A DNA stretch of 54,170 bases, filler included, from Dimargaris cristalligena (Eukaryota): assembly GCA_003614675.1 (NCBI GenBank). It is 4 parts of 4 records of this genome, joined end to end, with 100 filler letters (N's around TTAATTAATTAA, not from the genome) between each part and the next. Parts side by side here need not be neighbours in the genome. Positions count along the whole stretch, not along the records: positions 1 to 13,531 come from ML002985.1; 3 more parts are not named here. One strand, given 5' to 3'. Shown in pieces: positions 1 through 54,170 of the stretch (positions are counted from its first letter, which is position 1; the number at the start of each line of letters is the position of its first letter). Under the pieces are notes generated by a model. It worked only from the letters and a program-made list of their open reading frames with translations. It was not told the DNA's origin and made no database searches. Position numbers and translations under genes: made by a program.

Positions 1-194
1 ACCTTCTCTCCCTTTCTCTATTATTTATCTATCTTTTCATTTAGGCTTCCCCTTTTGAGTATAAATACTCCCCCTTACTGCCACCTCTTGGAACAGTAAG
101 TCTATTATCACCTTTCCCTTCTTATCATCTATTTTTTTAAATAAAGTTTAGTTTTCAAGGATTTGATTTCAGTTCTTTATAGCTAGTATTTGGA

Positions 195-403
195 AGACTC
201 TGATAGTAACTGGAAGTATCTAATGGATTAGCACTTGGGTAATTAGTGTAAATTAGGTGGAGTCAGACTGGGGGGAAGGTTATATGATATGTAATAATCC
301 CATGGTACCAGGGGTGACTATGGGAAGGCTAATATGGTGATATAAGGCCTAATATAGTCAGATACTAAGCCAGCTGGATTAGGGCAGATTAGAAGGTCTG
401 ACA
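195..403. repeat. Dispersed degenerate repeat, copy A (homologous to 46207-46416)
   Basis: Aligns by eye with 46207-46416 (e.g. GTACCAGGGGT..ATGGGAAGG.TAATATGG..TATAAGGCCTAATAT). Differences are mostly transitions. It lies in a CpG-free tract. Confidence 0.8.
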
Positions 404-639
404 GTGAGGGGATGGGATGGGGAAAAGGCAGGGGAAGGTGGAAGAGAAATTGGTTGCAGTAGGGTTGATATATTAATATACAAAATGGTAAAGCTAATGG
501 AGATAGAAGTGGAAGGGGTTTTTGATAGTTAAATATTAAATAAATGGAATATTGGCTGGTGAAATGATAGTGTTGAAGTAGGACAGCCACTACAGGCTTT
601 TTATATATTTTTAGGCTTCCCATCATCTAATTGTGGCAG

Positions 640-1400
640 CCACAATGAAACAGCTTACCAAATTCCCCATTTACATGGGCCATCCTTCACATGTTCAATG
701 GCAAGAGGTGAGCAAACTGGCTGATGCTTGGCATTTTGCTGCTGTTCCACCAGTGCAATAACTGTTTGGGGGATTGGTTCATTTTAGCTATAATGCAAAC
801 ACCCCATTTGCTAAATAATTTCAATGGTAAAAACTAAGTTCCAGTTGACTTACATTTTTATTCCACCCAGAGTTGTATACAGCTGTGTGGAGTTTTGCCT
901 ATGTACAGAGGGAAGCTGGTGAACCACCCTATTTTATTTACTAGAAAAGGGACCAGTACCCTGGTAACCAATACACGTGCTAGTTCCATTGCATATACCC
1001 TATTACTGAAAGATTTGTCTAAAGGACATAGGACAGCATTAATATGGGAGTAGTTCAACAAGGCTGTATAACGAAAAATCCATTTAATAAGGCAAATACT
1101 ACTGGTTGAAAATAAACATCCCACCAATTTTCCCATACACATATCAGTTAAATTCTTATACAGCCAAGCTGAACTTCACCCATATAAATAATAAAATGGA
1201 AATCCTCTTCACCAGAGGATGATGTTATGGGAAGAGGGCACATATTAAATATCCGGAGGCTTGTGCATAATGGTTCATCCCTGGCCATCGCCACAATATC
1301 CTTCGAGATGCAATGAATAGCCATTAGGCGGGCCCTTTCCCACCCCTTCTTCCGTTGCTCCTGCTGGCCCGATAACTAGTTTGATAAGTAATGCAATAAC
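640..1400 (-). mobile_element. Possible decayed hAT-family transposase remnant
   Basis: Minus-strand translation near 650-765 gives LLHWWNSSKMPSISQFAHLL..(frameshifts)..PCKWEFGKL, resembling the hAT dimerisation motif WW..P.L..A..LL..CER.FS. Many stops; boundaries uncertain. Confidence 0.3.
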
Positions 1401-3026
1401 AGTGACTCTCATTGGATTAGGCCTGGCTCTCCGTTCTACAATGAGTCAAAGACCTTGATTAAAGATAAACTGTGTAGATTAATGCCAAACAATCGACAGA
1501 CTACCTTTGTTTGGACATAAAGAGGATTCTGCAGCAAGGGTGGGCGACTCTTGGCAACCTAAGGGTGGATTTAGGCAGTTATACCCATCTGTGTTGCAGG
1601 CTACATCCCCCCCCCCAACGTTTAGTTCATCGTCCATGTAGACACTGCCCCGCCGATTGGAAGTACTCTTCGCCCCTTAGAACTGTTTATACGGCGGGAT
1701 GCCTCCACTTTATTTGAAGACTGCTATTGTCCAGAAAACTATTTTTTTTTATCTTGTTGGTTTGTTTCGGGTGAAGAGGGTATGTGGCGCACCAGTTTAG
1801 GGTCATCAATACGGTGGACATGTGGATGGCTTACCTAATATACTAACGGTCTATTTTTCATTCCATACCAGCTGCTAAGCCAGATATTCGAAAATCCGAT
1901 AATGGAATTGTACTATTCACGTCCCCCGCTTCATATGGCTGTCCGACCTTGTGTGGTCCATAGGTTATGTTTATGAATTTCATCTCCTATCTCAATAGCA
2001 GGTTGCTTCTGTTTAGTCCAGCTAACAGTGTCCATTAGAGGTTGAGAGGTGGGATGCGGGTATATAGAGGCAAATGGCTAAAGAATCCCACCAGGATTTG
2101 TTTACAGCACTTGTCTTATATTGCCCACCTAGAAGTCTTCGGAAAGACTACCCCCAGTCACATTGCTACATTTGAAAAATGCATCTTCCCGCTAAGCCAT
2201 TTTATAGGCTGATAGATGTGTTACATAGTATTATTACCCTAGTACCACATTAGGCTGATAGGCAGCTGCTAATAAACCTTGAGGATGTGTGGTACAACTA
2301 ATGCTGCGAAACCACATATTGCTTTAATTGCGAGCTCTGCCCAGCAATTCGATAACCCTTTTTCTACCTTTTCGGCTGCGATATACTTGCTAGTGGCATT
2401 TCAGGAAATACTGTACCTTAGGGATTAGAACTATAGACTGTAATATTGAATAATATGATTTTTTTTCATACATCAACTTCGCCACTTACGTAAAACGAGG
2501 GATAGAGGCGAGGCTATATTTACAAGTCCATATTTATGTAGGGCGACCATTTGTTAATCAGGAAATTTCGGCCAATAGGCTCTGGGATGTCAATGCTCTA
2601 CTTGGTGGGGAAGGATAGTACCGCGAAAAATGTCCCAGGCCTAATATGGGTTAGATATACAAAAAATACTTATCAACATTACAGCATAAAAGAGAGGAAA
2701 GCTACTGGACGCCGACAGGGAATTCAAAGTGGTCAGTTGCATTGGATACTATAGTAGGTTGGCTTTATTTTAAGTGGAATAGATCAATAGAAGTGGTGCA
2801 AACCACTAAACTAACTCAGCTAGGCAGAAACAGGCGATTGACTGCATGGCCTAGGGAGGATAAAGGGTTAACCATTCACATGGCCCCACATTCCCGATAT
2901 TCCTATCAGAAACCCCACCCCCCCCCGCCTGACTTAGACCTTTTATTAAGCCCTATAATGTCCCACTCTCAGTCCCCAACAATAGATAGGGTTAGTTTGG
3001 CTCTTAGTATTCCTAGGGGTGGGAAT

Positions 3027-3287
3027 TGTTGGAAATATAGATTCAATGGTAAATGCAAGTGCCTTCAGATGCAACTAAAAAGGATTTAAAGAAGAGAGAA
3101 AGAACCGCGAGGGTCAAGGCTAGATGCCCACGGTTGGTTTTATTGAATTGGATAATAGTAGTAATAATGATTAGGACGAAGTTCAAGGTATAGAATGATA
3201 TAGTAATGGCTAGAATATAGTCCCGAGTATAGGACGGGCCAATCACAGAGATGGAATCAGTGGGACGGGGGAAATGAATTTCCAACA
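3027..3287 (-). mobile_element. Solo LTR (261 bp) with 5-bp target-site duplication
   Basis: Starts TGTTGGAAAT and ends ATTTCCAACA (perfect 10-bp terminal inverted repeat, TG...CA). Flanked by GGAAT at 3022-3026 and 3288-3292. AATAAA on the minus strand. Second copy at 36724-36982. Confidence 0.9.
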
Positions 3288-4428
3288 GGAATTACCCTAA
3301 ATTAGCTGAATGTCGGAGATCTTTGGCTTACTAAACACTGGCCGTATGTTAAATAAAAGTGCCAATGGCCAAAGCAAGGTCGGATAACACTTGATTAATG
3401 CAGGAGGCGCACATTAGTAAAAATGGTGTTTTGAACTGGCAGGGTATATATTTTATTAGAGAGGTCTAATTAGGACCTGGACTCAGAGTGGTTCGTGGGT
3501 TTAGAAAGATTTTGTGAACATTGGCAATATACCTCATCCAAAGTGAGACTGCTCGAATGGAAGTTACATCAATCACACATAGAGAAGCTTCTGAGTACAC
3601 ACCGGTCACGCATTCCCACACCCACGAGGTTTCCACTGGTGTTGATCGGAGAAACAATAATAGTGCAGACCAGCTGTCCTCTTCTAGATTCAATCCTGAA
3701 GGTCAGTTGCCAACATAAAGTAGATAATCCAGCCAGACCCAGCACGTTTATATAGCCCCACAAATGGGAAATCTGCCAGCGAGAATAGGGCGGAGTTCTT
3801 CATCCATGTTTTAATATGGTGAGTAGCTTCGATTAAGACTTACTTCCTAAAATAGCTACTGTCCATTGGCGAAATATTAGAGTTGCCCTCCATTGTACAA
3901 GTCAGAGCTGTCATTCACGAAGGCCCAAACACAACGGAATGAGAAGGTCCTGCGGTTAAAGAAATAGCTGATCATCATACCACCGGCACTAATATGCTAT
4001 ATGATTCTGATGTGGATACATGCAGGGGATCGGGTGGCCGGGTGGGGCGAGAAGACCATAGCATTATCGTCGGTATATATAAAGGGTTATGTCTGCACAC
4101 CATGGTTTTACGTACTTACATTACAAATTTATTCTATTTCTCCAACGTCTGCACTCATACTCTCTTAATTTAAGAACCGGCCAATCAATCTTGTAAGAAC
4201 CCCCCCCCCTATATGTCTCTACGTATCACTTTTATTGACTACGTACATGTAACTTGAGCCATGCCCGTTGTTTTCCAAGGAAATGAAAAGGTATATTTAT
4301 CAATATAGTCCACTTACCAGTTGTTTATTTTACTACCCAATCCTTCTTTGACCGTCGCTCAGCACCTAGATCAGTTTGGTCACGAGCCAATTCACAACAT
4401 TATACCTTCGTAAGCAATAACTACAGAG

Positions 4429-4677
4429 ATGCCGATGAAGGCTACCCTAAAGACAATGGCCCTGCTGGTGGCAACCACTCTTGCCATTAGCGGCCATATT
4501 GCCTCGGTTCATGGGTTCCCCCTCTCCACCGCCACAACGGCAACTCAACCCCCGCCAAACGTAGAATCGTCCCTCATGGCGTTTTCCTTGGACTGCACCT
4601 GGTCATACCGTGGGCTTTGTATCGTTCAGCCAGCTGCCTCGATTGGCGTGAACGAGCCAGTGGGCTATCCCATGTAG
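4429..4677 (+). CDS. Small putative secreted peptide (82 aa, 2 Cys)
   Basis: Signal-peptide-like N-terminus (MKATLKTMALLVATTLAISGHIASVHG|FP), Thr/Pro spacer, CTWSYRGLC loop. TATATAAA at 4076-4083. Start may be 4435. Confidence 0.55.
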   Translation: MPMKATLKTMALLVATTLAISGHIASVHGFPLSTATTATQPPPNVESSLMAFSLDCTWSYRGLCIVQPAASIGVNEPVGYPM

Positions 4678-5372
4678 ACATTGTCGTGGAGGCCCTTCTC
4701 CCTTCTGTTTAACGAGGATGGCGATGTGTAAGTCATCGTTTAAATAATAGGGGATGTCTGCTCGTTTGGCTCACGGTTTAATAACCGACTTTCTTAATTC
4801 GATGCATGGGTGCCCAAGATGTTACTCAATTAATGCATAATTTTAAAGCGGCTAACCAAAGTGGTCCTATATATTAATAAACTAAAGCAGAGAAACCTAT
4901 TAATCAAGAGAGGTATTATTTGAATAGTGATATGGATTGCCCGTGGATTATGGCCCCCCTCTTTTTATGTTTCTTTTTTCTTTGGAGGCTTCCAAAAATG
5001 GACAGGGAAGCTGTGGTCCAAGTTATTTAATAGGCACTATTGTATAATTTCTCACTCACACTAGAGGTTTACCAAGGTTGGCCCGCTGCGGGCACTCAAA
5101 AAGCACATAATGACACGCCTGTCTCCGTATATATACACTCTTTGAATTTATGGAGAGCTCCAATACGATACGCCTAGTTGTAGTGAAACAAACTATGGGA
5201 TGCGTTTTTCACGAGAGTAATGTCATTTTATAGCAATTTATGATGTAGATTTATTATAAGTCGTTCAGAAATATTGTCGATGAAGGGGTATTTTCAACCC
5301 CCGTGAAAATAATTTTAAGTGGATTGTAATTGGGTGTCTAAGAAGGGCTGGAAACTAAGGGAATATTTGGAT

Positions 5373-5756
5373 TTAGAGGGGCAAAGCCTGGGTGTCTTTC
5401 CCGTTGATACCCTCATACGGAAGGTTGAGTATAGGCGGGTAGGCCGGGAGGGTCGGAATGGTGGGTGGAGTGGAAATACAGGGGATAACGCCCGTGTATC
5501 GGCACGGTAGGAATGGGCAATTGGCCATTCTACCCCCTTGCGAATACCGACAGTTATTTTGACAGTTCACGGGGGAATGACAAATGACCAGCGGGGATAA
5601 AACGGAAGTCCGCCTTCTGAGGGCGACTGGATCCAAGACGGGCTGGATGGTTTGCAAGTCGGGATAGCAGCAGTCGTATATTGGAAGCGCCATGGCGGAA
5701 GCTCCGGCCAGGGCAACGACAAGGAACACTAGGGAAATAATGAAATACATGGCCAT
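5373..5756 (-). CDS. Small secreted cysteine-rich prepropeptide (127 aa)
   Basis: Strong signal peptide MAMYFIISLVFLVVALAGASAMA|LP, RRR basic site, then six Cys including CQNNC, and a Pro-rich tail. TATAAAA at 5964-5970 (minus). Confidence 0.7.
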   Translation of the reverse strand: MAMYFIISLVFLVVALAGASAMALPIYDCCYPDLQTIQPVLDPVALRRRTSVLSPLVICHSPVNCQNNCRYSQGGRMANCPFLPCRYTGVIPCISTPPTIPTLPAYPPILNLPYEGINGKDTQALPL

Positions 5757-7968
5757 AGAATCGACTAAAAAGAAGGCAGTAAAAGGGGACACCAAAGGGA
5801 TGCGAGGTAGGGGAGGGAGATGAAAGCCGGTAAAATGGGAGTGGCAAATAGTTCAAACCTGATGATAAGATAGGTAATACAATTAGCAGTAGGTTTAAAG
5901 ATGGAAATATCGGAAACGAAGTAATGGACGTTGATGCTGTTCCAGTAGGAGGAAAATACTGGCTTTTATAAGCCCGTCCAGTAGAGACAAATAAACATCA
6001 CCCGGCTGAATATAGGTTACCATAGGAGGTAGCCGCGCCACTACCCTGAAGACCCAGCCGAATTTTATTATGCAAATGTACACGGAATTGTAGCTTAGTA
6101 ATAATGTAGGATGCATTTGCCAATGATAGATTTTGTGTAGGTGAAAAAAGACTCACCCCCGCTCAGATTAACACCACATCACAGCTAGGGCTATGGAATC
6201 GATTTTCGGCGGATATCGACTACTCCGCCAATTTACTGAAGGTCTTCCTTAGTTTAGACCAGCCAATGGCCTAAGATCGTCGGCAAATGTGAGGGATGGC
6301 GTGTGCAAATCGCGGGATAGGCGGTGGTGGTGGTGGTGTTGGCGGAAGGAGTGAAAATAAGGGAGCAGCGGTTCACTCAATTCACAAGGTCACCTCCACC
6401 CCATTCCGGTAATTCCATTTCCATAGGGCGGTATTCTGGCCTTTCATGCTATGGGCATTTGTTAGGTCCTATCAATAAGCTCCCCTTTACAAATTGTGTA
6501 TAACGAGCATGGGACCAACAATTAGCAAAAATATAATAGAGAGGGATGGCGGTCTATTGAAGCGACCATTTATGGAGTCCGAGTGCGTACTTGGATATAT
6601 TAAGGCAATTGCGGCAGGCCATCCCAATATAAATTAGCCCTGATGAGTATCGGTTGGAAAAAGAATGATGGTGTGATTTAGACTCTCCAGTCAGCCAGAT
6701 TAAATCGAGGGACCGACTGATTAGCAGACCGGCGATTTTCGATCGTCCCAAGGGGTGGGGCAATTATGCATAATTCTGGAAGTACGGATACACTAGTGAG
6801 GGATTTTATAAGTGTAGGCTAGTGGCTCGGTTTGACATAGTATCTAAATATTCAGCTGTTGAATCGATTATTTGCATGACCCCCGAATAGTATGGCTACT
6901 ATACACCGTATTGGGCATGTTGAAAATCTAAAACGCTATGTGGCAGCTCAGTGGGGGGAAGGACTCGACTGCTGGGCCAATACTGGGCTAACCATTTTAC
7001 CTGACTTAACTGACCAATATGGATATTGGTATAGGTTAGTTTGCATCAACCGAACCCAGCAGTCCGCTATAGTACAAGATTATACCACTAGGTCAGGCAG
7101 ACGCATGTCTTGGCCGGGAAACTAGACTGATAGCTGAGATCTTGGCGATCCGGGGCGTGGATCCGGTGACTAAATCTAACGAGGGATAGAACAAACTCGA
7201 CACCAGGGTTTAAAGACGACAAAATTATTTTGTGAAGTAACTGGGGGGAGGGTTATATAAAAATAAGATAAAATAAGATGCCCTAACGCAAAGTGCCGAG
7301 AAAGAGGGGGAGGATGCGCGGACATGGTATATATAAAACAATATCGGTGGGGTATAAAGTGGTCAATTCTGAGGGGGAGGGGGGTTACTCTAACCAGATA
7401 CTCATCGAAATCATCACAAACTTGACGGCGTATCCGGAACCTAGGAAACTGGCGTCAACCCTATCTGTGGGGAAGGAAATCTGCTCACAGAGCCGCTGGG
7501 TGACGGATTATTGCGGCGCCAAGGGGCTACTATCGGATTATTCTACATTCCTCAAAGGTTTGGGTATGTGACATATTTACCCTCCCCCCCATCTGGCTAG
7601 AGGATACACTGCTATCAGTCTACAATGACAGGTTCCGTGGTGTTGGTAATCACGCTATATCCCCCAGCGCCAGAGCATTACCGAATACCCGAAAACTGTG
7701 TATTTTTGGGTAGTCCACCACCGTCACACCACTTTCAATATACCACTCTTTTCCAGTCCTGGGCCCTTTACACCGAAATCGCCATAGTATACGCCATAAT
7801 GAAATAAAGTGGCCCAATATTCAGTTTATTGATATGCAAATTCTCTGATGCATCTGACAGCCGGAAAAGCAATTAAACGGGCCCATATTAGGACGTGCGG
7901 AAGAAGCAAAAGATAAAGAGGAGAGAGGAAAGGCTTGGGATGGTCATTGGCTTATCGCATCGGGTAGG

Positions 7969-8220
7969 CTAAGTTGACTTTTGTTGACCTTCGTTAGATT
8001 TCTTTCCAGTCGCCATCGTTTTCATCGTATTACACGCAGCTCCTATACACGCACCCACCGCCTTAAACGGTGCCGAGATGGTATTCTTTACATTCTGCTT
8101 TATCCTATCGACAACAACACCGGGGTTCGCCGGAATGCCACTACGAGACTTACCCTCGCCAGCAGCCTCAATTCCGACAACGGCGACGAGGAGGGCGGTG
8201 ATTAGGAAGGTAAGTTTCAT
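7969..8220 (-). CDS. Small secreted cationic peptide (83 aa)
   Basis: ATG at 8220. Classic signal MKLTFLITALLVAVVGIEA; mature part has 10 K/R against 3 D/E and a CIGAAC pair. Pyrimidine-rich leader and TATAAAT at 8430-8436 (minus). Confidence 0.75.
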   Translation of the reverse strand: MKLTFLITALLVAVVGIEAAGEGKSRSGIPANPGVVVDRIKQNVKNTISAPFKAVGACIGAACNTMKTMATGKKSNEGQQKST

Positions 8221-8984
8221 GTTGACCAGCGGTAGATTTGAGCGAGGGTAATGGGTGATTGAAAAAATAAAATGAATAGTCGGTAAATTGGACAGGGGAA
8301 ATGGTAAAAAGGAAAGGCGGTAATGATGTGAGTTTAAAATGCCGGATGTAAGGAGGGGGGGATGCCAATTGAATGGTATGGATGAATAGTGAAATGATAT
8401 TGAGATAGTAGGGTGGACCATAGCGGACTATTTATATTGTTTTTTTGAAGTGGTCCGCCAGCCTCACCATCCCTCATTTTTCTAATATGAATCGGTGGAC
8501 CGCCACGGGGACTTCTTTGGTGAGCAAGAGGGGTTTTAGAGTCACTCGCTGGTTTTTTGTGTATTGCTGGGACGCGGACCCTTTAGAAACCATGGTGGCG
8601 GGTAGATTGGGGAGAGGGAGGGTCAGTGGCCGCTCCCCCACTAGCGAAAACTCATCCACGGCACCCCAAATTCGGGCAGTATCACCACCACCGCCTTATC
8701 CTGCTGTTCACGGAGGGAGAAGAGGGGTCTTGGCATGTAATTCATCTAGACCAACTCAACAATGTAGATGGCCAATTGATTAACTAACTGTTCAAGGAGG
8801 ACTAGATTATAGACTAACGGTGCGGCAGAAGAGCGCGAAATGGGATTCAAGAAGCCCCCCGGCTATTGTTCTCGTTTAGCCATCAACCACCAAGACAAAG
8901 AGTAGGCAGGCTTGTAAAAATCTGTGAATCGCACTACCTCCGCCTTTACCCTCCCTCCTCCCCTTCCCGTCTTCCCTCCCGCCC

Positions 8985-9850
8985 GCCCGATTATCGGACC
9001 TGCGATGTGAGAGGGATTCGTTTTCAATGATACCCGATGATTTGCCCATCTTGGGGAGATGGGTCATGTATTTAAGGATACCGCCATGGCAGCCACCGGT
9101 GCACTCTATACTCGATAGAGCAAGTTTATTGGGAACAAGGGGCAGTACTACTACTCTCCAAGGTAGAGGAGAGAGCGTGTCACTACTACTGTTTTCCACC
9201 CTGGCCGCAAACTCGGCTGTCTAGAGACATGGCAATAACAGCACAGTGGAGGCAGCTGCGACTAGGAGTAGTAGTGACACTCTCTCTCCGCTACTCATGA
9301 AGAGTCGGTACTATTAATCGGCGCAGGGAGGAATTATTCCCCCCTCTCCGATTAAAGCCACCACCCCCCTTCTACTATATCAGGTGTATCTTCTGTACTC
9401 TTGTCTATCAGAATAGTGGACGAGAGAGGGCCCATGTACTCCCCGCGAGGGGTGGTGATCGCAGCTGTAAGAGAGGGAATATCCTGGGTCTGGGAACACC
9501 AACCAACCTTCATACTCGACAATCCTAGGAGCCTCCTCTAGATTAGAAGTAGTGAGTGTAGAAGAGACCCTAATAAACGGGGATGACCACAGTCTATGGC
9601 ATTCTAATTATCCTACCACCCGCTAACCCCCTCCCTCTTCTACCCAGGGTTGCCGAGGTGGTCCCCCACACAGTCAGTTTACACCTCGCAATCCCACCAG
9701 CCCATCCCAGGACGTCGTATGGCCAAGAACATCATAGATATCCAGAGGAGGGGGAGTGATATTTCCTACGAAACAACACGGCCTGTCCACATGGATCTCC
9801 CCATTCGACTAATCAGAATTATTGGACTACCTTCCATATGGAATCATTAC
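8985..9850 (+). ncRNA. Candidate structured non-coding RNA, family unidentified
   Basis: Dense series of stems: 9045-9063, 9104-9120, 9144-9312 (22/23-bp core), 9314-9355, 9398-9426, CCCC-GCGA-GGGG at 9441-9452, and 9647-9694. Several mismatches become G-U pairs only on the + strand. No convincing ORF. Confidence 0.4.
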
Positions 9851-10318
9851 TACTGTTCAATGGCAGATGACTGGCCATGTGGTATGTTGGGATTTATCAG
9901 AAATGCGATACTAGTTTAATGAATATAAATATATAAAGGTATAAAACTGTGTCAATTTTAGTTTACATGGAACAGGGGTTGGGATAAATAAATCTGATGC
10001 TCAAAGAGAATCTTAATGCCCGAGGCAAACTGCAAATTGGTGAGTTAAGAGTCAGGCGGGTAAGGTCAAGCCCGCGCGTAGGCTCTCTCTCCGCATGAAC
10101 GGGGTGTACAGTCTTACAAAGAAGAGCAAATGTATGAGTATGTGTATGAGGGGAGGGTAGCAAACCATCAACCATTGTCATTAAAAACTAAGATTGGTCT
10201 AACAGCCATGTGGTAAAACAGTAATCGATGGGGCGGGTATGTGTATGTGTGTATACTATACATCGCTTGCAGAAGTTGACCCAGGTAAGTAATACCACAC
10301 TACCTCCTTCTATATGAA

Positions 10319-11035
10319 TTACGAGGAAGTGTGAGCGGGAACCTTGTGGCTAGTAACGGAGTCCTTCAGTGGCAACGAGTCAAGGTGGTGGGCAACCTTC
10401 TCCTCCGCCGCAGCAGGCGTACTATAATTAGGGGAGTACGAGCGACGACCCTCGGGGGAGTTGCTTGAACCCTGGGAGTTGTGACTGGTACCCACGATGG
10501 CGGCAGTTCCCAGCAGAGCGGCCAGGGTAATAAACTGGGCGTAGACACGAGCTTGGACCAGCTTATTCATGGTGGACATGTGCTTCTGGCGCATCAGGTA
10601 ACCGAGGGAAATGCCCATACCGGAGGCCCAGGTGGTCCCGATAATACTCCACTGGTGGTCCTGGACAAAAGTCCGGGCGCGGGTCAACAGCGGCGCATCG
10701 GCCGTGGCGGCGGCGACCTGGTCGGCGGAGGGCGCGACAATGGGCTTCCCGGTGGCGTCAAACCGGGCGGTCAAAGGGGCTGGGGTTTTGGCGTGCTGGC
10801 TCTTTTCGTAGACCCGACCGGCCCGTTCGCTTTCGATCATAATAACGGAGGCGATGCCGGAAGTGAGCAAAAAGGCCTTGAAGGGCAAGGTCAGGCTGCG
10901 GAAAGGCATCCAGTAGCGATTGAGCAGGTAGGTGGTGGGGACGAACACGGCGGTACTGAGAATACCTCCACGGATGCCACCGTCGATATGGGCCTGGTAG
11001 GCCTCGTCTTCCTGCTCTTTGGTGAGGATCTTCAT
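10319..11035 (-). CDS. RCF2: Respiratory supercomplex factor 2 (HIG1-domain mitochondrial membrane protein)
   Basis: N-terminus MKILTKEQEDEAYQAHIDGGIRGG matches Rcf2. HIG1 motif KLVQARVYAQFITLAALL; four hydrophobic segments; intronless 238-aa ORF. Confidence 0.9.
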   Translation of the reverse strand: MKILTKEQEDEAYQAHIDGGIRGGILSTAVFVPTTYLLNRYWMPFRSLTLPFKAFLLTSGIASVIMIESERAGRVYEKSQHAKTPAPLTARFDATGKPIVAPSADQVAAATADAPLLTRARTFVQDHQWSIIGTTWASGMGISLGYLMRQKHMSTMNKLVQARVYAQFITLAALLGTAAIVGTSHNSQGSSNSPEGRRSYSPNYSTPAAAEEKVAHHLDSLPLKDSVTSHKVPAHTSS

Positions 11036-12273
11036 GGTGGCGAGAGGGAAAAAGGTGAGGGACTAAAAAGATTCTATGCGATTGGGTGGGGGGATAGACA
11101 GAGTGCTCTATAAATGATACAGTGGGGAATAAATAATTGTTGAACAGGCGGTGTGGGCGGGGAAATATCACTCAATAGTAAAAATGGAATAAAATAATTG
11201 TGGAGTAAGGCAAAAAGGGAGGGCCGGATTATGTGGGGGTTTTATAGGGGACGGCGCTTTCTCTTTAGGCAACCGCATATAATCATGAATGGGACGGCTT
11301 GCGTGGACGATGGTGGTGGCTGGTTACACTATGACGACGAAACGAATTGGGGGCGCAGCACGCTCCCCCGTAGAAGTAGGATTCCCTATACTATAGGTCA
11401 GTGGAAACTGGAACAAACCGTCCGTCCCGCCCCGCCCCGCTATTGGCCCACGCCCAATAGCACCCGTGTTCCCTCATTTACTGGGCGGGTGAGTCCGGGA
11501 TTGCCGTTGGGGCACAAGGTCCAGAGAAGGAGGTTGCTGTTGTTGGAGTGGGCCATCGTCGTCTTTCGGAGAATCCCCCCCCCAAACATATATTGGCGGC
11601 CATCTTACTTGATTTGGAAGTCGGGTATTTTAAGGTTAAGGTAGGGGCCGCCGCTGGACTGTTTTTACTGGCAACCCAACTCCGAGCTGCAATGAATGAG
11701 TCTGGAGTAAGCTGTCAAATCTGCTGCGCACCCTCGGTCCGGCGGGGAACACTTTACTTCACCACCGTGCCGCGCCAATTAGATATCGTATCTTATATTG
11801 CCAATACCATCGCGGTACGGGCAAATTATAGATAAGAAACTAACTATCTCTTGTGCCCAGAAGAGTGATTTATATTAATAGAGCAATGACGTATAAAGCG
11901 AACGCCATCAAAATATAATAGATACATGTTGCGGTTGAACGGTTTGCGGGGCATACATGGTACGGTGGTGGGAAGTGGAGCGAACTACTACCACGCCCCC
12001 TCCTTCGAAAGAGGTGTAACCTAGAGCTCTGTAAATAGCACCCCCATGATCGAGAAAGGGAAAATCTCTGAACTCAACGACCAAGCAAGTGAACACGCGA
12101 GAGAGGCCGGCCGGGCGCAGAATCCCACCCGATTCCCCTTCCCTCTTTCGTCTCTAAGGGTTGGCTCAAGTCAGACTCATTCTTTTTTGAATTTATACTC
12201 AAATCAATTTACCTGAATTCCCCTCCGAGTCCCCTGATCCCCTCTCGCCCCGTACGCAACTGCATTCCCTACC

Positions 12274-13531
12274 ATGGCGGATTCCCTTGCACCAACCACC
12301 TCCACTAGCCCGGCCCCTCAGCAGGCCAAGCGGGTCAAGATCGCCAAACCCAAACTAGGGAAGCCCGAGGGTCCCGGCCGGTGCCATTACTTTGTGGCCC
12401 GCAAAAACAAGTACTGTTCGCTAATCCCCAAGACCGACCAGTACTACTGCGGGGAACACGCCGTGTTCGTCACCTTCCCTGCAACAACCGCCCCCGGCGA
12501 CAATGCTGCTGCCAGTAATGCAACCCCTGCTGACAGGTCCTCCGGCCAAGCGACGGCAAAGGAGGCCGATACCACCACCGCCGGCGCCCCCCTCACGGTA
12601 CTACCGCAGCGGGTTCCCTGTCCCCTCGACCCCTCCCACACCGTCAACCTCAAGGGCCTCGAACGCCACATGAAGTTCCGGTGCAACGCCCGGCCGCCCG
12701 AAACCACCCCGGCCTATTTCCGGGAAGACTACAACGTCGCCGGGGTCCGCCACCCCGAGCCCACCGAGGGACCCGTGGTGGACCCCCGGTTGATGCATGA
12801 GCTGGGCGACTTGAGCTCCGTGTCGTTTGCTTACCGGAAGAAATCCAAACTCTACCACGACTTGATTCAGAACCAGCTAGGTCAGCGCGTTACTTTGCCG
12901 GCCAAAGCGGCGGCCGAAGCAGAAGCCGTAACAGCAATAGAAACAGAAGTAGTAGCAGTAGCAGGTGCCCTCCCCGCTACGCTGGACCAGGTACCACCAA
13001 CACCGGCGGCGAATGCCACCGGACTCCCCCCATTCGCCAAACTGGACTGGTCAGAGCTATCTCAATTGGCCCAACGGGCCTCCGCCATCTACACCCGACA
13101 GGCCGATCAGTTCCGCGAGCGCCACCCCCTCCCTTCCTGCCCGAGCGGAACCTCTGATTCCTCTTCGACACCCCCCCTATTCCCCACCGAAATTTTGGAC
13201 CACCCCGCACTCAACCAGCGGCGCCAGCAAAAAACCGCCGTCAAACACGTCGTTCAGCAGGCCTCCCTTCTCGGCCAGCTCGAAAAATTGGGTCTCCTTC
13301 GCCCAACCTACCAATTCGTCGAATTCGGGGCGGGCAAGGGGGAACTTTCCACGTTCGTCCAGACGGCCTTTAACCTGCCGACCGAATCAGCATCACCCGT
13401 CCCGGAGGTGGCGTACACCCTGGTGGACCGCCGGAATTTCCGGAATAAATTCGACCGGGAAGTGGGCCATACGGTAAGGCGGATCCAGATTGATATCAAG
13501 GATTTGGATTTGGCCCGGGTGGACGGCATGC
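12274..13531 (+). CDS. TRM13: tRNA:m(4)X modification enzyme Trm13 (3'-truncated at contig end)
   Basis: CCCH finger (CHYFVARKNKYC..YCGEH), CHHC finger (RVPCPLDPSHTV..HMKFRCN) and methyltransferase motifs FVEFGAGKGELS, LVDR..R.K.D and RIQIDIKDLDL. Confidence 0.93.
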
Positions 13532-13631
13532 NNNNNNNNNNNNNNNNNNNNNNNNNNNNNNNNNNNNNNNNNNNNTTAATTAATTAANNNNNNNNNNNNN
13601 NNNNNNNNNNNNNNNNNNNNNNNNNNNNNNN
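13532..13631. other. Artificial contig linker
   Basis: 44 N + TTAATTAATTAA (stops in all six frames) + 44 N. Confidence 0.98.
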
Positions 13632-15607
13632 CACTGAGTAACGAGTTGATGCATCCGATTCCAAAACTCGGAGGACCCAGTCGGCATACCAATGGCGCCG
13701 GGCTGGTTCGTATCCATATCCTGTACACGGCGGTGCAGGGCAGAGAGGATATCCGAGGACTGGCGCAATTGGTACTCTAGCTGGGTCTCCATGGTGCTCA
13801 AATGCTCGATCTTACGACGAACAACATCGAGGGCTTCACTCATTTGACGGTCAATCGGGCCGTGGACCCGTGGGGATAAATTGTTCTCCAACGAGCCGAC
13901 ACGGGGCCGTGTGAAGCCACCCAAGCTACTGCCGGAATTAATCGGCGGCAGCATGAAAGAGGAGGAGCTGGACGTGGTGCGCGACATTTGGTCGGGAAAG
14001 GGACCACCCATCGGTCCGGGACCCGAGTGCGGTGGGAGGCGGGCTGGTGATTCGGATGGGTGGAAAGGCGAAGGGCCAGGTCCCCCATTGGGCAGTCCTT
14101 GGGCGGCAGGCCCGTTCGGGTGGCCTTCAGGTCCTCCATTGGCAGAGAACCCCCGGATATCCCGGTGCTCTCGCATATGAGCAGGTAGGGCCATACCAGG
14201 GGTTACGTCAGACGGACGACGGAAGGCATCGGGCGGCGAGGCTATCCGAGAAATCTGGGACTCGGAGTTCAGTCGAGAACGGGGTAGACCTGTAGGGGGC
14301 CCGCCCATACTGTGGGAAGATCGCAGTGGGGAGGATACAGGCATATTGGGACCGTGTCCCATTGAGGCACCGGGCGACTGGGGCGGATACCCATTGGGAT
14401 CGTTGGGGGGCCGCGGGTACGGCTTGTTAATGGTCTGCACCAAGGGACGATGAGACTGCGGCTGACCCGGAGCGGGACCATGGACAGGGGCAGAATAAGG
14501 GGCCTCGGCAGGTCGGGTCGTGGGGGCGGGGTCGTCGTAGTTGGGGGTGTAGACGGTTAGGTTCAAAGAGTTCTTCAGCTTAGGGTCCCGCGAGTGCATC
14601 GGCGAGCTCAGCGACGGGGTCATATTGGGCGGAGGGGGGTGGGGGCCACTACCGGGGGGGATTTGCATGGCATTGCCCGGATGGGGGTTGGAGTGGGGCC
14701 GGGCCGGATGTCCAACTGGGGGAGGCGGCGGCTGTGAGTATGGCCCGTTGGGGTGGTGGGCATTATGCAGCGGGGAAGGCAGGGCTGGGTAACCATCGGA
14801 CATCGGGATAGACCGCTGGCGTTTGGAAGGAGGACCCCCGTCCTGTCTGTCGGCCATGGATGATCGGCGCATTGCGTAGTCTGCCGACTCCCGCAAGCCA
14901 GGTCCGTAGGCGGGGTTGTAAGGTGGGTACCCGGGCTTATGGATGACCCCTTCATGGCTACGGTTGACGTCCCGGCTCATGTTGTTCGGTGGCGGGCCGT
15001 GAGGGGGGTAGTGTGGAGAGCGAGGTTCCGGGTAGCCCGCCCCGGTGACGGACGGTGTGGTGGTTCCACGAGCCATTTGGGCAGCCTGAGGCTCGCGGGG
15101 ACGAGTGGCTGGCTGGGTGGCACTAACGCTTCTCTGCCGCTCGTCTACTTTAATGGGAATATTACCCTCTTCAGTCGCGACTGGCCGGCGGATGCGGCTA
15201 AATCCGAGCGACAGCATAACATTGTTGGCCTGGCCGCGCTTGAACTCCTCCAAGCGGAAGGCACAGAAATTGGTCAGATGGGGCTGGTCAGGGAATTTGT
15301 AGGCAATGCTCTGTAGGGCAGCCACCATGATGAAGAGCTCATCGGTTTGGCTCTCCAGGATGTAAAAGGGGTCGAACCCCTTCAGGACAGGCAGGCAATG
15401 TGTGATATATTCGGGGAATTTGTTGAGAAAGACAGTGACGATGTCCCGCACACGGTAATAAAGGGGCGGACTAGCCGGCTGTGGGGAATTGGGGGAAGCG
15501 CGTTCCCGGTTCTGGAAATTGGGGAGTTCGGGGAAGGTGTATATGAAGAAGGATTCGGTCTGGTCCCCCGATTTGAAATCCCCCAGGTGATACTTAATAG
15601 CCTTCAT
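13632..15607 (-). CDS. Uncharacterised protein: ~140-aa N-terminal folded domain, long Pro/Gly/His-rich disordered region, C-terminal coiled coil (3'-truncated)
   Basis: About 658 uninterrupted codons with coding-like composition. NLS-like PPSKRQR; heptad segment LDVVRRKIEHLSTMETQLEYQLRQSSDILSAL. Runs into the linker. Confidence 0.85.
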
Positions 15608-15652
15608 GGTATAGATAGTGGCGGCTGGGCGAGTGCTGAACGAGCTAGGAGT

Positions 15653-16330
15653 CTATAAAAGGGCAATTGGTAGAAGGATGGTATGGTATGGCAGTAAAAT
15701 GGACGATAGCGCACACGTGGAACCAGCCATGGGTTAATTCAAGAGGTCCTAATTTAATGGCCGTGACGGCTAATTAGATGAATGAGGAACCCCAAGCGGC
15801 AGGGGCACCCACCCGCATAAGGTTTGTAAACTAGCCACATTCTTGACTGAATGGATGATCCCCACGGCACATGCATCCCTGCACGCAGTAAACTTGTATA
15901 AAAGGACCTTCTTAAGCGGGTACGGTTTAATGAGATGGCCAGTGTAGGACTACGCCTACCCAAAAGCACAAGCTACCGCCACATTAGGACTATTATTTTT
16001 TTCAGCTGGCGAAAAAAAAAACATAGGGGGGTGTGGTGGGTGACTGAACAACACTAAGTGGAGTGAACCAGTCAGTAACCATGGTGGCTAGTAAGTAGCC
16101 GGGGAAAAGGGTTCAAGGAGGAAGGCGTTTCGGACAGTGCACAAGTGGGAAGAAATGGGGTAGTACAGACTGATGATATCTGGTGGTTGGGAGAGCAACG
16201 AAGAGAGCCCTCTTGGGCCACAACCCACACACACCACTCCTTCCCACTGGTCCTTGGAACACCCGTTCTTCTGACTGGTGGGTGCATGCACACAGAAGGG
16301 TGTTGTTCAGTGGGGCTAACTAATACTTAC
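15653..16330 (-). other. Putative 5'-UTR intron of the 13632-15607 gene
   Basis: Minus-strand GTAAGT donor at 16330-16325 and TTTTATAG acceptor ending at 15653, 45 nt before the ATG. Confidence 0.45.
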
Positions 16331-19300
16331 GGTTGGACGCGTTGTTAAAAGGCAAATGTACTTCTGAAAAGGCGGTGACGCGGTTCTCGGAAAAAATACT
16401 GGAAATAGCCGAGGGATGAGTAAGTGAGTGAGAATAAGTAAGAAGCCTGAATAAAGCGACACGCCGCATTCAAAATTGAGAAATAGTTGGTAGGGTCAGT
16501 ACATGCTGAGCTGGCAACCGAGTAACGATGACCGAAAAAGGCTGAGGCACGCTTGGGCGAAATATAAAACACCCCCAGAAAGATAGACAAGCGAAGACAC
16601 TATTAACACAACTTAAAGAGCGAAGGGAGAAGAAAGAGGGTGGTCGACTGCTACAAGAGGCTTTTGGCGAAGGTAAATAAATATACAGTAAGTGAAAGAG
16701 AGCCGCGGCGGGGATATATGCGCATAGATAGACTATATGCACCAGGAATAAAGAAGCAGAGAATAGAGAAATATTTACGGGAGGGATTGATAAGCACAAG
16801 AAAGTCTAATGAACGAACAAACCGGAAACCCGGCCCGTGGAAGAATAGGAGAGGGTTTATAAAGAACCAGCGCCCCCAAAAAACAGCAAGAAGAGGGGGG
16901 TGACGACGAGAAAAAAGAGATTAGGGCCAATGGGCGATAAAAGGAGGAGCCCCCCTAAAACGGGACTATAATATAATGGAAGGAAGAGGAGCAGGCTTAG
17001 GCAATCCACATACACACAACACACACCCATCTCTTGTCCTTCCGCCTCTTTGTTCACGCTTCCCCTTTGGCCTAGCCCTGGCTACTCAAGGCCCCAAACC
17101 AGTGAGAAGAGGCTATATCCCGCCAATTAGCAAGTTGAACAACACGATTGCCTCGGCTCCACCGTTCTAACTAAGGAGGGGGAAGTGTGCATCCCTCCCG
17201 CCTTAATCGACTGGGTTCGTTTTTTGGTGGTTATTCTTATTCTAACTAGTAGTAGCCGATTATCCTAGCCATTCCCAGCTCTATACATTACTATAGTTCT
17301 TGGAGCAGACCTCCCTTCTTCTCCATATGCAGCTGCCGATGACCGAAAGATAGGTAGTCCCAAATAGTACTGAGCTGCAACATCGAATCGCTGCCAACAA
17401 AGAGTAAGATTTCCGAGTCCATTATACGCTATGTTTCTCTAGCCCCCTCTCCTTTGTGCCGTCGCTACTAAACGACTACTACCCTCTTGGGAATGGGTTC
17501 AACGGTCTTATCAAGGGAAATAGGGAAGGAACGGAGGAAAACAATAGCCAACCCGTGGTCACTCTCTCCCGTGTCCCGTCTTTTCCACGGAAGGTGCCGT
17601 CTTCCTTACTCCTAATCGCCCTGCTATGCCTTTGATTTAATCATGGACTATGGTCCCGGTTCCCCCGCATGGGTAATGCAAATAGATATGCCCCGCCCAC
17701 CCACTATGGCCAGCAACGAGCCCCTTTCGTCGGGTATTTCTCCAATGCGACCACTGTGAGAGGCCCAAAATTACTGGATATTTTTTTCAAGGGGCTTGAT
17801 TTTATCATAGTCAATTTTCCCGCCATTTAGCGAACCCTGGGCGTATTTCAAATTGCATCCGCTATACCTGCAAAATAGTGTTACCCCGCAAGGGGAATAT
17901 TACAAGCCCCCTCCCCTACTCGAGAATCATTAAGCTGCAGCAAAACCAGACACGCTCTATTCCAAAGGGACGGTGTAATCAGCCGCCGCCGCCTCCCTTA
18001 TCCAGAGCCGGCCAAGCCTAGAAGGCCCTTTAGATTATCTTTTTCCTAACTCTTCACCCACTCGTTTCGATGAAGAACCTGCGGCCAGTCTTTGTTAATG
18101 GCTAGGGCAGTCCGTCTATCAGCCGCCGTCAATCCCTTTGTGAGCTCATTGTTGGTATTGGGACGATGGTGTCCGGCTGGTGAGATGCGGCCGCCCCCTT
18201 ACGAAAATAGACCTGTATATACCCTCTTCTTTTTCGTTCCCTCGCCATACACTCACCCCCCACTTCAAAACGGATGTACCGATCCACCCCCACGTACTAT
18301 AATTTATAATTATTCGTAGAGACTTGGGGATCTACCGCCTCCACATTTATTCAATGCAACGGCACAGTGGCTCTAGTATAATATATATATATGGGTGAGG
18401 AGTGAATTATTATTGGCATACTAGGTTCACTGACCGTTCATTCTCGTTCAAGTATTCCTTCTGCCATTGCAATGTAGGGCTGGGAATATTTTGGGGGCCG
18501 ACTCCCCCCATCTATTCCCCACTCTTATATTTTGCAGGCCGACTGTATTAAAACAAGGGACTGGCCCGTTGGGAATTGGCTTACGGGTATAAAATGGAAG
18601 GGCAATCTCCTCCGCCAACCACCGCTCGGCAATCCTTTACCAGTCATGGTGCCTTCAGAGCGTGGTTGTCGCCTATTTGCAAGATGACGCACCAATCACT
18701 TCCGAAGCGTATGGCAATGATGTGCCCCTCCGTCTCCTCTCCTCCCTTCCCTTTTTTTCCCTTATACACACACATTGTCTAGATGGATCCGTCCCAACCT
18801 TGGCGCCCAATACCCGTGTAGTAATTACTATCCTTCCAGTAATTTCCGGATATCTACTTGACCATTTCGAACGGCATTCAACTTTTCAACGAGCCCAATT
18901 GCCAGCTCACGCTACCCGATGTGCCCTTGCCCTCTAATTGGTAGCGGGCGGATTCTATTGTAATTTGGTCAGCGGATAAGTAGAGTGTCCTGGCAAGATT
19001 CGAAGGCGGCGAATAGAGTCCTCCTCTGCCTGGCCTGCTGCTGTAAACGCGTCTCTATCGAACTGAGAATGGGAGGTAGATTCATAGATTTGCTTTATCC
19101 AATGGCCATTAGCTCTGGACCTAAAATCTCACCCATAAGTTTTTGAATGTGCCTCTGTATCGATTAATATGGAAAGTGGTTTTAACAATATGTTTTTGGA
19201 AGTAGGGTGTCACTATTATCCGTATATTTTTTGAAGAAAAAATAACATTTACAGTTCAGCCCATCGAGATGGAAATGTACGAAATAGAGTTGGCTGAATG

Positions 19301-19935
19301 AATAGGTGACACGTACTGTATCTTATCTCACCCACGATACACTCCGATGGACTGAATCGGGCCCCCATGACTTACATGTATTTCCAAACACGCGTTTGGC
19401 GTTTGTAAGTGTGGGGCTCTAACCAGTAAAGGTAGAAGCTGTAGACCACGTATAATCCGAATATACCTTTGGGCTATAATGATAAATGGGGCATTGTTCT
19501 GGATTAAGGTATACTCGAGGTATTATGGATTCTCTATAAACAAAATGGGTTTAGATAGCTCGCAAGCTACATTCACGAATTCCAAAAGAAAGTCCAAGAA
19601 GGGGTGCTAGCCAATTCAATATCTATATTCTTCTACAATCCAGCATTAGACCAGACCCTCCTGGTATCAAGTTCACAAGCAAGGTTTATGATACAGGTGA
19701 TGATGCGATTACAGTACTCAGCATTATTAGACGACTATACGTTCTCATCGGGGGATAGCCACAGTATCTACCCACCCCTTGTCGTTGATTTCCCCCTCCA
19801 CCACATTCAACCTAAGCCCATTTACTTACTGGCCTATATTGTCGTAGGATTACTCTAGTCTACAGTAACCTGCACTTTTCCCTTTTTTGTTACTCAATCC
19901 ATTGAATAAACCCCCACTATTTTTATTTTCAAGTC

Positions 19936-20919
19936 ATGCGCAGAGCATATGTGGAGCGAGCCCTAGTATGGCTGGTGGTTGCCTGTTTAGCAATTGCACC
20001 CACAGTCGCGGAAGACCCCAAAGGAACTCTTAAAACCCCCAGCCAGGCCACGGCCGAGCCCTACCAGGTCGGTGCAGATTCATCAGCCGACCTGTCTGTA
20101 CGGGTCATTACATTCATGGAAACAAAAACCTTTACCCATCTCGCGCTTGTGACCCAAACCGTGGTTGGGCAGGCCACCGGGGTTCCATTGTCCGACAACC
20201 ACCACCGGTATGATAATGGAAAGTCACCACCTGCCGCACCATACCCCGAGCATTCGGAACCCCCTGGAACCCAAAGGCCCAGTAGCTGGGGTGAGTGGGT
20301 TTGGTCACTTTGGCCAGTTCGGCTGGTTCGCTGGTTCTTCCGTACGGCGTGGTCCTTGGTGCCGTGGTTCTTGCTTCGTCCGATTGGGTCAGTTATCACC
20401 GGTTCCTTGTCATTTATGGGTAATTCTTTATGGGGCCTAGCTCGGGCTGTAGTCTGGGTTCCTCTAGCCTGCTTGCTAGGACTTCTCCTGGCCCTCACGC
20501 CAGTCCTGGGATTTCTCACCATTTCCACTATAGCTGGCATTCTGCTCGGCGGCCTGGTGGCATGGTCGAGCAACTTACTGCATCCCAAATCATCGTTACC
20601 GCTCGCGTCAGGGCAGTCGGATGAGTACCAGGGCTTCCCGAAATTCGAATCCAACTACCAGCAGTGCCTCCTCACAGACCACAAAACAGCTAATGGGCGG
20701 GGTACTCTGCCGGACAATCCGCCCATGGCAAGGTCGCTCCAAGACGTCCTCCCCAAACCCACTATTCCTTTGTTCCCCATACCACCGATATCACCCTTAA
20801 AGCCCGCACCGAATGATGTGGAGATGTCTACGCTGCCCAAGAGCCCCGTTAAAGTATCCGATCTACGATACCGCTCGCCCCACAAACGGTTATCTACCAA
20901 CGAATTGAATTCCGATTAG
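19936..20919 (+). CDS. Uncharacterised membrane protein (327 aa) with signal peptide
   Basis: Signal-like N-terminus, long Trp-rich amphipathic and hydrophobic stretch (about aa 118-215), Pro-rich tail. Pyrimidine-rich leader. Confidence 0.75.
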   Translation: MRRAYVERALVWLVVACLAIAPTVAEDPKGTLKTPSQATAEPYQVGADSSADLSVRVITFMETKTFTHLALVTQTVVGQATGVPLSDNHHRYDNGKSPPAAPYPEHSEPPGTQRPSSWGEWVWSLWPVRLVRWFFRTAWSLVPWFLLRPIGSVITGSLSFMGNSLWGLARAVVWVPLACLLGLLLALTPVLGFLTISTIAGILLGGLVAWSSNLLHPKSSLPLASGQSDEYQGFPKFESNYQQCLLTDHKTANGRGTLPDNPPMARSLQDVLPKPTIPLFPIPPISPLKPAPNDVEMSTLPKSPVKVSDLRYRSPHKRLSTNELNSD

Positions 20920-22180
20920 ATGATGCACTACTCTATAATACTTCACCTCCCGAAATCGAGGAGGTGGTATTTCTAGTATGCGGGCGAAAATGCCACCTTG
21001 TAGTTCCTAGCATGCCTAATTCATCAGAGGGGGACCGGTTGTGGTTTACTTCACCCAATAGTACACTGATATTATACCATCGATTCGGCCGTACCCTTTC
21101 GCACTAGTTCCCGCCTTTCAAACCCCACCTTTACGTATTTGGCCAAGATAATAATCATCTATTGCAATATTGCTCCAGCCATTCTTGTTATATTAAAGTA
21201 CTGGGTGGGTGAATGGGCCTAGTTCGATGATGGATCTCCGCCGCAATCCATCCATTTTTAATAGTTGCGATAAGCCATGTAATAAATACGCCTCTCCTTT
21301 TGGACTATTTTTAGTTTTGAAATCCCTGTCTATCCCCTTGTCATAGATGAAAGGTGGGCCAGTAAATCCGATACGTCGTAGGTCGTACTACACGCCCTTT
21401 ACGTTCCCCAATGTCTAGGTTAGAAGCCACCCATGTCACCTATCAAATGTCTCCAACTGTCTGATATGTTCCTAGAGACTTGTGTTAAAGTAGGGCGGCA
21501 TACCTAGCCCATTACATAGTTCTTTATCTTAATTATAGATAGGTATTGGGATTTGAATCTCTGACTATGTAGGCAAATGAGCTTTTGGGATATAAGGTAC
21601 TTCATTATTAGGGTAATACTCTGTCTTTTGTGGGCAAAATAGTGCCAACCATCACAAAATCAATAGTACCTGCTGCATAGGCAGCGGTCACTGGATTCTA
21701 GGCGATATACGTGTGAGCGAATAGGTAGGCAGCTTGATTGACTCGATGATGGCCTGTGTTGGCTCAGAGTTTCCTCGGCAGAACGTTGCACGCCTATACC
21801 TGCATTTTCAACCAGCTTTACTGCTCACAGGGTCCGCTGGGACATGGCGAATTTCGCACAACATCCCCGCTGGCAAACCGCATTAGGCCATAATCTACAT
21901 CTGTTTCAGTGTTTGAGACCAAATCTATGCCCTGGACTTCTTTACCATTCTCGATATTTCCTTTTTATCCCTCTACTTGTTCATCAACTCCGCTTAATTG
22001 GCCCAAAGGCTCGTCTTGCTCATTATTGACCCATCGCTAACTGCGTCACGCACCCCTGATCCCCTTATATTTTCCGAAAAACCGCCCCAACGGAGTAACC
22101 TGCAATTAAGAGTACCCCCCATCCACAACTTTCCTTTCAACCATCACATCCAGCCGCAATCGGCACCCCAGTTTCTCATC

Positions 22181-25100
22181 ATGTCGGCGGAACTACCAGA
22201 CGACGTCAAGGACAAACTTGCCAAATTGGAAAACTACGAGAAGCGATTCGCAGGTAAGCGTGAATTCGATTTTATGGGCCAATTGGTTTATCCAACCACC
22301 TTGCCCCCCCCATGTATAAAATTACTCGTTGGGTGGCAGGTATTAGAAAATGCCCTTCTACACGATCGTTTTACTTCTAGGATATGGTCCCTGTTGGGAT
22401 ATTATTTCATGTTGACGTAAATTAACGTACTATTTTGACTATGCTCTATCCTCCTGGTTCACCTACTAGATCTCATCAAGTCATTCAAGAAACTGACTGC
22501 TCAAAAGAAAGCGGCCGATGCCATTTTGAAGGAGGTCACACCTCTGCGCACTATTGCCGATGCCGAGGCTCTGGAGGCTCACCTAAAGAATCTCAACTTA
22601 AAAACGGAGGTCAGTGAAGCACGTTCATACGACGGCCTTTACTTACAATATTCCGCTGGGGGGTATTGCCACTCAAGTGTTCGATTGTTCAATTCGCATT
22701 GCTCATCATGTAGTTATCCATACCGCTGTATATTCTAAAACACTTCCCTGGTTATAGATGTCCTCAGGTGAAATCAAACGGTTAACCACTGAACGAGACG
22801 GTAAGTGTAACCAAGTCGACTGACCTTACGATATGAGTGCCTTTCAAACATCGTGGGACATTGCTGATTCTGACCATCTTGTCGGTGTCGATTTCATTTA
22901 TATCCTTGCCAATATCTAACCACTAAATGCATACCCTCTCCCTAACCCCCGACACGCACATAATTGTTTAGAGGCCAAAAAGCAACTCAAGGCATTTACA
23001 GAAGAGAAAAAGAAGCAGTCCGAATCGCAGTCGTCACTTAAAAATGAGCTAGAATCCGCTCGAAAGGTAAACCTTAGATTATTGCGTGTAATTTTTGGTG
23101 CTATAGTCCTTTATGTGCCAATTTAATAGTGTCATGTGGTGGTATTATGGGAGAAGCCACTGGATGAATCCCGCTATTTATTAACCTCCCTACCCTCCCC
23201 GTCAACCCCATGTCAATTTAGGCTGTTACTGAGCTTCAAGCGTCGAAGTCGGAGTTACAGCAGTCCCTTGCGGAAGAGAAATCGGCCTACGAAGAAGTAG
23301 CCACGGAACGCCAAGTCGTTCAAGAAAAATGTGCTGAGCTGCAGGATAAATGCGAGACCCTTAGTCGCGAACGGGCTGACGCACACGAATCCTACCAACT
23401 CCGTATCAGTGAACTGCAATCCGAGATCCGGGGCTTAAAGAATCAAGAGGAGATCGCCAGAGCTACTAAGAGTCAATTGGGTGCCTTGCATAGTGAAGTC
23501 AAGGATGCTGTAGGAGGCGAGTCACCCAAATCCGGCGAAGTCGTCGAAGGCGAATCGTCCTCCGCCGCAGTGAATGTGGATGGTTTGTGTCGATCGGTAC
23601 ACCGGGCCCTCAAAAAGATTACGGAGACCCAGGACCAACTTGGTAAGTCTACCCTTCATTCAGATATTTACTTATGCGTCTATACTACCCCGAATGACAG
23701 TATTTGATCAGTGAATGTTACACGAACCCGTCTAACCTACGTTGTTTCGACTGTTTTTATTACGCAATTGTTGGTTTTTTAATAATGGTGTATGCTATAC
23801 TTGCATTGGTTGTCTGGTAGCTACTCTGAGCAACGAGAATGACCACTTGAGCCAGTCATTGCAGGAGGCCCATAAAGAACGCGACGCGCTTAAACAGGAA
23901 GTAGCCACTGCCCGTGAGATGCCATCAGAGCTGACGGCGGAACCCGTCGCTTTGGCCCAGTCTGATGCAGTGCTCGACGATATTACTAGGCTCAGCCAGC
24001 AGTTGGCCCAAATCAAGATGCAGCTATTCGATAAGGCCGGTGTAATTCAAGAGGGCGAGTCTCTTGTGATCGCAGGTGACTCGAAGCCGCCTACCCTGGA
24101 TGCCACGGAATCAGCGACGCGCTCTGACTCTCCAACTCCCGAGCCAGTGGTTGATCCCCAGGAATTGATTGAGCTGCGCCAACAATACGGGGATGCCCAG
24201 CAAACTATACGGAAACTCGAGGATACGGCGGAAGCCCAGCGGGATGAAATCGTGCAGTTGAAGGAATCGTTGGTTGCACGAGCTGACCAGGTGTCCCAAC
24301 TCAAAGCCGACGTCCAAAGCCACCAGGATCGCCAGCGGGAACTTATATCTAGTGCCGAGGCTCTCCAGGGAGCCATAGACACCAAAGTGAAGCAACTTAA
24401 TGCCCGCGAAGGCGAGATCAAGGACCTGCAGTCTCAAATCGAGACACAGTCCACGCGGCAAGCCGAGCTGGAAAGCCGGATAAAGGAAGAGCAAGCGACT
24501 CAGAAAACAGCTGAGGGCCAATTGCGGGAGCTCCAGACTCAACACGACCAAATCGAGGAAGTCATGGTTAAGCAGAAACAACAGCTCAACGCAACACGGG
24601 AGCACCTGGAAACCTCGGAGGAGAAGGTGATGACCCTAACTGACCAGCTCGAGCGCTCCCAACGGCAGGCCAGGCAGCAGACTACCGAGTTACAGCAGAC
24701 CAACGACGAGCTCAAGAAGGCCCACGGTCGACTCCACCAAATGGAGAAGGAGGTGGAGAATATCCACGCCAACAACCGGAAGCAGCTCGACGAAATGGCC
24801 AAGAAGAACGAAAGTCTGTCCAAATGCCGGGAATCCATGGAGTCCCAACAGTCGGAGTTCAACCAGACCCGGGAACAGCTGGAAAACATTCAGGCCGACC
24901 TGACCACCTCCCGGCAACTGTTCGAGGAAAAGAGCGCTAAGCTGGACCAGACCAAGACCCGCCTCCACGAGACGGAAATGGAACTCAAACAGGCCTTGGC
25001 TAACCTGGAGCAACTGCGGTCCGAGTCAACCCGACTTCAACAGGTACTGCGCGATGAGCTGGCTCAGCACCGACAAAATGCGATCCAGGCGGTCAATACC

Positions 25101-26009
25101 GTACGCCAGGAGCTGGCCGACCGAACCGAGGAACTCCATGCTTTCCGGGCCGAAACCCAGCCGAAGCTGGGACTACTCCATCAGGTCGAATCGGAGCGGG
25201 ACACCCTGCAGAACCAGCTGGGGGTATTACGGGCCACCATCCAAACATTAGAGGACGACGCGGTGCAGCAGAAGTTAGAGATTGAACAGCTGCAGGGCAA
25301 ACAGAAACAGTGGGTCAATGCCAAACGGGCGCAGGAGCAGGCCATGAACGACCTTTCCCTGCGCGAGTCCCACTGGCGTAAGGTCAACCGCGACTTGAAG
25401 GAGGAAGTCAAGCGGCTTCAGCGAAATGTCGCCGGCGGGTCCCTGTCTTCGTCGACAACCGCTGGCGGCGCCGGGCTGGGCCGGGGCGCCGATCGGTTCG
25501 GCGGAAGCAGCGCCAGTTTAGCCGACCGGGCCCTCTCCCCCCAGCTAACGCTGTCCCCTCGCCTCCGCCCCGGCCACTCCCACATGGGTCCGAGCCCGGG
25601 ACTGGAGTTCGATAGTCGTCGGTCTTCCACCAATTCCCCGGGCGGGGCGTTATCCCCCTCCCCCGAGCACCGGCCCAACGGCATGGACGATTCTCTCCGA
25701 CCCCCTCCCACTCCCCCCCGCCAAAACCACCGGGACGGCCGGGACGTTACACCCGTGGGGGAACCGATGCTCCACGCCCATTCCACCCCCACCGCGTCAC
25801 TTCACGGAGCGGCGGGTGCTACCAGCACCGCGTCCAGCCCCACCGGACGGGGCCACCGGGACTCCGTCGACGACGTCAACCTAGAGTACATCCGCCACGT
25901 GGTGCTTAAATTTTTGGAGCAGCGCGAACATCGGGCTCAGCTTATCCCGGTTTTAGCCTTGTTATTAAAGTGCAGTCCGGAAGAAGTCCATCGATTAAAT
26001 GGCAGCTAA
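22181..26009 (+). CDS. IMH1: GRIP-domain golgin, Imh1-like; exons approx. 22181-22253, 22470-22609, 22759-22800, 22972-23066, 23222-23641, 23821-26009
   Basis: Spliced N-terminus ELPDDVKDKLAKLENYEKRF..EVTPLRTIADAEALEAHLKNLNLK resembles fungal Imh1. Long coiled coil; C-terminal GRIP VNLEYIRHVVLKFLE..LIPVLALLLKCSPEE. GT-AG junctions. Confidence 0.88.
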
Positions 26010-26972
26010 ATGCCAATTAACCGAGAGGAGCTCATCGCCAAATATATTACCACCACCTTCTCCCTTTTCTTTATATATACATATTCACATATATACATTA
26101 TTGCCGTTAATACATGCTTTACCCCGTTTTTGCAATTAGTGCAACGTATGGCGGTCGATACTATTCCAGGTCTTTGAAGTCGGGCTCTCCTATATTACCG
26201 CATTGCTCTCCCTAATTATATCCGTAATTCCTTCGAGTTTTCCTCTTTTATTACTATATATCTTAATACCAGCGCCACTGTTTTTTTTTTCATACCTGGC
26301 GAATCCGAAGACCTGGCACATTATTATCGATAATCTAAGCCGGTGCCATTTAGGCTGCACTGAAATAATAAAAATATACCAATTATCCCAGTCAATAATG
26401 GGCCTATTTAGTAGACTATTGAATGCCCTCTGAATAACAAGTATCCAACGTCCACTGCCGAAGGGTGATTACGTATCCATTAGTTTAATAAGCAATTGGC
26501 TGACGGGGTTGTATTATTTCCCATTAAACCAGCACGGGGATGACCGTACTCCAGAGGCCATGTATTGCATATTTTAGCTGATTGCCCGTCTTTATGCAAT
26601 GGCGGCTATTCACCGCTAAGCTGCTCTGAATTGGGACATGCATGCTGTAAAGGCCATACTGGTAATTTGAATTGATATTACTGGTACTTATTCTGGGTTA
26701 GTCAGGATGCCCCTGATGGAAATTATCAGGCGAATTTAAGTGGTGGAGCCACACCTTACCACTGAAACATATCCCCTATATACTAATACCAAACTAGGGA
26801 AGTCAAGGCTTCTGCACTCATGACTGCTATTCCACCTTTTCCTTAACTTTATTATATACTTCACCTTAGCTCATTCACCTTTGAGACCTACTTTCTTTTC
26901 GGGTATCGGGGCTCGTCTTTCCAACATCTCCCATTCAAGCCGCCGGCCTGTCACTAATTCGTTCTGATCGCC

Positions 26973-27127
26973 ATGAATGTGCTCGTCTACACCGGCGAAG
27001 GGGCCGCCCGTACCTGTCTGGAGCACACCTTCTACTCCCTACACCAGGTGCTAGGCCATTACTACGCCGTTATCCCCGTCACCGCCAAGACCCTACAGGA
27101 CGAACCCTGGGAGTCCAACACGGCTCT
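26973..27127 (+). CDS. BPL1: Biotin-protein ligase N-terminus (truncated at contig end)
   Basis: MNVLVYTGEG..HYYAVIPV..LQDEPW matches the fungal Bpl1 N-terminus (MNVLVY.G.G..YAV..V..L..EPW). Confidence 0.88.
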
Positions 27128-27227
27128 NNNNNNNNNNNNNNNNNNNNNNNNNNNNNNNNNNNNNNNNNNNNTTAATTAATTAANNNNNNNNNNNNNNNNN
27201 NNNNNNNNNNNNNNNNNNNNNNNNNNN
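27128..27227. other. Artificial contig linker
   Basis: N-run + TTAATTAATTAA + N-run, 100 nt. Confidence 0.98.
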
Positions 27228-30200
27228 AAGGGAGATTGACTGACTGATAATACATTTGTCATAACCGTTGAAATAGAACTTGGTAGATAGTAAAGTATGT
27301 ACAATGCGCAAGCTATCAATGGTGACGATACTTGGAGGGTCGGGATTCACTGAAGAAGCAAATGCCAAGCTAAAGTCCGCAGAGTTTTCCGGAGGCTGAA
27401 ATTGGTGGAGAAATTGAGCATTGCTAAACATGCACTCTTCAGTCCCAGATACGCTAATTATAGGTATATCAGTAGCCATGTAGGGTTGAACGGTTTTAAA
27501 CAGAGTAGACGATACCCATGCGAATTGAGCAGTAGCTAATTGAATGTGGGTCATCAGTTGATCAATAGGGTATGATACCGATAAGGGCAGCAGCTGGGCG
27601 CCTAGCTTTATTGCTGCTACGAGGCAAATGGTCAAATCGTCAAGAGAGTCCAAGTAGGCCACAATTGAGGTGGGCCGAACGACAGAGGCTTCGGTGGTAC
27701 GATTGACCAACGTGTCCGCCAATAGGTCCAATTGAGAGCAGGTTAGCTCGCCATTTTCACTCTGGTTGACAAGGCGAGTCAGGCCGTCACGGACTATACT
27801 ATCCCACATGTGAAGCAAGGCATGTGTGGAAGTGGGTAGACTAGTATCGACCACTGATTGAATAGCTGCTTTTGGAGAAGTGGTGATGGCTGGGGAAGTA
27901 AAGACTAAGTCACTTGGGAAGGTATCTGGCTGGGCAGCTAGGATTTGATCCAGAACCAACCGGAGCATATCCATTAACTGGCGGATGGAACCCTCGCAAT
28001 ACGTACCCGAGTTGTAGAAGACTTTAGCCTGAATGCAGGTGGGCTGCTCAATAAAATCCACTGCTAAGGGATACTCAGTAAATTCGTGGACCTGCACGTC
28101 GGAAAGGGCTAGATCATGTAAAGAGTCGGCCATAAATTCGGGAAAATTTTCGAAGCCCAGTAGAGTATGGAATAACGGACCGCCGTGGCTGGTTTTGACG
28201 TATTGATTAATATGTGTTAAGAGCGTGTGTTCATACGGAATCATGGCGATTTGGGCCGAATGAAGAGACTGCAACCACGGGCCAAGGGGGAAATTCCCCA
28301 AGCGTACTCGGAATGGCAAGGTGTTGGAACATGGCCCGATAATTTGATCTACAGAAGGAAGACCCAGACTACGCCCGGCTACCGTAACGCCAAATACCAC
28401 ATCATCTTGCCCAAGCAAACGACCTAAAACCACAGCGTAGGCGGCCCGGAACAAAGTAGCCTTGGAGACCCCGAACCCTTGCGCACATTGGGCCAAATGG
28501 GCTTTGGAAATGCCAAACGTACTTTCATAAACGGCTGCTCCCGAATTTCCGATATAGCCAGGGAAGAGCAGTGGGGCGGGTGTGGCAGGGGCATTCACAA
28601 GATTTTTGGACCAATACTCCCGGGACCGTGTTGCTTCAAGTTGTTGAACATGGCTAACTAAATCGGTGAAGGTTGTCTGCCTTGGGGCGGATAGCTCTTC
28701 CATCTGGTGGTAGATGGCCATCCACGATTGGAGTAAAAGGTGGAGCGACCATCCATCAATAAGCGAATGGTGAATAGCAACGACAACATCGTGAGCTAGA
28801 TGGTCGGCCGTGGGGATGAGGAAATTGTGGATCATATGATCCTGTATAGTGAACCCTTTCTGACGATTACGGGTAATGAGTCGGTCGTACGAGGCAACAG
28901 GCTCCTTGAGAACTGTCCAAGTGGTGGGACATGTGCGAAGAACAGCTTGGATAAAGCCTTGTGAGTTTTTAGTCGATGACTCAAGAAACACGGTACGCAA
29001 AATAGAATTCTGGTCGGCGAGAGTATTCCAAGCACTAATCAGGCGATTAGTGTCCAAGAGGCCCGTGAGCTTGAGAGTCATTTGGACAAGGTAGGCCGAT
29101 GGATCCGTGGCTAGTCCCAAAAGCAATCCACCCTGGACCCCAACACATGGCAACAGAGTCTCCACTTGATTCATGGAGATTTGGCGCCGACGGAGCTCGC
29201 CAGTGACCTCCTGGAACTCAGCATCGGTAAGCGGGATATGAGTAAAATCGAACCGGGTTATAATGGGGTCAATCACCGCTGGTTTGGACAGTTGAGGGAT
29301 ATCGGCAAGGGAAACCAGATTTTGGCGCCACAGGGACATGATTTGGGAAATGATATCCTGGTGGTAAACTCTCGGATTATATTCCATGACCAATCTTAAG
29401 GCGTCGCCGACCAACGTAGGGGTCGGATTGATATCGTAAATAACATGGTCCTTAGGGTCTAAATCATATAACCCAAAATCATCCGACCACTCAATCGACA
29501 GAATATCGTCAGTTGGACCGTCGGTGCGATTAAAGCGGCCAAAATAATTGAACTGCACATCCATTCGGTCGGGGGTCTTTGCATGAAGCTTTGCTCGTCC
29601 CTCAGGGCTCACACTGGGCATCGTCTTGAGTAAGGAATACGGGAACCCTTTGGACGGGATTTGCTGAAGGGATTCCTTGGTGTGACGAAGTAGGTCTAGC
29701 ATGGACTGATCCGGTTGAACACGGAGCACTAAGGGGTACAGTGCCGTAAACCACCCCACCGTGCGGGTGATATCTTGGTTGGGAGACCATGGTTCGCGCC
29801 CATGGCCCTCCATGCAGAAGGATACAAGACCAATGCCTACAGTATCTGCAAAGGCCCGGGCGAAAGTGGCCAGGAGAACGTCCCTCGGGGTAACACGCCA
29901 CTTTGGTGCCAACTGGAACAGCAAGTGGATGGTGAACTCCGAATCAAACTCAAAGGTTGTGGAAAGTCGGGCCACCTCGGCACTAGAGGGATTCAGTTCG
30001 GGTACGGGTAATAGTTCCCGAAGATCAGGAAGCCGTGTGCTAGGCTCCACTTGGTTGGGCCAAACATCGGGTGTTAAGGTGTGGGCGTAAGCGACCAGCT
30101 GGCTTGTCCAGGATTGAAAAGACAGGGTCTTTGGCGGGAGGGAGTCACCACGCAATAAAGAGTTGAGGTCCTCGGTTATGATCCGCCAAGATATTAAATC

Positions 30201-33170
30201 TACTAGGGCATGGTGGATAGCGATGAATAGTCGAGCACTAGCCAGATTCTCTGGGTGGTGGATGAGTGCTGCTGCCAGAAGAGGCCCTGAAGTAAGGTTA
30301 AAACTTGACTGAACGCCTAAGATGAAGTCAGGCAATTCTGCAGCTGCCACGACCTTCTCTATTACCAAATGGTCAGTCGCCGTGGCTGTACTCGTGGGAA
30401 TGGATTGCAACCACTTGTTTGTATCCGGATTGTAGTGGAACCGGGCACGCAGAATGTCATGGTGGTTTACAAGAGTCACTAAGGCATCCGCGAGGGCTGC
30501 CAAGGACAGTGGAAATTGCGGATTTATCTTGTAAGTAAACGACTGGTTAAAGTGGTGGGGATTGCGAAGGGGAAGTTCCATAAACCAGCGTTGGATGGGC
30601 GCGAGGGCTACCTCCCCCTGAATCTGCCGTTGGTAGGTGTTGCCATTCCCAGTGGCACGATAGTCAGACTTCCGGGCCTGTTGGGCCATCTGGCCCAACT
30701 CAGGGTATTGGTAAATCAGGGGCACCGTCAGGTGATAACCACTCTGCTGGCATTTAGACACCAACAATATCGCTGAAATGGAATCACCCCCAATTCGAAA
30801 AAAATGGTCGGACGGGCTAATTCGACTGGGGTCTAGTTGTAGTATTTGTGCCCAGGCCAGACGAAGGTCGTGTTCGGTGTCAGTTTGAGGTATCGAGTCG
30901 CTGTTGAAGTTGGTATCAGGGGTCGGCAATGGCCGCATAAGATGGCCAATAGGAGGAAGCGTTTTACGGTCGAGTTTTCCGTTGGCAGTGGTTTTAAAAT
31001 CAACCACCGGTACCAATAGCTCGGGAACCATCTGCTTGGCCAAACTGGCTTTCAAAAAACCGGTTAATGCGTTTTGGTCGAGACCAGCTGGACTGACATA
31101 CAGAACCAGTACATCATCGGTGATGGTAGCCACACAGTGCTTCAAACCGGGAAATCGGTAGGCCGCAGTTTCAATCTCCTCGAGTTCGATTCGGTACCCA
31201 CGCAATTTTACCTGATTGTCCATACGGCCCAGGTACTCGACCGATCCATTAGAGAGCCAGCGCACGTAGTCCCCCGTGCGATAGACTCGACCAGGCCCGT
31301 GAGGATTGGCGATGAATTTTTCACTGGTTAGTTCAGGCAGGTTCTGGTACCCCCGAGCCACCCCGATTCCACCGATCAGTAGTTCACCGGGGACACCAAC
31401 AGGCACCAACTGGAGTTGATCGTCGACAATTAAATTAAAGTTATTCCGAATCGGTCCACCGATGGAGATGTCATCGGTGGGTCCAATAATTGCCAAATTG
31501 GTGAATGCTGTGGTTTCGGTTGGCCCGTATAGGTTGGCTACCGTACACCGATCGGACCACCTGGCTTGTAGTTCCGGGGATAAGTACTCACCGCCACATA
31601 CAATAGTGCTTAACTTCGGCAAATCAGTGGGGTTAAGGCGCATCAGAAAAGAGGGGACGAAACATCCTGCAGTGGCACTTCTCAGGTCACTCAGAATATT
31701 AACACTGGGTATTACCAGAGTGCCCCCTGCGCACAGGCAGTGAAATATTTCGTACACGATGCCATCAAAGGCAACCGAAAACATCATGACAATGCGGCTT
31801 CCCGGCCCGTGGGCCTCGCGTAAATTGGGATCGGTGGCCACGTTCATCACACTCCGATGCTCAACCATCACCCCCTTGGGGCGGCCCGTTGTACCCGAAG
31901 TATAAATGATGTACGCCAAGTCATTAGGGGCAGAGGGGTATGGCTGGAAACTAGAAAGGCCAGAGTCGGGTGCTAAGTGGATGAACTGATCCACTGACAT
32001 AGTTGGTAGACTGAGCTGAGGCGGTAGGCGAGCAAGGGTGGGCTCAATGACCAAAACAAGGGACGCAGCACTGTCTTCCAAGATATATTCAATGCGATCA
32101 GTGGGATAGTCAGGGTCGATGGGTACGTAAGCGGCGCCAGACTTCAGTATAGCCAATAGGGTAATGACGTAAGTAATTGATTTAGGGATCACCAGAGCGA
32201 TTCGAACTTCGGCTAGGGCCCCGTACTGATGGGTAAGAACGCGGGCCAACTCAGAGCTGCAGTAGTCCAGTTGCCCATAAGTGAGTTCCTCGGCTTCTTG
32301 AACCAGGGCCACGGAGTCCAGATTACAATGGGCGTATTCGCTAAATAGTATGTGAACAGAATGCCGCACCCCCTGAATTGGCTTGCCCATCCGTGAAAAT
32401 GCCAGCAAGCTGGCGCGTTCCTCATTGCTAACCCAGGGGATATCGCGAACTTTAACCGGTGGTTGGTTTCGGTCTTTAGCGCTGTAAACTTGAATCACCC
32501 CACCCAGAACTGTGTTGAATTGGCGAGCAAACTCTTCTATGGCGGAGGCCCGGTACACTGACCGGGAGTAAGTCAGGTTCAGGGCTACCGAGTTACCCGA
32601 AAATGTAAACCCCACCAGCAAGCGGGAGCCGGACAGACCCAAAAGTTTGGCCGAGGTATTCTTGGCTTCATGGAAACCAGCCTTGGAAAGAATGCTGTGT
32701 GATGGCTTGGAAGACCCATTAGTACATTTAGATCCAACCCAATGGAGAAGCACATCCACAGAGCCGTAGCAATTATCAACTAATTCTGCGCTTTGAAGGT
32801 CACATTTGGAAGGTATCCCGGCTCTCCCACAAAGCTCTTCGTGTAGATTACGTAATGAATTTACTGGTACGTCGGGATGGACCCGAAATAATACTACGGA
32901 TATCGGTGCTGGGTTGACCACATCGTGTTGGACCGGCTTCTCGCGAGCTGGGCCGTATGAGCGGCCGAAGGCCACCGCCGGTTGCTTATAGTAGCGACTA
33001 AGCACGATAGCGAGGGCCCTCATTATGGATATATCCGTAATAGCCTTAGGGGTAACTTCGATAACCTCGCTCTGAATAGTACAAGTGTATGTCTCAAAGC
33101 CGGTTAGGGCTAGGCGAGGCTTGCCCAGAGGAAGCCCCAATTTAGGGCGAAATTCGTCGGGAAACGACAT
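27228..33170 (-). CDS. Non-ribosomal peptide synthetase: partial C-A-T-E-C-degenerate A (3'-truncated)
   Basis: A domain: LAYIIYTSGTTGRPKG, NLYGPTET, YRTGD, QVKLRGYRIELEEIE, NGKLDR. T domain: FFRIGGDSI. E domain: PIQRWF, HHALVD, EGHGRE, RTVGWFT, FNYFG. C domain: HHSLIDG. Intronless, about 1980 codons. Confidence 0.96.
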
Positions 33171-36100
33171 AATGAACCTAATATTAGTGGGGAATGACAG
33201 GGATAGGGAGTCAAAATTGACGAGGGGTATGTGACAACTTGGGTTTGTGAGGTTAAATGGTTATAAAGAATACAAATAAATCTAATTGAATCTGGCGTAC
33301 AAAATAGGTATATCAAAATGGTGCATCGCTGGATCCGATGGATAAAAGTACGACGTGTAGACACCGCACCTAGGGTACCAGCTGTCCATTATATACCCTG
33401 AATTTGTTCATTCTCGGGTTGGGAATAAATTGCCTCCGATAGTATAGTGTCGGGGTATTGTTGCCAAGGGAAATTTAACGCAACGTAATTACAGCTGACC
33501 AACCTGATACACCCCTCCCCTTCCCCTCGCCATTCCTTGTGCATATTTCATTTATTTTGCATGCCAGCCATGACCACCGGAAATACGAATGTGGGACAGC
33601 CATAAAGGCTAAAAAGAGAAATCCATTGCGCAAATGATAACAGGGTTTCCCCGTGCCAATCGCCCTTCGTGATTGCCTGAGCTCCATAAATACCCGCTAA
33701 TAAACAGCAGGGGTGGGAAAGGACTAAACCATACCACCAATGGCAAATACAGTCAAAGTAACCTAGCAATGTAATTCCAGAGCCACACGCGGTTGGCAAA
33801 TAATTTCCAGGGCCGTATATAGCCTAGAATCTATTCTACTGCCATGGTTAAAATGTTGCAAACAACTCCTTACAAGGCCCAGCCTCGATTCACTTTCGGT
33901 ATTCCGCCACTCGGTCACATTTCAGCGAAAAAAAGAGCGGTTCTTTTTATAAAGAACAAACGCTCCGGTCGAAATGTATCTACAATTAGAATCTTTAAAT
34001 GAAAATGGGCCTTCGAGTATCCCTCAAAACCAGACAGGGATGTGAATATTCCTGGTTTCGATTTCAGGATATAAAAAACGGGTACATCTTTATCCATCAT
34101 GTAATACAGTGCGCCACCATTTAGAAACAACCACATTGGGCCTACTTTTACCATATAATCAACTTATTACTATTGTAGGCTAGCTTACTTGAACCACATA
34201 AAGCGGCTTGGCGCGGACCAATCGAAATCCAGTGAGGGATAAAGGGGAATATGTAAGGGAACAATACACCAGCCCAATATACTTATTACATATCACCAGA
34301 ATAAAAAAATCAAGTGGGATGTAGGGGGGCTACATCTTGGGGGAAAATCTCTTACTAATGGCAGTGAGCTGTGAGTCGCGTTTTGGCAATATTAAAATCT
34401 GATATCAGCATTGTAGCTCTTTGGCCAGCCTTATTAAAAACAATATGACAAAATAAACTCTGAACCCCTCCTCTTTTTTTAGAGGTATGTGACTACTTAC
34501 AGACGCCCATTACTGCATACCCCTATATCCAGCCCCTTAGGCTGTCTTCTTGCCCCAGGAAAGTACATTTACCGATCTCTCTGGTTTTTCTTACTATGAT
34601 TCACCTATCACTAAGCGACTATACCTTCAGTAGATATGAGGCCGCGCCTATAGTCGTCTATTCACCAATTTACATTACTTTTTTAGGAATTTAAGCATCG
34701 ATTTGGCTGTAAATATGACTAGTATTCAGGCACTCCCGCATATACCATCCTAGGCCAACGCGATTCAAGGTGATCCAACTTTTCTAGACAGGATCTTATA
34801 AGTCTACCCGTAATAATCTTATAAACCCAACCCTCTATAGTGTACGATGTTAAATATATCTTTTTACGACAGGCAGATATACCCAACGTGTTTTTTCTTC
34901 TCACCGATAGGACCCATTGAATCCATAACCTATTTATTATTAAACTTGGTCCTTTAAGCAGCACTGGAGTATAGCCCACGACCTATAATACAGCATAGAT
35001 ATTTTCGTCGATATTTTTCACAAGTAGGTTGCAGCATAATATGCGCACAATGCCTGTCCAAACCGGATGATCAGAAGGCAGTCTGTATTAGAGAGCCAAG
35101 CCACTATTCCCAGCGGAAAAGAAATTGTTAATTGCCGGATTTCAACGGCTAAATCACACCCACGTAGATATAATCAAGCCGTGTCAATTAAACTGGAAAA
35201 ATGTGGCATCCCTGTTTATGGACTTTTTATTTGGACTCTAGTGCTGGATTACGGTTCGTTACCCGCCTTACAATATATGCAAAGAAACCAATCGGGAGTA
35301 AGGGGTCTTTTCCGATCCCAAGAAGGAACTCGGGGAGGTTGATGGCAGAACTTTGCACTTTAGCTACTTAGCTGTTTTTTTTCCTCATTCTACTGGCCAA
35401 TTCCCAACCAAAGACAGCCTATTTCCAGAATTTCTATCACGTGTACCAGTGCAAATTAATTGAAACACCTGCAAATGGCGAATGTTAACGGCCACCTGCC
35501 TATACATAATTGTCATATAAGGGAGTGGCGGAAGAAAGCACTTTTTGCCACCTAAGGCTGAACCGGACTGGTATCTGCCCTACTGGTATATTATAATAGA
35601 GGTTATGAGATGGCACTACCCGATTACAGAAGGGCCTGGGCCGGATACTGAAACAGGCGAATCTCCTTTCCCTCGGTAGGGGGTTACGATTATCCAGTCT
35701 CCGAGAAACACTCTACTCATCAACCTTAATTCAATGGAAGGTTGTAGTTTTAGGGAGAGTGTCCGTGTATAAATATATACCTGTATTACCAGACTAAATA
35801 CGCCGGTGCTACCCGGGTATTTTTACTCTCTCTTTGCATACCCCATTCCCCAAGGGTGCGGCGGGATTTGCAATATTGGACTTATTATTCGATAACGGTA
35901 TCCGAGATAACCGTATAATTTGCCATACGTAGCCCGCCCCCTTATACGTTTGTCACTGTTATCTCCCTTTTACTGTATGCCTATATTCTAGATGGTTTAA
36001 TAGTTTCACCATAATATCCCTGTAAGTCCCCAGAGACTCCGCTAAACTAGAATGTTAGAAAGTGTTCTAGAAGTATACTACCAGTCGCTCTCACTTATTA

Positions 36101-36723
36101 CCTGTCCTATTTTTTAATTCACCGAGTTTAATATTCGTATATTATACTTAGCATGAATAGTGATACATTCCTATGGTAAGTATTACCCAGTGGCATGATA
36201 TTACCAGACCGAATATGAAGCATATGTATGTATGTATACCTAGTGTATAGCCCTGACATACACCTTACATTTACTGCCCCTCCTACCAATTATATTCATT
36301 ACCCCCTTTATTCACGCATGTCTAGTTTTTACTCTACATGTGCTTATAATTGAAGGCCGCATTATTATATTCTAACGTGACATGATTATAACACAATGGC
36401 GTTTTCTGATTTGGAAGTGATGACGACTTTCAGAAATAAATTATATCATATTATAGGTTGGGTAAGCGGTGCTGAGCCAGAGAAACGATTTTATTATAAC
36501 TATATGAGCTTTGAGCCTGCCTCGTTGGAACTCTATCACTATCCTAAATAAATCAATATATTTAAACAGATATTGATTTTTATTATGGAGTATGATACAA
36601 CTTACCGGGTGTACGCAATAGTAGGATTTGACTTAAATAGGGAGGGAGGTCTGAAACCAAACTCTGGTATTGGCAGTATCTACCAGTAGACAGTGCAATT
36701 TGGAGATGGCAAAGGGGATACAT

Positions 36724-36982
36724 TGTTGGAATGGTAAATTCGATGGTAAACGCAAGTGCCTTCGGATACCACTTAAAAAACTTAAAGAAGAGAGAAAGAA
36801 CCGCAAGGGGCAAAGCTAGATGTCCGCGGTTGGTTTTATTGAGTTGGAAATGGCAGTAATAATAATAGAAACGTTGTTTTGAGTATAAGAAGATTTAATC
36901 ATAGATATGGTATAGTCCCGAGTATAGGACGGACCAATCAGAGTGATGGAATTGGTGGGGCGGGAGAAATGAATTTCCAGCA
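36724..36982 (-). mobile_element. Solo LTR (259 bp), same family as 3027-3287
   Basis: Starts TGTTGGAAT, ends ATTTCCAGCA; collinear with 3027-3287. Flanks TACAT/TATAT form a 5-bp TSD with one C>T change. Confidence 0.88.
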
Positions 36983-38107
36983 TATATGTTCTTATCCATA
37001 ATTGCTAATATCATGACGAATAATCCCATTAGATGCTGGAATATCGTGTGCCTTTGTAGGTAAGTCTTGACGCTCCAAATAAGGATGCAAGAGGAGCTTT
37101 ATATAATTGCATCAATTAAGGAGGTGTAAACAAGGCCTTGGGACAGTCTTTAGTTTAGCCTTAATAAGTTGTCAGTTAAACAAGTGAAATGTGACGAAAT
37201 CGACGACTATTGATCATTTTGATTGTTTAAATGCCACTATTTCCCACTCAGATCTTGCTTTTTTATTCGGTCAACGCCCCTCTCACCATCAATCAGGAGG
37301 CCCCAACTTGGATGCCAGGGCACCCTGAAAAGGAGCCCGCGACCCCCAGTCGTATCCCAAAGCCTTGTGCCGTAGGATTGGATCCTAGTGGTAATATAGT
37401 TACGGAGTGACTAGGCTATTTCAAAGTTATGGCCACATGATTTGGTTTTCAAATACGTACGGATAGGCATTTATTGTTTGAACTATTCAACGCAGCTATA
37501 ATGAACTTTAGACGTACTGTAAAGTAGAAATTAAGTAAAAGGTATTAAAAATACCCTGTCATACTCGCCCTATTAAACTGGTGGTTTGTTATACAGCTGG
37601 GATGAGCGTCTCCCCTGTGGTGTTTACTAACATCTTAGCTACATGTCATCTACATGATATTTAATATTAAAATGATAAGGCCGCACAACATATTAGTAGA
37701 ATTAGCCAGGTTGGATGTTAGGAAGTATTTATTCATTAATCTGACTATAGTCAGCGAAAATTTCAAACAATCCAGAAGAAAACAGCATCAGCTGGGTATG
37801 AAAATAGTCGCCAGTTTGCGCCACAAATCGGGCTCATTAAAATCCTAGTAACTATATTAGGATATTGTCGTTTATTTCTACCATTATGGTTGTACGTAAC
37901 CCTGTTATATGACACTACACAGTACGTGAAGTAGTCAAGGCACCTCCTGCTGAATGTAACTTGTCGGGATTTACACTTCGTTGAAAAATGAGACTTCGTA
38001 GAATTGCGCATAGTCATTTGGTGAGGGAGACTACCAGAGCTGGGGATGAGTATGTTTCGTACTACTAACGGGGTTACCCCATGGCGCTATTTGAACCAGT
38101 ATATCTA

Positions 38108-38380
38108 CTAGTAGGTTTTTTTCATGACAAAGGCTTTCGAGCGATAAAACTTAACTCCTGCGGCACCGCGGGGGCGGAAAACCTGTCTTTTTGAAATATG
38201 GGTTTGAACACCGGCATTGCTTTGCTGACTGGACTGGTCCAGGAGAGCAGCGTTGCGGCGGGTGAAATGGTTAGACCGTTGAGATATGGCCTCTATGACA
38301 TTATGTGGGGCAAATGCCATAGTTGTGAAGACATGAAATGCGCCCAGAAGCAAAACCATCTTGGTCGATATGAACGCCAT
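38108..38380 (-). CDS. Small secreted prepropeptide (90 aa) with Kex2 site and cationic C-terminal peptide
   Basis: Signal MAFISTKMVLLLGAFHVFTTMA, Q/S/N-rich pro-region, SKR|QVFRPRGAAGVKFYRSKAFVMKKTY. TATA-like element at 38534-38542 (minus). Confidence 0.65.
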   Translation of the reverse strand: MAFISTKMVLLLGAFHVFTTMAFAPHNVIEAISQRSNHFTRRNAALLDQSSQQSNAGVQTHISKRQVFRPRGAAGVKFYRSKAFVMKKTY

Positions 38381-40675
38381 AGTTAGAGAGAAATGATAGG
38401 ACGAAGTAATGGAGTGCGTTAATAGCCTGCCTTTTAAGTAGTTATAATTAATTGTATATAAGGCGACGATAATAGGAAATGGGGCATAAAAAGATAATTT
38501 TGATAATGTTTTCGGAGAAGACTGCCGCTTTTATTATATATAATTTAGCCAACCACTCGACATAGCGCCATGACAATGCTGGACTTTGGTTTTAAGCTGC
38601 GTGGCGCATTATTTTGGCTAAAGCCGGTTAATTATTAGGCCGCCATGGGAAGACCCCCTGTCTTTACAACCACACCACTTGCTGATCTTTATGATTCGGT
38701 GCCCAACGGGCTCACTTTCGATGCCCTCGTCTTTCCCCTCTTCTATATCCCTCACGCAAGTCTCACACTATGGAAATTGAATTACGCTGTTTAAATAGGT
38801 TACCCATCGATAAACATGTAGTTGGAAAAAATATGTAAGCCAATGGGAAAAATATATTCACTCTCAGCCCGTCGTCTCCCTTAGCCCATTCATACTTAAT
38901 ATCGAGTGTTAGGATAATGAATCATCAGATCTCTTTGCTGATATTTAGATTGAACCAACTTAGCGTATGAGTTTAGCTCAAATTCTCCAGTATACAAAGA
39001 ATGCAAATGTATTGGAAAAATGGGCGCTTTGTTGTATCGGTAGAATATAGCCCCTTGAGAAGAGCATGCAGCGATTTGCGGCATTCACGTACAAGCGTAC
39101 CGTTGGGCCGACTAACAGATCGGAGCACGGGGAGGGGGGGTCTATACAAGAGGACGAATGGCTGTCTTGGAAGTGGTAACAAAGATGACCCGCCTTGGCG
39201 AACTCCGGCTGTTTAAAAAAAACAGCGTCTCATCCTTTTAGGGAGCTGTGGTATATTGTAGATATCGCCAACCCATACCCTTCGCAATGCGTGTCTAAAT
39301 ATAGGTCCATTTTTTTAATATAGACCTTTAAATAAAAGAAGTGGGCAGTCTAATATAAACAGTTCGGAATACAACAATGTCAACCCTTGATGACCGAACT
39401 CCGGCTGTGACCCTACCCAACACAACTAGGGCTATGGTACAGGCGACTAGATGTAATATAAGCGCCAGCGCCATATGGTTTATGCCACCCCCATTCAGTC
39501 TAGTGACTCTTAAACCCTTAAAGATATTCTAGTAACTTCTTGAGATATAGGCTTCCTATAAACTCGACTACCTGCACTCTTATTTTCGCCAGATGTCCAT
39601 CCAATTCAAATATCTTATTATTAGCGACTGTTAATACTGCATCACCGGAGGTGCCTAGTACTGACCAGATATTCTTTGCGACCGGGGACTCGACTAGGCC
39701 ACTACAAGTGCCTATTCTACCCATAACAATTGAACCCCTCGATGCTACTACGAGGGTACCAACCGTAGTACCACTCAGCACATTACCACGACGCCGTGCT
39801 CGAATCTACCATAATACTGGGTCTATGTCCCCTCCATATGCCATGCTAGACCCATGTGCTAACCTTATGCCGTCCTTGAGATTTGCCTTACAAACTTACT
39901 ATCGGGAACATCAAATATTCCAGTATAAAATTGAACCGTTGGTGTGCTCTAATACGGACCCTCAGATGACTATAATCCAATCTGCTCCATATCACCATAC
40001 AATCACTGGTTATCATTGTGTGTTCTTCTTTTTAGTGCTGTCAATAAATTACTCCATCTTAGCTACTCACTATAATATATATTCGCAAGTAGCAATACCA
40101 AACTATTCGGGGATTCCGTATACAATATATTGGTTTTATGCCAAGAACATGCCTTTTTCCATGAGTAATTCCTCAGGCAAATAGCCCTAGGAAACAAAAA
40201 GCCATGTGATTTGGTGTGATAATTAGGAAGAACAGGGGCCATCAGACAATTAAAAGAGTATTTTTGTCATTTGGAGAATTTCCAATAGATATAAAAGTGG
40301 CCAATACCTAGGGATAACATGCTATAAGTCACTAAAAATTAAGGGAAGTGAGGCGTTTTTTAAGATATTAGTCGACAAGACTGATGTAGTTAATAGATCG
40401 CGAGTTGGCTAGGAGGTGTAGATACAGATGGCATTGGTGATGGAAGTGACCTCAGCTTTATATAGCCGGGTAGATTGGCTGGCAAGGGCAAGAAGAAGGC
40501 CAAGCTGATACTGGAAGACCCTATTAAAAGATATCGTGTATAAATATTTAATAGTGAATTTGGAATGTTAGAAGCGAATGAGAATGAGCGTGGCTTATTA
40601 ATTGAGTGGGTATAATAGTAGTAATTAATAATAGTAGAGGTAGAAGCGGTGGGATTGCTAGTAAACTAAGGAGAC

Positions 40676-40775
40676 NNNNNNNNNNNNNNNNNNNNNNNNN
40701 NNNNNNNNNNNNNNNNNNNTTAATTAATTAANNNNNNNNNNNNNNNNNNNNNNNNNNNNNNNNNNNNNNNNNNNN
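40676..40775. other. Artificial contig linker
   Basis: N-run + TTAATTAATTAA + N-run, 100 nt. Confidence 0.98.
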
Positions 40776-41956
40776 CTCTCAATTCGATGTTGCATGCAAA
40801 CCTTGGTCGCACTGCTGCGTTTATTCTCTCACCCAACTGCAAGTCTTATTGCCATTCCAATCACCAAATACTGATGGGCGAAGGGCTAATCTCCTATACC
40901 ACCACCATTCCCTCCACCATCTCCCCCTAATGTTCCATTTGATAGGGGGGTGATCCCCCACGACTAGCCTGGCCCAAACCTGACGGCCAGTTTCCCAACA
41001 TATGAAATTATCGTCAACGCGGTTGGCCACTTGCAAAACCCTCCCCCATGGATGAGAGTGGTTCGTACCAAGTAAAAAATCCTTCAACTGACGGCGAAGT
41101 ATAACAGCAACAGACTAGCGGTATGCAGCCCACTTATTACAATGATATCACTTATTCAGGGTCCACTACCCACTCCTCCGCCGCTTACCAGAAATAAATA
41201 AAACCCGCCAAGGGTGCACTACGAAATTAGTCTCCATCCCACTGGGCCATCGTGGCTGCATGACCCCTCTGTTATGACCAGGGGATGATGGGCCCCGTAT
41301 GAAAAAGTCCAAGGAATACCAATTGCCTAAATTAGACATTGGGATCTACCCGCTACTGTCATCACAGCCCCATGTATATGAAACGGGTGATCATGCCCCT
41401 GAATCGCGTTAATCCGCCTAATGCAACTGGGGTCCAAACCCCGGCCCATTGATTACTATCATTCCCGGCCTCTCCATTTCATGCTTATTAATTAAGGCAG
41501 ATAGCAGAGAAGTATTTGATAAATAACACCACCACCTCTTCCTTCTTCGTCGACCCGGGTTGGGTTGAATAGTGTTCCACATTTGAGGTCTCATCAATAA
41601 CCGACCAAGTGGTACTTCCAAGCCATCATCTATTGGACTGGTCAATGAATCTCCTCTCCTTATCCCGTGACCGATTCCGGTGACCTTACTTTTCTGAATC
41701 CTCATTCCGATGACTCGATACGGTTTTCCCTGTAGTATATTGAATGGGCGCTAGAATCAAACATCCCTGTTCGGGGACCAAGCCTGCCATCGTAAACCGC
41801 CCATGATCAATATGATTCACCCAATGGCTTCCCAAGGCTCATCAACTGACTTCACTAGCTGTGGAAGGGATAGCTGGGAGTAGTTTGGAAATAAAAAATA
41901 GAAATCACGCCTATCGCTGTTTGTTAAACTGTGGTTGAATTCATTTTACCCAACGA

Positions 41957-44270
41957 TCACAAGGGAAGGAATAACCTCCCCCCTCCTACAAGCTTCAGAA
42001 AGCCCGCGCACGTCGCTGGTAGTGAATGGGAGTGTGAAGATCCTGAAGCTGCAAAGTCCGATGGATTTATCGGCTGTGTGGGCGTTGAAGACGAGCAGGG
42101 CGATGAACATGGCAACGTCATATAAAGACTCGGCACTGTAGTCATCTCTTTAATAAAGTCGGTCAGGAGACGGTCAAGGCGCGGTGACCCATTGGGACAT
42201 TGGTGCAACATATTTAAAAAGTCCTGCAATTTCAGAGTCGAGGGAGTCATCAAATCCATCTCCTTTACCTCTACCTCCCCCGCTTTATTCTTCCCCTTTT
42301 CCCCCGACCAGGATAGTAATGGTACTACAGGGCCAAAGGTCAAACTGGATTGGAAGCACCGTCGGGCCTTCAGTTCGCATTCGAGTTTAGCCGCCAATCC
42401 CGGCCATGCAAGCCGGGTCTTAGGCTCAATATAGTCAAACGGCATTGGGGCACAGATGTCCTGCGTGGTGGCTACGGTGGAATCCAGGTTAATGACCACA
42501 CGTTGCCGGCCCCCGGGCACATAAATGGTCTCACCGGGGTGATGCAGGCCCTCGACGATACCGATGAGACTACCCAGGGTATGGCGACGAAACCGTAGAG
42601 CCAACTGGTGGGCGTCGTGGAAATCCACACACGGTCCGTAGCCGTACCACGCCCCGTAGCGTTGGAAGAAATCCGGGGTGGGGGGTTGGTGGAACTTGGG
42701 TAGCACGTGGTAGAACCAACTGGTGACTTCACGGTCGAACGCTTCCATAGAGGGGGGGTCGACCAATTCGCGCGGGGTGCGGGGTGGGAAGAGGGCCCAG
42801 CGTTTACGGGTCACTAGTAAACTGTTCCAGGCACTCGTACCGAGGGGGTTGAAATGGAATCCCGTGCCAGTCTGGGCGGGTCCTATTACAAATCAGCGGA
42901 AGGGGGGCGGCGGCTACGACCCATTAGATAAAAGAGATCCTCGCGGAAGTATTTGGGGACAACAAAGTCGTGTAGAAGTTCGGCTTTAGAAGCCAGCCCC
43001 CCCCCCTGTGTCGGCTCGCCATCACCACTTTCGCTATCATTTTTCTCTTCCTCCCTATTCTCTGCTCTCCACTTCGTCCCAGCGGAAGCCAAGAAAGAGT
43101 TAGTGGCATTGACGGAAATAGGTGAATCGGCTGGAGTAAGCGTGCTATGGGTATGGGTAGGTTTGAGTCGCTTGGCTGGAATGCCAGATGCCCCATCGTC
43201 TTGGGACTCCGTTGGGGAGTTACGACGAGTGGAAGCCCCCGAGTTCAAGGCCGTAGACGAGGTCATTCCAGCGGGGATCACCGGGTCCGGTTCCGATGCA
43301 GTCGAGGCATCGCCGTTTCTTCCCACAGGAAGAGCGGAGGGGGAGGTCTTTAAGCTACCCTTGGTCACCGTGTTCCGTTGGGTATCCTTGAGGTTGCAGT
43401 CAAATCTATACAACGGACTATCGTCGCGGTGGACATCCTCCCGCACACATCGGATAAAATATCTGAATTTCAGATACGCATTATGTTCGTCGTCATCTTC
43501 GCCTACCTTAAACTTTTTATTTCCGAATCGGGTCTCCAATCGCTCCAGGGTGGCCCACCGTTCCGCCGCGGGCCAGGCCCCCGTGGCCCCAGTGATCATC
43601 ACGGGTAGTTGGGTATTGGGAGCCTGGAAATAATCAATAAACTCCTGCTCATTGACTTGGTTGTTAGCAATGCGGGGTATGGCGTCCTGCGTGGTTTCGA
43701 GCTAGAAAACATGGCTGGCGAACTTGAAGCGGACCCATTCGTCGATTTTCAATTCTATATATAATCAGTTTCCGGAAAGTGCAATAGAGGGGGTGCGTGT
43801 GAGTATATAGCTAATTGGGCGAAGGGAAACCATATTATATAACAGTCCAGTAACCGGTAGATCGGGGCTGTTCATCTATAGGCAAACGGATGTACCGATA
43901 ATCAATACAGACACTCGCAACTCGATAAAACTCGAGGTTGCCCAGCCCTTTTCAGCTCAATATTACCGCTTGTAAATGGCCATAGGACCGAAGCGCCAGC
44001 AACGCAGAGTAGGGGCGTAGGTCAGTTGTTCACCGGGCATTGGTTAATATAGGATACTGCTCAATTTACCAAAGCTCAAAAGTATACTACCTGAAAGACC
44101 TCGCCGCTGGCATTTACGGATTTTGACATAGTAATGCCTGCCTTTCTTCTGGCCTTTTTTGGAATGTCGAATAGTGCGGGGGTCTTGGGAAATCCCTTAG
44201 GCTTTATAAGGAAAAGGGTGTGGTCCGTCGGCTTTTGGTCTATTAGGGTCAAGGGAACCAAGTACTCGGC
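41957..44270 (-). pseudogene. JMJD6: JMJD6-like JmjC oxygenase pseudogene (intron 43755-44090)
   Basis: Motifs FKVGEDDD, DDSPLY, VPKYFREDLF, PLGTSAWN, KRWALFPP, PGETIYVPGG. In-frame TAG at 43702-43704, 1-nt frameshift in the run at 42902-42907, W>TGA at 42893-42895, HxD changed to HFN, WWH changed to RQR. 5' boundary approximate. Confidence 0.88.
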
Positions 44271-46206
44271 TTATACTCGGGAGGGGGTGGGGTTGAAATA
44301 ATAGCATATATTAAAAACCATAGGCGTCCAAAACAAGCTGGGTCATTATAAGGGTTGCCCATTCGCATAGTCATTGTTATATAATTGAATTAACCTAGTT
44401 GCAGTGCGGCCGACGTGATGCAAATGTAAAGTATTTACAGCTTCTTATATTATGCAATATCAATCTGGTAGCAGTGGAAAACTATCATCTATTGTCGCAC
44501 TTCAAAGGGAGTTGAAATAAATAGTGAAGTAAACCAAGGAAGGTATATTGGCTAATAAGTCCATGAGCTAATATGGGTTTACCCTTGGCTGAAATAATTA
44601 TATGGGACATTCGAGGATATGCAAAACAGTCCTAACTTTCGCAATTCTTTGTAAGACATGGCAGACAAGTCCATTGGTGTATATTGTTATAAATTCCTAA
44701 CCCAAGACAAATAAATCATGATCTTCCCCATTCACTATTGTATTCAAGCATTGTTACTAATTCCAACCTACATATCGGAGATTTTTACATTATAAGGAAC
44801 CTGCTTGGTATTGTACACAATGCCCAAATGAATATTTGCCGTATTGATTAGAATTGACCATGGTTTACCATACTAGGCATTGCATAGTTCTACATTCATA
44901 TAATTATAGTTTGGGTACTGCCCTGACGTATGAAAAAGTCCACGTCAACTATTTCAGGCTGGTCACCAAAATCCATCATTTTTAATAGTAGTTGGTGAGT
45001 AAGCAAAGCCCAGTAATGAATCGTTTGTTTTACAGTAACCAGATAGTGATAATTTGCCAATGTCATAGTTTATACATCGGCTGAACTTTCTAATACCACA
45101 TTTTGTAGAAGAAGACGAATAACAATATTCTATGGGGTGTTATAGGTGCATAGGTACAGTGGTGCTAGGTATAGTTAAATACCCCATCTAAGGAATCTAG
45201 TCAGATGAGGGCAAGAGGTTCTATGTTGTCCTTGTAATCAGGAATTGGCATGGGTGCATCTGGGTGAAAAAAAGTCCGATTTTAGGGGATCCTTAATGAA
45301 ATAGAAAAGAGAGAGTAGGGGGTACCTTTTAACCCGATAAAGTTGAATCAGACGGGTATTTTGGTATACAGCAGGACACAGTCTGTCCCACTAGTTAAAA
45401 TACCGAGGGTCACCACTGAGCAATGGACCATTATGACAGTCAGATAAAACAAATAGGAAAAAGTAGCCCCCAAATAAATCAGCCATAGTCAACATAGCAC
45501 ATATTTTATTGTATACTATTTAGCCAGTGGAAGTTATCAGAAAAAGGGCAATATCAAAAAAAAATCTCTTAGAAAACACAGGCATACACCTGGAAAATAT
45601 GCTATATATGATGGAGCTTATAATTCCTATTTTTAAAATGTGAATAATTGCGAAATTGTATATGCCTATAAGTAGAAATGACTACCCTGCATCAAGCCCA
45701 AATAAGAACATGGCTATTAGTGATGGCAGTTGCTGAAATATAGAGGGCCTTTTCAGTTAGTTTAATGGTGCCTAATATATTGGTATCTTATAATTATACC
45801 AATAGGCTGAAAATGAAATATCAATAAGTTGATATGTAGTGTATTTGCAGTTACTGACTGTTACCCAGGTTAACTACTCTTAGTCCATTAAGAGTCCCAA
45901 AGATAGGCTTCTAATGGTAGGTGGGGCTTAGACTTGGCTAAGTGGGCTACTAGTGTCAGGTACAGGCACAGTACTAACTAATAAAGGCTAAATGGCAGGG
46001 ATATACAAGGGTTATGCAGTGGGCACACTTACTAGTCAGTAAAAGGGGATGAGCATATATAGAGTTTATTAAGGTAAACTAGGGGGTAAGAATAAGCTAA
46101 GTAATCTAACTAGTCCCAATGGGGCCAGGGTATATATATATAGGGATGGTTCCAGAGGGAGGTCCCAAGGAAAGGATACTACTAAGACTAAGGTATAGGT
46201 AAACAG

Positions 46207-46416
46207 ATTGCCTAGATGGTAGCCAGAAGAGTCTTTGGATTAGTACTTAAGTAATTAGTGTGAATAGGCAGAGACCGGAAGGGGGGGAGAATTATATAAT
46301 ATAGGATGATCCTATAGTACCAGGGGTAACCATGGGAAGGTTAATATGGCACTATAAGGCCTAATATGGTTAGCTACTTAATCTGGCTAGATTAAGATGG
46401 ATTAGATGGGCTGACA
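46207..46416. repeat. Dispersed degenerate repeat, copy B (homologous to 195-403)
   Basis: Collinear with 195-403. Sits within 45653-46868, where I see only one CpG. Confidence 0.8.
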
Positions 46417-48603
46417 AAGCCATTACTAGACTAGGAATAATGGCCCCCTAAGTATAATAAACTGATAGTTGACTTACTATAGTAATAGTGGAGGTTGAAA
46501 AGGAGAATGGGAAGCCTAAATGGTGAATTATCCATTGGATGTTAAATTCCATGCTGGATTAAATAACAGAGTCAGATCCCCAATAAATTTTTGGATTACC
46601 AATGTTGGCCTGGTTCTTCAAAATGTGACTACTTCTGTTTGGCTGCAGTCATACACTTGTAATATCATTTAGGTTAGGCAGCATTTCCCCTATTTTTTTT
46701 GTGCCATTGCATTGGCATCTAACAAGGCCATGGTATGCTTTAGTTAAAAACAAAACTTTGTAAACAATGGACTGGCATGCACATGATTATGGTATAGGTG
46801 TTTTTTAGGGGAAGCACTTATAGTTGCAGTACTTAAATCTTTGAACTATTGCAACTTAGTTCCCAAGGCGACTATTTAAACACCTTTTACCTAGAAGGCC
46901 GCCCCACACCATGGTGGCCATAATCAATTATCATCTCTTGATTCACTAACCACAACCATGATTGCTTACCTTGTTCTAGTGCAGCAGTAGTTATTCTTTA
47001 CATTGATTTCTCATCAAGTGAGGTGGTAGTGCTTGACAATTGTGGATGATCTCAGATATTTTCACCTCTCTCCCACATGGTTTAGTATCTGTTCATCATC
47101 CTCCATTACCTTCCTTTACTTTGGCCTTCTTTCAATAAATAGACTAACCCAACCTATATATGCTAAATGTATTTCATTTTAATTAGGGAATTCCCAATTA
47201 CAAATATAAAGCAAAGCACATGGGCCGCAGTCCTGGGCACCAACAATTTATATCTAGTGTTCTATCCCATATAAATCCCAAGCCTTCTTTTGTATTTGTT
47301 TGATTCTTTTCCATCAGGAATAGACAGCTACTATTCCCTCATTTACCCACCGAGTTTTCAGCTTCTTAACCTCTTAAAAACATTATATATAAAAGGGTAT
47401 TCCAGACTATAGTTAAGGTAGTTATTATTCATTATAGCCTGCAATGTTTTATTGGTAAATGCATACCATAGTTTGACATTGGAAAATATACAATGGCTAA
47501 CCACTGTCGCCTGGCCGCTATTAACATCCATAAATTTTTCTCTATTCCCCTATATTCGTGGCATTCCTTGTAATCATAGCTTCTAAACTGAATTATAGGA
47601 TACGCGAGTCTGGAAGGGGAGGTCCGCCCTATCAACCGGTTCATCTGGGATTGTAGCCGGGAAGGCCGGAGCAATGGCGTTGATGATGACAATACCAATA
47701 GGAACGAAATGTGATGATTATAACAAGTAATAAACCATCTATAAAAGGAGATCGAACACATCTGCCAGGTTGAACCAATATTAGCCAACTCAAGGGAAAA
47801 TAGCTACTTCCGTTTTCACCCTCGGCGATTCCTTCTCTAATGAACTGTCGGGCAATAAGTTTTCAAGAGATATGTCCAAGGCGGGTTTATATATGATAAA
47901 TCAATAGAAATACTTGGGAGCAAATGATCAAAACTATAACAAAGCGGACAATATATTCGGACACTAGGTTAAGCTCCTGGTCGCACTTGTGCTCCCCACT
48001 TTAGAGGGAAAAGATCGGTGGGTTTATATCCACCGGACAGCAAACCTATTAGAAACGATTTAAGTGCTGTCCACGCGGTCACCAACAAAACGGTACTTCG
48101 TTGGGCGTTGATGGGTACACCTCTGTCGCAACAGCGTAGTTAATTATAGAAATCTCTTTAAAGCAGATAAAATCAATTAAAAACATGACTCTCCCCAATC
48201 CTGCATTGTGCAGCTGTACATAACGACAGTTAAAATAAACGATTGTAGCACCCAGGGACAAAGCGTATAGAGAGCATCAATGATTTGCCGGATTGGTTGA
48301 CAATAGCAATACAAGAAGGACTCCGCCGTGCCTCCTTCTGGCCCACACCAAGATTCGCTCTTCACACCTGGTTGCAATGGCCTTCTGCCAAGGCCGCCTG
48401 TCTACATCCTCCGCTCAGCTGTGCCTTGTTTCCCAATCGCAGTGTACATTTTTATATAAGTCACTTTTCCCCCGCATTCCTGTTGTACTCATTGTCAATT
48501 CCTTTATTAGATAACCTTAAGCTACTGGCATCAGCCCGCCCGTCCCTCCGCCATCCCGCATCTACTTTTTGCTTACCCCCCAGCACCAATTAACCACATT
48601 GCC

Positions 48604-51600
48604 ATGTCCCCCATCGACCCTGATGGTGAGTTCCCAATACTACCTTCCGCTCTGTTTCACCCTTATCCTACCTCTAGCTTCCTCGTAAGAGGCCATTGGT
48701 GCGGGGTCTCCCGTACACTGGTTGGTTCAGAAGCCATTGCATCAACCTGCTTGCTTTCTTTCTTGCTTGCTTGTGAATGTCCCGTCTAACGCATTGCCTA
48801 TCAATAGGTCCCATAGAGACAGCGTGTCGCTAATACCACTCCTAACCCAGTTGACAACTATATTCCAATATTTGGTTATTGCCTGACTGGCTTATCTAGA
48901 CTATGCATCGGAACCAAAATATGCCAAATATGTCCAATTGGTGGAACGATGCCTTCAATCATTTGATTACATCAATGAATGGGCTGACGTGACCGCTTTT
49001 TTGGCCAAACTCACTAAGGTAAGCTTGGTCATTTGGGTACTAACACTCTCAGCCAAGCCCTACATGTACTTGCTGTCACTGGGCCGGGCCCATAATATAT
49101 GCAGCCACTTAATTGCCCCACGACCCTCGCACTGACATCCTCCATCAGCCTACACATCGCCATTCCTTTACATCTAGGCCTTTCAAACATACCCGCAATT
49201 CACTACCATCCCGGCCAAAGAGGTCGTAGCAAAGCGCTTGGCCCAATGTCTTAATCCTGCCCTGCCCACGGGGGTCCACCAGAAAACCCTTGAGTTGTAT
49301 TCGTTTATCCTCCAAAAGATTAGTGTAAGTTGGGAATACCGGATAATCGTTGCTGATAATACTTGGCCGTAGTACATATAGTCTCCTGTCCCTCTTTCGA
49401 CCGGATCTTCTCCTTACCAATCCCCTTTTACTGTATAATATGTAAAACCCCGACCACCAGACCGAACAACTAGCCAGCGACCTGCCCCTATACTCCTACG
49501 GCTTATTCCCGTTTTTAAAGCACGCGTCCATGTCAGTTAAAGTAAGTCGCCCGCTTCAATGTATCTAAAATATGAGGTTTTGACGTCTATTACCTGGAGT
49601 AACGGATATATATCAATCTATTTATATTGATACCCCTGTTTACAGGAAGTAATATCACCCACAATATAGTCCACCAGAAGATTGGTCATTTAACTCTATA
49701 ATACCCCTCTTTATATATCGTCCCCAAATTCAACCATATCTTTTGGATGATCGTCCCCACTAGCCTACGCTTCTATCGATATTTGAGTTGTTTTATTTAC
49801 CTTTAAAGAGCCGCCTACGCGGTTGTCTAAAGGGACTTCTCCTGGCCCTTTTGCCCGGCCTAGAGGAGGAGAACAACGAATTCTTTGATCAGGTCCTACA
49901 ACTCTTTGATTCCATTTGCCGGAACGTCGAACAAACCTACTTTTACCAGGCCCTCTTTCTGTGCCTCATTACCGCCCCCGACCTTCGGGGAGCTGCTCTA
50001 CACTACTTAGCCCGCCGCCTCCCCAAACTCACCCAGCTAGAGGATGTCAGCTTCGTTGTGGGGGATGATCCCAGTCTAATGGTCCACGCGTTTGCGGCCA
50101 CGTTGCGCGACCAAAATCCCCTGGTGCAGCGAGCGATACTCGAATTGCTGGTCAATAATTTTAACTTGGATTCGCAGCTCATTGATGGCAAGGACATTAC
50201 TCTACTACTTAGCGCGGCAGTCGAAGTCATTCTACGCCGTGACATGTCCCTTAATCGTCGACTTTACGCTTGGTTCCTCGGTAGTTCGGACAGTCGCCGG
50301 GACAAGCAGGAGTATTTCCGCAAATATGTGCATCACCATCTAGTGCTTGCGCTCAAGGTAAATACCCGACAATAACTATAAGTCTTATGTATAGAAACGC
50401 TTTTGATCGTGGATCTTCTTTAGCCATCCACTTATTGATTTAGGAGATCGCGTTATCTTCGCTGTATACTATTTTGAATAATGTGAACAAGGCTAAAAAT
50501 ACACTACCCTTTTTTTTTTTCATCGGGGGTTTTTGACAAATCTCAGCCAATGTGTCGGTTTACTAACTCATTTCTATTTTATAATACCTGCCTTTGTACG
50601 GCATTATTGTTCCAATGTGTATGCCAATCTAAATACTTCCAGGATATGTTCCGCATTCGTTCCACGGACCTTAACCTTTTACAAAAGCCTTACCGCATTA
50701 TGATTTCGTTGCTCGATCGGTCGGAAATCGGCATTCCGCTTATTCAAAACCTCATTCGCGATATATTACGCTGTACCTACGAATTCACCCGCAAAAACCC
50801 GGTTCCCCAAAGCGACAAGGTGCTTCAAACCGCCCGTATGTTTTTTGAAATGACCGACCCCTACCTCATTTGGGCCAAGTTAACCAAGGTGGCCTTACGG
50901 TGCTTGGACTCAAACACGCCGCAGCAGGAGGCCGAGGAAACGCTGGAGCTGCTGGACTTCTATATCCATGATATCTATATGGAGGAGGAGGAAACGAGTC
51001 TGGTTCACCTACCTCTGGTACTCTATAGTCTTCTGGCTGCTGTTGAACGACATACCAGCGCACCCGTTACCGATACCACGTGGCATACGCGGCAAAGACT
51101 TATTCGTTGGCTTTGGGCTCTTCGCCTGAGGCTTCCTGATTCAGTCTTGGATCTCAATGTGGCCTATCTGGTTAGCATCATGCCTTCCAGTGGGTCGGAT
51201 GGAACTAGCCCCCATGATACAACCCCATTGGCGACCGATATGCCCCAGCGGCTAGACCAACTGGTAGGCCAGTTCTACCAGATTCCCGCGCCTGGTGCTA
51301 ATGGTGCTCAGTCCGACGACATTTTATCCGAAGATCAGCAGATTGTGTCCAAGGCGACGGTTACCGGTCTCCTGGACGCCATCATGTTGGTCGTTGACCG
51401 GGAACCCGGTCGGTCCTTGAATATTCCCCCCGGTCCAACCTACGCCGACGTGGCTCTCCAGCGCCTGGCCCACCTGGTTAAATGGCACGCCGATGTAATC
51501 GGACAACGCGAAACCAGTGACCAGACTGTTTCCCCCTTTCTCCTGGATACTCTAGAGCAATTACTTGACCTGTACCAAGAGTTGGCTTCCCAGGAAATCT

Positions 51601-54170
51601 CGGCGCCCGACTCAGAAAGAGGTCCGGTTACCCAGCCAAGGGGCGGTCTCAGTACCATCAAACCACTTACCGAGCGCCTTTTCGAATGTCTCCTAGTCGT
51701 GCGTGATTTTAATGTGCTGCGCCGAGGCCTGCAGTTTACGCTTGCTGCCATTGCACAGGGGCTATTACCCGCCCAGGACTTCCTCCAGCCCTCATCGACG
51801 TCGGACCCCAACGGACCAGCCGTCTGTGAACAACTCATCGACCACTTGTGGTCTTTCCTATCCCCCGGGTTCGCCAACTACCATTTGCTGGTGGTCGAAC
51901 TTCTGTGGAATATGGTGGACGTCCTCGGTTTGACCCATGTGGAAGCAGCCCTGCGTACCTTTATGGGAGTTTCGGACCCCACTCTCAAGGAAGTAGCCAT
52001 GACCCGCTTCGCTGTTTTTTGGTCACTGTCAGAGCGATTATCGGCGGCCGACCTGACTCCCGTCCGGCTACCGGACCCAGGGCCATCGGTGAATATTGGT
52101 TCATTCAACTCTGCTCACCCTTTACTGGCATTCAGCCGCCTGGTTCTTCTTTCGTTGGATAATCTAAAAGACACTCAAGCAACCGGACTGTGCCGCATTA
52201 CGGAACAATGGATTCGGGGTAATTTGGCCCATCCCCAGCGGATCGTCAATACTTTTGTAGCCCTTTTTCTGCTGGACCCCTCAATGGTGCGGGATTCGCT
52301 CGTTTTCCCCATTGAAGCGGATAGCGACGGTGCGAACCCGAACGAAACCCTGGCCCCGCTCCAGCTACTCTCCTATCGCCACCCCTTCAATGCGGACCAA
52401 ATGACCTATATTCTCAGCCAGTTTTTCATTCTTTGTAAAACGGCGGGCCAGCCCCTACTCCATTGGATGTTGGAAACGCCTGTCCCCGAAGTGGTGCGCG
52501 GCTTAATCCGGGATAGCTCCGACTCTAACCACTTTGCGCTGCAACCCCTCACGGAACAGAGCACCTATATGGAGGTCATTCTCGAGCTCATTTTCCGCTT
52601 TATCATCAGCCATAGTTACCTGGAAACTGGACTCACCCTCTACCAGCAAGCCCATGGCAGCGGGGACCTATCCGCTGCTTCCCCTCCCTCTCCCCCTCGC
52701 GAACACCCGATCCAGACGTCAGCCCTCCGCTTGGCCCTGTTCTTCCTCACCCACATCCCCTACTTGGATACCACCGCCCGTAGCCGAGCCGAGGCCTGTA
52801 CCATCGATGAGCTGTTCTACTGTGTCCAGCGGGGCATTATCAACCTGCAGCCCAATCTACTGCGACTGCTTTTGTCGATTATGGCTGTGAAGACCCAGTC
52901 CCCCTTGACCACGTCAGGAAACCCCAACCGCCCTCTCCAGCACCCCTACGAAGCCACCCAGCAGTTGATTGGGATCAATATGGACCGCTCCCTTAGTTCC
53001 GGGGACAGTAACCGGCTCAATAACGCAGCACTGTTTCAGTCACCGTCGGCCCGGTTGGCGGCCCCCCGATACCGTGTTGCTAGCGGACAGCTCCGGCCCT
53101 TCGATAGCCCCACGGTGGCCCAGTCACCGAGCGCCCGTCCCTCGGCCTCAGAGAAAGCCAACTCCGCTGGTGATGCTCGATCGAGCAACAGCCACTTGGA
53201 GTCGAACCCCCTGGTGACCCGAGTGATCCTTGATGCCCTATTCCTACCGTCTAACCGACGGGTGCTGCGCTCCTGGGTTGATTTTGTGGCCCTCGCCATG
53301 TCCCAGTTTAGCCAATCTTTCGGACGTACCCTCTGGCCGATTGCGGTACTGATTTGCCTGCAATTGAAGGATGCCAAAGAAACCCTGCGACTTGTGGCGG
53401 AATCGACGGAAAGCTCCCTGTATCGGGGCCAATTGGCTCGGCAAAGAATCTGCTTTGTATCCCAAACACCCCGAACCACTGACCCGGGCCAGGGGGGAAA
53501 TAGCACAGTTGGCGAAGGAGCGGTCGCCGTGCCGAGCCGACGCTCGTTCTTACCGCCGGAATTGCAACCTGCCCCAGCTTTAGGTGACCGCCGTCACCCG
53601 CTGGCTGCGGGTTTCACTGGAACTCCCACGAAGCCCCGTAAAAACTCAACGGACCCCGGGGTAGGACCCGAGTTGGCCCTGGCTATTTATGACCAAGCGT
53701 TGACCTATCTGGACGCCCTGGAACATCTCCTGGTGTTTTGCCTAACGGACCAGAATGTTGTGGAAGGGGCCGTCAAGGGAGCCGATTCGCACCAATGGAT
53801 TCAGTACGGGGTGTATACCGCGCTATCTCGTTCCCGGCACCGACACCAGAGACAGCAACAGCAGCGCGGCCATGCTGGAAGTATTTCGTCTACCCATGCC
53901 ATTGACCTGACTAAAACCACGGCCTCCAGTTCCGCGGGCAAATCAGCGGCGTCCAAAGGTGCAACCGAGGGCAGTCCATCCGGTAAGGCCGCTGCGGATG
54001 CCCACCCTTCTCACCATACGCCTAACCATTCAGCGACTGGGTCCTCCGTCCTACACCCCATGACTGGCCTACGGTTTTTCGCTGATGCAGTGGCCAATGT
54101 GTTTGGGGCCTCGGGTGAAGTGGCAACCACGGCCACCAACCGTAATATTCGCCAGAGTGTACGGGAGAGG
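48604..54170 (+). CDS. DOP1: Dopey-family protein Dop1, 5' part; exons approx. 48604-48625, 48900-49018, 49178-49325, 49461-49541, 49764-50357, 50643->54170
   Basis: Dopey_N motifs KYAKYVQLVERCLQSFD..EWAD, KRLAQCLNPALPTGVHQKTLELY, LLPGLEEE, LRRDMSLNRRLYAW, KPYRIMISLLDRSEIG. GT-AG introns; the last exon runs off the window. Confidence 0.95.

Follow-up and report, generated by a model that had tools for sequence, protein, structure and literature searches.

A single-copy hairpin in non-coding DNA of Dimargaris cristalligena, tentatively read as a microRNA-like precursor

In the mycoparasite Dimargaris cristalligena a hairpin of 169 nt (9144-9312, strand-neutral) is real, single-copy and lodged in non-coding DNA. 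Its best reading, which we hold tentatively and at less than even confidence, is that of a microRNA-like precursor borne by a spliced non-coding transcript of the plus strand, with a layout akin to that of plant primary microRNAs. The basis in hand consists of the hairpin itself, its rarity, its single copy, the absence of a coding signal, a set of intron-like signals and the presence of Argonaute genes. Positions given here are those of the window – the whole stretch of 54,170 nt that was analysed – where 1-13531 is contig C778 of an assembly (G000) of 30.65 Mb in 2220 contigs. An earlier note had singled out the segment 8985-9850 as a candidate for a densely structured RNA gene; its observation is partly confirmed and its interpretation partly supported, in the manner described below.

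The segment sits between two genes of the minus strand. The first (10319-11035, -), a convergent neighbour of the putative unit, encodes an RCF2/HIG1-domain protein (Pfam HIG_1_N, E 8.5e-13), the nearest relatives of which, in Dimargaris, Dispira and Tieghemiomyces, are 58-64% identical, which places the organism in the Dimargaritales (Zoopagomycota). The second (7969-8220, -), a divergent neighbour, is an open reading frame of 83 aa known from its translation, of a small secreted type (signal peptide judged by eye) and without Pfam match. It is one of three small frames with signal-peptide-like starts, the others being 4426-4680 (+) and 5373-5756 (-); one of the three is cysteine-rich, and a Pfam match was absent for the two frames of this type that were tested. 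Together they are possibly a cluster of mycoparasite secreted effector-type genes. The assembly also contains two unlike eukaryotic rDNA units, L225 (contig C1293) and L226 (contig C850), with an 18S of 1801 nt and 44% GC in one case, and of 1981 nt and 54% GC in the other, where the LSU has a group I intron. On the basis of these two rDNAs, a second organism, perhaps the host, is present in the assembly.

The core of the hairpin pairs 9163-9190 with 9267-9294, with 26 Watson-Crick pairs out of 28 and two mismatches, A.G and C.U; this extends the 22 pairs out of 23 that had been reported for 9168-9190 and 9267-9289, and that we recover. Besides this 28-bp core there is a bulged base and a bulged upper rod, and 76 nt separate the two core arms. 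Folding of 9140-9316 is far better than that of shuffled sequence on both strands (z -6.69 on plus, -6.96 on minus, with 0 of 100 shuffles as good on each), at about equal energies (-81.2 kcal/mol on plus vs -81.7 on minus). The top, described as branched in the earlier note, is branched on the minus strand only: on the plus strand it is an unbranched bulged rod. The same note had argued for selection at the RNA level from imperfect positions that would repeatedly be G-U on the plus strand. This argument fails for the main hairpin, as the pair table of its core holds no G-U pair at all, and among confident pairs of the whole segment G-U pairs number 16 of 200 on plus vs 11 of 108 on minus.

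A BLAST search of 8900-9900 against the assembly, in which common words are skipped, returned the self match only, and a genome-wide scan with a 20-nt arm pattern, allowing up to two mismatches, found the two arms and no other site. How rare such a structure is was estimated on a background of 793 kb out of the 30.65 Mb, in 106 pieces and with the window included. Once low-complexity arms had been removed, 11 inverted repeats scored at least 14; five of these are members of repeated families, for which 23-44 more hits were obtained, and the other six are single-copy. With a score of 22 the hairpin is the top single-copy inverted repeat of the 793 kb sampled, a rank that is biased, the window having been picked on account of the hairpin. 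The runner-up (score 18) lies in a transcribed spacer, between the 18S and 5.8S of an rDNA unit. Many dispersed copies with TSDs, which would make the hairpin a MITE, were looked for, and the element was rejected as such: there are no further copies in the 793 kb, and a TSD of 2-10 nt is absent at all eight boundary pairs tried, as the TSD part of the earlier claim of no TIR or TSD would have it. That the segment is non-coding, single-copy and not a MITE holds good. An inner element of the CACTA type (9181-9276, with a CACTA start and a TAGTG end) was likewise rejected: it has no 3-nt TSD, and its arms continue outward.

A repeat of this sort does exist on the same contig: the stretch 1038-1189 belongs to an abundant MITE-like family of about 150 bp, with imperfect TIRs of about 30 bp and a spacer of 84 nt, and 44 further BLAST hits (71-96% identical) in 793 kb. 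A second foldback family, at L128 709-1012, has arms of 70 bp with 164 nt between them and 23 further hits in 793 kb. The hairpin resembles 1038-1189 in size, the repeat having arms of ~30 bp around a spacer of some 80 nt; it differs from the MITE-like repeats of this genome in that these have 23-44 further hits per 793 kb and AT-rich arms, while it has no further hit and no TSD.

Beyond the hairpin, structure is much less impressive. The whole 866 nt of 8985-9850 fold better than shuffles (z -5.56 on plus, -2.99 on minus; on neither strand did any of 20 shuffles do as well), and the stems named in the earlier note are present at the positions given there, including 9314-9355, 9441-9452 and 9647-9694. 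Yet the 'dense run of stems' supposed to cover 0.9 kb does not stand: among 114 sliding windows of 150 nt over 6500-12299 a single one, 9150-9299, falls below z -3, and both 8985-9139 (z -1.0/-0.6 on plus/minus) and 9648-9850 (about 0.0 on plus, 0.6 on minus) fold at chance. The stretch 9467-9850 is unstructured (z 0.07 on plus, 1.23 on minus), and the supposed structural RNA of 0.9 kb stops being structured near 9466. In between, 9313-9460 gives z -3.5/-3.2, with one of 100 shuffles as good on each strand. When the hairpin is swapped for a stub, its flanks within 8940-9466 – limits that were picked after the fact – keep z -2.2 on plus (0 of 40 shuffles) and -2.6 on minus (1 of 40). Against a background of 370-nt windows (40 out of 411 eligible), none has z <= -2 on both strands, one has any z <= -2, and seven differ by at least 1.4 in z between strands. 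The single structured background window, L065 9251-9620, reaches z -3.05 on one strand only.

Strand asymmetry, then, which had been proposed for the segment as a whole, is not a property of the main hairpin, with its equal folding; it exists mildly outside it, for 8985-9850 with the hairpin stubbed has z -2.13 on plus (0 of 45 shuffles) and +0.43 on minus (29 of 45). Confident pairs (p>0.8) in 8940-9466 number 143 on plus and 84 on minus. This domain, a putative and modestly structured exon 1 (8940-9466, +), would be organized by long-range plus-strand helices closing the hairpins, predicted at 8942-8957/9447-9462, 9053-9065/9429-9444 and 9076-9085/9383-9391. A second hairpin, at 9314-9355 (no strand assigned; 15-17 bp with internal loops; -19.6 kcal/mol on plus, -23.6 on minus), is confident in the folds of both strands. 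An 11-bp hairpin at 9398-9426 (+), made of eight Watson-Crick and three G-U pairs, has -12.6 kcal/mol on plus and -4.2 on minus, and is the sole clearly plus-strand-specific stem. Smaller stems are found at 9045-9063 (seven Watson-Crick pairs and one G-U), at 9104-9120 (six Watson-Crick pairs) and at 9558-9566/9635-9643 (nine positions out of nine paired); the first and last of these, with 9441-9452, are missing from the confident helices of the whole plus-strand fold. The long-range pairing of 9252-9261 with 9459-9468 that had been suggested is complementary indeed (nine Watson-Crick pairs and one G-U), but it competes with the hairpin, because 9252-9261 is already engaged there with a pair probability of at least 0.94. 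All in all, one stem (9144-9312) dominates, and structure beyond it is modest, with a mild plus-strand lean, and absent past 9466.

Several signs point to a transcription unit on the plus strand. Just ahead of the segment comes a C-rich pyrimidine tract (8932-8986, +; 87% C+T over 55 nt, as had been noticed), probably a 5' leader or start region. In 600 kb there are 28 such tracts, eight inside coding-like segments and 20 outside; a coding segment follows on the same strand within 600 nt for 9 of these 20 vs 152 of 787 random non-coding positions. Downstream, a spliceosomal intron of 181 nt is predicted at 9467-9647 (+), with a GTAAGA donor at 9467, the branch motif GCTAAC at 9622-9627, a pyrimidine tract at 9628-9644 and a CAG acceptor at 9645-9647. 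All splice signals are there, and the length falls within the 105-383 nt of introns inferred in this genome. It is the best intron of the region, scoring 22.8, vs 15.9 for the best candidate of the minus strand; an alternative donor (GTGAGT, 9552) would make a 96-nt intron scoring 15.3.

The training set of the intron model comprised 34 further introns from the same genome: out of 64 candidates obtained from coding continuity, 32 had common donors, two were dropped (a duplicate and a purine-rich one), and four read by hand were added from the gene at ~22180-26009. This gene (22182-26009, +) has a 696-aa coiled-coil frame as its last exon, preceded by five introns of ~150-220 nt recognized by eye, four of which are those added by hand while the fifth was found by the script. 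In leave-one-out scoring, 33 of the 34 training introns stay below 22.8, and 11 of 254 non-coding background windows, genuine introns among them, reach that value. When a strict pattern of donor, branch and acceptor was drawn up with the site already in view, 20 of 5000 shuffles of the region matched it, as did two places in 508 kb of strand sequence (vs 0-1 in shuffles); its acceptor module taken by itself is no more frequent than in shuffles (7 vs 2-13). In the predicted fold the donor is paired with the pyrimidine tract (9467-9478/9632-9643). We see in 9467-9647 a predicted ordinary spliceosomal intron, for which this evidence is suggestive and falls short of proof.

What follows the intron, a putative exon 2 (9648-9950, +), is unstructured (z 0.03 for 9648-9850) and its frames score as non-coding; at its end, an AT-rich, TATATA-like patch read from the sequence at 9915-9950 may be a 3'-end signal of the putative unit or of RCF2. 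All 12 frames tested score between -0.09 and -0.28 per codon, vs -0.05 for the 5th percentile of coding sequence, in a test that is weak for short frames, since two small secreted-type genes score about 0. A coding gene with short exons (9027-9162, 9385-9466 and 9648-9737, chosen by eye) was considered and rejected, as the frames in which these pieces lie have scores typical of non-coding sequence. A sigma-70 promoter scan, irrelevant to a eukaryote, gave chance level. The leader-like tract, the mild folding lean and the best intron are all on the same strand, and the structured domain ends about at donor 9467. Taken singly, each of the plus-strand signs – leader, domain, intron, tail and AT-rich end – is weak; when the microRNA-like reading is added to the scaffold, telomerase and snoRNA readings considered below, the balance tips slightly towards transcription of the region.

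The unit that we tentatively favour would be a plus-strand gene of RNA polymerase II, single-copy and non-coding, the product of which would act as a primary microRNA-like (hairpin RNA) transcript. Transcription would begin around 8935-8985, at the pyrimidine tract; exon 1, up to 9466, would fold around the 169-nt hairpin; the ordinary intron 9467-9647 would be spliced out, and the 3' end would fall within the AT-rich patch around 9915-9950. A duplex of 21-24 nt would then be cut from the 28-bp core, by an enzyme of the RNase III type or by Argonaute itself, and one strand of this duplex would be loaded on one of the Argonautes of the genome. For a lone, near-perfect duplex of 28 bp in such a unit, the simplest function to propose would be that of a microRNA-like precursor, a preference that we keep short of even odds. 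It was already among the proposals of the earlier note, and it stays the best single one.

Comparison with known loci is instructive. Minimal hairpin rules for fungal mi/milRNA loci have been set out (Johnson et al., 2022; PMC9757828): they call for a foldback duplex without secondary stem and with at most 20 unpaired bases, and here 26 of the 28 bp are formed and the two mismatches are single. The hairpin is intergenic, overlapping no CDS, no TE and no Rfam structural RNA. Like the fungal loci of that study and Neurospora milR, it has a duplex of more than 21 bp and no side stem, in a genome that has Argonautes. Unlike them, it has 76 nt between its arms, in a genome where no Dicer was detected, while well-supported fungal loci in the main text of that study (the supplements may list longer ones) have less than 20 nt, a typical feature that is no formal rule. 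Because this inter-duplex length differs, and the locus is a candidate from sequence alone, we would not file it as a milRNA. The lineage apparently lies outside that survey, the main text of which uses 'mucor' 0 times. The hairpin-then-intron layout, for its part, is known from plant MIR genes (PMC3701235), where MIR163 and MIR161, like our model, are independent units with a long foldback and an intron in the same transcript. Rfam searches with 7500-11500, 8930-9480 and 9440-9960 gave three weak matches each, all far below cut-off, and the cmscan-type check suggested earlier thus brings no family. The best shape match of the hairpin is a miRNA precursor family, MIR7526 (19.8 bits vs a cut-off of 110, E 0.23), a likeness of shape only, implying no homology.

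The machinery that such a small RNA would use is partly visible. A Piwi profile has five matches in the genome, three of them in open frames of 866-881 aa, and there are four to five Argonaute genes (L078-L081 on contigs C599, C749 and C178, and one on C1507), two of them in tandem on C749. A loose search of this incomplete assembly gave no Dicer_dimer candidate, and an equally loose search for RNase III returned one match only, to an mL44/MRPL3-like gene, and no nuclear RNase III. Nuclear RNase III is expected in such a genome. Because it was not returned either, these loose searches do not establish the absence of Dicer. In the part of a published survey that bears on this point (PMC12663654), no Dicer is reported for its one Dimargaris proteome, less than 90% complete, nor for 7 of 20 Zoopagomycota proteomes. 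Dicer-independent milRNA routes that use Argonaute, QIP and MRPL3 have been reported in Neurospora (as cited in PMC4425646), and the mL44/MRPL3-like gene is present here.

Several points speak against a microRNA-like precursor as well: the hairpin folds alike on both strands and its core is free of G-U pairs; no Dicer was found, and the arm gap is 76 nt; the intron score is reached by 11 of 254 windows, of the 20 pyrimidine tracts in non-coding sequence 9 have no coding segment after them, the donor is predicted to be paired with the pyrimidine tract, and a 20-nt arm segment has no near-perfect target in its own genome at up to two mismatches. Because of this last result, for the segment tested, and of the small secreted-protein gene setting, a bolder version may be considered, in which a plant-style spliced microRNA-like gene of a Zoopagomycota mycoparasite with several Argonautes and no recognizable Dicer, matured independently of Dicer, would aim its small RNA at the Mucorales host; we regard it as improbable.

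Nearly as likely as a microRNA-like precursor is an inert local inverted duplication, produced by a template switch or left by a long-dead single-copy foldback, the other stems and intron-like signals being there by chance. Equal folding of both strands and a core without G-U are what it would give; one strongly structured window in 114, an intron score that 11 of 254 background windows match or exceed and a genome where foldback repeats are common all fit with it. So does the lack of any homologue in our searches: a metagenome scan with the pattern of both arms gave 0 stretches, a viral scan with the arm pattern gave six, with similarity confined to the pattern (chance matches), and among the 80 metagenome RCF2 loci kept of 129 confirmed, all of them distant (29-39% identical), BLAST at E<=1 gave nothing that matches the region. 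However, there is neither TSD nor second copy, the flanks are more structured than all 40 background windows in the both-strand test, the plus-strand lean outside the hairpin is left to chance, as is the sharing of a strand by leader-like tract and intron, and an amplification chimera would not be expected to show the mismatches and bulges seen in the arms.

A long non-coding RNA of ~530 nt (8940-9466), structured, that would remain undiced and serve as an RNP scaffold, its 3' end coming perhaps from the first splicing step at 9466, is rather unlikely. It would account for the predicted helix that joins the 5' end to the bases before the donor, for the nested long-range helices and for structure ending near the donor, and spliceosomal cleavage is a known route to 3' ends in fungi (PMC4299874). 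Yet the structure of the flanks has no plus-strand preference, pyrimidine-purine pairings arise easily, and neither an Sm-like site before the donor nor an Rfam family was found.

The hairpin could conversely work on the minus strand, as a cis signal in read-through RNA of RCF2, cut by a nuclear RNase III of the Pac1/Rnt1 type so that transcription ends before the next gene. It folds as well on that strand, lies ~1 kb past the RCF2 stop and precedes a gene of the same strand, and the substrates of Pac1 are stem-loops of 20 nt or more, in which bulges and varied loops are tolerated (PMC8421224). We nevertheless find this quite improbable, for it leaves the plus-strand leader, intron and folding lean unexplained, and the loose search returned no such enzyme.

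A telomerase RNA, with its template at 9623-9632 as the earlier note had envisaged or elsewhere in the segment, is already largely refuted, and we give it very little credence. Its size would suit, and a structured exon followed by 5' splice site, branch and 3' splice site is what fungal telomerase RNA precursors display (S. pombe TER1, Aspergillus TER; PMC4299874, PMC5175330, the latter used for core TER features); unlike them, the region has neither a template of about 1.5 repeats fitting the array nor an Sm-like site before either donor (a regex scan found none near 9466 or 9551), and the alleged template is intronic. The 10-mer at 9623-9632 (+) overlaps the predicted branch point and occurs five times in 654 kb, where the 7-mer CTAACCC has 118 sites. 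The assembly has no match to (TTAGGGGG)3, and 34 of 36 triple-CTAACC matches fall in one array at the start of contig C2089, which contains 40 CTAACCCT, 0 CTAACCCC and no C run longer than three; this sole long telomere-like array cannot be copied from 9623-9632. The longest plus-strand matches of the region to it are two 7-mers, both within the predicted intron, and no Rfam telomerase match exists at E<=10. The array may belong to another organism – its ownership is uncertain, given two unlike rDNAs in the assembly – and this leaves the telomerase reading some room. Judged from sequence, 9623-9632 is better read as an intron branch point than as a template.

The array itself (L005 51-515) mixes the units CTAACCCT, CTAACCCTAA, CTAACC and CTAACCCTCA, and by inspection all four could come from one 13-nt template that slips, CTCACTAACCCTC. 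This 13-mer is present at 8 of the 30 sites listed (L035, L039, L041, L045, L048, L052, L053 and L055), and these eight make a short list for a search of the real telomerase RNA. Another motif, TCACTAACCCT, has 49 sites in the assembly, where its reversed control has 27; most of the 49 have no splice acceptor following them, and they may be protein-binding sites of the telobox type. Judged by title and the start of the abstract, none of the matches listed in the literature reports a telomere repeat or a telomerase RNA from Zoopagomycota or Dimargaris. A false telomerase lead is removed in this way: CTAACCC-type 'templates' can here be branch points or common motifs.

Least likely of all is a snoRNA host gene with an intronic guide RNA, suggested by a C-box-like GGGATGA at 9580 and a weak Rfam SNORD95 match (E 8.6) but opposed by the absence of a CTGA D box on the plus strand of 8900-9950 and by antisense matches to either rDNA (one LSU partial) of 11-13 nt at most, vs 11-15 nt in control windows. 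Non-coding spliced snoRNA host genes are known in fungi. A C/D guide on the minus strand, with an 11-nt match to one 5.8S ending in CTGA at 9900, was rejected, having no C box and being absent with the second rDNA.

To come back to the microRNA-like precursor, what the hairpin means for Dimargaris depends on its expression. If not transcribed, it would be an ordinary orphan inverted repeat. Transcription and processing, if they occur, would make it a candidate microRNA-like gene in a phylum where, by title and start of abstract, none of the matches listed in the literature searched describes a microRNA-like hairpin locus; and, if this reading is true, the locus would offer a direct test of Argonaute loading where Dicer is undetected.
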